Both the position numbers and the translations under genes were made by a program. 64,000 nucleotides of DNA from Erysipelotrichaceae bacterium. Its GTDB lineage: Bacteria > Bacillota_I > Bacilli_A > RFN20 > CAG-826. The stretch is from assembly GCA_034932745.1 (NCBI GenBank), contig JAYFOJ010000003.1:80307-144306 (forward strand), given 5' to 3'. Positions 1-64,000 of this stretch are shown here, piece after piece (the first letter of the stretch is position 1; each line of letters opens with the position of its first letter). The notes under the pieces were generated by a model that saw nothing but the letters and a program-made list of their open reading frames with translations, made no database searches and had not been told where the DNA came from.

Positions 1-29
1 ATTAAAGGTTGCTTTAATCGGAAAATAAA

Positions 30-623
30 ATGATTAATTTTCGTAACGCTAAATTTATTAAAAGTGCTCCGACATACGAAGAATCTCCAAAAGACAACAT
101 CTTGGACGAGATTCTTATTGTCGGGCGTTCAAACGTTGGTAAGTCTTCGCTTATCAATGCTTTGTGCGATAACAAATCTCTAGCGTTTACTTCTTCAAAG
201 CCTGGACATACAAAATTACTTAATTTCTTCAATATCGACAAAAGGTTCTATCTAGTCGATGCCCCTGGATATGGATATTCCATTTCTAGTCGTAGCGAAA
301 TTGTCGATTTTCAGAAGTTGATGGATGGATATTTCTCTACATCCAAGAAATTAAAAGGAGTCGTTTTCCTACTAGACTCTCGTCGCGAAGTTAATCACGA
401 TGATGTTCTTCTTTATAATTTCTTCATCGAGCACGACATTCCATTTATTTTAGTTTTAACTAAGTGCGATAAGATAAATCAGAAAGAAAAAGCGAAGATT
501 ACATCGCATCTAAAAGAAATTGGAATGGTGGAGAGCATCAAAGAAACCATACTAGTTTCAATTAACGATAAAATCGCGGTTAATAAACTAAAATCTGCGA
601 TTGAAAAAGTTCTAGCTAACTAA
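30..623 (+). CDS. engB: Ribosome biogenesis GTP-binding protein EngB/YsxC
   Basis: 197 aa; G1 motif GRSNVGKSS; length and motif order match the EngB/YihA family. Confidence 0.85.
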   Translation: MINFRNAKFIKSAPTYEESPKDNILDEILIVGRSNVGKSSLINALCDNKSLAFTSSKPGHTKLLNFFNIDKRFYLVDAPGYGYSISSRSEIVDFQKLMDGYFSTSKKLKGVVFLLDSRREVNHDDVLLYNFFIEHDIPFILVLTKCDKINQKEKAKITSHLKEIGMVESIKETILVSINDKIAVNKLKSAIEKVLAN

Positions 624-647
624 CTCGAGAAATCGAGTTTTTTATTT
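624..647 (+). terminator. Rho-independent terminator after engB
   Basis: Hairpin ctcgagaaatcgag followed by a T-run. Confidence 0.7.
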
Positions 648-668
648 TCCTTTAATTAGTAAGAAGTA

Positions 669-696
669 TTGAATTAGGAATCTTAATTGATATAAT
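669..696 (+). promoter_or_regulatory. Sigma-A type promoter for the valS leader
   Basis: TTGAAT, 16-nt spacer, TATAAT. Confidence 0.5.
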
Positions 697-702
697 TAAA
701 CT

Positions 703-922
703 ATCCTTTAAGCAAAAAGGAGTAATTAAATCCCTTCTTAATAGAGAGTCCCTGATGGTGGAAACGGGTCAAGAACATTTAATGAAGTCGTTTTGTTAGG
801 ATCAATTAATCATTGCGTATATCGGCGTTAACGATTTCAAGAGCGTTATTCTAATAATAACGAATTAAGGTGGTACCGCGTTTAACGACGTCCTTTATGT
901 TTAAAGGGCGTTTTTTATTGGA
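703..922 (+). promoter_or_regulatory. T-box riboswitch leader of valS
   Basis: AGAGA box at 743-747; T-box sequence AATTAAGGTGGTACCGCG at 863-880; terminator hairpin acgtccttt...aaagggcgt with a U-run at 886-920; candidate specifier GUC (Val) near 787. Confidence 0.8.
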
Positions 923-932
923 GGAAAGTGCT

Positions 933-3530
933 ATGTTAGAAAAAAGATATAACCCACTAGAGGTTGAAAAAGGTAAGTACGAGACTTGGAAAAGCCGTGG
1001 TTACTTTCAAGCTGGAGATAAGACAAAAACTCCTTTTTCAATGGTTATTCCTCCGCCAAATGTCACTGGTAAACTCCATTTAGGACATGCCTGGGATACG
1101 ACGATTCAAGATATTATTGCCCGCTATAAAAAGGCAAAAGGTTTCGACGTGCTATGGCTTCCAGGAATGGATCACGCTGGAATTGCAACCCAAGCTAAAG
1201 TAATGGAGCAATTAAGAAAAAGTGGTGTCGATGTCAATAAATTAACAAGAGAAGAGTTTTTAAAGAAAGCCTGGGAATGGAAGGATGTATACGCTAAAAC
1301 GATCCACGAACAATGGGCGACTTTAGGATTGTCTTTAGATTATTCACGCGAAAGGTTTACTCTCGATGAAGGTCTTAATAAGGCGGTCCGCAAAGTTTTC
1401 GTTTCTTTATATCAAAAAGGTTTAATTTATCAAGGCGAAAGAATCATTAACTGGGATCCAGTACAAATGACCGCCTTATCAAACATCGAAGTTATTCATA
1501 GCAATGATAAAGGAGAATTTTTCTACTTCAGATATCCAGTAGTCGGCACTAGTGAAGCGCTAATTGTCGCGACTACTCGTCCTGAAACAATGTTCGGAGA
1601 TGTTTGCTTAGTCGTTAATCCAAAAGATAAGAGATATCAAAAATACATTGGAAAAGAAGTAATCAATCCTGCGAACAATGAAAAACTCCCAATTATTGCT
1701 GACGAATATGTCGATTTAGCCTTTGGTACCGGAGTGATGAAGTGTACTCCTGCCCACGACCCTAATGACTTTGTCATTGGCGAAAAATATGGCTTGCCAA
1801 AGATTATCTGTATGAACAAAAATGCCACGATGAACGAAAAGTGTGGCAAGTATAATGGTCTCGATCGTTTTGAATGCCGCAAGAGATTAGTAGAAGATAT
1901 CAAATCGGCCGGAAACCTCGTCAAGATCGAGAAGATTGTTCACCCAGTCGGACATTCTGAAAGAAGCAACGCTATAGTTGAACCAATGTTATCGAAACAA
2001 TGGTTCGTTAAAATGTCTCCATTAGCGGCTAAAACATTAAAGAATCAAAAGACAAAGAACAAGGTTGAGTTTATTCCTGCAAGATTTGAAAAAGTCTTAG
2101 TAAGATGGATGGAAAATGTCGAAGATTGGTGTATTTCTCGTCAATTGTGGTGGGGACATAGAATTCCAGCGTATTACAATAAAATAACTGGCGAAGTTTT
2201 AGTAAGTGAAGAAGCACCAAAAGATATGAAGAACTGGGAACAAGATAGCGATGTCTTAGACACATGGTTCTCATCTGGTTTATGGCCATTTAGTTCACTT
2301 GGTTGGCCAGAAGAAACCGAAGACTTCAAACGCTATTTCCCAACCGATGCCTTAAGCACTGGTTACGACATCATTTTCTTCTGGGTTTCAAGAATGATTT
2401 TCCAAGCTTTAGAGAATACGAAAGAAATACCATTCAAAACCGTTACCATTCATGGTCTAGTAAGAGATCAAAAGGGTAAGAAGATGTCTAAATCTCTTGG
2501 CAATGGTGTCGATCCAATTGAAGTTATTAATAAATATGGCGCAGATGCACTTCGATATTTCTTAACGACGAATTCGACTCCAGGGCAAGATATGAGATAT
2601 ATCGAAGAAAAGGTCGAATCAAGCGCTAATTATTTAAATAAGATTTGGAATGCCGCTCGTTACATTTTGGGAATAATTCCTAGTGATTTTGATGAAAAAC
2701 CACTAGTGGTAAATGAACTCCTTCCACTTGATAAATGGATTATTAGTCGCCTAGAAAAAACAATCAAGAGCGTCACTAATAATATGGAGAAGTATGATTT
2801 CAACGCAGCTTCTTCTCATCTATATAATTTTGTTTACGACGACTTCTGCTCGCAATACCTCGAAATGAGCAAGGTGACCTTGTCGTCAAATGATCAAAAT
2901 GCAATTGCTAATACATATCAAGTTTTGATGAAATGTCTAAAAGACATCGTACTAATGATATATCCATACACTCCGTTCATTGCCGAGGAATTATATCTCA
3001 ATTTCCCAAATCATCTCGAATCGATTGTTCTAGAACCATATCCAGTGTTTAATAAAAAACTAATCGATAGTAAAGATGACGATAAGGTTAATCTACTTCT
3101 CGACTATATAAAAGCGGTTCGCAATTACAAAATCGAGAACAAGATGGCGCCTAATGCTTCGGTCGACTTGATGATTAAATCGACGGTCGGCTATTTTGAA
3201 GGCTTCAACAGTTATTTATCTCGATTTGCATTCGCTAAACATATCAAAGTATCGGAAACCGATATCTCAAAGCATAAAGGTGAATTCATCTTGTGCAATA
3301 ATGGCGAATTATTAATCGAGTTAGACACTAATAGTGAAGATTTAATCAAGAAGATTAACGATTCAATTAAATTAGAAGAAAGCGAGATTGAAAGAGCAAA
3401 AAAGATGCTTTCAAACCCATCGTTTGTTGCAAAAGCACCAAAAGAGAAAATTGATCTCGAAAAAGAAAAACTTCAAAAACACGAAGAAAGTTTAAGATTG
3501 TTAATCTCGAAAAAAGAAAAATTGCAGTAA
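933..3530 (+). CDS. valS: Valyl-tRNA synthetase
   Basis: HIGH motif (PPPNVTGKLHLGHAW); KMSKS motif; C-terminal coiled coil; start at the ATG after a GGAGG SD. The longer ORF from 870 would run through the T-box terminator. Confidence 0.9.
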   Translation: MLEKRYNPLEVEKGKYETWKSRGYFQAGDKTKTPFSMVIPPPNVTGKLHLGHAWDTTIQDIIARYKKAKGFDVLWLPGMDHAGIATQAKVMEQLRKSGVDVNKLTREEFLKKAWEWKDVYAKTIHEQWATLGLSLDYSRERFTLDEGLNKAVRKVFVSLYQKGLIYQGERIINWDPVQMTALSNIEVIHSNDKGEFFYFRYPVVGTSEALIVATTRPETMFGDVCLVVNPKDKRYQKYIGKEVINPANNEKLPIIADEYVDLAFGTGVMKCTPAHDPNDFVIGEKYGLPKIICMNKNATMNEKCGKYNGLDRFECRKRLVEDIKSAGNLVKIEKIVHPVGHSERSNAIVEPMLSKQWFVKMSPLAAKTLKNQKTKNKVEFIPARFEKVLVRWMENVEDWCISRQLWWGHRIPAYYNKITGEVLVSEEAPKDMKNWEQDSDVLDTWFSSGLWPFSSLGWPEETEDFKRYFPTDALSTGYDIIFFWVSRMIFQALENTKEIPFKTVTIHGLVRDQKGKKMSKSLGNGVDPIEVINKYGADALRYFLTTNSTPGQDMRYIEEKVESSANYLNKIWNAARYILGIIPSDFDEKPLVVNELLPLDKWIISRLEKTIKSVTNNMEKYDFNAASSHLYNFVYDDFCSQYLEMSKVTLSSNDQNAIANTYQVLMKCLKDIVLMIYPYTPFIAEELYLNFPNHLESIVLEPYPVFNKKLIDSKDDDKVNLLLDYIKAVRNYKIENKMAPNASVDLMIKSTVGYFEGFNSYLSRFAFAKHIKVSETDISKHKGEFILCNNGELLIELDTNSEDLIKKINDSIKLEESEIERAKKMLSNPSFVAKAPKEKIDLEKEKLQKHEESLRLLISKKEKLQ

Positions 3531-3550
3531 TATTAGCACGACCAAGAAAA

Positions 3551-3580
3551 GCCTCTTACTTGTAGTAGGAGGTTTTTATT
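3551..3580 (+). terminator. Terminator after valS
   Basis: Hairpin cctcttact/agtaggagg plus a T-run. Confidence 0.5.
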
Positions 3581-3581
3581 T

Positions 3582-3761
3582 ATGATTAAAAGCATGAGCG
3601 TCGAAGAATTATCTAATCAATACGTTGGAGCGGCGATAACCCTAACGACCGTAATGGCTGTATTGGCCGTCGCTATCGCAGCAGTTGTGGTCTATAAGTT
3701 GTTCTTGTCAAATAAAGGAACTGCGGTTATTCCTGGCGGTTGGAAATTTACTTGGAACTAA
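3582..3761 (+). CDS. Small hydrophobic protein (59 aa), unknown function
   Basis: Strong SD (GTAGGAGG) 8 nt upstream of the ATG; sequence MIKSMSVEELSNQYVGA-AITLTTVMAVLAVAIAAVVVYKLF... gives one predicted TM helix; below the ORF-track size cutoff. Confidence 0.4.
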   Translation: MIKSMSVEELSNQYVGAAITLTTVMAVLAVAIAAVVVYKLFLSNKGTAVIPGGWKFTWN

Positions 3762-3764
3762 ACA

Positions 3765-4445
3765 ATGTCAAGAATCAAAGATTTGCCATCTTATGAGCGT
3801 CCTAGAGAAAAAGCACAAAGACACGGAATCTATAAATTGTCAGATGCCGAATTATTAGCGGTTATTATCGGTAGTGGAACCAAAGGTTTTTCAGCTCTAG
3901 AAATTGCTCAACAAATCATTGGAGATAATAATGGCTTACACGAAGCCTCAAGGATTGACTTAGAAGAATACCAAAAGTACAAAGGAGTATCTTCAATTGT
4001 TTCGACAAAGATAGCGGCAGTGTTTGAACTTGCAAAACGCGTGAATCTTGCTAATATCTATAACGCTGAAAATAGCAAGGAAGTTCAAGAATTTCTCGTA
4101 GAGAAATACAAAATAGAAATTGCAAATTTAGAGCAAGAAGTATTAATAATTGTTTTTCTAAATAAAAAGAAACAAGTCATAAAAGAAAAGAAACTATACA
4201 TGGGGACGAAAAATGGTTCGCCGATTTCGACAAGAGAAGTAGTAAAGGAATTACTTATTTCTAACGCATCATTTTTCTACTTAATACATAATCATCCTAA
4301 TGGTACGCCTTTTCCTTCAGATGAAGACGTTAAAGCAACAATCGAAATCATTAAAAAGACGAGAGAAATCGAAATTGAGATGATCGATCATTTAATCATT
4401 TCAAAGGAGTTCTGTTATTCATTTAAAGAAACTCGGTGCATTTAG
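3765..4445 (+). CDS. radC: RadC-like JAMM-family protein (UPF0758)
   Basis: N-terminal ERPREK...LSDAELLAVIIGSG; JAMM motif HNHPNGTPFPSDED. Confidence 0.85.
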   Translation: MSRIKDLPSYERPREKAQRHGIYKLSDAELLAVIIGSGTKGFSALEIAQQIIGDNNGLHEASRIDLEEYQKYKGVSSIVSTKIAAVFELAKRVNLANIYNAENSKEVQEFLVEKYKIEIANLEQEVLIIVFLNKKKQVIKEKKLYMGTKNGSPISTREVVKELLISNASFFYLIHNHPNGTPFPSDEDVKATIEIIKKTREIEIEMIDHLIISKEFCYSFKETRCI

Positions 4446-4472
4446 CCGCAAAAACTACCAATTAATTTATTG

Positions 4473-4501
4473 ACTATTAATTATAACTTTGTTATATTAC
4501 A
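4473..4501 (+). promoter_or_regulatory. Promoter for the rplU operon
   Basis: TTGACT, 17-nt spacer, TATATT. Confidence 0.5.
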
Positions 4502-4504
4502 TGC

Positions 4505-4600
4505 GTTGTCGTCTCACTAGCTACAACCGCATAGGAAAGGTTTCAAAACTTATCAAAGTACCTCGATAGCGAGTCCTAAGTGAAATTATAAGGGAGGGAC
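4505..4600 (+). promoter_or_regulatory. Possible L21-leader-type structured 5' UTR
   Basis: About 100-nt leader with stem gcgttgt...acaaccgc upstream of rplU; position analogous to the Firmicutes L21 leader. Confidence 0.3.
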
Positions 4601-4603
4601 ATT

Positions 4604-4912
4604 ATGTACGCAATCATCGAAACTGGTGGAAAACAAATCCGCGTCGAAGTCGGTCAAAAGATTTATATCGAAAAGATCGAAGCCGAAGCCGGAGCTGTTC
4701 ACACTTTCGACAAAGTTCTCTTAATCGGAGACAAAAAAGTAAATACTGGTAAACCATTTATTGCTGGAGCCACAGTTACTGCTAAAGTCGAAAAACAGGG
4801 CTTATCTAGAAAACTTATCGTTTTCAAGTATAAAGCGAAGACCAATGAACGCAAGACTATTGGTCATCGTCAGCCATATACCTGTCTCATTATCGAAGCT
4901 ATCAACGCTTAA
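4604..4912 (+). CDS. rplU: 50S ribosomal protein L21
   Basis: [11 protein letters not shown]...; 102 aa. Confidence 0.95.
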
Positions 4913-4917
4913 TAGTT

Positions 4918-5223
4918 ATGATTAATGTGTTAGTCGTTGGAAAAGGTTCTGAATTCTCGTCACTAGAGGTCAAAGGACACGCTAATAGTGCTCCGATGGG
5001 ACATGATCTCGTGTGCGCTGCTGTTTCAGCAGTAATTACCGGAGGATTCAATTCTTTAGAAAATAAAAAGGACTTCTCGTTTAAGTTAAACGATGGCGAC
5101 GCCTTTTTAAAAAGTGAGAACCCAGTATCCAAACACGACGAAGTTGTTGTAGAAACAATCATCACATCATTAATGACAATCGCTGAAACAAATCACGAAT
5201 TCATCAAGATTAAATTCATGTAG
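4918..5223 (+). CDS. prp: Ribosomal processing cysteine protease Prp (cleaves the L27 N-terminal extension)
   Basis: Sits between rplU and rpmA; family-typical GHA...CAAVS motif region. Confidence 0.8.
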
Positions 5224-5240
5224 AAAGGATATTCATCGCT

Positions 5241-5528
5241 ATGATGTTTAAATTAAATCTCCAATTATTTGCGAGTAAAAAGGGCGTTGGCTCAACTAAA
5301 AACGGCCGTGACTCTGAATCCAAACGTTTAGGCGCGAAAAAAGGTGATGGCCAAACGGTCAAAGCCGGAAATATTATCTACCGTCAAAGAGGCACAAAGA
5401 TTTATCCAGGTGTCAATACTAAAAAAGGCGGAGATGACACGATTTTTGCGACAAAGAGTGGCATCGTAAAATACGAGAGAGTTGGCAAAACTAGAACTCG
5501 CGTTAGTGTTTACGAAGAAACCAAATAA
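5241..5528 (+). CDS. rpmA: 50S ribosomal protein L27 with cleavable N-terminal extension
   Basis: [10 protein letters not shown]|[15 protein letters not shown]; extension plus Prp cleavage motif. Confidence 0.95.
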
Positions 5529-5542
5529 GTAACAATAATCAA

Positions 5543-5571
5543 AAGACCACATGACTTTGTGGTCTTTTTTG
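5543..5571 (+). terminator. Terminator after rpmA
   Basis: aagaccac-atgacttt-gtggtctt followed by tttttt. Confidence 0.8.
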
Positions 5572-5608
5572 ATACATTTTTGTATAATGTTTAAAAAGGA
5601 CTTAAACT

Positions 5609-6880
5609 ATGTTTATCGACCAAGCAAAAATTGAAGTAAGATCTGGAAAGGGTGGCGATGGTGCCATTGCTTTTCTTCGTGAAAAATATGTTCCATTTGG
5701 AGGACCTGCCGGCGGAAATGGTGGACGTGGCTCCTCTATTTATTTAAGAGCCAATAAAGCCGTTAATACGCTAATTAACTTTCGACATTCAAGAACCTTC
5801 ATCGCTCCAGAAGGCGAAAAGGGTGGCATTAAAAATCAATATGGTCGTTCAATGGACGATTTAATTGTCGATGTTCCTGTTGGCACAGTTGTTTTTGAAG
5901 AGCCAGAGCATCGTTTTTTGGGCGATTTAAATGAAGATGGGAAGTTGCTTCTCGTCGCTAAAGGTGGACGTGGAGGACGAGGAAATACTTGTTTTAAGTC
6001 TCCAACCAACCGCGCTCCTAAGATTGCTGAAAATGGAGAGCCAGGACAAATCAAGAAACTCACTTTAGAGTTGAAACTTTTAGCTGATGTTGGCGTAGTA
6101 GGATTCCCAAGCGTTGGTAAATCCACTCTTCTTAGCGTCGTTAGCGCAGCACGTCCAGAGATAGCCGATTATCCATTTACGACCATTGTTCCTAATCTAG
6201 GTGTCGTTTCTTCAAAGGATGGAAGATCATTTGTAATGGCAGATTTACCAGGACTAATCGAAGGTGCACATTTAGGTAAAGGATTAGGTTTAACCTTCCT
6301 AAGACATATCGAAAGATGTCGCGTTATCGTTCACGTCATTTCGATGGATGGTGAACGCGATCCATATAGTGATTACAAAATAATTAATGCCGAACTTAAA
6401 TTCTACGGATTTGGTTTGTCAAAAAGACCAGTTGTAATCGTTGCTAGTAAAATGGATGAAGATGGCGCTAACGAAAGACTTGAAGCCTTTAAAGCAAAGA
6501 TCAAAAAACCAGTCATCGGAATCTCGGCGTTGACCGGTGAAGGAATCGATAAACTGGTGTATAAATGCGCTGATTTACTCGATAAGACACCACAATTCCC
6601 ACTTTACGATGAAAATAGTAATGATACTGGTGTTAAAGTCTATACAGTAGAAAACGAAAAAGGATTCGTTATTAATAGATTAGATGCTCATACTTTTGTC
6701 ATCACGGGTGAAAAGATTGAAAAATTCTATAAAATGACTAATACGACAACGGATGAGGGAATGATGAAGTTAATAACTCATCTTCGCGTAATTGGAATCG
6801 ACGATGAACTCGCAAAAATCGGAGCTCAAGATGGAGACACAATAAAATTGTGCGACTTCGAATTTGAGTATGTCGAGTAA
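5609..6880 (+). CDS. obg: GTPase Obg
   Basis: Gly-rich Obg fold at the N-terminus; G domain GFPSVGKST; C-terminal OCT domain; extended -10 (TGTATAAT) upstream. Confidence 0.95.
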   Translation: MFIDQAKIEVRSGKGGDGAIAFLREKYVPFGGPAGGNGGRGSSIYLRANKAVNTLINFRHSRTFIAPEGEKGGIKNQYGRSMDDLIVDVPVGTVVFEEPEHRFLGDLNEDGKLLLVAKGGRGGRGNTCFKSPTNRAPKIAENGEPGQIKKLTLELKLLADVGVVGFPSVGKSTLLSVVSAARPEIADYPFTTIVPNLGVVSSKDGRSFVMADLPGLIEGAHLGKGLGLTFLRHIERCRVIVHVISMDGERDPYSDYKIINAELKFYGFGLSKRPVVIVASKMDEDGANERLEAFKAKIKKPVIGISALTGEGIDKLVYKCADLLDKTPQFPLYDENSNDTGVKVYTVENEKGFVINRLDAHTFVITGEKIEKFYKMTNTTTDEGMMKLITHLRVIGIDDELAKIGAQDGDTIKLCDFEFEYVE

Positions 6881-6884
6881 CGAT

Positions 6885-6980
6885 ATGGAACATAGAGTTG
6901 ACTTAGCAATTCTAGCTTCGCTCATAAGTGCATTTGTCATTTTGATCTTAATTATCCTATTAGTAGTTGTAGTTGGTTAA
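6885..6980 (+). CDS. Possible 31-aa hydrophobic micropeptide
   Basis: MEHRVDLAILASLISAFVILILIILLVVVVG between obg and ruvA; no clear SD. Confidence 0.2.
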   Translation: MEHRVDLAILASLISAFVILILIILLVVVVG

Positions 6981-6996
6981 GTAAAGGAGTGAAATT

Positions 6997-7548
6997 ATGT
7001 TTTATTCTCTTAACGGTAAGATTACCTTCAAAGGCGAAAATTATGTCGTAGTCGATGTAAGAGATGTCGGCTATCAAGTTTTCGTTAGTCATGCAAGTGA
7101 CTATGAAATAGGTCAAAGCATATTTTTATTCACTCATTATGTCGTAAGAGAAGATGACCAATTCTTGATTGGCTTTGCTTCTCGACTTGAAAAAGATGCT
7201 TTTGAGTCGCTAATCGGCGTTAAAGGTTTAGGCCCAAAAACTGCCATTAATGCTTTAAGCGCAACGACCCCAGAAATGTTAATGAAAGCTATTGCGTCCA
7301 ATAACGTTACATATTTAAAAAGATTACCGGGAATTGGAGCAAAAGCTGCGGCACAGATTATTCTCGATTTAAAGGGACAAATTACTGGTGAAAAAGGTGA
7401 CCCTGATCGCTATGAAGATGTTAAGTTAGCATTAAAGCAACTTGGTTTTAAGAATGTTCAAATCGACCGAGTTTTATCAGATATAAACGAAGAAAATGCT
7501 TCGATGGAAGAAATCCTTTCTATTGCATTGAAGAAATTGAGGAAATAA
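6997..7548 (+). CDS. ruvA: Holliday junction branch-migration protein RuvA
   Basis: 183 aa; HhH motifs GVKGLGPKTA and LPGIGAKAA. Confidence 0.9.
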   Translation: MFYSLNGKITFKGENYVVVDVRDVGYQVFVSHASDYEIGQSIFLFTHYVVREDDQFLIGFASRLEKDAFESLIGVKGLGPKTAINALSATTPEMLMKAIASNNVTYLKRLPGIGAKAAAQIILDLKGQITGEKGDPDRYEDVKLALKQLGFKNVQIDRVLSDINEENASMEEILSIALKKLRK

Positions 7549-7550
7549 TA

Positions 7551-8555
7551 ATGTCTCGATTAATGGATGCCAAAAAAATCGATAAAGAAGTCGAGGAAGA
7601 AACCACTCTTAGACCGCGTACTTTAAATGAGTATGTTGGTCAAAAAGCCTTGAAAGATAATTTAAAGGTTTTTATTGGCGCTGCCTTGCATCGCAATGAA
7701 ACTCTTGACCACTGTTTGTTTTATGGACCACCAGGACTAGGAAAAACCACCCTTGCCCACGTTATAGCTAATGAAATGCATGGACCGATAAGAATCATTT
7801 CTGGTCCAACGATTGAGAAGGCTGGCGACTTAGCGGCGATTTTAACCGATTTGCAGCCAGGAGAGATTCTCTTTATTGATGAAATCCATCGTCTGCCGAA
7901 AGCGGTAGAAGAGATTCTTTATCAAGCAATGGAAGATTTCAATCTTTCATTAGTAGTTTCAAAGGACACAACGGCCAAAACTCTAAATATTGAATTGTCC
8001 CCATTTACATTAATCGGCGCAACGACAAGAGCTGGTGATTTGACTGCTCCACTTAGAGCGAGATTTGGAATAACTGAAAAGATTAACTTTTACACTGCTG
8101 AAGAAATAAAGAAAATCGTCGAAAGAACTGCGAAAGTTTTTAACACCAAAATAGACGATCGAGCAGCGGACGAAATCGCTAAAAGAAGTAGAGGAACTCC
8201 TCGTATTGCTAATAGACTCTTTAAAAGAGTGAGAGATTTTGCTAATTACGAAGGTAAAGACAGCATCGGATATGATGATGCAATCAAAGCCCTCAACGCA
8301 TTAAAAGTAGACGCCATCGGATTGGATGATGTCGATATTAGGTATTTGAAAACAATCGTCGAAAGGTTTAGAGGTGGACCAGTTGGATTAGATGCCGTCG
8401 CTAATGCAATCGGTGAAGAATCGACTAACTTAGAAGATGTCTATGAGCCGTACTTGGTTCAACTCGGTTTTATCGATCGAACACCAAAAGGTCGTGTAGT
8501 TACTGAAAAGGCATTAAAACACCTTAAAATTGACTATCAAGCCAAATTGTTTTGA
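7551..8555 (+). CDS. ruvB: Holliday junction helicase RuvB
   Basis: Walker A GPPGLGKTTLA; AAA+ fold; 334 aa. Confidence 0.95.
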   Translation: MSRLMDAKKIDKEVEEETTLRPRTLNEYVGQKALKDNLKVFIGAALHRNETLDHCLFYGPPGLGKTTLAHVIANEMHGPIRIISGPTIEKAGDLAAILTDLQPGEILFIDEIHRLPKAVEEILYQAMEDFNLSLVVSKDTTAKTLNIELSPFTLIGATTRAGDLTAPLRARFGITEKINFYTAEEIKKIVERTAKVFNTKIDDRAADEIAKRSRGTPRIANRLFKRVRDFANYEGKDSIGYDDAIKALNALKVDAIGLDDVDIRYLKTIVERFRGGPVGLDAVANAIGEESTNLEDVYEPYLVQLGFIDRTPKGRVVTEKALKHLKIDYQAKLF

Positions 8556-8577
8556 TTATACGATAATAAATAATACT

Positions 8578-8606
8578 AAAGACTGCTTAAAACAGTCTTT
8601 TTTATT
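8578..8606 (+). terminator. Terminator after ruvB
   Basis: aaagactgc-ttaaaa-cagtctttttt. Confidence 0.8.
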
Positions 8607-8717
8607 AGCCTTTTTGTCCTGAATTTTGTATTGAATTATATATATAATTGTTGTAAATTATATAAGTCAGCGCGTTAGCGCAAGATTTTTAGTATAACGA
8701 AAGGATATCAAGACAAT

Positions 8718-11336
8718 ATGCGACGTTTTGCAGCCTATCTAACCTTAGCAATATCTGGCCTTATCATGGTCGGAGTGACTTTTAGTTCAACGCTCGTTCA
8801 AGCCAATAGTAACATTGAGTATTCCGATGGAAGAGCTTTAGTTTATCGTCTTTCCAAAGAAAACGGGGATGAATTAACTCAAGAAGATGAAGGTGCCTCT
8901 AAGGAAATGGCGTCCGTGATGGAAAGCCGTCTTAAAACCGCAAAAGTTAGTAATTATGATATAGTCACCGAAGGTGATGATACACTCAAAATCGTTTTAG
9001 CGCAAAACACCGAAGAAGGATACAACCAAGTAAGAGCTTATTTAGCTTTTGATGGAACATTTGCTTTAGGAACCGACACAAACGTTATGGCTATTGGCGA
9101 TGAATTCATGACTAGTAGCAAAGCCTATGTTTCTTTTATCAAAGATTATCCAACTGTTGTAATTCCGATTAACAAAGATAGTGAAGCATTTAAAGCCGTT
9201 ATTACTGAGGCTAAGAAAATAAACGAAACCGCTAACGGAGAAGGCGATGGTGCCCTAAATGTTAGAAAAGCAGATGATACTAAAAAGACTTATGTCTACT
9301 TAGCGTATAACTTCGTTAAGGACGAAGACTTGATTTCGCAAATGATCGAAGGTAACGCTGATTACGACGCTAAGAAAGCGGAAAAACTTCTCATTAAATT
9401 CGACATTTCACAGATTTGGTTCGACGATACAGAAACAAGCATCGCAACTGCAGTCGAAATCGACTCTGATGGCGATGGAAGTTATTCATATACCGATATT
9501 AAAAATGGTACACAAAAAGCAAATTTTTATTGCAACTTACTAAATGCTGAACACCTAGATTACAAAGTTACTTTTTTGTATGAATATGGTGTTCCTGCTT
9601 ATTTCGAAAACATTATTGATTACAATATGCAAGCCACTGTCGCATGGAGCAGAACATTCATTGCAGCACTAGTCGGCATTGCTATTATCGCCTTATTACT
9701 AGCGGTATTTTACCGTTGGGGTGCCGTCACAATTGGCACATTTGCAATTGGAAGTTGTTACATCGGACTATTGATATCGCTAGTTTTCTCAGCAGAGTTC
9801 AACATTGCTGGAGTGGTGGCGTATCTTGCAGTTGCGATTGCATCGATCGCCTCTGGCGTTATTTACATGACTAAGCTAAAAGAAGAATGCTATCGTGGTC
9901 GAAGCCTCAAAAAAGCTAATTCTGAAGCCTCAAAAAAATCACTTCTTCCAATCGTCGATATCCACGTTGCTCTAATCGTTATTGGGGCGTGTGCTTATTG
10001 GTTAGGCGGGGCTTCTATGGTTACCTTTGCGGCTGTAGTCGTGTTTGGCGGTCTTGCTTCATTACTCCTTAATACTCTAGGGCTAAAAGGAATGATGTGG
10101 TTATTAACAAATACTACTAAGTTTACTGGTAATTACGAAGTAATTGGAGTCGATTCAAATAAAGTTCCTAACTTATTAAATGAAGAAAAACAAAGTTATT
10201 ACGGACCATACGATGGCAAAGATTTCACAAAGAAGAAAAAGCCAGTTGGAATTATTGCCGCTATCTTATTTGTCGGATCTCTAGCCGGAATGATTGCTTT
10301 TGGTGCCATTAATGGAAGCCTATTCAATCACGGTTCTGATAATGCTGAAATGAATTACATTTATTTCGAAACAAAAACCGCGATTGGCGGTATGGATTCA
10401 GCATATGTGCAGGGATTATTAGATAATACTCACGTATACGTGAATGGCACTGATAGCGATGCTACATTGTTGAAATATGACTTACAACAAACCTACACAA
10501 GAACGGATACCGAAGACGATGTAGCAGTAACTTACACATATCTTGTTTGCTCAATCAATTCTAGTTATGAGACATCCCTTGAAGGTTACATCGATTACAA
10601 GGGATTCCATGAAGAAGGCACTTTAGATACATTATTCACATCTTTTATCGAAAACCACGCTGAAGATAGTCAGGCTACTGCCTCATTTAAAGTAGGCGAA
10701 CGCGCAAATATTACTGTCCCAGAATCTAGTTGGGTTATTATTGCAACCGCAGTCGCATCTGGATTCATGTGGATATATTTCATTCTTCGTTATCGTCTAT
10801 CAAGAGGTTTAACATCTCTTATCATTACCGGTATGACTGGTGGAATAGCTCTTGGATTCTTCGTGTTGACGAGAATTATTGCTAGCGAAGCACTTATTTA
10901 TGCCCTTCCATTAATCGTCTTTGTTACGATGGTTATGGAAGTAATCTTCATGAATAAAGATCGCGAGATGGCAAAGGATGATTTTGTAAGAACTAAAGAC
11001 AATTCTTACGCCCATCGAAACGAGATCATGGTAAAAGCAACGGCGCTATCGTTTGCGCCAATCCTTGCTGTGACCGTTTTAGCTGGGTACCTAGCCATTG
11101 ACTTCTTTGGCTTTGGACCAACGGCAACTAGTTTGATTTTTGGTGTAGCGTTGATCGGAATTATAATTGGCGCCTTATTGGTTACAACATTATATGGCCC
11201 AATTTCCCAATTCTTCTTCAAAATCTTTAGTCGCGTTAATATCAACATTAACCGTCCAAAGAAAAAGAAGAAGGCTGAAACAAAATCAAAGACCGCCGAA
11301 CCAGAAGAAGCAGTCTTCATCGGCATCAATGACTAA
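8718..11336 (+). CDS. secDF: Fused protein-export membrane protein SecDF (RND-like)
   Basis: 872 aa. Topology repeats twice: TM1, large extracytoplasmic domain, 5-TM cluster. Loops VIYMTKLKEECYRGRSL and VIFMNKDREMAKDDF resemble the SecD and SecF conserved cytoplasmic loops. Bacillus-like synteny ruvAB-(queA/tgt/yajC missing)-secDF-recJ. Confidence 0.55.
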   Translation: MRRFAAYLTLAISGLIMVGVTFSSTLVQANSNIEYSDGRALVYRLSKENGDELTQEDEGASKEMASVMESRLKTAKVSNYDIVTEGDDTLKIVLAQNTEEGYNQVRAYLAFDGTFALGTDTNVMAIGDEFMTSSKAYVSFIKDYPTVVIPINKDSEAFKAVITEAKKINETANGEGDGALNVRKADDTKKTYVYLAYNFVKDEDLISQMIEGNADYDAKKAEKLLIKFDISQIWFDDTETSIATAVEIDSDGDGSYSYTDIKNGTQKANFYCNLLNAEHLDYKVTFLYEYGVPAYFENIIDYNMQATVAWSRTFIAALVGIAIIALLLAVFYRWGAVTIGTFAIGSCYIGLLISLVFSAEFNIAGVVAYLAVAIASIASGVIYMTKLKEECYRGRSLKKANSEASKKSLLPIVDIHVALIVIGACAYWLGGASMVTFAAVVVFGGLASLLLNTLGLKGMMWLLTNTTKFTGNYEVIGVDSNKVPNLLNEEKQSYYGPYDGKDFTKKKKPVGIIAAILFVGSLAGMIAFGAINGSLFNHGSDNAEMNYIYFETKTAIGGMDSAYVQGLLDNTHVYVNGTDSDATLLKYDLQQTYTRTDTEDDVAVTYTYLVCSINSSYETSLEGYIDYKGFHEEGTLDTLFTSFIENHAEDSQATASFKVGERANITVPESSWVIIATAVASGFMWIYFILRYRLSRGLTSLIITGMTGGIALGFFVLTRIIASEALIYALPLIVFVTMVMEVIFMNKDREMAKDDFVRTKDNSYAHRNEIMVKATALSFAPILAVTVLAGYLAIDFFGFGPTATSLIFGVALIGIIIGALLVTTLYGPISQFFFKIFSRVNININRPKKKKKAETKSKTAEPEEAVFIGIND

Positions 11337-11340
11337 TTTT

Positions 11341-11366
11341 AAGGCTACTATGTAGCCTTTTTATTT
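11341..11366 (+). terminator. Terminator/attenuator after secDF
   Basis: aaggctacta-tgtagcctt followed by ttttattt; recJ ATG 7 nt downstream. Confidence 0.6.
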
Positions 11367-11372
11367 ATAATT

Positions 11373-12938
11373 ATGGAATTAAGTTTCTTAGAAAAATTAT
11401 TAAACTACTATGGTATTTCTTTAGAAGAATACGAGTTTTTAACTCGCGAACTTACAATTAGCGATTTACCTAATCATCTTTCTTTTAATCGGATGGATGA
11501 AGCGATATCTATCGTAAAAGATGCAATGAAGAAATCAGAGAAAATCATTGTCTATGGCGATTATGATGCTGACGGTGTTATGTCGACGTCAATCGTCGTT
11601 AAGGCTTTTTCCTTAATAAAATATGATGTCAATTATTATGTTCCATCTCGCTACCTAGATGGCTACGGGATTAATCTTGCTAAGGCTAAAGAAATAGTTG
11701 AAAAGGGTTATAAATTGTTGATTACAGTCGATAATGGTGTAACCGCATTCGAGGCTATCGAATACTGTAAGAATCATGGGATGAGAATTATTGTTATTGA
11801 TCACCACGAATACGAAAAAACTCTTCCTGAAGCCGATGTTATTTTGCATCCACAGATATCGAATTTTGGCAAAATAAAAACTAGTGCAGGTTTTGTCTCT
11901 TTGATGTTCGCAACAGCTTTAATTGGTCATTTTGATAAGTACTTGATGACCTTGGCATCAATTTCTCTTATTACTGACATGATGCCTTTAAAAGAATACA
12001 ATCGAGATTTGCTTAGATATGTTTTTAGCAATTATAAATTCGGTGAGTTTAAGAATCTCGACTTATTAAGCGATGGCGAAAAGTTCGACGAATCGACAAT
12101 CGGAATGAAAATTGGACCTAAGATCAACGCCATTGGACGTCTTATCAAAAACACGAACATTAACCGCTTGGTAAACTATTTTACGACCAATGATTTGAGC
12201 GTTATTAATCATTTATATGCTTGGATAATCGAAGTCAATGAACAAAGAAAGATTAAAAGTAAAAATGCAATCGACAATCTAGAAGACATCGATTCAAAAC
12301 AGGATGGATTGGTCGTTTTAGTCGACTGCGAAGAAGGATTAATTGGAATTATCGCTAATAAGATTCTAAATGAATATCGTAAACCAGTGGTGGTCTTTAC
12401 CAAGGATTCCGCTAATCCTGAAGTACTTAAGGGATCTTGCCGTTCATTGGAAGGTTTCGACATCATTAAAGCTTTCGATGGCTTATCAGAGTTTTCGATT
12501 ACTTCTGGTGGCCACGCCCTTGCAGGCGGGATTAGCATTAATAATAAAGATTTAGAAAAGTTCACTATTAAATTTAACGAAATCGCAAGAAAACATCCGC
12601 CATTATCGATTATCAGTAAAAACATTCAAATTAAATTAGTGGATGTTAGCCTATCTAATTACCGCTTGTTGGAATCGCTTTCTCCTTTTGGTGAAGACTG
12701 GCGCGCTCCATTATTTATGCTTAAGCATATTAAATGCGATGCATTAACTTTTTCTCGAACTGGAGAGCATATAATGACAAGTCTATCGCCGAGTATTAAA
12801 TTAGTTGGCTTCAATATATCGCGTGCATCATTGAAAGATATTGGTTTTATTGATGCGGTAGGCAAAATAGAAACGCACTCATATAACGGTAACGATTATA
12901 TTCAATTCAAAATTGAAGAAACAACATCGGCCGATTAA
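11373..12938 (+). CDS. recJ: Single-stranded-DNA-specific exonuclease RecJ (short form, DHH/DHHA1)
   Basis: KIIVYGDYDADGVMSTSIV; DHH motif IVIDHHE; DHHA1 motif SGGHALAGG; B. subtilis-like position after secDF. Confidence 0.8.
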   Translation: MELSFLEKLLNYYGISLEEYEFLTRELTISDLPNHLSFNRMDEAISIVKDAMKKSEKIIVYGDYDADGVMSTSIVVKAFSLIKYDVNYYVPSRYLDGYGINLAKAKEIVEKGYKLLITVDNGVTAFEAIEYCKNHGMRIIVIDHHEYEKTLPEADVILHPQISNFGKIKTSAGFVSLMFATALIGHFDKYLMTLASISLITDMMPLKEYNRDLLRYVFSNYKFGEFKNLDLLSDGEKFDESTIGMKIGPKINAIGRLIKNTNINRLVNYFTTNDLSVINHLYAWIIEVNEQRKIKSKNAIDNLEDIDSKQDGLVVLVDCEEGLIGIIANKILNEYRKPVVVFTKDSANPEVLKGSCRSLEGFDIIKAFDGLSEFSITSGGHALAGGISINNKDLEKFTIKFNEIARKHPPLSIISKNIQIKLVDVSLSNYRLLESLSPFGEDWRAPLFMLKHIKCDALTFSRTGEHIMTSLSPSIKLVGFNISRASLKDIGFIDAVGKIETHSYNGNDYIQFKIEETTSAD

Positions 12939-12952
12939 GGTATAATAAACAT

Positions 12953-13639
12953 ATGAAAAAAGTGATTTTTGTTTTATTACCACTTGCAGTTATTGTTTTA
13001 ACTTCATGCAAATTCGAACTGGCTTCTGATAATGGAAGTTATTCTATTTATCAGCCTAGTTCTACCGAAATCAGTTCTCAAAACATTGTTTATTTTAACG
13101 GTGACACCTTTAACGACGCTGATTATTCGACGAATTATACAATAGATTGTACGAACAAGAATGTTAATAGTGGAGCATATTATCAAGATACCCAATCTCT
13201 TCTTCTTGCAATGAATCAAGTCGCAAGCGATTCAGAATCTAGTTCGATTATCCCTATCATCTCGTCAATCGATCAAATGACTTATGTTGGACGTGGTGCG
13301 GGTGGCGTCTTAATTGGATATCCAATCGAAAGATATAACGGCGTTTTGAAATTCACTTTAGCTAACGGACTAGTTGCAAAAGCAATTAGAGTAATCGCCT
13401 CGCCTAGAGCAAATAACTACACCGATTGGGAAGATGGTGTTGAAAAGCTTGATATCGATGAATGTGCTATCTCGATTAATGGTTCTAATTACATAAAACT
13501 CGATGATACCGCTGACACATTAGCATCTATTGAAGACACGATTTGCAGTGTAATTTTACCTATCGAAGGTTCTAATCAAATTACCATTTCGGCCTATGGA
13601 GAACAGGCGATTATACATTCGATTATTATCTATAATTAA
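12953..13639 (+). CDS. Lipoprotein, unknown function
   Basis: Signal peptide plus lipobox LTSC; 228 aa. Confidence 0.6.
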   Translation: MKKVIFVLLPLAVIVLTSCKFELASDNGSYSIYQPSSTEISSQNIVYFNGDTFNDADYSTNYTIDCTNKNVNSGAYYQDTQSLLLAMNQVASDSESSSIIPIISSIDQMTYVGRGAGGVLIGYPIERYNGVLKFTLANGLVAKAIRVIASPRANNYTDWEDGVEKLDIDECAISINGSNYIKLDDTADTLASIEDTICSVILPIEGSNQITISAYGEQAIIHSIIIYN

Positions 13640-13663
13640 TATTTATTTTTTGTCATCAATTTT

Positions 13664-13691
13664 ACAACAAGTATATATACTTGTTTTTTAT
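13664..13691 (+). terminator. Terminator
   Basis: acaacaagtat-atat-acttgtttttt. Confidence 0.7.
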
Positions 13692-13825
13692 TACAATCGC
13701 CATATTTCCTAAAAACAATATAACAATTCAAAGAATAAAAGGTCTAATAGTATCAAAAACTTTACTTGATTTTGGTGCTCGCGTATAATTATATATGTCA
13801 ATACATATAGGAGGAATATTTCATA

Positions 13826-15379
13826 ATGAAGAAATCATTAATTGTATTGCCAGTGATGCTACTTCTTCTTGGAGCCTGTGTAGGTCCAAATCCAGGTAGC
13901 TCATCGGAACCAAATCCATCGTCATCCGAACCAACCCCAAGTTCAAGTGAACCAACCCCAAGTTCAAGCGAAGAACCAACTTCTAGCAGTGAGCCAGTAG
14001 TCGATGTTCAAACAATCGCTCAAGTTCGTGCACTATCCGCCGAAGGCGCAGTCACGATCGAAGGCAACGTCGTCGCTAAGAACGAAAAGGGATTTATTCT
14101 CGCAGACGCAACAGGATTTATTCTTGTATTCTTAGGCTCTGCTCCAACCCAAGGTATCGGTGATTTCGTCCGTGTTGCTGGAACTACTTCAATGTATCAA
14201 GGCGCTAGACAGATTACCAACAATCCTCTACCAACAATTACTGCTGGTGAAGGCACTAACCCACACGCTGGTTTAGGTACCGCTGCTCAAATGACAAAAG
14301 CTCAATGGGATGCATTCGATATGGCATCAAATGTGCCAACATACATCACAGGTGTTGCTACAGTATTTGCTAGTGGAACATATTACAACTTCCACTTCGC
14401 CGGAATCGGTGAAACTGGTGCTGCAAGTTTGCCAGGATCAATCGCTTATGCTCCAGCCGAACTAAACTTCGCTGTTGCTGCTAACGTTGATAAAGCATAC
14501 ACTTTCACAGGCCTATTAATCGGCACATCCGTGAGCGGTGGCGCTGTCGTTAGACAAAATATTCTTGTTACCTCATTCGCCCCAGTTCAATCTGGTGGCG
14601 AGTCTTCGTCTGAACCAACTTCAAGCGAACCAGGATCATCTGACTCAAGTAGCGAACCAACTGATGTCATTCACGTTCCAGCCGTTAATCTTTGTGTTGC
14701 TGCTGGCGCTGAAACAAGTTTAAATTTATCTAATGTTAAAATAATTAGCAATGTTTCGGCAAATAGTGTTGCCACTGGTGTTACTTCATCAGGTGTTGTT
14801 ATGATTAATTATTTCGCATGTACTGGTGATTTAAAGACGACTGCTCAAGGAATGACGGCGGGAAATTACTACAATATTGCTGGAAATATAGAGAAAGGTA
14901 CTTCAACGGGTGGAGACTTTGCTCGTTCATATTTATGCATTCCTACAAGCATCACAACTGGAACAAGTGATGGGAAGCAGTACATAATGGATTCTGCTAG
15001 CACAATTGATGTATTTGATAATTCAGCTGTTCCAACTACAGAATACAAGGCTTTTATGGATGGGTTAACTTCAGCTAGTTTAGGAGTTGTATATACATTC
15101 ACGAATGTCATCTTTAAAACTAATACCGCTTCCACTAGTTCTACTAGTGCTGACTATATAACTAGCGAAGCAGATACAACAAATAATACGATTCGAACTG
15201 GCACAGGCTTTTGGAGATTAGCTGTTTATCATTTTGATTACGCTACCGCTCCTACAGTTGGAACCAGATATACTGTAAAAGCAATAATTGTTGGTACAAA
15301 TAAGGATTTCACACAAAATAGCGCTAATCAAATTGTTAGACTATCTCAATATGTCGAAATCACTCCGCAATTAGCATAG
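13826..15379 (+). CDS. Large surface lipoprotein with two Ser/Pro/Glu-rich linkers and two globular domains (the first possibly OB-fold-like)
   Basis: Lipobox LLGAC; linkers SSEPNPSSSEPTPSSSEPTPSSSEEPTSSSEP and SSSEPTSSEPGSSDSSSEPTD; 517 aa. Confidence 0.6.
   Translation: MKKSLIVLPVMLLLLGACVGPNPGSSSEPNPSSSEPTPSSSEPTPSSSEEPTSSSEPVVDVQTIAQVRALSAEGAVTIEGNVVAKNEKGFILADATGFILVFLGSAPTQGIGDFVRVAGTTSMYQGARQITNNPLPTITAGEGTNPHAGLGTAAQMTKAQWDAFDMASNVPTYITGVATVFASGTYYNFHFAGIGETGAASLPGSIAYAPAELNFAVAANVDKAYTFTGLLIGTSVSGGAVVRQNILVTSFAPVQSGGESSSEPTSSEPGSSDSSSEPTDVIHVPAVNLCVAAGAETSLNLSNVKIISNVSANSVATGVTSSGVVMINYFACTGDLKTTAQGMTAGNYYNIAGNIEKGTSTGGDFARSYLCIPTSITTGTSDGKQYIMDSASTIDVFDNSAVPTTEYKAFMDGLTSASLGVVYTFTNVIFKTNTASTSSTSADYITSEADTTNNTIRTGTGFWRLAVYHFDYATAPTVGTRYTVKAIIVGTNKDFTQNSANQIVRLSQYVEITPQLA
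13900..13990 (+). repeat. Tandem 21-nt coding repeat (EPTPSSS units), about 3 copies, within the lipoprotein gene
   Basis: gaaccaaccccaagttcaagt at 13928-13948 and gaaccaaccccaagttcaagc at 13949-13969, plus a degenerate copy upstream. Confidence 0.8.
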
Positions 15380-15407
15380 GTTTAATGCTCATAATATAAT
15401 CCAATTA

Positions 15408-15434
15408 ATGACACGCATATGCGTGTCATTTTTG
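15408..15434 (+). terminator. Terminator
   Basis: Perfect palindrome atgacacgcat-atgcgtgtcat followed by ttttt. Confidence 0.85.
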
Positions 15435-15436
15435 TA

Positions 15437-15465
15437 TTTACTAACACTTGTTTTTCACCTATAAT
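15437..15465 (+). promoter_or_regulatory. Promoter
   Basis: TTTACT, 17-nt spacer, TATAAT. Confidence 0.45.
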
Positions 15466-15495
15466 AAATTAAATACAATTGGAGGAATTGTGATA

Positions 15496-16032
15496 ATGAA
15501 AAAAGCTCTTCTTTTATTCCCAGCTTTGTTACTAGTTTTGGGGGCTTGCAATACTAGCAACCCACAAAACAGTGCATCTGAAAGCGGTGGTAATCACGCG
15601 AGTACAAGCGAGACAGAAGGACCTAGTCAGGAACTAGCAAATGTAGCAATCAATAAGGCTATTCCAACTGGCTGGACTTACATCTCAAACAATCCAGAGA
15701 CCTATCCAGATCCAGCATTCTATAGTGTTGGCTCATTGAAATTGAACTTTGCTGGTATGGGAATTCAATCTCCTGCTTTCGGTTCTAGTGCTAAGACCGT
15801 AAAGTTGGTTGGAACATTGAATACAAATACTAAAACAGAAGGCGATGCAACAACAATAGCGGTCGAAGATATGTCTGGAACTATCTTGGCCAGCAAGATG
15901 TTCTCTGCCACTGGCTTAACTACTTTTGATGAAACATTAACCCTTACGACCAAAAAGACTCAATTCAAAATTATCTTAACGGCTAATAAGGGATACAACA
16001 TCGGTCTTGCGACCATTGTCGTCAATAGCTAA
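15496..16032 (+). CDS. Lipoprotein, unknown function
   Basis: Start at MKKALLLFPALLLVLGAC (lipobox) after a GGAGG SD; the upstream part of the ORF-track ORF is unlikely to be coding. Confidence 0.6.
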   Translation: MKKALLLFPALLLVLGACNTSNPQNSASESGGNHASTSETEGPSQELANVAINKAIPTGWTYISNNPETYPDPAFYSVGSLKLNFAGMGIQSPAFGSSAKTVKLVGTLNTNTKTEGDATTIAVEDMSGTILASKMFSATGLTTFDETLTLTTKKTQFKIILTANKGYNIGLATIVVNS

Positions 16033-16049
16033 TTTCTACTCTATAATCA

Positions 16050-16085
16050 AGAGGATTGCGGTTAACTCCGCAATCCTTTTTTTAC
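16050..16085 (+). terminator. Terminator
   Basis: aggattgcgg-ttaact-ccgcaatcct followed by tttttt. Confidence 0.85.
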
Positions 16086-16128
16086 TACTCTTTATATTTA
16101 TTTGGTAAAATAATATAATCAATTAACT

Positions 16129-18342
16129 ATGGAAGAGAATAAAGTTTTAAAAGTAAATGGCGGTTATCCACTTCATACCTTCGAAGATTTGAAGTCTGTT
16201 TTTGACGTTTATATTTCGAATGAAGAAGACCGCAATAGCATCCGTAGAGCTTACGATTTCGTCATTGAAAAACATAAAGGCCAATTAAGAAAAAGCGGTG
16301 AGCCATACTATCACCATTTAATAGAAGTAGCCTATATTTTAGCCACTCTTAGAGGTGGACCTGCGACAATATGTGCTGGACTTCTTCACGATGTCGTCGA
16401 AGACACTGATGTTACGGTCGAAGAAATCGAGGCTAAATGGGGCAGCGATGTTGCAAAAATAGTCGGTGCTTTAACAAAGATTCAAAGATTAAAATTATCG
16501 AAGATAAACTCTGAAGATTTCGAAGCCGAAGATCATCGTAAAATATTCTTAGGCATGGCCCAAGATGTCCGTGTTATCTTGGTAAAACTAGCAGATCGTC
16601 TTCACAATATGAGAACTTTGGAGGCCTTACCTCCAGATCGACAAATCGCACTTAGTAGAGAGACTCTCGATGTTTTTGTGCCAATTGCACATCGCCTAGG
16701 TATTAATATCATTAAAAGCGAACTCGAAGATTTGTGTTTAAAGTATCTCGAGCCTGAAAAGTTTGAAGAAATTGTTCGTTTATTAAATAAAAGAAGTCGC
16801 GCGAGCAAGAAATCATTAGTCGCTCTTAGCAAAAGAATTGCTGATATTTTGTTCGAGCATAATATTCCTTTTGAAGTCAAATCAAGAGTGAAATCGATCT
16901 ATTCAATTTACGAGAAAATGTATCATAAGGGTAAAGCGTTTGACGAAATATACGATGTTTTAGCTTTAAGAATTATTTGTGATACCGAATTACAATGTTA
17001 TGAAGTACTTGGTCTAATTCATCAAGTTTATCGACCGATACCTGGCCGCTTTAAAGACTATATTGCAATGCCAAAACCAAACATGTATCAATCATTACAT
17101 ACGTCAATTGTATCTGGCGATGGTAATGTCTACGAAATACAGATTAGAACAAAAGAAATGGATCAAACCGCCGAGTCTGGAATTGCTGCGCACTGGGCAT
17201 ATAAAGAAGGATCGTATAACGCACAAAAAGAACAAAAAGAAATCGAGAATCAATTACACTGGTTTAGAGACTTCGTTTCGATGAGCGGCGAGCAAGATGA
17301 AAACGCGCAAGAATACATGGATTCTTTAACTAATGATATTTTCGGCGCGAATGTTTATGTCTTTACTCCAAAAGGAAAAGTGGTAGAACTTCCAAACGGG
17401 GCAACTCCTCTTGATTTTGCCTATAAGATTCATACTCATGTCGGAGATAGTGCGACCGGTGCCATCGTGAATAAAATCATGGTGCCGCTTAATACCAAAC
17501 TAAAGACTGGCGATATGGTCGAAATTAGAACCAGTAAAAATCCATCTGGACCAAATTCTCGCTGGCTCGATTTTGTTGTGACCTCACATGCTAAGGCATG
17601 TATCAGGAAGTACTTAATTAAGAAAAACGCTGATATTATGCGCGAAGAAAACATTTCAAAAGCAAAAGGCGTTTGTCTTGATGCTTTTAGAGAAAGAGGA
17701 GTGACCAACGAGACAGAAATGATGAATTTTATTTCTGATAAGAAAGTCCTCGATAACTTTAACTTTCCAAATGTCGACGAATTACTTCTTGGGGTAGCGG
17801 TAAGAAAACCGACGCCAAGCGCAATCGTTGATTTCCTCGGTCTAAAAAGAATTAATCCAAATCCAATCGTCAATAAAGGCAAACAGATTAGTAACGATGA
17901 CTTACCAGTTTATTGTAAAGGTGTCGGCAAGATTGCTATTAGTTTAGCCTCATGTTGTACTCCAATTCCTGGAGACGATATTGTCGGTTATATTACCAAA
18001 GGTAAAGGCATTACTGTTCATAGAACAAATTGTCCTAATATCGCAAACGAAAAAGTGAGATTAATATCGGTTTTCTGGAAAGATAATTTAGGTGAGCAAA
18101 CTTATCCAGTCGATATCATCGTCGAAGCTAGCGATCGGCCTTCTTTACTGGCTGATGTGCTGAATGTTTTAAGTTCACAGAAAATAACTTGTACTAGTGT
18201 TCATGCGAAATTGAACACGACAACATATATTACCAATGTAAATCTCACCATTTATGTCACTAATACAGACAAACTTAATAGTGTATTCAATCTAATCGCG
18301 AATGTTTCTGGCGTTTTAAAGATTTCTCGTTTAATTCATTAA
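16129..18342 (+). CDS. relA: Bifunctional (p)ppGpp synthetase/hydrolase RelA/SpoT
   Basis: HD domain (HHLIEVAY...HDVVEDT); synthetase motif RFKDYIAMPKPNMYQSLHT; TGS and ACT domains; 737 aa. Confidence 0.95.
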   Translation: MEENKVLKVNGGYPLHTFEDLKSVFDVYISNEEDRNSIRRAYDFVIEKHKGQLRKSGEPYYHHLIEVAYILATLRGGPATICAGLLHDVVEDTDVTVEEIEAKWGSDVAKIVGALTKIQRLKLSKINSEDFEAEDHRKIFLGMAQDVRVILVKLADRLHNMRTLEALPPDRQIALSRETLDVFVPIAHRLGINIIKSELEDLCLKYLEPEKFEEIVRLLNKRSRASKKSLVALSKRIADILFEHNIPFEVKSRVKSIYSIYEKMYHKGKAFDEIYDVLALRIICDTELQCYEVLGLIHQVYRPIPGRFKDYIAMPKPNMYQSLHTSIVSGDGNVYEIQIRTKEMDQTAESGIAAHWAYKEGSYNAQKEQKEIENQLHWFRDFVSMSGEQDENAQEYMDSLTNDIFGANVYVFTPKGKVVELPNGATPLDFAYKIHTHVGDSATGAIVNKIMVPLNTKLKTGDMVEIRTSKNPSGPNSRWLDFVVTSHAKACIRKYLIKKNADIMREENISKAKGVCLDAFRERGVTNETEMMNFISDKKVLDNFNFPNVDELLLGVAVRKPTPSAIVDFLGLKRINPNPIVNKGKQISNDDLPVYCKGVGKIAISLASCCTPIPGDDIVGYITKGKGITVHRTNCPNIANEKVRLISVFWKDNLGEQTYPVDIIVEASDRPSLLADVLNVLSSQKITCTSVHAKLNTTTYITNVNLTIYVTNTDKLNSVFNLIANVSGVLKISRLIH

Positions 18343-18367
18343 TAATAAGATTATATCTTATATATCT

Positions 18368-18396
18368 TTGACTTACTTATCGTCGGTTTGTATAAT
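18368..18396 (+). promoter_or_regulatory. Consensus-like promoter for hisS-aspS
   Basis: TTGACT, 17 nt, TATAAT; leader too short for a T-box. Confidence 0.6.
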
Positions 18397-18446
18397 TAGC
18401 ATGCATAATAAATAAGGTCTTCTTATTTATTGAAAGGACGATTGAT

Positions 18447-19781
18447 ATGGATATTAAAAATGTAAAAGGAACGCACGATATCATCCTCGAAGAGGCTAAG
18501 GCCTACGATAAAATTGAAATGACGATGAAATCTTTTGCGGAAGCTTTTTGTTTTTCTGAATTCAGAACGCCAGTCATTGAACCATCTGAGCTATTTCAAA
18601 GAAGCGTCGGTGAATCTTCTGATGTCGTTAGAAAAGAGATGTACACCTTCCTCGATAAAGGCGATCGTTTATTAGCTTTAAGACCAGAATTTACCGCTGG
18701 AATCGTGAGAAGTTTCGTTAATAACAAATTATATGCAACACGAGATTTACCATTAAAAGCATATTATTCTGGACCAGTATTCCGCTACGAAAGACCACAG
18801 CAAGGAAGATATCGTCAATTCCACCAATTCGGAGTTGAAAGCCTTGGAGTAGAAAACGTCCTTAATGATGTCGAGTCATTATTCCTCGGTTACGTTATCT
18901 TAACCGCTTTAGGTTTAGAGAATGTTACATTGAAGATTAATACATTAGGCGACGCTTCAAGTAGAGAAGCCTATCGAAATGCTTTAAAAGGATATTTCGA
19001 AAGTCATATCAAAGATATGTGTGATGATTGCAAGGTTCGCTATGAAGTCAATCCTTTAAGGATTCTTGACTGCAAAGTGCCTAGTGATCACGAGATTGTT
19101 TTAGGAGCGCCAAAGATGAGCGATTACTTATCTAGCGAAGCTAAAGCAAAGTTTAATAAAGTGTTAATCGCTCTAGATGAAATGAATATTCCTTACGAAA
19201 TCGATGATACATTGGTAAGAGGACTAGATTACTATTCTGAATTAGTCTTCGAATATCACTATACATCGAAAAAAGGTGTCAACTATGGCGCAATTGGTGC
19301 CGGTGGACATTACGATAACTTGGTCGAAGAATTAGATGGGCCAAAAATGGCGGGTGTCGGATTCTCGTTTGGAATCGAAAGAGTCTACTCTGTCTTAAAA
19401 GATGATGGTTTATTAGATGACATCGTCGACGATATCGACATCTATGTCATGCCGCTAAGCGAAAAAGCAAAGAATCAAGCCTTCTATTTAACTTCTGGAC
19501 TAAGAACATCTGGTTATAAAACCGAGATTAATCTAGTCGATTCAAAGATGGCTAATATGTTTAAAAAGGCTGATAGACGTGGTGCTAAGCTTGGAATTAT
19601 CATCGGAGATGATGAAATAGCTAATGGTACTGTTATCGTCAAAGACCTAGCAAAGAAAGAACAAGAAGAAGTAGCGATAGATGATTTACTCGATAAAGTC
19701 GATGCATTCTTCGGCGAAGGTCAAGATGAATGTTGCTGCGGCGATGGCGAATGCCATTGTCACGATCACGAGGGAGAATAA
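18447..19781 (+). CDS. hisS: Histidyl-tRNA synthetase with a Cys/His-rich C-terminal tail
   Basis: Class II motifs; anticodon-binding domain; ends ...GEGQDECCCGDGECHCHDHEGE. Confidence 0.9.
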   Translation: MDIKNVKGTHDIILEEAKAYDKIEMTMKSFAEAFCFSEFRTPVIEPSELFQRSVGESSDVVRKEMYTFLDKGDRLLALRPEFTAGIVRSFVNNKLYATRDLPLKAYYSGPVFRYERPQQGRYRQFHQFGVESLGVENVLNDVESLFLGYVILTALGLENVTLKINTLGDASSREAYRNALKGYFESHIKDMCDDCKVRYEVNPLRILDCKVPSDHEIVLGAPKMSDYLSSEAKAKFNKVLIALDEMNIPYEIDDTLVRGLDYYSELVFEYHYTSKKGVNYGAIGAGGHYDNLVEELDGPKMAGVGFSFGIERVYSVLKDDGLLDDIVDDIDIYVMPLSEKAKNQAFYLTSGLRTSGYKTEINLVDSKMANMFKKADRRGAKLGIIIGDDEIANGTVIVKDLAKKEQEEVAIDDLLDKVDAFFGEGQDECCCGDGECHCHDHEGE

Positions 19782-19784
19782 TAA

Positions 19785-21509
19785 ATGAAAAGAACCTGTT
19801 GGAATACAGAATTATCGATTAAGAATGTCGGTCAAGAAGTTTCATTGATCGGCTGGGTAAGCAAAAGAAGAGATTTAGGCTCGATTGTTTTTATTGACCT
19901 AAGAGACCGCTCTGGAATTATTCAAATCATGGTTAAAGATGGCATTAAAATGCCAGATATCAGAAATGAATACGTAATCAGAGTCGAAGGAAAAGTCAGT
20001 AAGAAAGATATCCCGAATAAGAATCTAAAGACTGGAGATATCGAAATCATCGCCTCTAAAATCGAACTAATCAATACCGCGAATACAACTCCTATCATCA
20101 TAGATGATAAGACGGATGCTCTAGAGGATACGAGACTTAAATATCGTTATCTAGATTTAAGACGTCCAATGATGCAACATTATCTCGACGTTCGTCATTT
20201 GATTAAAATGACAACCCATGAATATCTAAGCAAAGAAAAATTCATCGAAGTAGAGACTCCAATACTTACTCTTTCTACTCCAGAAGGCGCAAGGGAGTAC
20301 TTCGTTCCTTCAAGATTGCATCATGGTTCTTTCTATGCTTTGCCACAAAGCCCACAAATCTTTAAACAATTACTAATGATTGGCGGTCTAGAAAGATATT
20401 ATCAGATTGCTCGTTGCTTTAGAGATGAAGATTTAAGAGCAGATCGTCAGCCAGATTTCACCCAAATCGATATCGAAACCTCGTTCTTGGATCAAGATGA
20501 ATTTCTTACTTTAGCCGAGGGCTTAATCGAAAAGATTTTTAAAACAGTTATTAACTATGATGTAAAACTTCCGCTTAGAAGACTTCCTTATAAGGAAGCA
20601 ATTGAAGTTTATGGTAGTGATAAGCCAGATACTAGATTTGATTTAAAACTCCACGATTGTCTAAAAGTATTAAAGAACTGTGCTTTTGATGGATTTAAAG
20701 ACGTCGAAGACATCAGAGCAATTGTCGTTCCTAATGCCGCTAGTGAGACCTCTCGCAAAGTTATCGATGAGTTAGGGATGGAAGCTAAGAAATTCGGTTT
20801 AAAAGGAATAGTGGTGCTCAAATTTGAAGGTGGAGCTTTACAAGGCAGCTTTGTTAAATTCCTTTCAAGCGAAGAGCAATCTGGACTAATTACTCTTTTA
20901 AACTTAAAAGAGAATGACCTAGTTTTATTATCAGGCGGCCAAAAGGCTCGTGTATGTGCCTTACTAGGAGCATTAAGAACCAGTTATGCCCGCAAACTCA
21001 ATCTTATTAAACCAAATACCTATGACCTATTATGGGTTGTCGATTTCCCATTATTCGAAAAAGAACTCGACACCGGTAAGATAACATCTTCACACCATCC
21101 TTTCACAAGACCGCGCGACGAGGATTTGAAATACCTAGATAGCGATCCAACCAAAGTCTTAAGCTATGCTTATGACATCGTTATAAACGGCTATGAAGCC
21201 GGTGGTGGAACATTAAGAATCTACGACCAAAAGATTCAAAGAAAAATGTTCGAAATTCTTGGATTCTCAGATGATGATATCAAGCGTAAATTCGGGTTCT
21301 TTATCGATGCTTTCCAATATGGAACACCTCCACATGCAGGCATGGCGTTTGGCTTAGATCGATTAACAATGATTCTCAGCGGAACTGACAATATTAGAGA
21401 CGTAATTGCATTCCCTAAGAACCTCGCTGGCGTATGTCCGATGAGTGGTGCACCTTCGACCATTGAACAAAATCAATTAGATGATTTAGGGATTGCTCTT
21501 GTTAAATAA
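19785..21509 (+). CDS. aspS: Aspartyl-tRNA synthetase
   Basis: N-terminal OB domain; FRDEDLRADRQPDFTQID; GLDRLTM; 574 aa. Confidence 0.95.
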   Translation: MKRTCWNTELSIKNVGQEVSLIGWVSKRRDLGSIVFIDLRDRSGIIQIMVKDGIKMPDIRNEYVIRVEGKVSKKDIPNKNLKTGDIEIIASKIELINTANTTPIIIDDKTDALEDTRLKYRYLDLRRPMMQHYLDVRHLIKMTTHEYLSKEKFIEVETPILTLSTPEGAREYFVPSRLHHGSFYALPQSPQIFKQLLMIGGLERYYQIARCFRDEDLRADRQPDFTQIDIETSFLDQDEFLTLAEGLIEKIFKTVINYDVKLPLRRLPYKEAIEVYGSDKPDTRFDLKLHDCLKVLKNCAFDGFKDVEDIRAIVVPNAASETSRKVIDELGMEAKKFGLKGIVVLKFEGGALQGSFVKFLSSEEQSGLITLLNLKENDLVLLSGGQKARVCALLGALRTSYARKLNLIKPNTYDLLWVVDFPLFEKELDTGKITSSHHPFTRPRDEDLKYLDSDPTKVLSYAYDIVINGYEAGGGTLRIYDQKIQRKMFEILGFSDDDIKRKFGFFIDAFQYGTPPHAGMAFGLDRLTMILSGTDNIRDVIAFPKNLAGVCPMSGAPSTIEQNQLDDLGIALVK

Positions 21510-21562
21510 GACAATTACCAAATTATAACTAAAAAACTACTAATTTAAGGAGAAAAAGACAA

Positions 21563-23542
21563 ATGGTAGACAACAAGAACATTGACAATTTATCAATCAC
21601 AACGATTAGATCGCTATGCATTGATGGTATTAACAAGGCCAACTCTGGCCATCCCGGAATGGCTTTAGGAAGTGCTCCGATTCTCTATACTTTATGGACT
21701 AAACATCTCATCGCTAATCCTGACGATCCAACATGGATTAATCGCGACCGTTTTGTCCTTAGCGCTGGTCACGCGAGCATGCTCTTATATACGATGCTTC
21801 ATTTAAGTGGATATCAAGTGACGATGGATGACTTAAAGAGTTTCCGTCAACTTGGTTCAAAGACTCCTGGACATCCAGAATTCGGACACACAATTGGCGT
21901 TGATGCAACGGCTGGGCCTTTAGCCCAAGGTATTGCTCAAGCAGTTGGTATGGCCATGGCTGAACAGGCTTTAGCCGCCCAATATATTGAAGGAAACAAA
22001 CTAGTCGATCACTTCACATACGTATTATGCGGTGATGGTTGCTTAGAAGAAGGATTGTCCCAAGAGGCTATTTCTCTAGCAGGACATCAAAAACTCAATA
22101 AATTAATTCTATTCTACGATGCTAACAAGGTCACACTTGATGGCGGCCTCGATTTATCTTTTTCTGAAAATGTCAAAGGACGTTTTGAAGCTTCGGAATG
22201 GAATGTTATCGAAATATTAGACGGAAATGATATCAATACAATTGATAAAGCAATAATTGAGGCTAAAAAGAGCAAAGATAAACCAACTCTCATTATGGTT
22301 CATACCATTATCGGTTTTGGCTCATCAAAGCAAGGAACTAGTAAAGTACATGGTTCACCTTTAGGAATGGAAGATGGAAAAAAGACCAAAGTCGAAGTAT
22401 ATGGATTTGATCACGAAGACTTCTATGTTCCAACGGAAGTGTATGAAAACTTTAAGAATACTTTCATTAAAAGAGGTCATAAGGCTTACGAGAACTACAA
22501 CAAGACTTTAGATGAATACAAAAAGAAGAATTCGGTTGAGTTAGACAAATTCTTGAGTCTAAAAGACTGGGACGTCACAAAATATCTTCCAGAAGAGATT
22601 CCAGAACTCGTCAAGGGTTCAAGTGAATCGACGAGAAATGCTTCTGGTAAAGCACTAAATGCTTATATGTTATCTATTCCTAACTTAATGGGTGGATCCG
22701 CCGACGTGGCTGGCTCGGTTATGACCAAATTGAATGGCGGGACTAATTTTGAACCGACTACGAGATACGGACACAATATCAACTGGGGCATTCGCGAATT
22801 CGGAATGGCTTGTGCTCAAAACGGCATGCTCCTTCATGGCGGAGTAAGAACATATGTTGGATGTTTCTTAGTCTTTGCTGATTATATGAAGTCTGCTATT
22901 AGAACGGCTTGCTTAAGCAAGTTACCAGCAATTTACTTATTCTCGCACGATAGTATTGCTGTTGGTGAAGATGGTCCAACCCATCAACCAATCGAACACT
23001 TAGCGATGCTTCGTTCCTTGCCAAATATTAATGTCATTCGTCCATGTGATGAAAGAGAGACATACACAGCTTGGAAGATTGCTTTAAAGAGCAAGCATAC
23101 GCCTTCGGCGCTCGCTTTATCTCGTCAAAACTTGCCATTACTCGACGGATCATCAGATGAAGGTGCAAGTAAGGGCGGATATATAATCTCCAAAGAACAC
23201 AAGAATGCCGTCATCGACGTCATCGCTACTGGTAGTGAAGTTTCACTAGCGGTTGCGGCTCAAAAGAAACTATTAGAGGAAGGCATCGATGTTAGAGTCA
23301 TCTCAATGCCATGTATAGAAATATTTGACAGTCAAAGCGAAGCTTACAAGAACGAAGTGCTTCACCTTCCATATGAAAAACGAGTATCGATTGAAATGTT
23401 GTCGACATTCGGTTGGGCGAGATTAGCAAAATTCAACATGGGTATTGATACCTTTGGAACTTCGGCTCCTGCCAAAGCAGCAATTGAACACTTTGGATTT
23501 ACGGTCGACAAAGCCGTCGAATTCATCAAAAAAGCGATTTAA
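21563..23542 (+). CDS. tkt: Transketolase
   Basis: GHPGMALG thiamine-diphosphate motif; 659 aa. Confidence 0.9.
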   Translation: MVDNKNIDNLSITTIRSLCIDGINKANSGHPGMALGSAPILYTLWTKHLIANPDDPTWINRDRFVLSAGHASMLLYTMLHLSGYQVTMDDLKSFRQLGSKTPGHPEFGHTIGVDATAGPLAQGIAQAVGMAMAEQALAAQYIEGNKLVDHFTYVLCGDGCLEEGLSQEAISLAGHQKLNKLILFYDANKVTLDGGLDLSFSENVKGRFEASEWNVIEILDGNDINTIDKAIIEAKKSKDKPTLIMVHTIIGFGSSKQGTSKVHGSPLGMEDGKKTKVEVYGFDHEDFYVPTEVYENFKNTFIKRGHKAYENYNKTLDEYKKKNSVELDKFLSLKDWDVTKYLPEEIPELVKGSSESTRNASGKALNAYMLSIPNLMGGSADVAGSVMTKLNGGTNFEPTTRYGHNINWGIREFGMACAQNGMLLHGGVRTYVGCFLVFADYMKSAIRTACLSKLPAIYLFSHDSIAVGEDGPTHQPIEHLAMLRSLPNINVIRPCDERETYTAWKIALKSKHTPSALALSRQNLPLLDGSSDEGASKGGYIISKEHKNAVIDVIATGSEVSLAVAAQKKLLEEGIDVRVISMPCIEIFDSQSEAYKNEVLHLPYEKRVSIEMLSTFGWARLAKFNMGIDTFGTSAPAKAAIEHFGFTVDKAVEFIKKAI

Positions 23543-23623
23543 TTCATTAACTTTTATAAAAGCGGTGGGTTTATTCCATCGCTTTTAATTTACAATTTAT
23601 TGCTAATTATTAAAGTTATTAGT

Positions 23624-23652
23624 TTGCATGATTACTATATATAAAATATAAT
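23624..23652 (+). promoter_or_regulatory. Promoter
   Basis: TTGCAT, 17 nt, TATAAT. Confidence 0.5.
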
Positions 23653-23671
23653 AATCACGAGGAAAAGACTG

Positions 23672-24013
23672 ATGGCAGAATATGTATATATCGATAACCT
23701 AGCGAAAAAAGGAACGATTGGAATATCAAATTTAGTTTTTGAATCGATTGTTTGTGATGCGATTAATAAAATTCCTGGCATTACGGAATCGAGTAAGCGA
23801 CTTAAGAGAAATCAAAAGATTCGTTTGAATAGACCAGTTAGAACATATATAAGAAGCGGTGTCGTTCATATTTGGCTTGCGGTGGATGTGAAAAACGGAA
23901 TCGATGAAAAAGAAACTGTTTCTTTACTCGAAAAAGAGATACACACAGCTTTAGATACTGCAACCGAACAAGTTCCATATGATATCGAGATTAAAATCGA
24001 AAGGCGATACTAG
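23672..24013 (+). CDS. Asp23/Gls24-family envelope stress protein
   Basis: MAEYVYIDNLAKKGTIGISNLVFESIVCDAINKIPGI matches the Asp23/DUF322 N-terminal pattern; position equals B. subtilis yqhY upstream of nusB. Confidence 0.6.
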   Translation: MAEYVYIDNLAKKGTIGISNLVFESIVCDAINKIPGITESSKRLKRNQKIRLNRPVRTYIRSGVVHIWLAVDVKNGIDEKETVSLLEKEIHTALDTATEQVPYDIEIKIERRY

Positions 24014-24022
24014 TTTTCATAA

Positions 24023-24607
24023 ATGAAAAATATAGCGAATAAGAAAAAAGAAAAAAAACCATTAACCTATGCCGAAGCCCACAACAAAGCGTTCTGGGCT
24101 TTTCATAAGTCATCGAGAATTATGATTTGGGCAGGTGTTTTAAATGTTGCTGGTCTAATAGTGGGAATTGTTCAAAGATTTACAGAAGCACTTGAACCGG
24201 CTTTCTTTATCACCGATACATACTTATCTTCAAAACTCGGCGGAAGTTTCTTCAACTTCTCTCTTTGCTTTTCGACCAATTCATTTGTTTTTAGATTATT
24301 TGAGGCGATGAATTTGGGAGATGTTGGTTTCTTATCGATTATCATCGGAATAGCGATTCTATTCACTGCTGGAGCAGTACTTCTTGGAGTTTTTGCTTCG
24401 CAAGGTAAGAAATGGGCGCTCGTTGGAGAAGTCGTGTTTTATATCTTTGATATGGCGATGATTATCCCTTGCTATTTAATCGGAGAAGCAATTATTTACT
24501 TATGGATCATGATTGGACTCCACGTCATCATATTAGGTTTTCTTGGAGTCGCAATTTATCAATATTACAACCTTTTCACAATCGAAAAGATTTATAAGAA
24601 AGACTGA
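24023..24607 (+). CDS. 4-TM membrane protein, unknown function (possible Asp23 membrane partner)
   Basis: Hydrophobic segments; located between asp23 and nusB. Confidence 0.4.
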   Translation: MKNIANKKKEKKPLTYAEAHNKAFWAFHKSSRIMIWAGVLNVAGLIVGIVQRFTEALEPAFFITDTYLSSKLGGSFFNFSLCFSTNSFVFRLFEAMNLGDVGFLSIIIGIAILFTAGAVLLGVFASQGKKWALVGEVVFYIFDMAMIIPCYLIGEAIIYLWIMIGLHVIILGFLGVAIYQYYNLFTIEKIYKKD

Positions 24608-24619
24608 GGCAAGAACATC

Positions 24620-25027
24620 ATGGAATTGACAAGAAACAAGCAGCACGAAGTGGCGATGAATATTATTTATCAGGCACTGACATATCTAGATATGGGAGAA
24701 GACTTTGACATCAAGGGATTAATCGCGACCAATTTGGATACAACTTTTGAAGATGCAGATATTTACGTAAAGCAAGTTACCGTTTCGGCAATTCTTCATC
24801 GAGAAGAAGCAATAGAGGCCTTTAGTAAGAATCTTAAAAACTGGAAGTTCTCTAGACTTGCAAGATTAATGCAAGCAATCTTATTCTTATCATATTCTCA
24901 TTTTTACTATGTAAAAGACGTCGATAAGAAAGTTGTTATCAATGTCGCTGTCGTCTTATCAAAGAAATATCTGAATGAAACCGATTACAAATTCGTCAAC
25001 GCGATATTGGAGAACACTCTTAAATGA
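24620..25027 (+). CDS. nusB: Transcription antitermination factor NusB
   Basis: NWKFSRLARLMQAILFLSYSH ... KFVNAILENTL matches the NusB pattern; synteny nusB-xseA-xseB-dxs. Confidence 0.7.
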   Translation: MELTRNKQHEVAMNIIYQALTYLDMGEDFDIKGLIATNLDTTFEDADIYVKQVTVSAILHREEAIEAFSKNLKNWKFSRLARLMQAILFLSYSHFYYVKDVDKKVVINVAVVLSKKYLNETDYKFVNAILENTLK

Positions 25028-26163
25028 TTGAAGTGGATATTTCTACTACAGTTACTGAACTGAACGAATACGTTAAAAGGCTCATCGAAAACGATGAGAA
25101 TCTTCGTTACGTCTACGTAAGAGGAGAAATATCGAACTGGAAAATCGCGATGAATGGGCACGCTTACTTTTACCTAAAGGATGATAAGAGCGTAATAAGC
25201 GCAGTCTTATTCAAAGACTACATATCTAAACTATCATTTAAACCAAAAGATGGAGACGAAGTTAAAGCTTTGTGTAGCATAACTGTCTATCCGCCAAGAG
25301 GAACGTACTCGCTTAGAGTGTACGAAATGAGCATCAAAGGTGAAGGGCAGATTCTGGTCGAACTCGAGAAATTAAAGAAACAGCTCCAAAAAGAGGGTCT
25401 CTTTGATGTTTCTCGTAAACGAGAGATAAACATCTATCCAACGGCCATTGGCATTATCACGGCCCTTAATTCAGCGGCGATGAAAGACATCGTTACCAAC
25501 ATTAAAAGACGTTATCCGGTTGCAGATATATATGTTTTCCCATCGGCCGTTCAAGGAGATAATGCTCCAAAAGAACTCTATGAAGCATTCATGAAGTCTC
25601 AGCAATATCCTTTGGATACTCTCATCATTGGACGTGGCGGAGGCGCTAGCGAAGACCTTTCAGCCTTTAATGATGAAAAACTAGTCAGGGCTATTGCCAC
25701 CAGTAAAATGCCAGTTATTGCCGCGGTTGGACACGAAATAGACGTAACTTTAGTCGACTACGTAGCTGATAAAAGAGCAAGCACACCAACTGGAGCGGCA
25801 GAACTCGCGACAGTTGATCAACGCGAAATTCAAGAGCGCTTGAGCAACGCTATAAGCGATATGGAATTATCTTTAAGAAGACAGGTCGAAGACTATCAAG
25901 AAGAAGTTCTTTCTTTGAAAGAAGATATGACTAAATATATTAAAGATAGCATCGAAGATAGAGTTAATACTCTAAAGTATAAGAAGGAACATTTTGTCTC
26001 CCTTAGTCCAAAGAGTATATTAAAAAGAGGGTATTCGATTACTGTAGACGATAAAGGGCAGATAATTAATTCGATTACAAGCCTTTCAAAAGATCAAACG
26101 GTGAAAACCATCGTAAACGATGGATCATTTGATAGCGTGATTGCAAAAATAAAGGAGAATTAA
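25024..26163 (+). CDS. xseA: Exodeoxyribonuclease VII large subunit
   Basis: 379 aa; OB domain plus catalytic region; 4-nt overlap with nusB. Confidence 0.8.
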   Translation: MIEVDISTTVTELNEYVKRLIENDENLRYVYVRGEISNWKIAMNGHAYFYLKDDKSVISAVLFKDYISKLSFKPKDGDEVKALCSITVYPPRGTYSLRVYEMSIKGEGQILVELEKLKKQLQKEGLFDVSRKREINIYPTAIGIITALNSAAMKDIVTNIKRRYPVADIYVFPSAVQGDNAPKELYEAFMKSQQYPLDTLIIGRGGGASEDLSAFNDEKLVRAIATSKMPVIAAVGHEIDVTLVDYVADKRASTPTGAAELATVDQREIQERLSNAISDMELSLRRQVEDYQEEVLSLKEDMTKYIKDSIEDRVNTLKYKKEHFVSLSPKSILKRGYSITVDDKGQIINSITSLSKDQTVKTIVNDGSFDSVIAKIKEN

Positions 26164-26167
26164 GATT

Positions 26168-26368
26168 ATGGCGGAAAATAAAACAAAGAAGGTCAGTTTC
26201 GAAGATAAACTTAAAAGACTCGATCAAATAGTAAAAGCGATAGAGGAGAAGACTTTATCTTTAGATGAGTCGATTAAATTATACGAAGAAGGCTCAAAAA
26301 TAATCGTTGATTTAGAAGCAGCGTTAAAAGAAGCCGAGTCAAAGGTTGAAAGTGTCATTACAAAGTAA
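26168..26368 (+). CDS. xseB: Exodeoxyribonuclease VII small subunit
   Basis: 66 aa coiled coil; immediately after xseA. Confidence 0.8.
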   Translation: MAENKTKKVSFEDKLKRLDQIVKAIEEKTLSLDESIKLYEEGSKIIVDLEAALKEAESKVESVITK

Positions 26369-26379
26369 ATAATATCTTA

Positions 26380-26408
26380 TTAGTCGTTAATTAGTAGAAA
26401 ATTAGTAT
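26380..26408 (+). repeat. Copy A of the recurrent stop-rich 30-nt element
   Basis: TTAGTCGTTAATTAGTAGAAAATTAGTAT, abutting the dxs ATG. Confidence 0.7.
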
Positions 26409-28265
26409 ATGTCAAAGAAGGAATTAAAGCGCATAAAACTCGAAGAAATTGAGAATCCAGACTTCCTTAAAAGTTATAACGACAAGGAGTTGGATCTTTT
26501 AAGCGCAGACATACGCGATTACATAGTAAAGGTGACTTCAAAATACGGTGGGCACTTATCTAGTAATCTCGGCTCTACCGATGCGACTATCGCGATGTGC
26601 AAAGCATTCGACTTTACTAAAGACAAACTACTCTTCGATGTCGGTCACCAATCTTATACATATAAGATATTGACCGGTAGAAGCCTAGATAAGATTAGAC
26701 AAAAAGATGGTCCTAGCGGTTATCAAAGAAGAGCAGAATCTCCTTTTGATCAATTCGAAGCGGGCCATTCATCTACTTCGATTAGTGCCGCTCATGGTAT
26801 GGCGGTGGCGCGTGATTTAAAAGGTGAAAAATATGACATCGTCGCCTTTATAGGCGATGCATCTATCGTTAACGGACTAGCTTTTGAGGGTCTTAATAAC
26901 GTCGCTGGAAGTAATCACAAAATTATTATCGTCTTGAACGACAACGATATGTCCATATCAAAGCCAGTCGGTGGAATGGGGAAGTTCTTTAGAAGTATAT
27001 CGACATCATCTTTATACCTATCCGCAAAGCGGAGTTATAAGAAAATGATGTTCGCTACAAGAGTCGGAATGAAACTATACAATTCGACATTGCACTTTAA
27101 AAATAAAGTGAAACACTTCTTAATACCTACGACATTATTTGATAATCTTGGTTTTACATATATCGGTCCGATTAGCGGACATGACTTCCGTCAAATGGAT
27201 AAGGCTTTCAAGAAAGCCAAGAAGGCTAATAAGTCAGTCGTTATTCACTTGAGAACCAAAAAAGGCTTAGGGTACGACTTAGCTGAAAAAGATGATTCCG
27301 GTCGTTGGCATGGTGTTTCACCATTTAATGTCGAAACTGGCGAATGTTTAAAGAACAACTGTGATTTGACCTGGTCTGAATTTTATTCAGAATTAATAAA
27401 CAAATCTATGGAGAAGCATAAAGACTTAGTAGTCGTTACTCCAGCAACAATTCAAGGTTCCTCGCTTGAAAAAGTATTTACCAATTATCCAGACCGCTCA
27501 ATTGACGTCGGAATAGCAGAAGAACACGCTTTGACTATGTCAAGTGGATTGGCTTTGAATGGAATGCATCCAATTATTTCTATTTATTCGACGTTCCTTC
27601 AAAGAGCCTACGACGAGCTTTCACACGATTTAGCAAGAATGCACTTAGATACAACTATCCTCATCGATCGTTCTGGCTTTGTTGGTCCTGACGGGAAGAC
27701 ACATCAAGGACTATACGATGAATCATTTTTACTTGGAATTCCTGGCGTTACTGTTGCGATGGCTTCTGATAGTTTTACGGCAGAATGTCTTTTTAAGACA
27801 TCTATCGAAAGCAATCGCGGTGTCTTCTGCATTAGATTCCCTAGAGATTACGTATGTGTTTCTAACGAATGCGGACAGACAGGTGAGCTAAAATACGGCA
27901 AATGGATCGAATTACGAAATGGTGGTAAAACAGCAATAGTCGGAGTTGGCCCAAATGTCAGAAATCTTCTAAAAGAAGTTGAAAAGACAAACACCCAAGT
28001 TACGATTTTTGACGCAGTTTATCAATCTCCAATGGACCAAGACGCAATTAAAAAATTATTAGCGTATGACAAAGTCATTATCTATGATTCTTATGCAACG
28101 ATTAATGGCTTCGCAAGTTTGCTTGGTTCAAAACTGATGGAAATGTCTTTTAAAGGCAACCTTATCATCAAAGCGGTGCCACTTGAATTTGTTAGTCACG
28201 CTTCAATTAAAGAGCAAGAAGAGGAGTATTTACTCACACCAAAAGATGTTCTGAAAATTATCTAA
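26409..28265 (+). CDS. dxs: 1-deoxy-D-xylulose-5-phosphate synthase
   Basis: GGHLSSNLG; TPP-binding GDAS...NDN; 618 aa; no SD. Confidence 0.9.
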   Translation: MSKKELKRIKLEEIENPDFLKSYNDKELDLLSADIRDYIVKVTSKYGGHLSSNLGSTDATIAMCKAFDFTKDKLLFDVGHQSYTYKILTGRSLDKIRQKDGPSGYQRRAESPFDQFEAGHSSTSISAAHGMAVARDLKGEKYDIVAFIGDASIVNGLAFEGLNNVAGSNHKIIIVLNDNDMSISKPVGGMGKFFRSISTSSLYLSAKRSYKKMMFATRVGMKLYNSTLHFKNKVKHFLIPTTLFDNLGFTYIGPISGHDFRQMDKAFKKAKKANKSVVIHLRTKKGLGYDLAEKDDSGRWHGVSPFNVETGECLKNNCDLTWSEFYSELINKSMEKHKDLVVVTPATIQGSSLEKVFTNYPDRSIDVGIAEEHALTMSSGLALNGMHPIISIYSTFLQRAYDELSHDLARMHLDTTILIDRSGFVGPDGKTHQGLYDESFLLGIPGVTVAMASDSFTAECLFKTSIESNRGVFCIRFPRDYVCVSNECGQTGELKYGKWIELRNGGKTAIVGVGPNVRNLLKEVEKTNTQVTIFDAVYQSPMDQDAIKKLLAYDKVIIYDSYATINGFASLLGSKLMEMSFKGNLIIKAVPLEFVSHASIKEQEEEYLLTPKDVLKII

Positions 28266-28316
28266 TTTCGATATACTGGTTAACATAATAAAAAATACAT
28301 TATATAATAATGAAGT

Positions 28317-29519
28317 ATGAGTAAAATAATTGTTCATATCGATTTGAATGCCTTTTTCGTCCGATGCGAAGAAATCAAAGATCCCACTTTAGAGAATAAA
28401 CCCGTCGCGGTTGGTCACGACGGAAGAAGTGGGATTGTTTCAACTTGCTCTTATGAAGCCCGTAAACTAGGCGTTCACTCTGGCCAACCAATGTTTAAAG
28501 CAAGAGCCTGTTGCCCTCAACTAATTGTTAAACCTGTCGATTTTAACTTCTACAGTGTCCTTTCTCGCGAGTTTATGATGTTTGTAAGGACTTATACCAA
28601 AAAGATGGAAATTGCGTCCGTAGATGAGTGCTACGCTGATTTTACGGATGTGCTAAAAGGGGTTAAGGACCCAGTAATGTTTTTTAGAAAGTTCCAGGCT
28701 GAACTATTTAAAAAGACAAAACTTAAATGTTCGGTCGGCATTGCTCCGACTAAGTTTTTAGCTAAGATGGCCTCAGATATGGAAAAGCCAAACGGAATCG
28801 TCATTATAAGAAAACGTGATATTCCTGAAAAGATGTTTGGTTTATCTATTGATAAGATGTTTGGAATCGGAAGGAAAACAGCGCCTAGATTAAAAAGCGT
28901 TGGCGTTAAAACAATCGGTGATTTAAAACGCGCTATTGATGCCGGAAACGAAGATATAAGAAACATTATGGGTAAATTTTACTTTGTAATTGAAGACTGG
29001 TTGAATGGAAAAGGATCTGATGAAATAGAAGTCGAACAAGAAGATGTAAAATCGATAGGAAATAGTACGACATTCCCACACGACACAAATGATTTCGAAG
29101 AAATTAAACAGATTTTCGAAACCCTTTGTAAAGAGGTTAGTGGACGAGCAGAAAAAGAAGGAAAACTTGGCTCGACGATTCAAATCGTGATGAAAGATAC
29201 GTTCTTTAAGACCAAAAACAAATCGATGACATTTAATCCACCGAGCAATAGTTTCGATGTTATCTTTGATAAAACAATAAAATTGTTCGACAAAAGCTAC
29301 GATGGCGAACCGCTTAGACTAGTGGGAGTCACTTTACAGAACTTAATAGATCCACACGAACTTGCGGTTCAAATGACATTCTTCGACTATGAAGAACACG
29401 AAAAAGAATCAGAAACAAAACTGCTCATCAATGAGTTAAATCGAAAAATGCAAAAGCCAATGCTTAAAAGAGCATCCGAATTGGAGAAAAAGAAAAATGG
29501 AAATCAAAGACGCAGTTGA
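28317..29519 (+). CDS. dinB: DNA polymerase IV (Y-family)
   Basis: IIVHIDLNAFFVRCEE; 400 aa. Confidence 0.9.
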   Translation: MSKIIVHIDLNAFFVRCEEIKDPTLENKPVAVGHDGRSGIVSTCSYEARKLGVHSGQPMFKARACCPQLIVKPVDFNFYSVLSREFMMFVRTYTKKMEIASVDECYADFTDVLKGVKDPVMFFRKFQAELFKKTKLKCSVGIAPTKFLAKMASDMEKPNGIVIIRKRDIPEKMFGLSIDKMFGIGRKTAPRLKSVGVKTIGDLKRAIDAGNEDIRNIMGKFYFVIEDWLNGKGSDEIEVEQEDVKSIGNSTTFPHDTNDFEEIKQIFETLCKEVSGRAEKEGKLGSTIQIVMKDTFFKTKNKSMTFNPPSNSFDVIFDKTIKLFDKSYDGEPLRLVGVTLQNLIDPHELAVQMTFFDYEEHEKESETKLLINELNRKMQKPMLKRASELEKKKNGNQRRS

Positions 29520-30378
29520 TTTGTTTAATCAATACATTATCGCTGAAAAAGGTCTTTCGATTGAGACCTCCAAGGCATATCTCGACGATATAAAAAGATT
29601 TTTTGAGATATTTAACGACAAAAAACAAGTGGAAGATTTAAGCGGTGAAGATCTAGAAGTATTTATCCGCAAAGAGATGGAAAAAGGAATGTCTGCTTCA
29701 ACAACCTTAAGAAGACTATCTTCGATTAGAAGTTTTTTGGTGTTTCTAAAGAAAGAAAAGTATATTTCGACCGAATTGGTCGATGTCGACGGACCCAAAA
29801 AACCGATGCATCTACCGATTTGTCTAAGCGTCCAAGAAGTTGAGAAACTTCTAGATATGCCAAACATGAATAAGTTAGATGGCATAAGAGATAGGGCGAT
29901 GTTAGAAACAATGTATGCCTCCGGACTTCGAGTCAGCGAACTTCTTTCTTTAAAACGTTCGAATGTCGATTTAAAAAAGAACATTGTTAAAGTAATGGGC
30001 AAAGGTTCTAAAGAAAGAAAAGTTCCTCTTGGAGATTTTGCAATTGAATATCTCCTTAAATATATTCACGAAGTCCGAGATAAAAACAAGGGTAAAGATA
30101 CTCCTTATTTATTTTTAAATAAATATGGCAAACCTTTATCTAGACAATACTTCTTTAAAAAGATCAGACAATACGCCGTTAGCGCAGGAATCGAAAAGAC
30201 TATTTCTCCGCATACCATTCGACACTGTTTTGCAACGCATATGATCGAAAACGGAGCGGAGTTAAGAGCGGTGCAAGAAATGCTTGGACACGCTAACATT
30301 GCAACTACCCAAATTTATACGCATGTATCTACGCAACGCATTCTGGGCGCATATGATTTGTATATGAAGGGCAAGTAG
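29497..30378 (+). CDS. XerC/XerD-family tyrosine recombinase
   Basis: HTIRHCFATHMIENGAELRAVQEMLGHANIATTQIYTHV; 293 aa; 23-nt overlap with dinB. Confidence 0.85.
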   Translation: MEIKDAVDLFNQYIIAEKGLSIETSKAYLDDIKRFFEIFNDKKQVEDLSGEDLEVFIRKEMEKGMSASTTLRRLSSIRSFLVFLKKEKYISTELVDVDGPKKPMHLPICLSVQEVEKLLDMPNMNKLDGIRDRAMLETMYASGLRVSELLSLKRSNVDLKKNIVKVMGKGSKERKVPLGDFAIEYLLKYIHEVRDKNKGKDTPYLFLNKYGKPLSRQYFFKKIRQYAVSAGIEKTISPHTIRHCFATHMIENGAELRAVQEMLGHANIATTQIYTHVSTQRILGAYDLYMKGK

Positions 30379-30410
30379 TTTAAAATATTTTTGTTTTCAG
30401 GAGGAAAAAT

Positions 30411-31610
30411 ATGAGTAGTAAGTATAAAAGAATCTTCGTTGTCGTTGCTGATTCCGTTGGAATCGGTGCGGAACCAGATGCTGCAAAATTTGGCGATGAA
30501 GGAAGCAACACAATAGTTCATATCGCTGAAAAGTGTGGTGGATTGCATCTCCCTAACATGAACGCACTAGGATTAGGCGATTTAGCAAATATTAAAGGAA
30601 CAACTAAGGTTGCCCATCCAAACGCCTACTGTGCTAGAGCGCGAGAATTAAGCAATGGCAAGGATACGATGACTGGTCACTGGGAAATGATGGGCATTTT
30701 GACCACACAACCATTCGTGACTTTCACAGATACCGGATTCCCAAAGCAATTGATTGCTGAACTAGAATTAAAGACCGGGCACAAAGTTATTGGCAATAAA
30801 GCCGCAAGCGGAACCGAAATCATTAAAGAATTAGGCGAACAACAAATGAGAGACAACTCATTAATCGTTTATACATCTGCAGATAGCGTTCTTCAAATCG
30901 CTGCTAGCGAGGAAGTAACCGGTGTTAAAGAGTTATATCGCTGTTGCGAAATTGCAAGAGAAATTTGTATGAAGCCAGAGTGGAGAGTTGGTCGAATTAT
31001 TGCTCGTCCATTTATCGGCAAAACTGTTGAAACCTTTAAAAGAACACCAAATCGTCATGATTTAGCTCTTAAACCTTCAACTCCAACCGCAATGAACATT
31101 TTACAAGATAATGGATTGATGGTTAGTTGTGTTGGAAAAATCGGTGACATCTTTGATGGATATGGAGTTGTAAAGACTCAAAAAACCATTTCAAACGAAG
31201 ACGGAATGGACAAGACTATCGGAGAATGCAAGTCTAAAGACTTCAAAGAAGGATTATGTTTCGTTAATTTAGTCGAATTCGATTCAGAATTTGGACATAG
31301 AAGAGATCCAATTGGATATGGTAAGGCTCTTGAAGCTTTTGATAAGAGGGTCGGGGAACTAATCCCGCTTCTTAAGAAAGATGATCTTTTGATTATCACT
31401 GCCGACCACGGAAATGATCCTACATGGGTTGGAAGCGATCACACTAGAGAGAAAATCCCACTTTTGATGTATTCAAAATCGATTAACGACGGAAAATATA
31501 TTGAAGAAAGAGAATCTTTCGCTGACATTGGCGCAACGATTTTGAAAAACTTCAATCTTAAAAAACCGGCTAACCTTATTGGCACTCCAATATCAGAACT
31601 TTTAAAGTAG
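30411..31610 (+). CDS. deoB: Phosphopentomutase
   Basis: MSSKYKRIFVVVADSVGIG; 399 aa; SD CAGGAGG. Confidence 0.9.
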   Translation: MSSKYKRIFVVVADSVGIGAEPDAAKFGDEGSNTIVHIAEKCGGLHLPNMNALGLGDLANIKGTTKVAHPNAYCARARELSNGKDTMTGHWEMMGILTTQPFVTFTDTGFPKQLIAELELKTGHKVIGNKAASGTEIIKELGEQQMRDNSLIVYTSADSVLQIAASEEVTGVKELYRCCEIAREICMKPEWRVGRIIARPFIGKTVETFKRTPNRHDLALKPSTPTAMNILQDNGLMVSCVGKIGDIFDGYGVVKTQKTISNEDGMDKTIGECKSKDFKEGLCFVNLVEFDSEFGHRRDPIGYGKALEAFDKRVGELIPLLKKDDLLIITADHGNDPTWVGSDHTREKIPLLMYSKSINDGKYIEERESFADIGATILKNFNLKKPANLIGTPISELLK

Positions 31611-31627
31611 AAAAGGAAGAATAATAA

Positions 31628-32581
31628 ATGAAAAATAAAATGTATATGGCGTTAGGACTAATTGGTCTAACGTTAGTTAGTTGCACTCCAGAGAATAATG
31701 TCATCGGAAACTGGCAAAAAGTCTATTCCCCTTCGGGAGCGCCAACTCTAGCTTTCTACGATCAAGGGAAAACTGGAACATTCTCAACTAATACAACCCC
31801 AGCTAACGTTTTAGCTCAACTTCAAACAGATAATTATGGAATGGTGGTCTTCGACTTCTACAATGGTTTGAAATCAATTAAAACCAATACAAGTAATTAT
31901 AAATTAGCAAAAATTCTTACCGGAGGTAATTTGTACTTAGTCGGTATTAATAAGACATCAGCGCCAACTAAAGATGATTACATTGTATCTTTTGGGCAAA
32001 ATCTAGTTCCTGATATCGTTTATAAAAAGATTTATGGCGACGAGATAGCGACCGCGACACACTACGTAGGAGCCGTCGCAGACGCTCAAGGCGTGCTAAC
32101 AAGCGGACTTCACGAAGGAAATCCTGTCGATTACGTTTTAATCGCTCAGCCGGCCCTTTACGCAACGCTAAGCAATCAAAGTGCAGCAACATATGGTAAG
32201 TTATCCGTTATTGCATCTTTAAGAACAGAGTGGAAAACACTAACTGGACAAGATGCGATTCCTCAGGCCGGACTATTCGTTAACACCGAGTATTACGCTA
32301 ATCACAAACAGTTCTTCGATGACCAATTCGATTTAATCGATGAGCGAATTGATACTTGTATCAATGACCCATTAACCATGAAGCAGAAAATAGATAGCGA
32401 CCTTGATACCGATTCACAAAAAGCATTGTTTGGCTTTACGTCTCAAATCGCTTACAACGTCCAAACTAGCGAAACGAGTCCAAATGGTTTTGCGTTAGTT
32501 AGCGGAGACGAACAAGTAGATATTCAAGAATTCTTAACTTCCATCAACGTAACCGATGATTACTCGAGTTATATAATGTAA
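31628..32581 (+). CDS. Lipoprotein, putative ABC-transporter substrate-binding protein
   Basis: Lipobox LVSC; immediately upstream of a permease. Confidence 0.45.
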   Translation: MKNKMYMALGLIGLTLVSCTPENNVIGNWQKVYSPSGAPTLAFYDQGKTGTFSTNTTPANVLAQLQTDNYGMVVFDFYNGLKSIKTNTSNYKLAKILTGGNLYLVGINKTSAPTKDDYIVSFGQNLVPDIVYKKIYGDEIATATHYVGAVADAQGVLTSGLHEGNPVDYVLIAQPALYATLSNQSAATYGKLSVIASLRTEWKTLTGQDAIPQAGLFVNTEYYANHKQFFDDQFDLIDERIDTCINDPLTMKQKIDSDLDTDSQKALFGFTSQIAYNVQTSETSPNGFALVSGDEQVDIQEFLTSINVTDDYSSYIM

Positions 32582-32590
32582 AGAGGTTGA

Positions 32591-33352
32591 ATGAAAAAGA
32601 AGCTCACTAAAACTTGGTTAACATTGCTTCTAACTTTGTTAGGAATATGTTTTGTCTTCGGTTTATGGTGGCTTATTTCGTATTTAGTTAACTCGACCCT
32701 TTTCCCTAGTCCCTTAAGAACTTTTGAGGAATTATGGGTTTTACTAGGCAAAGGATCGACTTATCTAGCTTTAGGGGGAACTCTATTAAGATTAGCCTTA
32801 GCTTTTGCTATTAGTTTTATTGTTGCGTTTGTTTTAGGAATTATCTCTGGACTATTTAAAGGTATTAAAGTATTTTTGAACCCATTGATTATTGTTCTTA
32901 GAACAATTCCAACAGCGGCGCTCATATTGGTAATGGTATGTATTCTAATTCCGGAGAACGCCTTACTAATCGTTGTCTTTTTGGTGATGTTTCCAATAAT
33001 TTATGAATCCATCGTGACCGGCATAGAGAATATCGATGAGTCTGTAATGATGGCCTTAAGAATCGATGCAAAGCCATATGGATTTAATAGCGTATTCAGA
33101 GTAATGATTCCAATGAGCAGACCATATATAATTCTAGGAATTATACAGAGCATTGGTTTAGGAATGAAAGTTTCTATAATGGCTGAAGTCTTAGTGGGAA
33201 ATCCAGGAATACCAGGATTAGGAATTATTATTCACGAAGGCTACCAATATGCATACATGCCTCAAGTATTTGCGATTTCAATTCTAGCAATAGCGTTAAT
33301 AGGTGTAATCGACTTCGGATTAAGACTAGCAAAGAAATCTTTCAACAAATAA
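32591..33352 (+). CDS. ABC transporter permease (NitT/TauT-like)
   Basis: 6 TM; EAA-like loop ALRIDAKPYGFNSVFRVMIPMSRPYI. Confidence 0.6.
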   Translation: MKKKLTKTWLTLLLTLLGICFVFGLWWLISYLVNSTLFPSPLRTFEELWVLLGKGSTYLALGGTLLRLALAFAISFIVAFVLGIISGLFKGIKVFLNPLIIVLRTIPTAALILVMVCILIPENALLIVVFLVMFPIIYESIVTGIENIDESVMMALRIDAKPYGFNSVFRVMIPMSRPYIILGIIQSIGLGMKVSIMAEVLVGNPGIPGLGIIIHEGYQYAYMPQVFAISILAIALIGVIDFGLRLAKKSFNK

Positions 33353-33403
33353 TTAGCATTATTTAAATATCCCTCTATTAGTAATTAGGGGGATTTTTCT
33401 TAT

Positions 33404-33949
33404 ATGGATAAAGAGAAAAACGAAAGATTCAAGCTGGAAGCAAGAGAGCAATACATAAACAAAGGAGTAAAATACGATGGATTGGTCGGAATCAAAAGCC
33501 AACTTGAATGGATTAAAAGACAATTGGAATACGTTTCCTTTTCTGAAAAGTACAAGATTAGATACAATCTAAAGCGTGGAGAAATATACGAATTTGACTG
33601 GGGTTACAACGTCAATGTTGAGTTTTCAAACCGACATTACGGTGTCGTATTAGCAGATTCAAACGAATATAACCCTTTGGTTATTGTGTGCCCATTAAAA
33701 ACAAATAAACATGGTCCTCATCCAAGAAGTGATATCGATTTAGGATATGTCGAAGGCCTAAAAGAGGGCGTTAAAACACTTGCGGTAGTTAATCAGATCC
33801 GTAGCCTAGACAAGATGAGACTATATACGAAAACCGCAATAGCCGAGGACGGCGAAATGGTTCAAATACCAGTCCTACCAATAGATAAAATTAAGCTCAT
33901 TTTAAAAGCTTACGAGTCGATGTTATACGCTACCGGAACCGAAGAATAG
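33404..33949 (+). CDS. MazF/PemK-family endoribonuclease-like toxin with about 55-aa N-terminal extension
   Basis: KRGEIYEFDWG...RHYGVVLADSNEYNPLVIVCPLKTNK...NQIRSLDKMRLY parallels B. subtilis EndoA/MazF; SD AGGGGGA. Confidence 0.7.
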   Translation: MDKEKNERFKLEAREQYINKGVKYDGLVGIKSQLEWIKRQLEYVSFSEKYKIRYNLKRGEIYEFDWGYNVNVEFSNRHYGVVLADSNEYNPLVIVCPLKTNKHGPHPRSDIDLGYVEGLKEGVKTLAVVNQIRSLDKMRLYTKTAIAEDGEMVQIPVLPIDKIKLILKAYESMLYATGTEE

Positions 33950-33969
33950 GCATCAGCGGTGCACCAATA

Positions 33970-33998
33970 TTAGTAGATAATTAGTAGTTTTATATATA
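33970..33998 (+). repeat. Copy B of the stop-rich element
   Basis: TTAGTAGATAATTAGTAGTTTTATATATA. Confidence 0.7.
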
Positions 33999-34244
33999 CC
34001 GAGTTATGTGGAAAAGTCTACTTTTTGAATGTTGATGTTTTTGCTAGTATGCAATATTTTATTACTTAAAAGATAGACTAATTCTTGCTTTGTCGTATAT
34101 ATGGTTAACATAATGGAAATTATGCGAAGTTAATGTATTTTTGAATTATATAGTAAAAGGCATATATAACCACATATCACTATCAGCCTTGCGCTCTTGC
34201 GGTCATCTCCCAGTACGGCCTATTACGTTTATTCATTTTACGGA

Positions 34245-34304
34245 AAACAAAAAGAATAAATTAAAAGCCGACTCATGATAGACTTGTCGTCTTGTTAGTC
34301 GGCT
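34245..34304 (-). terminator. Terminator after nadD-yqeK (minus strand)
   Basis: agccgact...agtcggct stem with a U-run on the minus strand. Confidence 0.5.
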
Positions 34305-34335
34305 ATCGTATTATGTGATATCTCTTAGGTAAAAC

Positions 34336-35415
34336 TTACTTGAGATATTGAGACATGCATTCTTTGGTCAACTTGTTATCGATGTCTTTATTTTTTAAAA
34401 CCAAGTGCCTCTTGTTCTCTTCTAAGACATTTATGAAACCGTTTTTATAATCAGCAAGCATTCCATCAATCATCGATTGGGAATCGTATCCTCTTTTCGG
34501 ATCGATTTTGTCACTTGCGTAAACAATCATTGCTAAAGGATTCATGTTTTTACAACCAGTCGCATGGTATTTAATGGCTTCGATAATATCTTCATCTGTG
34601 ATGTGAAAAACATTGGCAGCTATTTCGGCGCTATAAAACTGATGATATAGTTTATCGCTTAGCGGTAAATAGGCTTTATACTCTTTTTCTATTCTTTTTT
34701 TCTCGTCTTCGTCGACGTTCTTACCAATATCGTGAAGTAATCCAGCGATATAGGCTCTCCATGGCCTGTTAATTCCATTAGCGATAGCGATTCTATAAGC
34801 TAGCATAGCTACGGACTTGCTATGTTCTAATCTTTTGCCATCGATAAAACCATTAATTGTCTTCATAAAATACAAATTGTGATCTTGGATATATTCGATA
34901 ACAGCCATAGGGATATCGATATTCTGCAGTTTTCTAACATCGGTCGAAGAAACATCAAATTCCGGCCCTTCCACCGCTTGCATGTTATATTTTTTAATAT
35001 TTTCTTGAGATAACAATACATTGGATCTCTTAAAATATACAATCCTCACCAATTTTGATATTTCTTCAGCCTCTTTCCAGCGATGAAATTCATTTACTTG
35101 GTCTGCGCCGATTAGAAAATATAGATTATCCAAAGGATAAACTTCTTTAAAATGACGGACTGTGTATATCGTATAATTGTCTTTTCGATTAAGTTCGAAA
35201 CGCGACACTTTTAGATTCTTAAACCCCTTAATGGCCAACTGTATCATCTGATACTTGTCTTCTGGTATGGTTTCCTTTTCCTTCCATACCGAAACACCGT
35301 TTGGAATAAAGATGACGTTTTGAGCCTTCAGTTTATCCACCGCTATTTTAGCCATGTTCAAATGGCCGTTATGAATAGGATCAAAAGATCCGCCAAAAAG
35401 TATGATGTTTCTCAT
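34336..35415 (-). CDS. nadD: Fusion of nicotinate-nucleotide adenylyltransferase NadD and HD-domain protein YqeK
   Basis: N-terminus GGSFDPIHNGH (NadD); C-terminus HD domain ...LLHDIGK (YqeK family). Confidence 0.85.
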   Translation of the reverse strand: MRNIILFGGSFDPIHNGHLNMAKIAVDKLKAQNVIFIPNGVSVWKEKETIPEDKYQMIQLAIKGFKNLKVSRFELNRKDNYTIYTVRHFKEVYPLDNLYFLIGADQVNEFHRWKEAEEISKLVRIVYFKRSNVLLSQENIKKYNMQAVEGPEFDVSSTDVRKLQNIDIPMAVIEYIQDHNLYFMKTINGFIDGKRLEHSKSVAMLAYRIAIANGINRPWRAYIAGLLHDIGKNVDEDEKKRIEKEYKAYLPLSDKLYHQFYSAEIAANVFHITDEDIIEAIKYHATGCKNMNPLAMIVYASDKIDPKRGYDSQSMIDGMLADYKNGFINVLEENKRHLVLKNKDIDNKLTKECMSQYLK

Positions 35416-35705
35416 TTTGAAAGATGAATTATTTCCTTTTTCTTGTTTTTTCGATAGAGAATAAGCCCTCTACCGATGATTTGAACCACTTCAGCGTGTA
35501 AATCACTAGAGAGATCTAAAGCAACCTCCATGATGTCTTTATCGAGACTTTTGAGGATCTCAATTTTGACTAATTCGTGAGCAGTTAATGCTTTATCAAA
35601 TAAATCGACGACTTGTGGTGTGATACCATTTTTACCGACTTGATATTTGATTTTTAAATTTAATGAAATTGTTCTTAGTTGCTTTTTCTGTGAGTTTGTT
35701 AACAT
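35412..35705 (-). CDS. yhbY: RNA-binding protein YhbY/YqeI (CRS1 domain)
   Basis: Start at the internal M (MLTNSQKKQLRT...); KNGITPQVV...LVKIEIL pattern. Confidence 0.8.
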   Translation of the reverse strand: MLTNSQKKQLRTISLNLKIKYQVGKNGITPQVVDLFDKALTAHELVKIEILKSLDKDIMEVALDLSSDLHAEVVQIIGRGLILYRKNKKKEIIHLSK

Positions 35706-35709
35706 ATTT

Positions 35710-36843
35710 TTACCTAATTCTTGAATCACTTACGATTAACGATGCGCCCCTTGGAACTAAAACTCTAATCTTTTGTCCCTTGGCCTTTAAAGATATCCAA
35801 CCTAATCCATTTATGGAGATGTCGATCATCTTATCGTTGTCGTTAAGTTTAACATCAAATAGGTCATAGTTGTGAAAATCATGAAATCTTTCGCTTACAG
35901 GTCTTAGAAATCTCTTAATAAGATTAATCTTAAAAAACTCTAATACCTTACTGCTACTAACCTTCTTTAACTCGACATTTTCGCTAGTGTATACATTTGC
36001 GATGCAGCTCGCACCCTCGACTAGACTATAGAATGCTAAACCACCTAATAATAAGGTTTCTCCTTTGGAGATTCTTTTCTTTTCAATCTTGATTCCCTTT
36101 TTTGGAATGATCAATTTTGCTACATCTTTTTCGACAAGGTTTTGAACGGAATCATCGCTTACAAAACCAGGAATTTCATATAATGTTGAAGAATTGTCAA
36201 AAGGAATTGAAAGTATTCTTAATCTTGTGTCTGGATATGTTTCACTTTTTATTTCACGATTAGAAGTATTCTTAAAAACTGTTAGTAAAGCGTCGATAAT
36301 CGAAGATTTACCAGATAAGGATGATCCGATTAAATAAACATCGTGTCTTTTCCTTCGCTTGATGATTTCTTTAGTGAAATCGTGAATATTGTAGTTCTTA
36401 GTCGCACTTACAAGAATCACGTTTACTGGTTTTATACCCACGGCTAAGAATCTTTCTTTTAAGAAAGCTTTTAAAGATGAATCTTTTACACTGCTAGAGA
36501 AAAGGTCTCTTTTATTTCCGATTACCAATACTTCGTTATTTTTAATTTTATTGGCTAAAGCTTGGTTTATCGTTCCATTAAAAGCAAACAAGTCAACGAC
36601 ATAGCACACTAATGCATCCGACGCTACAGCGTCATCTAAGACTTTCAACGTATCGCTATCGATTTGATGGGAACTTTTCCCAATGTTGATTTGTAGGTCT
36701 CGATAACAATCATTACAGTAGATAACCCGATCAGAGTCTTCTTTAAACAAGTCAGAAGGAATATAACCAGGAAGATTTGGATCATTGCTTTGCAAAACTA
36801 CACCGCAACTATTGCATCGTAGTACTCTTGTAATCTTACTCAT
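35710..36843 (-). CDS. yqeH: Ribosome assembly GTPase YqeH
   Basis: N-terminal CxxC...CxxC zinc finger; circularly permuted G domain; 377 aa. Confidence 0.85.
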   Translation of the reverse strand: MSKITRVLRCNSCGVVLQSNDPNLPGYIPSDLFKEDSDRVIYCNDCYRDLQINIGKSSHQIDSDTLKVLDDAVASDALVCYVVDLFAFNGTINQALANKIKNNEVLVIGNKRDLFSSSVKDSSLKAFLKERFLAVGIKPVNVILVSATKNYNIHDFTKEIIKRRKRHDVYLIGSSLSGKSSIIDALLTVFKNTSNREIKSETYPDTRLRILSIPFDNSSTLYEIPGFVSDDSVQNLVEKDVAKLIIPKKGIKIEKKRISKGETLLLGGLAFYSLVEGASCIANVYTSENVELKKVSSSKVLEFFKINLIKRFLRPVSERFHDFHNYDLFDVKLNDNDKMIDISINGLGWISLKAKGQKIRVLVPRGASLIVSDSRIR

Positions 36844-37366
36844 CGAGAATGTCCCTCCATTCTTTTAGTAGATTCAATTTACGAAGTTTGGCAATTCTAG
36901 GTCTTTCAAATATTCTTCTTATTCTCGTCATTTTTTGATCTTCTTTTGTTAAACGATCGACCAATATCGTCTTAAGACCGGCTTTATTACCAGCGATTAC
37001 GTCGGTTAAAAGTTGGTCTCCAACAAGAATTGTCTCACTAGCATTTAATGAGTCGTTTCTCATTAACTTTTTGATTTTATTAGGAAACGGTTTCATGTTC
37101 ATCGAAGTCATTTTTATTCCCAACATATCGGCGTAAGGTTTCACCCTTTTACTTCTATTATTTGAAACGATAATGACATTAATGTCATGTGTTTTAAACT
37201 TTTTTATTAATTCTACAGTGTTCTCACTTGGTTTTTTGACCTTGTAAGAATCAAGCGTATTATCTAAATCTACTAGTATTGTTTTGATTCCGAGTTTCTT
37301 AAAAAAATCGATATCGATTTCGTGAAGAGACTTGGCGTGAGCAAATGGAATATACTTTTTATTCAT
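36836..37366 (-). CDS. yqeG: HAD-family phosphatase YqeG
   Basis: DLDNTL motif; 176 aa; head of the yqeG-yqeH-yhbY-nadD operon. Confidence 0.8.
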   Translation of the reverse strand: MNKKYIPFAHAKSLHEIDIDFFKKLGIKTILVDLDNTLDSYKVKKPSENTVELIKKFKTHDINVIIVSNNRSKRVKPYADMLGIKMTSMNMKPFPNKIKKLMRNDSLNASETILVGDQLLTDVIAGNKAGLKTILVDRLTKEDQKMTRIRRIFERPRIAKLRKLNLLKEWRDILDE

Positions 37367-37490
37367 TGATGGTTCCTACACCTTAATAATACATAAAAAT
37401 TCTTTTATGTTGTAGGCTTTTAGTCGATTAAATTGTAGATGACTATATTTTGCCAATCGGTTTTGGATGAAGAAAAAAGAATAGGTTCCC

Positions 37491-40112
37491 CTACTCTTTT
37501 AAATCGTCGAATATCGATATCTGCTCAACCGTCCCTTTTCCTTCTTCTTTTGGTTCAGCTACCGGAGCGGACTCTTCTGGTTTTACTATTTCTTTTTCTT
37601 TCAGAACAATCGGTTGTGATACGAGACTGTCGTCGACACATTCGACCTGATTCTGATACGAGAACAACCATTCAAATTGCGTTCTTGGCCCCAATTTTTC
37701 GATGTTCTTTTTTGCATATTTGTCAATCTCGGTTAAATGGAAATCTTCGATAGAGAACTCAATCGTTTTTCTTTCATTATCCAATCCGATAAAGTCCATC
37801 TTTGTTCCATCTTTAGTGATTTTTTCGGCAAATACTAGATGATGATGATCACCTTTGAAACTTCTAAAGGCCAATGATGGTTTCCCTAGGCGTGACGTGA
37901 GCGTAACTTTATTAATATCAAAGATTCTCTCGCAACCATTATCCGTTATTAGTATTATTTTGTTCTTTTCGTCTTGATCAAATGTCAGGATAGCACCGAC
38001 ATGGTCGTTATGAAGATTGTTCATCGACTTAACTCCACCCGCTTTGATGCTTAAAGGGGTTAACTCATTCTCATTAAATAGCGACGCATTGCCATTTTCA
38101 GAAAGAACCATGATGTTCTTGTTCCCGGTCGTGACACGAGCGTCGATGAGTTCGTCTCCTGCCATTAATCTCATGCATTTGATTGGTTTACTTTTTCTAG
38201 TCGTTTCGAATTCATTAAGAGATGTTCTTTTGATTTGTCCATTTCTAGTAACAAGAGCGATAAAAATATCCGCTCTAAAGTTCGATACAACAATTACTTT
38301 AACTATCTTTTCATCGCTGCCAGAAAAAGCGACGATATTATTGATGTGAACCCCTTCGTCTTTCCATTTATTTTCGGTTATCAAAAACACTGGGACATAT
38401 AGGTAGTTTCCTAAATTTGTAAAACAAATTAGGAAGTCTGTAGTAAATGCTTTACCGATTGCGGCAATAAAATCGCCGTCTTTTAATGTCGGGATGGCGT
38501 TAACGCCAGATGAGGCAAAAGATTTAAGAGATGAGCGTTTGAAATAACCATCTTTGGTTACTGAGAACATCACTTCATCCTTTGCAATTAAATCGCGCTT
38601 ATTGATTGGTTTAAAATCAACTTTTTCTTGGATGATTGTGCGGCGTGGATTTCCATATTTTGTCGCAATAGTTTTTAAGTCTTTGCAGATAACTTTATCG
38701 AGTTTTTTACGATCGGCCAATATCTCTTCTAGTTCCTTAATATCGTTTTGAAGTTGTTCCTTTTCTTGTTCGAGCGTTGCTTCATCGGTATGACTTAGCT
38801 TATATAAAGGCATCATAACGATAGCTTCGGCTTGTTCGTTCGAAAATTTAAACTCGTTCATTAAGTTGAGCTTTGAATCCGCTTTATCTTTACTCATCTT
38901 AATAATTTCGACAACACGATTTATATTTATAGATGCTTCAATTAAACCAATAACAATGTGAAGACGGTCATTAAACTTCTTCAAGTCGAATTGGCTTCTT
39001 CTTGTGATGACGTCGACCTGGTGATTGATATAGGCATCAATGAAATCAATGAGATTTAATGTCTTCGGACGGCCATCAACGATAGCCACCATATTAGCGG
39101 AATATGATGACTTCATAGAAGTCTTGGACATGAGGTAACCAAGAATCAAATCGGCACGAGCGTCTTTTTTAATATCGATAACGACTCTAATACCAGAGAA
39201 ATCAGACTCATCTCTTACTTCAAGTATTCCGTCAATTGCCTTTGAATGTCTTATTTTGTCTATTTCATAGACGATATCGATTTTGATGACTTTATATGGA
39301 ATTTCGGTAATAACGATTTGTTGGATATCTTTTTGCTGGACGATTTCGGCTTTCGCTACCACTTCAATACGACCTCTGCCAGTTGTATAAATGGACTTAA
39401 GACCATCTCCGTCGTAGATTATGCCGCCTGTAGGAAAATCTGGACCTTTAATGATCGTAAGTAGTTCATCAATTGACGCAGTTTTATGGTTAATTCGATA
39501 AATTATAGCATCGCAAACCTCGTTTAAATTATGTGGCGGAATCTCAGTTGCCATCGCTACAGCGATACCTTCAGATCCATTCACAAGTAGGTTTGGAAAG
39601 CGAGATGGCAAAACAACTGGTTCAAAATCAGAATCGTCAAATGTTAACTGCATATCGACAGTGTTTTTATCGATATCTTTGAGCATTTCATTACAAAGTT
39701 CGCTCAAGCGAGATTCGGTATAACGATATGCTGCAGGTTGATCGCCATCTATTGAGCCGTTGTTGCCCTGGAAGTCGATTAAAGGGGCACGAATTCTCCA
39801 CTCTTTGCTCATATGAGCAAGAGCTTCATATATTGATGAGTCGCCATGTGGATGGTACTTTCCCATAACTGTTCCGACTGTATGAGCACATTTTCTCGTC
39901 GGTTTATTAAAAGTATTGCCGTCCATATACATCGAAAAGAGAATTCTTCTTTGAACTGGCTTTAGCCCGTCTCTTACATCTGGAATCGCTCGATCTTGAA
40001 TGACGTACTTTGCGTACGTAGCATATCGCTCCGCCATGACGTTCTCTAATGGTTCGATTGAAATATTTTCAACAATTGGTGCATTCTCAATTACAGTCTT
40101 TTTCTTTGCCAT
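37491..40112 (-). CDS. parC: DNA topoisomerase IV subunit A
   Basis: KPVQRRIL...GKYHPHGD; no GyrA box; adjacent to plsY as in Bacillus/Staphylococcus. Confidence 0.75.
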   Translation of the reverse strand: MAKKKTVIENAPIVENISIEPLENVMAERYATYAKYVIQDRAIPDVRDGLKPVQRRILFSMYMDGNTFNKPTRKCAHTVGTVMGKYHPHGDSSIYEALAHMSKEWRIRAPLIDFQGNNGSIDGDQPAAYRYTESRLSELCNEMLKDIDKNTVDMQLTFDDSDFEPVVLPSRFPNLLVNGSEGIAVAMATEIPPHNLNEVCDAIIYRINHKTASIDELLTIIKGPDFPTGGIIYDGDGLKSIYTTGRGRIEVVAKAEIVQQKDIQQIVITEIPYKVIKIDIVYEIDKIRHSKAIDGILEVRDESDFSGIRVVIDIKKDARADLILGYLMSKTSMKSSYSANMVAIVDGRPKTLNLIDFIDAYINHQVDVITRRSQFDLKKFNDRLHIVIGLIEASININRVVEIIKMSKDKADSKLNLMNEFKFSNEQAEAIVMMPLYKLSHTDEATLEQEKEQLQNDIKELEEILADRKKLDKVICKDLKTIATKYGNPRRTIIQEKVDFKPINKRDLIAKDEVMFSVTKDGYFKRSSLKSFASSGVNAIPTLKDGDFIAAIGKAFTTDFLICFTNLGNYLYVPVFLITENKWKDEGVHINNIVAFSGSDEKIVKVIVVSNFRADIFIALVTRNGQIKRTSLNEFETTRKSKPIKCMRLMAGDELIDARVTTGNKNIMVLSENGNASLFNENELTPLSIKAGGVKSMNNLHNDHVGAILTFDQDEKNKIILITDNGCERIFDINKVTLTSRLGKPSLAFRSFKGDHHHLVFAEKITKDGTKMDFIGLDNERKTIEFSIEDFHLTEIDKYAKKNIEKLGPRTQFEWLFSYQNQVECVDDSLVSQPIVLKEKEIVKPEESAPVAEPKEEGKGTVEQISIFDDLKE

Positions 40113-40113
40113 G

Positions 40114-42051
40114 TTACTTCACCTCGTTTATGAAGGTATCAACTTCGTTGAAATCAACATTTTCTTCAACCCATTGTCTTCTTACTGAAGCATCTTTTCC
40201 CATCAAAATGCCAACTTGCTTTTCAACAAATAAAGGATCATCAATTTTTACTTGGATAAGCAATCTACTCTTTGGATCCATTGTTGTTTCTTTGAGTTGA
40301 ACTTCGTTCATTTCACCTAATCCCTTATAGCGGGAGATTTTATATCCTGCTCCAATTTTCTTTTTTGCAGCATCTAAATCTTTTTCGCTCCAAGCATACA
40401 ATTGAACCATTTGTTTTCCTGAGTCCTTGAAAACTCGATATAAAGGAGGAACGGCAACAAAAACGTGTCCAGCTGTAATTAATTGTCTCATGTAATGATA
40501 GAAAAAGGTCAGTAAGAGTGTTTGAATATGCGCTCCATCTGTATCGGCGTCGGTCATGATGATAACCTTCCCGTATTTGATATCGCTAATATCGAAACTT
40601 TGTCCAAATCCAGCTCCGATTGTGTTGATAATGGTTGCAAATTCCTCGTTTTGAAGGAGCTTATCAATTGATACAGAATCGGTATTTAAAGGTTTTCCAC
40701 GTAGTGGAAGAATTGCTTGATGTATTCTATCTCGACCTTTTCTTGCTGTTCCACCAGCGGAATCGCCCTCGACGATGAATAGTTCGTTTTTAAGATATTC
40801 CTTACTTTGGGCTGGAGTTAGTTTATCGCTTAAAATTATTTCTTGTCTGGCTTTTTTGGTGCTTCTTGCTTCATCTTTTGCTTTTCTAGCAGCAATTCTA
40901 GCGTTTTGTGAGTCAATGCACTTCTGAATAATGCGAACTGCAACTTCTTTGTTTTCGATCAAATAATATGTAAATTTATCGTAGATAAAATTAGCAACCG
41001 CAGTCGTTGCCGCTGGTGTGCCTAACTTACTTTTTGTTTGACCCTCAAATTCGAGAAGTTGCTCAGGAATCTTAAGAGAAATGATAGCGGTTAATCCCTC
41101 TCTTATGTCGTTACCGTCTAATTTTTTTCCTCTTGAGAGTTTATTTGATTCCGCGAAATCATTAACTGCTCTTGTGATACCTGCTCGGAACCCGGTTTCA
41201 TGAGTTCCACCATCTCTTGTCCTTACGTTATTAACGTAAGAATATAAAGTCTCATTGTAATCTTCTAAACAGTATTGAACTGCTATCTCGATATTTATCT
41301 CACTTTTGTCATCAACAAAATCAATAATCGGAGTAAGTGGGTTTTTATTTTGATTAACCGCCGCCATAAACTCTCTAAGACCGTTCTCGTAGAAGAATTC
41401 TTGGGAAAGGTTGGTTCTCTCATCCTTTAGGATGAAACGAACATTTTTCATTAAAAAGGCAGATTCTTGTAGATGGTTGTAAATTACGTCCCATTTAAAT
41501 TCAACAGTCGAAAAAACCTTTGCGTCAGGTTTAAATCTGACTAATGTTCCGTGTTTATTTGTGCTACCGATGTTTTCGACTGGTGCATCAATCATTCCGC
41601 CATTTTTAAAACGAATATGAGTAATCTGACCATCTCGATAAACAGTGACGTCGAGCCATTCGCTCAGTGCATTGGTAACAGAAGCACCAACACCATGTAA
41701 TCCGGCCGCGCTTTTATAAACTGAATTATTAAATTTACCACCAGCATGTAGTTCAGAGAAAACTAGCTCTAGTGCTGATTTGTTAGTTTGATGCTGAATG
41801 CCAGTAGGAATGCCTCGTCCTTCATCGAGAACACTACAAGAACCATCTTTATGGATGGTTACTGTAATCTTATCTCCGAAACCCGATAAGGCTTCGTCAA
41901 CAGCGTTGTCGACAACTTCCCAAACTAAGTGATGCAAACCAGTAGAGTTTGTTGAGCCTATATACATAGCCGGTCTTTTTCTAACGCCTTGAAGACCTTG
42001 CAAAACTTCGATGTCATCGGCGGTATATGATGTTTTAGTGATATCTGCCAT
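40114..42051 (-). CDS. parE: DNA topoisomerase IV subunit B
   Basis: GHKL ATPase; Toprim motifs; start at MADITK after a GGAGG SD. Confidence 0.75.
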   Translation of the reverse strand: MADITKTSYTADDIEVLQGLQGVRKRPAMYIGSTNSTGLHHLVWEVVDNAVDEALSGFGDKITVTIHKDGSCSVLDEGRGIPTGIQHQTNKSALELVFSELHAGGKFNNSVYKSAAGLHGVGASVTNALSEWLDVTVYRDGQITHIRFKNGGMIDAPVENIGSTNKHGTLVRFKPDAKVFSTVEFKWDVIYNHLQESAFLMKNVRFILKDERTNLSQEFFYENGLREFMAAVNQNKNPLTPIIDFVDDKSEINIEIAVQYCLEDYNETLYSYVNNVRTRDGGTHETGFRAGITRAVNDFAESNKLSRGKKLDGNDIREGLTAIISLKIPEQLLEFEGQTKSKLGTPAATTAVANFIYDKFTYYLIENKEVAVRIIQKCIDSQNARIAARKAKDEARSTKKARQEIILSDKLTPAQSKEYLKNELFIVEGDSAGGTARKGRDRIHQAILPLRGKPLNTDSVSIDKLLQNEEFATIINTIGAGFGQSFDISDIKYGKVIIMTDADTDGAHIQTLLLTFFYHYMRQLITAGHVFVAVPPLYRVFKDSGKQMVQLYAWSEKDLDAAKKKIGAGYKISRYKGLGEMNEVQLKETTMDPKSRLLIQVKIDDPLFVEKQVGILMGKDASVRRQWVEENVDFNEVDTFINEVK

Positions 42052-42150
42052 ATGGTTTCCTCCTGCTTTCATGTGCGTGGAGATGTACATTATACTTGTA
42101 AATATATATTCTTTTAGTAAAATAAAAAAGCGGAAATCGTTTGAGGTATT

Positions 42151-42888
42151 ATGGATATTATTTTATATAATATAGGTCTTGCAATTTTTTGTTTAATAAT
42201 CGGATATCTATTCGGTTCTATCCCTAGTGGTGTCATTATCGGCAAACTATTTTTTAAACAAGATCCAAGAGATTTCGGAAGCCATAACTCTGGTGGTACT
42301 AATGCATCCAGGCTATGGGGATTTAAATATGGTTTCTTAGTTTACTTGTTCGATTTTATAAAAGTCGCTATTCCTTTGTGGGCTTTATGGGCCGTCTTAA
42401 CAATTGTTCCTTTTGGAACAAGACCATTAGTCGCAAGCGCAAACGACATCTTACTTAATCAAACTTCTGACTTTATAATTCAATGGCCGGTTTACTGGTT
42501 AGTATCTTTAGGCGCAGTTATCGGACATTGTTACCCAGTTTTCGCCCAGTTCAAAGGTGGTAAGGCAGCAAGCGTAACTTTCTCTACCGCTATTTTCGGA
42601 TCTTGGTTCGTTGGTCTAGTGTCTGTTTTAGGATTCTTTACTACCCTCAAAATTAAGAAATATATCTCTTTAGCTTCCATCGTTGGTTCCATCATTGCGG
42701 CAATCGGAGCTTGGCTCACTTGCATACCTGGTTTTGGTCTAATTGCAATGTATGGAAACACCCTAGCTTCTGGTTGGGTATTTGGAGTGGTAATGACTCT
42801 ATCTTCCGCCCTCTTAATTTTCAGACATCGCACCAATATTGGACGCATTGTTAAAAAGACCGAGCGAAAGATAACTTGGATGAAATAG
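42151..42888 (+). CDS. plsY: Glycerol-3-phosphate acyltransferase PlsY
   Basis: GSHNSGGTNASRLWG; 245 aa, multi-TM. Confidence 0.85.
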   Translation: MDIILYNIGLAIFCLIIGYLFGSIPSGVIIGKLFFKQDPRDFGSHNSGGTNASRLWGFKYGFLVYLFDFIKVAIPLWALWAVLTIVPFGTRPLVASANDILLNQTSDFIIQWPVYWLVSLGAVIGHCYPVFAQFKGGKAASVTFSTAIFGSWFVGLVSVLGFFTTLKIKKYISLASIVGSIIAAIGAWLTCIPGFGLIAMYGNTLASGWVFGVVMTLSSALLIFRHRTNIGRIVKKTERKITWMK

Positions 42889-42918
42889 TTAGTAGTTAAT
42901 TAGTAGATATTTAGTATA
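42889..42918 (+). repeat. Copy C of the stop-rich element
   Basis: TTAGTAGTTAATTAGTAGATATTTAGTATA directly after the plsY stop. Confidence 0.7.
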
Positions 42919-42921
42919 AAA

Positions 42922-42960
42922 GTCTATGTGTGTAAAAGTAATCCACATAGGCTTTTTTTG
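42922..42960 (+). terminator. Terminator after plsY
   Basis: ctatgtg...cacatag followed by ttttttt. Confidence 0.75.
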
Positions 42961-43054
42961 TTTCAAAATGTAGAATATATCAGTGTTTTATGTTGACGTT
43001 TGTAACTACGTAGTTTCTCGAAACAGATTTTATCCCCTTCTACTTCCGCCGCAA

Positions 43055-43088
43055 TAAAAAACACTCTAGATTTTACTCTAAAGTGTTA
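43055..43088 (-). terminator. Terminator after yneF (minus strand)
   Basis: aacactttagag...ctagagtgtt followed by tttttt on the minus strand. Confidence 0.7.
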
Positions 43089-43097
43089 ATTATTTTG

Positions 43098-43319
43098 TTA
43101 CTTTTGTGAGTTAACATTTCGCATGATTTCGCGAATCTGTTTCTCACTAGCTGGACGGCCCATCGAAGCGAACATTGCTCTAATCATTTTCTCATTAATT
43201 GGCGGATTCTCTTTGATCTGTTTTTGGAACCACCAACGAGCGATGAAGAACCCTGCAATACCCCCGACGAGAAGTACTCCGACGAGAGAGAGAACGAAGA
43301 CCCAAATTTCAATAGTCAT
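43098..43319 (-). CDS. yneF: UPF0154 small membrane protein YneF
   Basis: 73 aa; TM helix followed by NPPINEKMIRAMF; matches B. subtilis YneF near plsY. Confidence 0.75.
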   Translation of the reverse strand: MTIEIWVFVLSLVGVLLVGGIAGFFIARWWFQKQIKENPPINEKMIRAMFASMGRPASEKQIREIMRNVNSQK

Positions 43320-43330
43320 TTTTCTTCCTC

Positions 43331-43888
43331 CTATGCTCTGCCATCGTAATCGCCAGTATCAGTACGAACGAGAACGATTTCTCCATCTTCTATAAAAAGA
43401 GGGACACGAACTTTTAATCCTGTTTCTAGGATAGCATCTTTCATTGCTTTATTAACTGTATCACCGCGAACCGCTGGTTCACATTCAACAATCTTTAGAG
43501 CAACCTTTGCTGGCATGTTAATTCCGAGAATTTCATCTTCGTAAGAAACGATTTCAACAATTTCGTCACCTTTAAGGAACTTAACTTCCCATTGAAGGCG
43601 CTCTTTTGCTATTTCGATTTGTTCGTAAGTTTCTTGGTTCATAAAGACCAATGCGTCACCACTATCGTACAAGAATTGCATCTGTTTCTTTTCAAGTCTG
43701 ATGGTTTCAATTCCATATCCGCTATTGCGAGAAATTTCTGTAACCGCACCAGTTCTAAGGTTCTTAACCTTGAGCTTAGCGACCATTTTTCTCATAGCGG
43801 TCTTGTTTAAAAGGATGTCCAAAACCTGAAAGATGTTTCCTTCTTCGATAAAGTAATTACCTGGTCTTAATTCCGTTACGTTTACCAT
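43331..43888 (-). CDS. efp: Elongation factor P
   Basis: 185 aa; three OB-like domains. Confidence 0.9.
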   Translation of the reverse strand: MVNVTELRPGNYFIEEGNIFQVLDILLNKTAMRKMVAKLKVKNLRTGAVTEISRNSGYGIETIRLEKKQMQFLYDSGDALVFMNQETYEQIEIAKERLQWEVKFLKGDEIVEIVSYEDEILGINMPAKVALKIVECEPAVRGDTVNKAMKDAILETGLKVRVPLFIEDGEIVLVRTDTGDYDGRA

Positions 43889-43964
43889 ATATTTATTATT
43901 CTCCTTTCATATTAATCGCCTAATAATTTTAAACAAAAGATTATTACATTACAATGTAAAGTGA

Positions 43965-46073
43965 TTATTCGTCGAGTGAATCGACTAACGCTTGACCGTT
44001 TGCGTCGGATGGCATTCTTAGATCTCCACGTGGAGATATTGCCACCGTTCCAACTTTCACTCCATCAGGAAGACAAGACCTTTTGAATTGATTCATAAAG
44101 AAACGTTTTAAGAATAATTTCAGCCATTTTTTAATCACTTCTTCACTATATATGTCTTTATAAGCAATTTTAGCGAGGAATAATATCTTCTTTGGTGAGA
44201 AGTTATTTCGCAAGAAATAATATATAAAGAAATCGTTGAGTTCGTATGGGCCGACAACATCTTCAGTTTTTTGTTCTATTTCTCCATCTTTTGTCGGTAG
44301 TAATTCTGGAGATATTGGAGTATCGATTATATCTAATAATGTTTGGCGCGAATTCTCATGATCTTGAGCGTATTGATTAACCAACGCTCTTACTAAAGTT
44401 TTAGGAATCGAAGCATTAACGCCGTACATCGACATATGATCACCACCATACGTAGTCCAGCCTAAACAAAGTTCGCTTAAATCTCCAGTTCCGACCATTA
44501 AGGCTCCGATTTTGTTTCCATAATCCATCAAAACTTGAGTTCTTTCGCGCGCTTGTGCGTTTTCAAAAGTCGTGCTTCGGTCACCTTCATCGAGTTCGAT
44601 GTCTTTAAAATGTTGCTTAATTGAATCTTTTATATCTATTTCTTTGAAAGAAGCGCCTAGTTCTTCTGAAAGACGTATCGAGTTATTATGAGTTCTAGCG
44701 CTCGTTCCAAAACATGGCAAATTGACCGCGACAATATCTTTGAGATCTCGATTCATAATTTTGAATGCCTCGACTGTCACCAAAAGGGCTAGAGTCGAAT
44801 CAAGACCACCGCTCAGGCCGATGATGGCTTTTTTATTGTTTGAAGCTTCTAGACGCTTTTTAAGCCCCATTGCTTGCATTTTAAGAATTAATCGATATCT
44901 TTCGGAGGCTTCTATATTGTTTGATAGAACAAATGGATTCTTTTTAATGTTAAAAGTAATCGACGGCACTTGTAGAGGCATTTCAAAATCAATAATTCTA
45001 TATTCACCACTTATAGTGGTATAAGTACTCATTCTTCTTCTTTCGTTTAAAAGTTTCTCGACATCGATTTCACTGATAATCGTTTCATTTGTAAAAATTT
45101 CCGACTCTTTTTGGATCTTTCCATTTTCAGCGATGATATTATGGCCGCCGAAAACTAAATCGGTTGTCGATTCACCGTTTCCAGAACAGGCATATAGGTA
45201 GGCACAAATTAGACGTGCAGATGTCGAGGACACTAAACTTCGGCGATAGTCTCCTTTCCCGACTAACTCATTAGATGCAGATAAATTAACGATTATTGTC
45301 GCACCATTCATTGCCGCTTTAGTTGAAGGCGTATTAGGAACCCAAAGATCTTCACATATTTCTGCACCGACAATCATTTTTTGATAAGCAGCGTTTCTAA
45401 ATAACAGTTTTGTACCAAAAGGATAATACTTTCCAGAAATTGCAATTTCACTATTCTCGCTTAAAGCGGGCTTAAACTGTCGAGCTTCGTAAAATTCGTT
45501 ATAGTTAGGAATATATGATTTAGGAATAACACCGAGTATTACCCCTTTATAAATAGCGATTGCGCAGTTAAAAATTGCGTTATCTTTTTCTAAAGGCGCA
45601 CCAATAAAAAGTAATGCATCAGTTTTCTTTGAAAACTCAACTACTAGTTCGATTCCTTTTTCGACTTGTTCTTGAATGCCATTTTGCAAGAACATGTCGC
45701 GACACGAGTAACCAGTTAAACTAAGCTCTGGGAAAACGATTAATTTGGCACCTTTATCAAATGCGTCTTGCGCGACTTTTATTATTTCTTTAGCGTTAGA
45801 TTTAACATCGCATAGAAAAACGTTAGGCGTTGCACATGCAACTTTAATGAATCCAAAACAATTCGACTGTTCGGACTCAATAAGTGAGTTTTCATATTTT
45901 CTCGTTGTTCTTTGAGCATTGTTATTAAGATACTGGGAAAAGTATTCGTCACTCATGACGACTAAATCGTTATAACCGTTTTTAGTAATGAATATTGGTT
46001 CATCAGAGGCATGAGCTTCTTCAGATAATTTGTTTGTATCGCGTAACTCTGTTATTGGTTTGATTTTTGGCAT
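43965..46073 (-). CDS. nadE: Glutamine-dependent NAD+ synthetase with an N-terminal Phd/YefM-like domain
   Basis: CN-hydrolase domain (LIVFPELSLTGY); PP-loop GLSGGLDS; first ~60 aa ITELRDTNKLSEEAHASDEPIFITKNGYNDLVVMSDEYF; SD GAGGT before the first ATG. Confidence 0.85.
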   Translation of the reverse strand: MPKIKPITELRDTNKLSEEAHASDEPIFITKNGYNDLVVMSDEYFSQYLNNNAQRTTRKYENSLIESEQSNCFGFIKVACATPNVFLCDVKSNAKEIIKVAQDAFDKGAKLIVFPELSLTGYSCRDMFLQNGIQEQVEKGIELVVEFSKKTDALLFIGAPLEKDNAIFNCAIAIYKGVILGVIPKSYIPNYNEFYEARQFKPALSENSEIAISGKYYPFGTKLLFRNAAYQKMIVGAEICEDLWVPNTPSTKAAMNGATIIVNLSASNELVGKGDYRRSLVSSTSARLICAYLYACSGNGESTTDLVFGGHNIIAENGKIQKESEIFTNETIISEIDVEKLLNERRRMSTYTTISGEYRIIDFEMPLQVPSITFNIKKNPFVLSNNIEASERYRLILKMQAMGLKKRLEASNNKKAIIGLSGGLDSTLALLVTVEAFKIMNRDLKDIVAVNLPCFGTSARTHNNSIRLSEELGASFKEIDIKDSIKQHFKDIELDEGDRSTTFENAQARERTQVLMDYGNKIGALMVGTGDLSELCLGWTTYGGDHMSMYGVNASIPKTLVRALVNQYAQDHENSRQTLLDIIDTPISPELLPTKDGEIEQKTEDVVGPYELNDFFIYYFLRNNFSPKKILFLAKIAYKDIYSEEVIKKWLKLFLKRFFMNQFKRSCLPDGVKVGTVAISPRGDLRMPSDANGQALVDSLDE

Positions 46074-46140
46074 AAATAATTACCTCGACTTAATAATAGC
46101 ATAATTATGTACATTATCAAGTCATACGGTAACTATATAA

Positions 46141-46779
46141 CTAGTTATATTTGAAGTGCTTATTATGTTGTTTTTCGAATCCGATAGTGGTTTTGTCGCC
46201 ATGTCCAGGATAAACATTAACGTCATTAGGAAGATCAGCGAGTTTTCTTAAGGATGTAAATGTTTCCTTCGGCGTGCTGGTTGGTAAATCGCTTCTTCCA
46301 ACGGTAAATCTAAACAAAGTATCACCAGAGATAAGAATCTTTGATTCTTTTATGTAATAGCAAACAGATCCATTCGTGTGGAATGGAGTGTGTATGACTT
46401 TTATATCTTCTTCTAAAAGATTAGATAATACTTCCCCGTCAGTAAGAGTAATCGGATTGAGTTTTATTTCGAAATTACAGTTCATGAATTTTGAACAATT
46501 TAAATATGATGACTCAAATTTATTTGAATCTTCGAAATGGCAATATATTGGAGCATTAAAATTTGAAATTATATTTGGAATCCCTCTAATGTGATCGTAA
46601 TGGACATGTGTCAAAAGAACACCTTTAAGATTTAAATCGTTCTTCTTAAGATAGTCGACGATTCCCAGGTACTCTTTTCCTGGATCAATTACCAAAGCAT
46701 CTTTTTTACTATCAATTAAGATATAAGTGTTGGAAGTTAAATCTTCATTGCCATAATCAAAAGTGATGATTTTTATCAT
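46141..46779 (-). CDS. MBL-fold metallo-hydrolase
   Basis: THVHYDH motif; 212 aa. Confidence 0.8.
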   Translation of the reverse strand: MIKIITFDYGNEDLTSNTYILIDSKKDALVIDPGKEYLGIVDYLKKNDLNLKGVLLTHVHYDHIRGIPNIISNFNAPIYCHFEDSNKFESSYLNCSKFMNCNFEIKLNPITLTDGEVLSNLLEEDIKVIHTPFHTNGSVCYYIKESKILISGDTLFRFTVGRSDLPTSTPKETFTSLRKLADLPNDVNVYPGHGDKTTIGFEKQHNKHFKYN

Positions 46780-46811
46780 AGATAACTATTAAAGAAAAAA
46801 TAGGATTGCTC

Positions 46812-46973
46812 CTATTTCTTTTCCTTGTGAACTGTCATTTTGTTGCAGCGAGAGCAGAATTTCTTCTTTTCGATACGATCTGGATCGTTTTTCTTGTTTA
46901 TAGAAGTAATATAGTTTTCTTCACCACACTCGGTGCATTTTAGTGTTACTGACTTACGATTTTTACTTGCCAT
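46812..46973 (-). CDS. rpmG: 50S ribosomal protein L33 (zinc-ribbon type)
   Basis: Start at MASKNRK after an AAGGAG SD; CTECG...CSRCN. Confidence 0.85.
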
Positions 46974-47064
46974 ATTGAGTCTCCTTAAAAATTGCAAATA
47001 TGATATTATCATAGATAATCTCTAATTGATAGAAAAAAAATGTTTCGATGATATAATTTAAGAC

Positions 47065-48120
47065 ATGAACAAACGAGAAAAAACAAAACGTATTAACGTC
47101 GGAAGCGTTGCTTTAGGGCATCAAAACAAAGTTGTGATTCAATCGATGTGTAATATTAAAACAGAACATGTCGACGAGGTTTCCGCGCAAATTAGTCGCT
47201 GTGCTAACTTAGGCGCAGAAATCATGCGTGTTTCAATCATGGACGAAAAAGATGCACTAGCGATTAAATTAATTAAAGAAAAAGTTAAAGTTCCGTTGGT
47301 CGCCGATATTCATTTCGATTATCGCCTTGCGCTTTTAGCAATGGAAAACGGATGTGACGCCATCAGAATCAATCCGGGAAATATTGGGTCTATTGATAAA
47401 ATAAGAAAAGTAGTCGATATGGCCAAGGCTAAGAAAATAGCGATTAGAATCGGAGTAAACTCTGGTTCTTTAGATACTTCAATTCATGATTATTCGGCCA
47501 TGTATACCGCAAAAGAAATGGTCGAGTCGGCTGCGAAACACATTGCGATACTTGAAGATATGGGATTTACAGATATCGTTTTATCTTTAAAAGGCTCAAA
47601 CGTCTTAGAAACCGTCGAAGCTTATCGATTAGCGAGTAAGCGATTCCCTTTATATCCGTTACATTTAGGTATAACCGAAGCAGGGACAAAGGATATTTCG
47701 CTAATTAGAAGTACCGCTGGATTGGCACCTCTTCTCTTAGAAGGAATCGGAGATACTATTAGAATTTCAATCTCTGGAGATCCATGTGATGAGGTTATAG
47801 CCTCAAAACGTCTTCTACATGATGTCGGCCTTTACCCTGATTATCCTACCTTGGTATCTTGTCCTACTTGTGGCCGTACTCAAGTGGACGTCGTCAAAAT
47901 GTCTGAAATGGTTCTAGAATATCTAGAAACGATTAAAAAGCCAATTCATGTCGCCGTAATGGGTTGTGCTGTAAACGGACCTGGCGAAGCAAAAAATGCT
48001 GATATCGGTATCGCTGGAGGCGTTCACGAGTATCTAATTTTTAAAAAGGGTAAAATTATTAAAAAAGTTCCAGAAGCCGAGGCTTTTGAAACTTTGAAAA
48101 AAGAAATAGATAGTTTTTAA
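47065..48120 (+). CDS. ispG: HMBPP synthase IspG
   Basis: 351 aa, GcpE family. Confidence 0.9.
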   Translation: MNKREKTKRINVGSVALGHQNKVVIQSMCNIKTEHVDEVSAQISRCANLGAEIMRVSIMDEKDALAIKLIKEKVKVPLVADIHFDYRLALLAMENGCDAIRINPGNIGSIDKIRKVVDMAKAKKIAIRIGVNSGSLDTSIHDYSAMYTAKEMVESAAKHIAILEDMGFTDIVLSLKGSNVLETVEAYRLASKRFPLYPLHLGITEAGTKDISLIRSTAGLAPLLLEGIGDTIRISISGDPCDEVIASKRLLHDVGLYPDYPTLVSCPTCGRTQVDVVKMSEMVLEYLETIKKPIHVAVMGCAVNGPGEAKNADIGIAGGVHEYLIFKKGKIIKKVPEAEAFETLKKEIDSF

Positions 48121-49004
48121 ATCTTGTCTCTCCAGTTAGGGACGAACTTTTGATTCTTGAACATTTCAATCTCCTCCTTGTAAGGAGGTTTTTCATTATA
48201 ATAAGGAGTTTCAAGAATTTTCGGAACGTTTACAAGCCGTGGATTATTGACGTAGGCGTTTAAAACATCAAAGCCAATCTCGCCATACCCAATATTCTCG
48301 TGGCGATCTTTGTGAGCTCCTCTTATATTTTTACTATCGTTAACGTGAAGAACGAGTAATCTATTCAGTCCGATAATCTTGTCAAAAGAGTCTAATATGC
48401 CTTCGACATCTGTAATATCATAGCCGCCATCGCTCAAGTGACATGTATCCATGCAACATCCAAGGCGATTTTGATTCTTTGATAAGGAAATGATTCTATG
48501 AATCTCTTCAAAGGTCGTTCCAACTTCTGTTCCTTTGCCAGCTAAGGTTTCAAGAGCGATTTTAACATCTGTTCCGTCGCTAGCAAAAACCATGTCTATC
48601 GCTTTAGCGATTGTTTCAATGGCGTGATCGACGCCCAAACCAACATGTGCGCCAGGATGAAGCACAAGAGTTTTACATCCGAACCCATGGACTCTTTGCA
48701 ACTCTGTACGAATAAACTTGATTGCACTATTCCACTTATCTAAATCGCTATCATTTGCTAAATTTACTATGTAAGGAGCGTGAACAACAATCTTTGTCTC
48801 ATCGATTGCAGATTTTTTAATCAGTTCTCTTCCCTCTTTAATTTTTAGTTCATCTAGAGATTTACGAAGAGAATTTTGTGGCGCCCCAGTATAGAACATG
48901 AAAGTTGTTTCACCATAGCTTAGGGCTTCTTCAACCGTTCCTAAGTAAAAATCAGGAGCGCTAAGTCCACAATGACTACCAATTAATAGTTTCTTATCTG
49001 CCAT
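48117..49004 (-). CDS. nfo: Endonuclease IV
   Basis: AP endonuclease family 2; start MADKK after an AAGAGG SD. Confidence 0.85.
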   Translation of the reverse strand: MADKKLLIGSHCGLSAPDFYLGTVEEALSYGETTFMFYTGAPQNSLRKSLDELKIKEGRELIKKSAIDETKIVVHAPYIVNLANDSDLDKWNSAIKFIRTELQRVHGFGCKTLVLHPGAHVGLGVDHAIETIAKAIDMVFASDGTDVKIALETLAGKGTEVGTTFEEIHRIISLSKNQNRLGCCMDTCHLSDGGYDITDVEGILDSFDKIIGLNRLLVLHVNDSKNIRGAHKDRHENIGYGEIGFDVLNAYVNNPRLVNVPKILETPYYNEKPPYKEEIEMFKNQKFVPNWRDKI

Positions 49005-50355
49005 TTTTAGATTCCTCTTTATATCTTTCAACTTGTTGACGTCTAATATCTTTTTTTATCATCTCGCGACGATGCTTGCGGATAACTTTTTCCTTGGCTA
49101 ATCTAATTTTTTTCTTATAATTAGGCTTAACTTTATTAGTTCTAGCTTTGCTGGTAGCAATTTTAATTTCTTTATCCAATTCCGTAACTGGTCTTGGTCT
49201 TTGACGATTCTTACGATAATCCGGACCTTCGTCTTCGACAAAGTCATCGTTCTTATACGCTAGCCATTTAAACGAAACACCTAAACTCTGAAGTTTGCTA
49301 ATCTTTGATAGTGTATCAACATTATACAGAGTGTAACATTCGCCATTTTTATTCATTCTTCCGGTTCTGCCGGCGCGATGAAAATAATACTCAGTTTCAT
49401 TTGGTAAATCGAAGTTTAAAACTGTCGATACATCCTGAATATCAATTCCCCTAGCGGCTATGTCTGAACAAACAACGACATTAAATTCGCCACTCTTGAC
49501 CCTTTTCATCATCGACTTTCTTTGTCTGCTCTCGAGGTCGCCATGTATGATTCCACATTTAATACCTTTATCGTGGAGATAATGATATAAATCATTAACT
49601 TCATCTTTTCTTGAGCAGAATATCAAAAGAAGATATGGATTCTTAATTCTTATAAAGCTCTCGACGACATCGTTTATATCCTTGTGCTTTCGATCAATAG
49701 CATAGTGAGTAACGGTTATAGCAGTTTTAGCTTTGCTATTTATTTGAATGATTTTTTCTGGTTCAGTATACTTTTCGATATCATTTTTTAACTTTTGTGG
49801 ATATGTAGCAGAGAAAACCATTACTTGTGGATTATTAATTGAAGTGACAATCGAATCGATATCTTGAAAATATCCCATTTCCATCATCATGTCAGCTTCA
49901 TCAATCACTAACGCTGCGCTTTGACTAATTTCCACCAACTTATCTCTGATAAGAAGGTCATTTAATCTTCCGGGAGTTCCGATAAATATATGGGCGGAAT
50001 TGCCAACGCTTTTTTCTTGTTTTTGGCGATCTGTTCCACTAGTAACGAGTTTAACTTTTAAACCTGGAATGTAATTAGCTAGTTGGATGGCAAAATCATA
50101 CGTTTGCTTTGCAAGTTCTCTAGTTGGAGACATGATAATGCCTTGCACATCATTCCTATTTATATCAATATTATTGATAATAGGTATAAGAAAAGAATGC
50201 GTCTTCCCGCTGCCAGTTTCGGATTGCACGACTAAACTATTTCTTTTGAGAGCGCCAGGTATAACGGCACTTTGAACTGGGGTAGTTTCTTGATACCCCA
50301 TCTTGTCTAGAGCATTTATAATGCTCTTTTTTAATGAGAACGAGTTAAATTTCAT
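48994..50355 (-). CDS. cshB: DEAD-box RNA helicase (CshB-like)
   Basis: Motifs GSGKT, DEAD and SAT; adjacent to nfo as in B. subtilis. Confidence 0.85.
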   Translation of the reverse strand: MKFNSFSLKKSIINALDKMGYQETTPVQSAVIPGALKRNSLVVQSETGSGKTHSFLIPIINNIDINRNDVQGIIMSPTRELAKQTYDFAIQLANYIPGLKVKLVTSGTDRQKQEKSVGNSAHIFIGTPGRLNDLLIRDKLVEISQSAALVIDEADMMMEMGYFQDIDSIVTSINNPQVMVFSATYPQKLKNDIEKYTEPEKIIQINSKAKTAITVTHYAIDRKHKDINDVVESFIRIKNPYLLLIFCSRKDEVNDLYHYLHDKGIKCGIIHGDLESRQRKSMMKRVKSGEFNVVVCSDIAARGIDIQDVSTVLNFDLPNETEYYFHRAGRTGRMNKNGECYTLYNVDTLSKISKLQSLGVSFKWLAYKNDDFVEDEGPDYRKNRQRPRPVTELDKEIKIATSKARTNKVKPNYKKKIRLAKEKVIRKHRREMIKKDIRRQQVERYKEESKNGR

Positions 50356-50431
50356 AATATTTACTTCCGAATGTAATTATACTAAATGCAGCAGTCCTTT
50401 ACTATGTAAAATATGGTAGAATGTCTTAGAA

Positions 50432-51310
50432 ATGAAAATTACAATCTTAAAACCAACCGCATATTGTGCTGGAGTTACGTCAGCTATTGAGATAGCGAAA
50501 AAAGCAAAAAAAGAGCACCCAAATAGTGCCGTTTATGTCATTGGAATGCTAGTTCATAATGACGATGTAATTAATAAATTAAGCAATGACGGAATAACTA
50601 CGTTATTTGATAATAGAAAAACATATTTGGAACTACTAGCAGAAGTTCCTAATCGATCTATTGTTGTTTTCTCTGCTCACGGGCACGACATAAGAATGAA
50701 TCATTTAGCGAAAAAGAAAGAGTTAATCGTCTACGATGCTATTTGTCCTCGTGTAAAAAGGAATTTAGATGCTATTAAAAGAGCTTTAGATAAAGGGAGT
50801 CTGGTTATCTATATAGGACAAGTAAATCATCCAGAAACAATTGGTGCTTTATCCTTATCAAAAGACGTTATTTTATATAATGATAAATTACTTAAAAACA
50901 ACCAAAAAACTACTAATAGGTCAATTTTTGTCATTAATCAAACAACTCTTAACTATTTGGATTTAAAGGTTGTTTTCGATAAGATAATCGAGGCTTTTCC
51001 TGGTGCAACTATTGAAGGAGAAGTATGCTCCGCCGCTCGTTTAAGACAAGAATCTATTATCAATTTAGACAAGAGCGTCGACGCCATTATAGTCGTCGGC
51101 TCTTTAAAGAGTAGCAACACAAACAAATTGTTCGAAATAGCTAAGCATGCCCATAAAGAAGCATTATCGATAATGATCGAGCATTTAGATGAGTTAAAAT
51201 GCATTGATTTACATAGTAAAAAACACGTCGCTATTTCTAGTGGAGCATCTACTCCAATAGAAACAATCGACGCGATTTATGAATATTTAGATTCTAATTA
51301 TAATCGTTAG
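50432..51310 (+). CDS. ispH: HMBPP reductase IspH
   Basis: 292 aa, LytB family. Confidence 0.9.
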   Translation: MKITILKPTAYCAGVTSAIEIAKKAKKEHPNSAVYVIGMLVHNDDVINKLSNDGITTLFDNRKTYLELLAEVPNRSIVVFSAHGHDIRMNHLAKKKELIVYDAICPRVKRNLDAIKRALDKGSLVIYIGQVNHPETIGALSLSKDVILYNDKLLKNNQKTTNRSIFVINQTTLNYLDLKVVFDKIIEAFPGATIEGEVCSAARLRQESIINLDKSVDAIIVVGSLKSSNTNKLFEIAKHAHKEALSIMIEHLDELKCIDLHSKKHVAISSGASTPIETIDAIYEYLDSNYNR

Positions 51311-52074
51311 ACAACGATTGGAAGTTGCTCGTGATCGACAATAATGATCTTTAGGCTAGAGTCGTAACTATGGAGAAGTTCTTCCATTGTTTTCATAAAT
51401 ATCTTCTCTATCTCATGTGGCAAATCGAGATAATTATATTTTGCTCTTACGATATCTCTTCTTACGTGATGCGGAGCATCTCCAGAAATATAAATGTCCA
51501 TTCCTGCGTCCCTTGCAATCCACCAATCGTGTGAGCCGCCGCCGCCAATAATTCCAACGGAAGATATCTTTTTCACTCCACTATTGACCAATAGACCATA
51601 GCTGACATTTAATTTTCTTTTGGCATATTCGACGAAGTCGACAATCGCCATCGGCTTATCAAGATATCCACATCGCATCATCGGCTCTGATTCAGGTGAA
51701 AAGACATTCTTTAAGTCTAAAGCTTTGCTTAAGGCATCATTCATTCCGCCTTTTCCTTCATCAAAATTAGTGTGAATCGAGTAAACAGGTATATCTAATG
51801 ACGTAATTTTCTCATAGAGAATTCTTTTGTTTTCATCAGCCTTTAGTACTTTAGCCTTTGAGCCAAAGATAAAAGGGTGATGGGAAATAATAAGATCTGG
51901 TTTTTTAGCTAATGCAAATTCGTAAACTTCTTCGTCAAAATCTAAACAAAGCATGACTGTTTTGACTTCTTCTTTTAACTTCCCCGCCATCAAACCGACG
52001 TAGTCGTGGTTTCTTTTTGCGAGTCTTTTGGGAAACCTTTTAGCGAGTTTAGAGATTAATGTTTTGGTTTTCAT
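51307..52074 (-). CDS. NIF3-family protein YqfO
   Basis: LIISHHPFIF motif; 255 aa. Confidence 0.8.
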   Translation of the reverse strand: MKTKTLISKLAKRFPKRLAKRNHDYVGLMAGKLKEEVKTVMLCLDFDEEVYEFALAKKPDLIISHHPFIFGSKAKVLKADENKRILYEKITSLDIPVYSIHTNFDEGKGGMNDALSKALDLKNVFSPESEPMMRCGYLDKPMAIVDFVEYAKRKLNVSYGLLVNSGVKKISSVGIIGGGGSHDWWIARDAGMDIYISGDAPHHVRRDIVRAKYNYLDLPHEIEKIFMKTMEELLHSYDSSLKIIIVDHEQLPIVV

Positions 52075-52730
52075 AAAATGCTTTTAATTCTCCTTTTTTC
52101 TTCTTTGAGTTCGGTTACTCTAGTTTTATCGATATCTTTTGTTTCAATTAATCCATCAATCGATTTGATTCTGGATTCGTGTTTCTCTTTAAAAACAATC
52201 GATTTTTCTTTCCTTAAAACTGGTCCGAATTCTTTATCTAATTCTGAAAGAAAGGCAATATCAGCTTTGCTGAATTTAATTATTTCATAGAATTTGCCAC
52301 ATTCTTCGACCATCTCTTCGTCGCTTATCATATAACCGAGTCTTGTTACTTCATCTCGTAATTCTGGAACAGCATTATGAGCATCGACGATAATTGTTTT
52401 AACATTAGCGAGTTTTAAAACGTCTTTTTTTAAGATCTCGACGATTAGGTGTCCACCCATCCCGGCGATGATTACTGTGCTAACAACGCTAGGAATATCA
52501 GATATTCCATCGCTTAACAATACATCTATCTTACCGCTTAGATTAACGTCTTCAACGGCTTTTTTAAGTCTTTCAAAAGGACCTTTCTTGTTTTCGATGG
52601 CGTAGCCATGTGAGGCAATTCCATTCAATACAAGTGCAATAATGAGTTTCCCGTGATCCGCTCCAACATCTGCAACGACGCTCGATGGAACCATGTCATA
52701 TATAGCAAGTAGTCTTTTTGAAAGTTTCAT
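52071..52730 (-). CDS. trmK: tRNA (adenine22-N1)-methyltransferase TrmK
   Basis: ADVGADHGKL SAM motif; synteny with sigA. Confidence 0.8.
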   Translation of the reverse strand: MKLSKRLLAIYDMVPSSVVADVGADHGKLIIALVLNGIASHGYAIENKKGPFERLKKAVEDVNLSGKIDVLLSDGISDIPSVVSTVIIAGMGGHLIVEILKKDVLKLANVKTIIVDAHNAVPELRDEVTRLGYMISDEEMVEECGKFYEIIKFSKADIAFLSELDKEFGPVLRKEKSIVFKEKHESRIKSIDGLIETKDIDKTRVTELKEEKRRIKSIL

Positions 52731-52732
52731 AT

Positions 52733-54079
52733 TTATAGTTTATTGCGATAATCTCCGAGTTTCTTTGCTCTTGTTGGGTGTCTTAATTTGCGAATCGCTT
52801 TCGCTTCAATTTGTCTAATTCTTTCTCTTGTAACTCCAAACTCTTTACCAACTTCTTCGAGAGTTCTTGGGCGATTATCATCTAAACCGTAACGGAGTCT
52901 TATAACTCGCTCCTCGCGGTCTGTTAAGTCCTTTAAAATTGAATATAACTCTTCTTTTAAGAGTTGTTTAGTCGTAAATTCACTCGGAGACTCCGATTCT
53001 TTGTCTTCGATAAAATCCCCTAAGTGTGAATCGTCTTCTTCGCCAATTGGAGTTTCCAAAGAAACTGGTTCCATGGCAATTCTTTGAATCTCGCGAATTC
53101 TCTTTGGTGACAAAGCACCTTCGAGGGCATCGCTTATTTCTTCTGCAGTTGGTTCACGACCTAAGTCTTGGACTAGTTGTCTTTGAACTCTTGTCATTTT
53201 ATTAATCGTCTCGACCATGTGCACCGGGATACGAATCGTACGAGCTTGGTCTGCTATTGCACGAGTGATAGCCTGTCTAATCCACCACGTCGCATAAGTT
53301 GAAAACTTATAACCTTTCGTATAATCAAATTTATCGACAGCTTTCATTAGACCTAGATTGCCTTCTTGAATCAAATCCAAAAACAACATTCCACGACCAA
53401 CATAGTGCTTAGCAATATTAACAACTAATCTCAAGTTAGCGTTTATCAATCTTTGTTTTGCTTCTTGGTCACCTTCGAGAATGCGTTTTGCTAAAATCGG
53501 TTCATCCTCAGGTTTTAAAAGATCATATTTGCCTATCTCTTTGAGATACATCTTCACGGAGTCATTTACGCGAACTTCACCTGCCATGATGTTTCCAAAG
53601 TGATCAATCTCTTCGATTTCTTGAACTTCAGGGTCTTCGACCACCCCTTCTTCTGGTTCGAGAAATTCTTCGACTTCATCAGGATTAGCGTCTAAAGGAA
53701 TTTTACTATCGTCGATTTCTTCCTCTTTCTCTTCTTCCTCTTCGAGGTCGTCGCTAGTGATTTCGATATCTTTGCTTTTGAAGAAACTTATGAGATCTTC
53801 TACGACATTATCGTCTAATTCATATTCATTTAGGGCGTCATATATTTCACTTTGGTCGATGAAGCCTTGTGCTTTGGCTTTCTTCAAGAGTTTCGCTTCA
53901 ACTTCTTCAAGAGTAGCTATGCTAGAATCGATTTTTTTCTTTTTTGACGCTTTGGCCTTTTTCACTTTTTCTTTTGGTTCTTGGACTTTCTTTGATTTAG
54001 GAGCCTCGGCTTTCTTTGCCTTAGTTTCTAAAATCTTTTTCGCTTTCGCAGTCATTTCTTGCTTCTTCTTTGCCGCCAT
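52733..54079 (-). CDS. sigA: RNA polymerase sigma factor SigA/RpoD
   Basis: Regions 2-4; acidic N-terminus; 448 aa. Confidence 0.95.
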
Positions 54080-54090
54080 AATGATTCTCC

Positions 54091-55875
54091 TTAATCCTTT
54101 TTCTTCATCTTGCGCCGATTCCAGTCGGCGATAATTCGAGCTTTTTCTAATTCATCTTTACCTTGTAACATCCTTTCAAGAAGCGATTCGTCGTACATCT
54201 TTTTTTCTTCTTCCTTAATCGTTTTTAGGATGCTATCTAGATAATCTTCGTTGCAATTACTCGGGTGATTTCTTTCGAAAGAAATATCCGTTAATTCCCT
54301 TATTAACTCATCTGAACGCGGATCACCGCTTATTTCAATTGATGAGATGAGCCCATTAACATCTATTGCATTATTGTTTTTAACATAATCCACTACGTAA
54401 TCGGCGATTCGACGATACACTTCATCGAAGAAAGACTCGATTTTTGCCTCGTAAAAGGCCACCGCAGACGCGTTATTAATCATTTGGTATAAAATCTCAC
54501 GCTCAGCAAGTTCGAATCTCCTAATGGCCTTTCTTTCAGGATGGAAATTATTAAAAACATCTTCCTTTTCGTCTTCGCTTTTATTTCTAGCACTTCTTAC
54601 CAAATCTTTAATTGCTTCGGCTTCAAATTTGGTAATCGCTGAAAGTTTACGCAAGTAATTATCAAATTCGAGCGCTGATTTAATCGAGACAAGAATTGGC
54701 AAAAATTTCTTAACTAATTCTTTTCTTTCGATGATTGTCGTAACTGGTGAGGTTTGAAGGTAGTAATTAAAAGCGAAATCTAATGGCGAGATTAGATTAT
54801 TCAAATAGCGCTTAAGCGCTAATTCGCCATCTTCATTTAAGATTTCATCTGGATCTTTGTCGCTACCACCATTATCGACTATTTGGTAATTAATACCGGT
54901 GTCTTTCATCTGGTCGATGATTTTCATTTCGGCCATTTGACCAGGCTTATCGCCATCGAGACAGAATCTTAGTTCGACGTTAAGACTCCTTAACATCCTA
55001 ATGTGCTCTTGGGTAAACGCAGTTCCCATTAGTGCAACTGCAGAATGAATACCAATTCTCTCTAATGCGAATACATCCATAAAACCTTCTAGGATGTAGA
55101 TATAACCTTCCCGTTTGGCGAATTGCTTGGCATTATGAAAATTGTAAAGAATATCAGATTTATGAAATAACTTAGTCTCTGGCGAATTTACGTATTTAGG
55201 CGAATCGTCATCGACTAAACGTCTAGCACTATATCCGATTACTTGTCCATCTTGATCAGCAATTGGGAATATCACTCTACCAGCATTTTTATCGGTGAAA
55301 TTCGCACCGCTTCCACCAGCAATACCAATTAATTCAATTGTTCTTAATGAATTTCCCTTTGATTGTAAAAAGTTACAAGTGGCTTTGCCATCTTTAAAAG
55401 AATAGCCGAGTTGGAACTTCTTCCTTATGTCAGCGTTTAAAAAACGCTTTTCAAAATAATCTAGACCATCTTTTCCTTCTTCTGTTGCTAGAGCGTATTG
55501 ATAATATGTTGTTAAGTCATTAAGACACTTTTTTAAAGGGGTTAGTTCGTCGTCTATCGGTTCTTTACTTACCGGTTTCAGTAAACGATCATCGTGAAAA
55601 CCCGATATTTCTGCAACTTTACGCATCGCATCGAAAAACGATATGTGCTCATAAAGTTCTACGAACTTAATGGCGTTTCCACCAGTTCCACAAACGAAAC
55701 ACTTAAATATTTGTTTTTCTTGGCTAATTTGCATCGAAGGATTTTTGTCGTCGTGAAAAGGACATAGGGCGACATAATTACGACCCTTTTGTTTAACTTC
55801 AATGTAACTCGAAATGACGTCAACTATGTTGGCGTGCTTGAGAACATCGTTTATTAAGTTAATGTCAAACGCCAT
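54091..55875 (-). CDS. dnaG: DNA primase
   Basis: Zn finger [10 protein letters not shown]; Toprim domain; 594 aa. Confidence 0.95.
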
Positions 55876-55890
55876 TATTTACCAGTTTCC

Positions 55891-57267
55891 TTAAAAGAAC
55901 ACTTTCACATTGAAATAGCTAATCAATTCATTAATGCTTAGTCTTACTTGTCTCATCGAGTCTCTTTCGCGAACCGTGACGCAGTTATCTTGTAGAGAAT
56001 CAAAATCTACTGTTACACAGAATGGCGTTCCAATTGCGTCTGCGCGGCGATATCTTTTGCCAATACTGCCGGTTTCATCATATGAAACGGAATAATACTT
56101 ACGAAGAATCATTTCGACTTCGTGAGCTTTGTCTTCTAGCTTCTTACTAAGTGGTAACACTGTAATTTTGTATGGTGCCAAAGCCGGAAGCAACCTTAAA
56201 ACGATTCTCGAATCTCCGCCTTCTAATTCCTCTTCGTCGTAGGCATCGCATAATGTCATCAACACTAGACGATCCAGTCCAACCGAAGGTTCGATGCAGA
56301 ATGGAACATATTTTTCGTTTGTTTCAGGATCGAGGTAATCGAGACTTTCACCGCTGAATTCGATGTGTCGTTTTAAATCGTAATCTGTTCTATCGGCGAT
56401 TCCCCATACTTCTCCCCATCCAAATGGAAAGAGATACTCGATATCAGTCGTCGCCTTACTGTAAAATGCTAATTCTTCTTTTTCGTGGTCGCGATAACGC
56501 AAGTGTTCTTGTTTAATTCCAAGATTGCTTAAAAAGCCTAAGCAGAATTTCTTCCAGTAAGCAAACCATTCTAAGTCAGTTCCTGGTTTGCAGAAGAATT
56601 CCATTTCCATTTGATCAAATTCTCTCATTCTAAATGTCATTTGACCTGGAGTAATCTCATTTCTAAAAGCTTTACCAGTATTACAAATACCTAAAGGTAA
56701 TTTTCGTCTTGTTGTTCTTAAAACATTTTTAAAATTAACAAAAACTCCCTGAGCGGTTTCTGGTCTTAAATAAACAACGGACGAACTATCATCGGTAACG
56801 CCGACATGCGTCTTAAACATCATATTGAATTGTCTAATATTAGTAAAATCGCTCTTGCCACAAACTGGACATTTAATGTTGTGTTCATGTATAAAACGAT
56901 CCATTTCTTCGAAGCTCATGCCATTGACATCGACTTCAGGATGAGCGCTTTCAATTAATTGGTCGGCGCGGTGTCTAGCCTTGCAACTCTTACAATCGAT
57001 TAGTGGATCGTTAAAGGTTGTTACGTGGCCTGTTGCTTCCCAAACGCGTGGATTCATTAAAATAGCAGCATCAATCCCAACGTTAGTCGATGATTCTTGA
57101 ACGAATTTCTTCCACCACATTCTTTGAATGTTCTTTTTAATTTCCGAACCGAGATAACCGTAATCCCAGCTATTTGCTAAACCACCATAGATTTCAGAAC
57201 CTGGATAATAAAACCCAGATGTAACCAAATGATTCGTCACTTTGTCGAATGTAAATTTCTTATCCAT
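55891..57267 (-). CDS. glyQS: Glycyl-tRNA synthetase (dimeric class II form)
   Basis: Start at MDKKFTF after a GGAGG SD; 458 aa. Confidence 0.9.
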
Positions 57268-57299
57268 AATACTGTGTGCCTCCAAATGTGCGCTTAAAA

Positions 57300-57329
57300 A
57301 CACTATGCTACGTGCGTGTGAATGTCAAC
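57300..57329 (-). promoter_or_regulatory. Promoter for glyQS (no T-box)
   Basis: Minus strand TTGACA, 18 nt, TAGTGT; only about 80 nt between recO and glyQS. Confidence 0.45.
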
Positions 57330-57348
57330 ATACTATGAGTGTATATTA

Positions 57349-58065
57349 TCAATGTAGAAGAAGCTCAGAACTCTTAATTGTAACCCCTAAATTATCTTTG
57401 ATAAACTCTAAAAACTTACCGAGTATTCTAGTCATTGATTTGGCGTCCACGACAATTGATGTTGTATCTTCGAAATCTTCGGCATTAAAAATATATCTAA
57501 TATATTTCATTTCTTCTTTTGAAAACCCTGATGCAATTTCATCTTGTTGGCAATCGCGGCAAACGAAACCACCATCGACGAAAGAAAAGTCGACGATATC
57601 TGTTTTCTTACCACAAAATACGCAACGATTTACTTCAAAACCATATCCCGCCGCTTTTAAAACATTGGCGAAAACAAGGAGAAGAGTCTGCAAATATTCA
57701 TCGGTTTTTTTAAGACGATAAATAGCGTCTTCTATCCAACTAAATATCTTGTATTTTTCTTCATCTGATAAGCATTTTGATGTCGCTTCATTTATCATTT
57801 GCAAAGATGCCAAATTTTCTAATTTACTGTTTAACGATAATGGCGAAGAAATAACGGAAACCGTTTTCAATACTTTGTATCTCAAACCAGCCCGATCAGA
57901 AAGCTCGATTTCAGCAATCGTCATCGGATTATTGATAATCGAATTGGGATTCTTTGGATTCAAGATTCCCTTTGCCAAAAAAGAAAAAGATTCATTCGCA
58001 GTTATCGCTTGGATAATTGCATCTTTTTCTTTGTATTGAACAATCGATAAAATAATTGCTTTCAT
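57349..58065 (-). CDS. recO: DNA repair protein RecO
   Basis: 238 aa; C-terminal CVFCGKK...CRDC; TGA stop. Confidence 0.85.
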   Translation of the reverse strand: MKAIILSIVQYKEKDAIIQAITANESFSFLAKGILNPKNPNSIINNPMTIAEIELSDRAGLRYKVLKTVSVISSPLSLNSKLENLASLQMINEATSKCLSDEEKYKIFSWIEDAIYRLKKTDEYLQTLLLVFANVLKAAGYGFEVNRCVFCGKKTDIVDFSFVDGGFVCRDCQQDEIASGFSKEEMKYIRYIFNAEDFEDTTSIVVDAKSMTRILGKFLEFIKDNLGVTIKSSELLLH

Positions 58066-58949
58066 TACTCTTTATTATATAAATATCCGAGTTCGTTGAG
58101 GAGCTTTTCGCTATCGCGCCAGTCTTCTCTTACTTTGACTGTTAAATCGAGAAATATATGTTTATCAACGATTCTTTCGATTTCTCTTCGCGAATTAATG
58201 CCAATTTTTTTAATCATTTGACCTTGTTTGCCAATGACGATTGCTTTTTGTGAATCCTTCTCGACAAAAATCGTCGCTTCAATGGTACATTCTTTTTTCT
58301 CGCATTTATATGACGTCACCTTTACCGCTATACAATGCGGAACTTCTTCTTTAAGTATTTTGAGAATTTTTTCTCTGATTATTTCAGAAATTCTAAAAGT
58401 AATATCGCGATCTGTCACCATTTCTTCTGGGTAGTACGCTGGTCCTTCCGGAAGAATTTCGATAATCTTTTTAATCAATAAGTCGACATTAACTTTTTCT
58501 GTGGCAACCGTTTCAACAAAATGTGCATCTGGAAATTCTTTTAAATACTTCTCCTTAAGTTCAGTGATCTTTGTAATCGTCGTTTGATCGATTTTATTAA
58601 ACACAACAAAAAGAGGACAAGTAACACTCAAGTGTTCTTTAAGATATTCGTCTCCTCTACCATATGGAAGAGAGGCGTCTACCATTAAGATAACGGCGTC
58701 GACATCATGGCTTGCGGAATATGCCATTGAATTCATTTCTGACCCTAGTTTTTTAAATGGTTTGTGAATCCCTGGAGTGTCGACAAAAACGATTTGCACT
58801 CCTTCTTTGTTATAGATACCTTTTATATTATTTCTCGTCGTTTGCGATTTATCTGTAACGATTGAAATTTTGGTATTTAAGATAGCGTTTAGAATAGTAG
58901 ATTTACCGACATTTGGACGACCGATAATGGCCACAAATCCGGATTTCAT
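58065..58949 (-). CDS. era: GTPase Era
   Basis: GRPNVGKST; KH domain; 294 aa. Confidence 0.95.
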   Translation of the reverse strand: MKSGFVAIIGRPNVGKSTILNAILNTKISIVTDKSQTTRNNIKGIYNKEGVQIVFVDTPGIHKPFKKLGSEMNSMAYSASHDVDAVILMVDASLPYGRGDEYLKEHLSVTCPLFVVFNKIDQTTITKITELKEKYLKEFPDAHFVETVATEKVNVDLLIKKIIEILPEGPAYYPEEMVTDRDITFRISEIIREKILKILKEEVPHCIAVKVTSYKCEKKECTIEATIFVEKDSQKAIVIGKQGQMIKKIGINSRREIERIVDKHIFLDLTVKVREDWRDSEKLLNELGYLYNKE

Positions 58950-59812
58950 TTGTTCTCCAAATCGCTAGCATCAAAGGCGAAAGGAAGTAATTCTTTAGCG
59001 TTTGTTTCTTTTACTTTTCCTTTAAGGTTGGCCATCAAAATTGGTGCGTCAGAAGGATATAATTCAGAAATTACCTGTCTACATGCTCCACATGGCGAGC
59101 AAGGTTCATCGGTATCTGCTACAAGAGCAAACATTTCAAAATCTTCTTTCTTTTTTCCATGCATGATGGCGTTATATAAAGCGTTACGTTCGGCGCACAT
59201 ACTAAGAGGATAGGAAGCGTTTTCAACATTTGATCCCAAAAATACTTGCCCATCTTTACATAAGACTGCCGCCCCGACCGCAAAATGTGAATAAGGAGAA
59301 TGTGATAACTTCCTAGCTTCCATTGCTTTTTTGATAAGTTCTTCTTTTTTCATTTGATTTTCCTCATAAGATTTTAAAATCTTTTCTTGCAAAGGGAACA
59401 TTATATGTTCGTCTTCTATTTTCATGTGATCATAACCCAGTAAGTGAAGTAGACCATGGACGAAGAGAAATTGGAACTCTCTTTTTTCACTATGCCCATA
59501 TTCTTTTGCTTGCGCACTAGCTCGATCAATCGATATATAGATATCTCCTAAAACTACTTCAGATTTGCTTCTCAAGAGTTTTGCTCTATTCGAATTTCCA
59601 TCCAAGAAAGCAAACGAGATAACATCGGTTGGGCGATCGACATGACGATACTCCCGATTAATCGAATGAATCGCGATATCGTCTATCAAAGAGACGCTAA
59701 CGATAGGAGAGCATTTGATTTTTAAAGTCAATAGAGTCTGCTCTAAAAGGTCTAAGTAGACTTTTTCATAGACTTCGTATTCTTTTTTAATAGATGTAAA
59801 ATCTAATTCCAT
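58946..59812 (-). CDS. ybeY: Fusion of endoribonuclease YbeY and cytidine deaminase Cdd
   Basis: N-terminal half has HGLLHLLGYDH (YbeY); C-terminal half has CAERNA...PCGACRQ (Cdd); continuous 288-aa ORF. Confidence 0.85.
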   Translation of the reverse strand: MELDFTSIKKEYEVYEKVYLDLLEQTLLTLKIKCSPIVSVSLIDDIAIHSINREYRHVDRPTDVISFAFLDGNSNRAKLLRSKSEVVLGDIYISIDRASAQAKEYGHSEKREFQFLFVHGLLHLLGYDHMKIEDEHIMFPLQEKILKSYEENQMKKEELIKKAMEARKLSHSPYSHFAVGAAVLCKDGQVFLGSNVENASYPLSMCAERNALYNAIMHGKKKEDFEMFALVADTDEPCSPCGACRQVISELYPSDAPILMANLKGKVKETNAKELLPFAFDASDLENK

Positions 59813-59854
59813 AAATCGGGGCTTTATAATACCATAATCGCAACAAAGTGTTAA

Positions 59855-61054
59855 TCATTTTGAAGCCTTGTCCGTAAGGATGTTGATTAATTTTACCTTA
59901 ATAAAACGATGGTTTGCTATCGTTTTTGATAGTTTTAGCATATAACGTATTCCCTTTTTAAGCATTTCTAAGACGAAGAAGTAAAACACTATGTATTGGA
60001 AATTTATAATTCCGTCCATGAGCATTATTAAGATAATTGAAATAATTAAAATGAAGGACTCAAAAACCTTTTGAAAGTACTTGTAGTAACCATATTTGTA
60101 AGAAAGACTATGGAGCTTGAGTAAAAGCATATGCTTTTCTTCATTGTGAGATGATTTTTTCATCTGACTTTCTAACTGTTCTAATTCACTTCTACGTTTT
60201 TCTTCGTGTTTATTTAAAAATGATAAATCGAATAATTCGATGATAAGCACTACCGCGATTAAAAAAACATTGTGGTAATTATTTAATAAAAGAATAAATA
60301 TGATGAAGACGGACATTATAACCGAAGACACACTTGAAGTAATAATCGTGACAAATGACTTTTTGTAATCTTCGAGACGATCGACATATAAATCAAAATC
60401 ATTATTCGTAATGAGTTCTTTACTTTCGCATCTAGAATCGATCGCTTTCAGTATTTTAAATGAACGCGAACGGAAAATTAAATCTAGCGCCACCGCTAAA
60501 CCAAATGTAATAACCGATAAGCCAAACCAGATGTTCTTATCTAAAAACAGTATCCCAACCATCATTGCTATTGATGAAAGCAACTGAAAAATAATTGCCA
60601 ACGAAATACTTCTTTTACTTACAAACTTGTCGTTAAAAATCTTCGTATCATTCTTTTTATAATCGCTAACGACTAAGGCTGTTCTATCCCATTGGTCAAA
60701 AAAATCTTCCTTTCTTTTAGAAATAACACCTTTATTTGAGTCGAGATATGTGACTGATTTCTTTTTAATTTTAACGATTAGAACGGCGTGAAGAGTACAT
60801 TCTTCTTTTATCGAGACAATCGTCGGTTTGTTTTTAACAAATTGCGATAGTTCTTCGATTTTATCAAAACGTAATCCTTTTAAAATAACGCCTTCGTTAA
60901 TAGCGATTTCAGTTATTTCTTTATATGAATATGGTCCATGGTTTTCATCTTGTTTTAAATTAAGATAAGATGAATCTTTGAAAAGATTAGCAAGAAGATT
61001 CTTCAAGGAAGCAAATCCACAATCGTCTTTCGTTAATTGTTTAACATAGTGCAT
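59855..61054 (-). CDS. C39-family cysteine peptidase domain fused to a 5-6 TM domain resembling an ABC-exporter membrane domain, with no ATPase
   Basis: KQLTKDDCGFASLKNLL (catalytic Cys); CTLHAVLIVKI...YLDSNKG (His); TM helices from about aa 150 to the end; start at MHYVKQ after GGGAGG. Confidence 0.7.
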   Translation of the reverse strand: MHYVKQLTKDDCGFASLKNLLANLFKDSSYLNLKQDENHGPYSYKEITEIAINEGVILKGLRFDKIEELSQFVKNKPTIVSIKEECTLHAVLIVKIKKKSVTYLDSNKGVISKRKEDFFDQWDRTALVVSDYKKNDTKIFNDKFVSKRSISLAIIFQLLSSIAMMVGILFLDKNIWFGLSVITFGLAVALDLIFRSRSFKILKAIDSRCESKELITNNDFDLYVDRLEDYKKSFVTIITSSVSSVIMSVFIIFILLLNNYHNVFLIAVVLIIELFDLSFLNKHEEKRRSELEQLESQMKKSSHNEEKHMLLLKLHSLSYKYGYYKYFQKVFESFILIISIILIMLMDGIINFQYIVFYFFVLEMLKKGIRYMLKLSKTIANHRFIKVKLINILTDKASK

Positions 61055-61057
61055 TAA

Positions 61058-61088
61058 AAAACCTCCCATTACTATCTAGGGAGGCTTT
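61058..61088 (-). terminator. Terminator / SD-sequestering hairpin between the two membrane-module genes
   Basis: Minus-strand RNA agccuCCCuagauaguaaugGGAGGuuuuuu; the 3' arm is the SD of the C39 gene. Confidence 0.6.
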
Positions 61089-61097
61089 CATTAATTG

Positions 61098-62336
61098 CTA
61101 ATTTCCAACACTTCTTATTTTTGTTATTCGTGCTCGTTCAATAACCGAGATTGCAATTCCGGAAGCTAAAGATAAGAAGCCTTGCGCAAACGAAGTACTC
61201 GCACCACTTTCAACTTTTACTATGTAATTGTTTTGCAAATTAGCTGGATATAAACGATAAGTTCCAGAAGTAACGCTTACGAGAACTAAGTAAACAAGTC
61301 CGATGACAAATGCGGTAATCGTCGTGTTAAGAAGAGTCTTGGTATCGATTTCGTCGTGAACAAATCTAATTGCAACCCAGAACATGATTGTAGACCACAT
61401 AATGACAGCTATCGATAAAACTACGTCGAATAAGCTTAAAACGGATGTAGTAATTACGTAAACATCGCCATTTCCGATGAAATCACTTAAAGGTTTGATT
61501 GCAAAATATATTGGATTACATAATTCGATTAATTTCCCACTAGAATCGACGACTTTTAAGATTGGTTGTCCGCCAGATTGAATGTTCATGAGCGCAAAAG
61601 ATGCGATTATTATCGCTAATGCTCTTTCAATCGTCTGGAGAATCTTATCTTTTTCAAATTTCATGAATGTTTCAAATATTAAAGAAATGAATACGGTTAA
61701 TGAAATTAATGAAGTCAATATTTCAAGACCGAATCCGATGCCGATAAGCGAAGCATCAAATGACTGATTTGATAGATATGAAACTAAACTTGAAGAAAGA
61801 ATTGAATATAAAATGGTATTCGAAATCAAAACTATGACGCTATTCTTAAGCGATGGATCGGTCTCGTTTTTTAAAGCGGTTCTTGCATTAAGTATTCCTT
61901 TGATCCCAAAAACTATCGTAATGACTATATTAGTAATAATAAAGAGCAAAGAAATCGAAGCCGGTAAATATGCCTGTGCTCCCGTTCCATATGCTCCATT
62001 TTTAATATCGATCCAGATGCTATATAAGAAATAGCTAAAGTATCCAAAATCTCTACTAACCGAGCTATTATTAGCGCTGATTATCAAATTACCATTCAAT
62101 AGTGAAGTCCAAATTAGAAGCATAGCTAAAGAAAGGCTCACGATGATAAGAATTCCTTTGATTTTGATAAAAACAGCTTTGATTTTCTCTTTAGACTTAG
62201 TGAAAGGGTCTTTCAAAGCTTCATCGATTACTTCTGATTCAACGGTTTCGGTTTCGTCTACAGCTAATTCAATTCCGCAGCTTGGACAAAATCTTGCGTT
62301 TTTCGGTGTTGTAGCACCACATTTTGGGCACTTCAT
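61098..62336 (-). CDS. Double-zinc-ribbon (CPKCG...CPSCG) polytopic membrane protein, unknown function
   Basis: N-terminal Cys4 ribbon followed by about 8 hydrophobic helices; 412 aa. Confidence 0.65.
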   Translation of the reverse strand: MKCPKCGATTPKNARFCPSCGIELAVDETETVESEVIDEALKDPFTKSKEKIKAVFIKIKGILIIVSLSLAMLLIWTSLLNGNLIISANNSSVSRDFGYFSYFLYSIWIDIKNGAYGTGAQAYLPASISLLFIITNIVITIVFGIKGILNARTALKNETDPSLKNSVIVLISNTILYSILSSSLVSYLSNQSFDASLIGIGFGLEILTSLISLTVFISLIFETFMKFEKDKILQTIERALAIIIASFALMNIQSGGQPILKVVDSSGKLIELCNPIYFAIKPLSDFIGNGDVYVITTSVLSLFDVVLSIAVIMWSTIMFWVAIRFVHDEIDTKTLLNTTITAFVIGLVYLVLVSVTSGTYRLYPANLQNNYIVKVESGASTSFAQGFLSLASGIAISVIERARITKIRSVGN

Positions 62337-62397
62337 ATTGGGTTCTCCCCCAAGTATTATTATACTAATAATTAAAAAATACTAGGTGGTTTTAAAC

Positions 62398-63543
62398 TTA
62401 TTTAAACTTCTTCTTAAATTTTTCGAGCCAGGATTCCTTTGGAGAAATTCCACTTTTATAAGCTTCCAGCAATTGCTTTTGCTCTTTTGTTAATGTCGAC
62501 GGAATCATGACTTTGATCTTGAGATATTCATCCCCTGGTTTTTGCGTCTTAAGATCCTTAACGCCACAGCCTTTCATTCGAATCGTTGTTTCTGGTTGTG
62601 TTCCAGCGGGAATGTTCACCATGACATTGCCATAAACCGTTGGGACTTCGGCTTGAACTCCTAAACAAACATCGACAAAATCGATTGGTAATTCAATTTT
62701 GATATCGTTACCATCGCGTTCAAAAAGAGAATGTGGCTTAACGACGATTTCAATGTATAAATCTCCATTAGGACCGCCTTGAACTCCTCTTTCACCCTTA
62801 CCGGATACTCTAATTTGTTGACCATTAGAAATTCCGGCAGGAATATGTACTTTTAAGTCAATTTTAGTCTTAACAAATCCGCTTCCGTGACAATTCTCAC
62901 ATTTATTAGTGATTACTTTTCCAGTGCCACCACAAGTCGGGCAAACTTCTTGCGATTCAATAGCGCCGAACATCGTTCTTTTTTGTACCTTCACAAATCC
63001 ACTTCCACCACAATGTGAGCAGGTATGCACGTCGCTAGGAGTGGCCGCACCAGTACCACCACATTTTGGACAAGAAGAATCGTATGTATAAGGAACACTA
63101 ATATCTCGGCCTAAGATAGAATCCATGAAATCGACCTTGACTCTCATCACGACATCACTGCCACGACGTGGTCCGCTCTTTCGATAACTTCTGTTTGATG
63201 TTCCACCACCAAAGAATGATGAGAAAATATCTCCTAAATCAATTCCTTCCTCACCAAAAGGATTTCCACCAGAACTATTAAATCCACTAAAAGGATTAGC
63301 GCCTGGATTAGCACCAGCTTGATCAAAAGCGGCATGGCCGAATTGATCGTAGGCGGCACGTTTTTGGTCGTCGAAAAGTATATCGTAGGCCTCTTGAACC
63401 TCTTTAAACTTTGCTTCGTTGCCTGTTTCTTTGTTGTCAGGATGGTACTTTTTTGCTAATCGACGGTAGGCGGTTTTAATGTCGTCTTTTGTCGCGTTTT
63501 TATTAATTCCAAGTACCTCATATAAATCTTTTTTGTCCGCCAT
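62398..63543 (-). CDS. dnaJ: Chaperone DnaJ
   Basis: J domain (HPD); G/F region; CxxCxGxG repeats; 381 aa. Confidence 0.95.
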   Translation of the reverse strand: MADKKDLYEVLGINKNATKDDIKTAYRRLAKKYHPDNKETGNEAKFKEVQEAYDILFDDQKRAAYDQFGHAAFDQAGANPGANPFSGFNSSGGNPFGEEGIDLGDIFSSFFGGGTSNRSYRKSGPRRGSDVVMRVKVDFMDSILGRDISVPYTYDSSCPKCGGTGAATPSDVHTCSHCGGSGFVKVQKRTMFGAIESQEVCPTCGGTGKVITNKCENCHGSGFVKTKIDLKVHIPAGISNGQQIRVSGKGERGVQGGPNGDLYIEIVVKPHSLFERDGNDIKIELPIDFVDVCLGVQAEVPTVYGNVMVNIPAGTQPETTIRMKGCGVKDLKTQKPGDEYLKIKVMIPSTLTKEQKQLLEAYKSGISPKESWLEKFKKKFK

Positions 63544-63565
63544 AGAATTTCCTTTCTATTAGGTC

Positions 63566-63588
63566 AAAAGGGGCATTATGCCCCTTAA
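63566..63588 (-). promoter_or_regulatory. Intercistronic hairpin between dnaK and dnaJ
   Basis: aaggggcat-ta-atgcccctt. Confidence 0.5.
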
Positions 63589-63608
63589 GACCATGATGAT
63601 GTTAATGA

Positions 63609-64000
63609 CTAAGCGGCTGAACCGCCGTTTTTATCTTTTTTGGTAAAATCAGCATCGACAACGTCATCTGGATTTGAGCCAGGTGTCGCTTCATCGTTAC
63701 TTGCGGCTGATTTATTTGGTTGAGCGCCTTGCATGTATGCTGCAGCTTGCTCTAATTCTTTAATACGATTACGAAGGGTTTCGATATCGTTATTATCAAG
63801 AGCGGTTTTGAGTTCATCTCTTAACTTTTGTGTTTGTTCCTTTTGAACTGGTTCAAGACCGTCACCTTTTTCTTGCATCGCTTGATCGATTTCGTTGATG
63901 TAAGTTTCGGCTTTATTCTTGATTTCAACTTCGTCTTTTCTCTTTTCGTCGGCATCTTTATTTTCTTCAGCTTCGCGCACCATACGGTCGATATCGGCTT
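63609..64000 (-). CDS. dnaK: Chaperone DnaK, C-terminal part (gene runs off the window)
   Basis: C-terminal lid/tail sequence ...EIDQAMQEKGDG...; frame open to the window edge. Confidence 0.85.
   Translation of the reverse strand, partial: ADIDRMVREAEENKDADEKRKDEVEIKNKAETYINEIDQAMQEKGDGLEPVQKEQTQKLRDELKTALDNNDIETLRNRIKELEQAAAYMQGAQPNKSAASNDEATPGSNPDDVVDADFTKKDKNGGSAA

Follow-up and report, generated by a model that had tools for sequence, protein, structure and literature searches.

Our analysis identifies, directly upstream of the ribosome-maturation genes ybeY/era, a gene whose product is a full-length homologue of the peptidase-containing ABC transporters (PCATs), from which the ATPase and the first coupling helix are missing. 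How proteolysis is coupled to ATP-driven export has been modeled on PCATs. The protein, referred to here as the C39 protein, was found in a 64-kb window (the whole stretch of DNA analysed, 64,000 nucleotides) and belongs to a large, conserved and previously undescribed family, which comprises at least 359 clusters at E ≤ 1e-30 and occurs in uncultured Bacilli of the gut and rumen. Our literature searches returned nothing relevant on an ATPase-less C39 family, on C39 peptidases encoded with ybeY, or on C39 peptidases in RF39, an order of uncultured Bacilli. The reading that we favor, with a rough probability of 0.45, is that the family represents an ATPase-independent derivative of PCATs which would cleave leader peptides at the membrane, possibly export the cargo at the expense of the proton gradient, and be translated at a low level.

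The gene lies on the minus strand at 59855..61054 (399 aa, stop codon included in the coordinates). It is one of two minus-strand ORFs located between dnaJ, which forms the upstream flank (62398..63543, minus strand; assigned by tblastn synteny and by Pfam domains on the homologue in locus L001), and a ybeY-cdd fusion gene (58946..59812, minus strand; Pfam YbeY and dCMP_cyt_deam_1/2), the conserved downstream neighbor. The ORF can be extended to 404 aa from position 61069, but we place the start at the ATG at 61054 because the spacing to the Shine-Dalgarno (SD) sequence, the homologues and the 399-aa NCBI gene model, named ‘cysteine peptidase family C39 domain-containing protein’, all agree. 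The first-pass annotation had recognized a C39 domain in this protein, and our data support it: the double-glycine-type cysteine peptidase domain spans 60650..61054 on the minus strand (residues 1-135, with Gln6, Cys12, His89 and Asp105 as the catalytic set), Pfam detects Peptidase_C39 at residues 7-136 of the 404-aa ORF (E 1.4e-12), and both the Cys of QLTKDDCG and the His of HAVLIV are conserved. Cys12 never varies among 135 relatives, the other three catalytic residues each occur in 99% of them, and the family keeps a cytoplasmic leader peptidase with its catalytic set intact.

The second part of the protein (residues 147-399; 59858..60616, minus strand) is a six-helix membrane domain of the type IV ABC-exporter kind followed by a C-terminal helix, in agreement with the earlier proposal that the ~250 aa after the C39 domain resemble an exporter. 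Structure prediction and structural comparison, which had been suggested as a check of that proposal, gave a confident AlphaFold2 model (pLDDT 95.7, pTM 0.90) with PCAT1 as the top structural match: the best Foldseek matches were all to PCAT1 (E 3e-13, ~463 aligned columns), covering both domains. At the sequence level, a profile built from 135 family members and compared with PDB sequences retrieved PCAT1 (E 7.7e-19) and ComA (E 9.8e-16), the alignment to PCAT1 extending over its residues 16-350, with the C39 domain at one end and TM4 at the other. In a Pfam search of the protein, Peptidase_C39 was the only significant match and ABC_membrane fell below detection. The homology is accompanied by losses. 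The ICL1 coupling helix is gone, the 12 residues equivalent to PCAT1 VLKLPMNFFNSR (253-264) being deleted, and in the AlphaFold2 model the two intracellular loops are mere turns, ICL1 of 6 residues and ICL2 of 3, neither of them helical. The protein ends one helix past TM6, 26 residues after TM6, with no nucleotide-binding domain, and the 42 nt that separate its stop codon from ybeY hold no ATPase-coding remnant. Since no ORF of the 64-kb window combines a Walker A motif with an ABC signature (the single LSGGQ found in the motif scan falls in aspartyl-tRNA synthetase), the earlier observation that no ABC ATPase is encoded with the exporter-like domain stands for the whole window.

Apart from a few shorter fragments, the best 150 representatives of the family measure ~380-415 aa and align end to end, the family length being constant at about 390-405 aa. 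The C39 gene is under selection (dN/dS ~0.10) and evolves 5-7 times faster than its neighbors (dN 0.16-0.34 versus 0.02-0.07). The protein is 56% identical to the copy of a sister species. A one-off allelic replacement as the cause of this low identity is not supported, a third relative having the same graded excess divergence; dS is near saturation, too high for a judgment on recombination. The fast rate is what a scaffold under loose constraint might show as well. The membrane domain is constrained at specific positions, namely E/D191 (82%), R/K195 (76%), D206 (97%), K/R231 (100%), N258 (97%) and E295 (97%), to which are added N262 and Y319; of these, E/D191, N258, N262 and Y319 are polar and lie within the membrane or close to it. 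E/D191 is located within TM2 and aligns with Gln223 of PCAT1, and is therefore specific to the family. Most of the conserved charged residues (D206, K231 and E295) lie in the cytoplasmic helical extension, where their conservation could reflect simple structural salt bridges.

The genomic position of the gene is also stable. In 59 of 66 related loci it is the gene immediately ahead of ybeY, and dnaJ is its immediate upstream neighbor in 26 of 50; the C39 gene is thus an ancestral neighbor of ybeY. The idea that two membrane-protein genes had been inserted into a dnaJ...ybeY block accordingly fails for the C39 gene; only the upstream, zinc-ribbon gene is lineage-specific. The locus gave no PADLOC match and no meaningful PHROG match that would link it to defense or phages.

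A second recurrent feature of the family is an RNA hairpin over the SD sequence of the C39 gene. In the window this stem-loop occupies 61057..61089 on the minus strand (5' arm 61079-61089, loop 61068-61078, 3' arm 61057-61067); the GGGAGG motif (61062-61067) lies within the 3' arm and is followed by a run of six T (61056-61061). The fold has a z-score of -3.3, and the SD is predicted to be paired with a probability of 1.0. The hairpin, which the first-pass annotation had described between the two genes of the window, is conserved in loci L001 and L078, and its pairing with the SD recurs across the family: the predicted SD pairing probability averages 0.80, versus 0.25-0.62 for control genes, and in 77% of loci, versus 0-15% for six neighboring genes, an upstream partner is predicted to pair with the SD at P>0.8. 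Pairing exceeds that of shuffled and slid controls, double changes are found at 7 of 10 pairs, and a covariance model of the hairpin matches almost exclusively the SD position of the C39 gene in 0.98 Mb. These alignments were realigned to the covariance model; RNAalifold returned no structure from a plain MAFFT alignment, in which the arms are out of register. Rfam contains no family for the hairpin. As a possible terminator, the window's copy has a GCCUCCC/GGGAGG stem followed by U6, but also an 11-nt loop and a U-run able to pair with the upstream A-run; a terminator consensus scan did not call the hairpin at 61057-61089. As judged from these comparisons, the feature predicted to be common to the family is SD sequestration, not the termination with regulated read-through that had been suggested. 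We also considered an RNA thermometer and rejected it, the predicted SD pairing probability being the same from 30 to 60°C.

A unifying model based on these data is that of a PCAT derivative working without ATPase. The C39 protein would form a homodimer in the membrane, as its relatives do, bind a leader of the double-glycine type on the cytoplasmic side, hold the cargo in an inward-facing cavity, and cut the leader off; the cargo would then be freed or moved across the membrane without ATP. The likeliest source of energy would be the proton gradient, used through the conserved membrane-embedded carboxylate E/D191 and its charged neighbors. The stable hairpin would keep translation of the C39 protein low. 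In the window's genus, the zinc-ribbon gene has its stop codon 8 nt ahead of the hairpin, and ribosomes terminating there could therefore open it, a form of translational coupling. The zinc-ribbon protein would be a genus-specific addition and not part of the device, and the substrate gene would be located elsewhere. Transport, dimerization and proton coupling are steps that we infer, and the conserved carboxylates (E/D191 in TM2, D206 and E295) are no more than suggestive of proton-driven transport. ATP-free transport by this fold has precedents, with proton coupling shown by experiment: SbmA/BacA run on protons and rely on conserved glutamates (PMC8442886, PMC13316013), and MsbA deprived of its ATPase domain mediates ΔpH-dependent efflux (PMC4979069).

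A search for double-glycine leaders, which had been proposed as a check, yielded no candidate substrate: strict and relaxed patterns, applied to small and large ORFs of the window and of 76 related loci, revealed no ORF with such a leader next to the C39 gene, and the small ORFs that flank the C39 gene in locus L006 have no leader. The scan returned only noise and lipoprotein signal peptides.

The alternative that best survives these data is that the protein is a processing protease only, the former exporter domain serving as a dimeric anchor and substrate docking site, and the cleaved substrate, cytoplasmic or close to the membrane, being exported by another route or never. The loss of the ATPase and of the coupling helices, the fast evolution of the membrane domain and the lack of an exported-peptide gene adjoining the C39 gene are all in line with this, and the housekeeping position, with an apparent single copy per locus, suggests a role in maturation rather than a bacteriocin system. 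In addition, the membrane domain of PCAT1 and NukT strongly stimulates proteolysis (PMC6363468), a role that does not depend on transport. However, one transmembrane helix would be sufficient for an anchor, for which this fold is superfluous, and yet the six helices and their lengths are kept across at least 359 clusters, and several polar positions within or close to the membrane are conserved (E/D191, N258, N262 and Y319). We regard a protease without transport as possible, with the odds against it.

Much less probable, in our judgment, is a split ABC transporter, in which the C39 protein would be the peptidase and membrane subunit and a separate, distant gene would provide the ATPase. Our ATPase scans extended 8 kb to either side of each C39 gene and over one window of 64 kb, which leaves room for such a gene farther away. 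To our knowledge, type IV exporters nearly always carry fused ATPase domains, which counts against this arrangement. The search for an orphan nucleotide-binding domain, another check suggested beforehand, found none in the window and, among 76 related loci, no ATPase gene consistently within ±8 kb of the C39 gene; tandem pairs of ATPase-like ORFs occur ~5-6 kb away in only five of them. The deletion of the ICL1 coupling-helix segment and the reduction of ICL2 to a 3-residue turn also speak against an ATPase acting in trans. For SbmA, orphan ATPases were excluded on the ground that coupling helices are lacking (PMC8442886), and the loss in the C39 protein supports the same argument here.

The first-pass annotation had seen in the two ORFs a two-gene membrane module, and a functional pair for signaling or membrane insertion has to be weighed. 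The upstream gene (61098..62336, minus strand, 412 aa) encodes a zinc ribbon at residues 2-23 (nt 62265-62336) followed by ~8 predicted TM helices; the ribbon is single (CPKC...CPSC; Pfam Zn_Ribbon_1) and not the double Cys4 ribbon first proposed. The genes are adjacent on the same strand, the pair is kept in three sister species, purifying selection on the zinc-ribbon gene is strong (dN/dS 0.03-0.04, with 91-96% identity in sister species), and the hairpin 8 nt past its stop codon could couple translation of the two. However, searches of 5.8 billion proteins, with the full-length protein and again without the ribbon, to keep zinc-ribbon words from crowding out other candidates, recovered near-identical homologues only. 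The zinc-ribbon gene is present in none of the 70 genome-collection loci with a C39 gene, was found by tblastn only in L001-L003 of 76 loci, and gives way to dnaJ directly upstream of the C39 gene in the 26 of 50 loci mentioned above. A single-sequence AlphaFold2 model of the protein was uninformative (pLDDT 44). The annotation itself had named a failure of the two genes to co-occur elsewhere as grounds for abandoning the module, and since this is what we observed, we rejected it as a general system. From its distribution, the zinc-ribbon gene is a genus-specific orphan and no general partner of the C39 gene, and a functional pair is highly improbable.

Finally, although the architecture taken on its own resembles a truncation, we give practically no credence to the C39 gene being a decaying remnant of a PCAT gene that lost its 3' half, a pseudogene reading that the first-pass annotation had left to profile searches and that is refuted by a length of ~395 aa kept across hundreds of clusters (at least 359), the conserved catalytic set (Cys12 invariant, the other three residues at 99%), a dN/dS of ~0.1, the confident fold prediction and the lack of any ATPase remnant in the 42-nt gap to ybeY.

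An ATPase-independent PCAT derivative would matter in several respects. In this family, nature has run an experiment: across hundreds of lineages the ATPase and the helix that docks it were lost, and selection continued to act on protease and translocation domain. If the C39 protein transports, a peptide exporter of the PCAT fold runs without ATP, and the SbmA and MsbA-MD findings are extended to an exporter in its native form; otherwise, the family is a new class of membrane-tethered double-glycine proteases. Either way, it points to a processed peptide or protein, probably of importance to a large group of uncultured gut and rumen Bacilli. The recurrent SD-sequestering hairpin is a simple, testable regulatory element, and annotators have reason not to read such C39 genes as truncated ABC transporters. 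A broader and rather unlikely extension, which we put forward as speculation, is that these proteins form an ancient natural class of ATP-independent leader-processing exporters, a PCAT turned into a proton-coupled or passive secondary transporter that kept its protease, with a housekeeping role in maturation and export of a double-glycine-type substrate in a whole clade of host-associated Bacilli with reduced genomes. If true, ABC exporters and secondary transporters would be bridged a second time, independently of SbmA/BacA, and for the first time by proteins with an attached enzyme domain.

Among known systems, the closest are the PCAT/AMS proteins (PCAT1 of Clostridium thermocellum, ComA of Streptococcus, LagD of Lactococcus). 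The C39 catalytic residues and their spacing are identical, the six-helix type IV exporter domain is common to both, and sequence homology spans both domains. However, PCAT/AMS proteins carry a nucleotide-binding domain (Walker A/B, LSGGQ) and coupling helices, which the C39 family lacks, and the membrane domain of the family is ~60 aa shorter. PCATs have a substrate gene in their cluster, whereas no double-glycine substrate gene adjoins the C39 gene, which sits in a housekeeping block by ybeY and not in a bacteriocin or competence cluster. The C39-like domains (CLD) of HlyB-type RTX exporters are the reverse case, having lost the catalytic Cys and kept the ATPase. The sole NCBIfam match, NF045998 (the Mbov_0121 family of Mycoplasma), covers residues 10-179, that is the C39 domain and the first TM helix, at 37 bits against a cut-off of 500; the C39 protein is thus no member of this family, whose proteins are 673 aa long and contain an ATPase.

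Two other systems share the absence of an ATPase. SbmA/BacA (SLiPT) consist of an ABC-exporter-like helical domain of ~400 aa with neither ATPase nor coupling helices (PMC8442886), as is the case here, and conserved carboxylates are present in both. However, SbmA has eight helices and no peptidase domain and imports peptides, whereas the C39 family descends from PCAT exporters; by sequence, the C39 protein is not a member of SbmA_BacA, Peptidase_C39 alone being significant in Pfam. The engineered MsbA-MD and LmrA-MD are, like the C39 family, type IV membrane domains minus their ATPase. These were made in the laboratory by truncating drug and lipid exporters, whereas the C39 family is natural, ancient and widely conserved, with remodeled intracellular loops and an attached protease.

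The genes from dnaJ to rpoD all lie on the minus strand in the ORF map of the window, in the order dnaJ (62398–63543), the zinc-ribbon gene encoding a 412-aa membrane protein with an N-terminal ribbon (61098–62336), the C39 gene (59855–61054), a ybeY-cdd fusion (58946–59812), era, recO, glyS, dnaG and rpoD. The mechanical ORF start of the C39 gene is 61069, but its true start is the ATG at 61054, located 7 nt past a GGGAGG; homologues start at the equivalent position and the NCBI protein model has 399 aa. Pfam recognizes Peptidase_C39 (E 1.4e-12) and returns no match for the C-terminal 250 residues. A word-indexed search found 12 full-length homologues (390–404 aa), and an exhaustive search of 1.84 billion cluster representatives with the family profile gave 4248 matches, 359 at E≤1e-30 and 805 at E≤1e-10, the best 150 of which are nearly all 380–415 aa long and aligned end to end. 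Across 135 aligned family members, Cys12 never varies, and Gln6, His89 and Asp105 reach 99% conservation each; together they make up the oxyanion and catalytic set of C39 peptidases and are spaced as in peptidase-containing ABC transporters (PCATs). Rather than a truncation, the C39 protein is a full-length protein belonging to a large family. A pseudogene is excluded by the constant length of the family and its retained catalytic residues.

An AlphaFold2 model built with the same alignment (pLDDT 95.7, pTM 0.90) comprises a C39 domain (residues 1–132), six long helices (147–169, 177–210, 217–258, 260–300, 304–347 and 352–373) and a terminal helix. In a Foldseek search of the PDB, ranks 1–13 are all PCAT1 structures (best E 3e-13, about 463 aligned columns in the best match, across both domains), followed by HlyB, isolated C39 domains and the type IV exporters TAP, BmrA, TmrAB and McjD. 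At the sequence level, the family profile aligns with PCAT1 over the peptidase and on to TM4 (E 7.7e-19), and with ComA (E 9.8e-16); the membrane part is, as modeled, an ABC-exporter domain. Our data thus demonstrate a conserved family of PCAT homologues in which protease and exporter domain are intact and the coupling loops remodelled: the 12 residues corresponding to PCAT1 253–264 (VLKLPMNFFNSR), the ICL1 coupling-helix segment, are missing in the profile-PCAT1 alignment, and ICL2 is a mere three-residue turn in the model. The ATPase domain is absent from the protein and none is encoded nearby. A motif scan found no ABC ATPase in the 64-kb window, whose sole LSGGQ falls within aspartyl-tRNA synthetase, and the ±8 kb flanks of related loci hold no consistent ATPase gene. 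The family, the fold and sequence match to PCAT1 and the absence of an ATPase therefore bear out the architecture proposed in the first-pass annotation, a C39 peptidase joined to an exporter-type membrane domain with no ATPase.

The genomic part of that annotation fared differently. It had described a two-gene module inserted into the dnaJ...ybeY-era-recO block. Scanning a single genome for each GTDB species yielded 70 loci with the C39 gene, nearly all in MAGs of uncultured Bacilli from rumen, gut and faeces. In 59 of the 66 that extend far enough, the start of ybeY is no more than 150 nt past the C39 stop codon, followed by (cdd)-era-recO-glyS-dnaG, which contradicts an insertion; the C39 gene is a resident of the ybeY neighbourhood. 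Its upstream neighbour is dnaJ in 26/50 loci and otherwise deoC (plus rpsU in locus L004) or a YqfD homologue. In the Bacillus subtilis order, rpsU ... yqfC-yqfD-phoH-pgpH-ybeY-dgkA-cdd-era-recO, its place is held by phoH and pgpH. Some of these uncultured Bacilli MAGs carry, next to the locus, homologues of YqfD and SpoIIE, both sporulation proteins (L049 1455–2390, L069 7035–7958, L073 7022–7951 and L053 6181–7740). ybeY, encoding a 16S rRNA endoribonuclease, and cdd, encoding cytidine deaminase, form a single ORF of 281–289 aa in the window and about a dozen related species (L015, L028, L036, L039, L047, L048, L052, L054, L059, L064 and L065), and are separate but adjacent in the remaining loci.

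The zinc-ribbon protein was detected only in the three closest relatives (L001–L003, L078), with no further homologues even when the ribbon was removed from the query, so that the two-gene module is not general. Pfam finds a single Zn_Ribbon_1 (CPKC...CPSC) in place of the double Cys4 ribbon described before. Identity of 91–96% between sister species and a dN/dS of 0.03–0.04 indicate a real gene, although one inserted behind dnaJ and ahead of the C39 gene in this genus only. A distant full-length family member (L076 8001–9227, plus strand), aligned by hhalign with 99.9% probability and 20% identity, is flanked by a gyrA/parC-like gene and leuS in a bin labelled Azospirillum sp. CAG:239, which means either a different lineage or context or a mis-binned contig. 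In one MAG, a family ORF of just 243 aa (L064 311–1042, plus strand), ~500 nt ahead of ybeY, may result from a frameshift, pseudogenization or an assembly error.

Upstream of the C39 gene, RNA folding predicts a stem-loop of 11 pairs with an 11-nt loop (61057–61089, minus strand), more stable than 200/200 shuffles (z = –3.3), in which the Shine-Dalgarno (SD) sequence GGGAGG is paired and whose stem is followed by six T. A terminator consensus scan did not call it and Rfam has no matching family. The stem-loop is kept in L001 and L078, and an equivalent anti-SD/SD hairpin, predicted to sequester the SD and to be stable up to 60 °C, recurs in most family members. The C39 SD pairs upstream with a mean probability of 0.80 (>0.8 in 77% of loci), versus 0.25–0.62 (>0.8 in 0–15% of loci) for dnaJ, era, recO, glyS, dnaG and ybeY. 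Across 0.98 Mb, a covariance model built from 33 family hairpins matched almost nowhere but at this position. In the model-based alignment, 72% of cells are paired versus 68% in shuffles (observed value reached by 0/500) and 46–56% when partners are slid, with double changes in 7/10 pairs; because such an alignment leans to structure, this support is moderate. We read the hairpin as a putative constitutive translational brake. In the genus of the window it begins 8 nt past the zinc-ribbon stop codon, which could allow a ribosome terminating there to unfold it. In the subgroup L037, L042–L045 and L071, SD and hairpin are both absent and a conserved CTTATATATCG motif lies about 40 nt upstream of the start, suggesting another mode of translation initiation or regulation. 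The one other good match of the covariance model in the window (30 bits, 33362–33402, plus strand) directly precedes ORF 33404–33949, a 181-aa PemK/MazF-like toxin, which fits a role for these hairpins in limiting proteins that may be harmful.

No other gene from dnaK to dnaG evolves nearly as fast as the C39 gene. Its product shares 56–58% identity between the window and relatives, versus 85–98% for dnaJ, the zinc-ribbon gene, ybeY, era, glyS and dnaG, and 72% between the two sister species, versus 93–96% for neighbours. Its dN is 5–7 times that of neighbours; a dN/dS of about 0.10–0.12 nevertheless points to purifying selection, the most divergent part being the second half of the C39 domain (0.27). 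dS is also raised (1.57 versus 0.77, window versus L001 and L078), near saturation and thus no basis for judging recombination. Candidate causes are low expression, diversifying co-evolution with a substrate, or recombination. Immediately downstream, an SD-like sequence is absent before ybeY in 58/65 loci, and window 59813–59854 (minus strand) holds a near-consensus extended –10 promoter, TTAACA-17-TGnTATTAT, ending 13 nt before the ybeY ATG, suggesting that the ybeY mRNA begins right past the C39 stop codon with little or no leader. Elsewhere on the plus strand, Pfam matches none of an 872-aa ORF (8718–11336), a 228-aa ORF (12953–13639) and two ORFs with lipoprotein-type signal peptides (…LLLGA↓C and …LVLGA↓C; 13826–15379 and 15448–16032).

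A model for this protein is that a homodimer would recognize a double-glycine-type leader and cleave it at the cytoplasmic face, the cargo then crossing via the cavity with no ATP input, the proton gradient being the most plausible driving force. SbmA/BacA is ABC-exporter-like, without coupling helices, and proton-driven via conserved glutamates (PMC8442886, PMC13316013), and MsbA minus its ATPase domain shows delta-pH-dependent efflux (PMC4979069). The main rival is that the exporter domain no longer transports and just anchors and activates the protease, as membrane-domain association boosts proteolysis by PCAT1 and NukT (PMC6363468). However, conserved membrane-domain residues speak against a mere anchor, without proving transport: E/D191 (82%, within TM2, where PCAT1 has Gln223), R/K195 (76%), D206 (97%), K/R231 (100%), N258 (97%), N262 (80%) and E295 (97%), with Y319 and K329 also standing out. 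No substrate gene was found close to the C39 gene in the window or related loci.

Literature searches found no published description of such a protein. NCBI annotation gives it a generic name only, and no NCBIfam model covers it (best score 37 bits versus a cut-off of 500). It should interest transporter and RiPP/bacteriocin specialists, mainly as a natural ATPase-less PCAT widespread in an uncultured clade. It lacks two defining features of PCATs, the ATPase and the coupling helices, and should therefore not be classified among the ABC transporters; by sequence it is no member of the SLiPTs. HlyB-type C39-like domains have lost the Cys and kept the ATPase, whereas the present family is the inverse.
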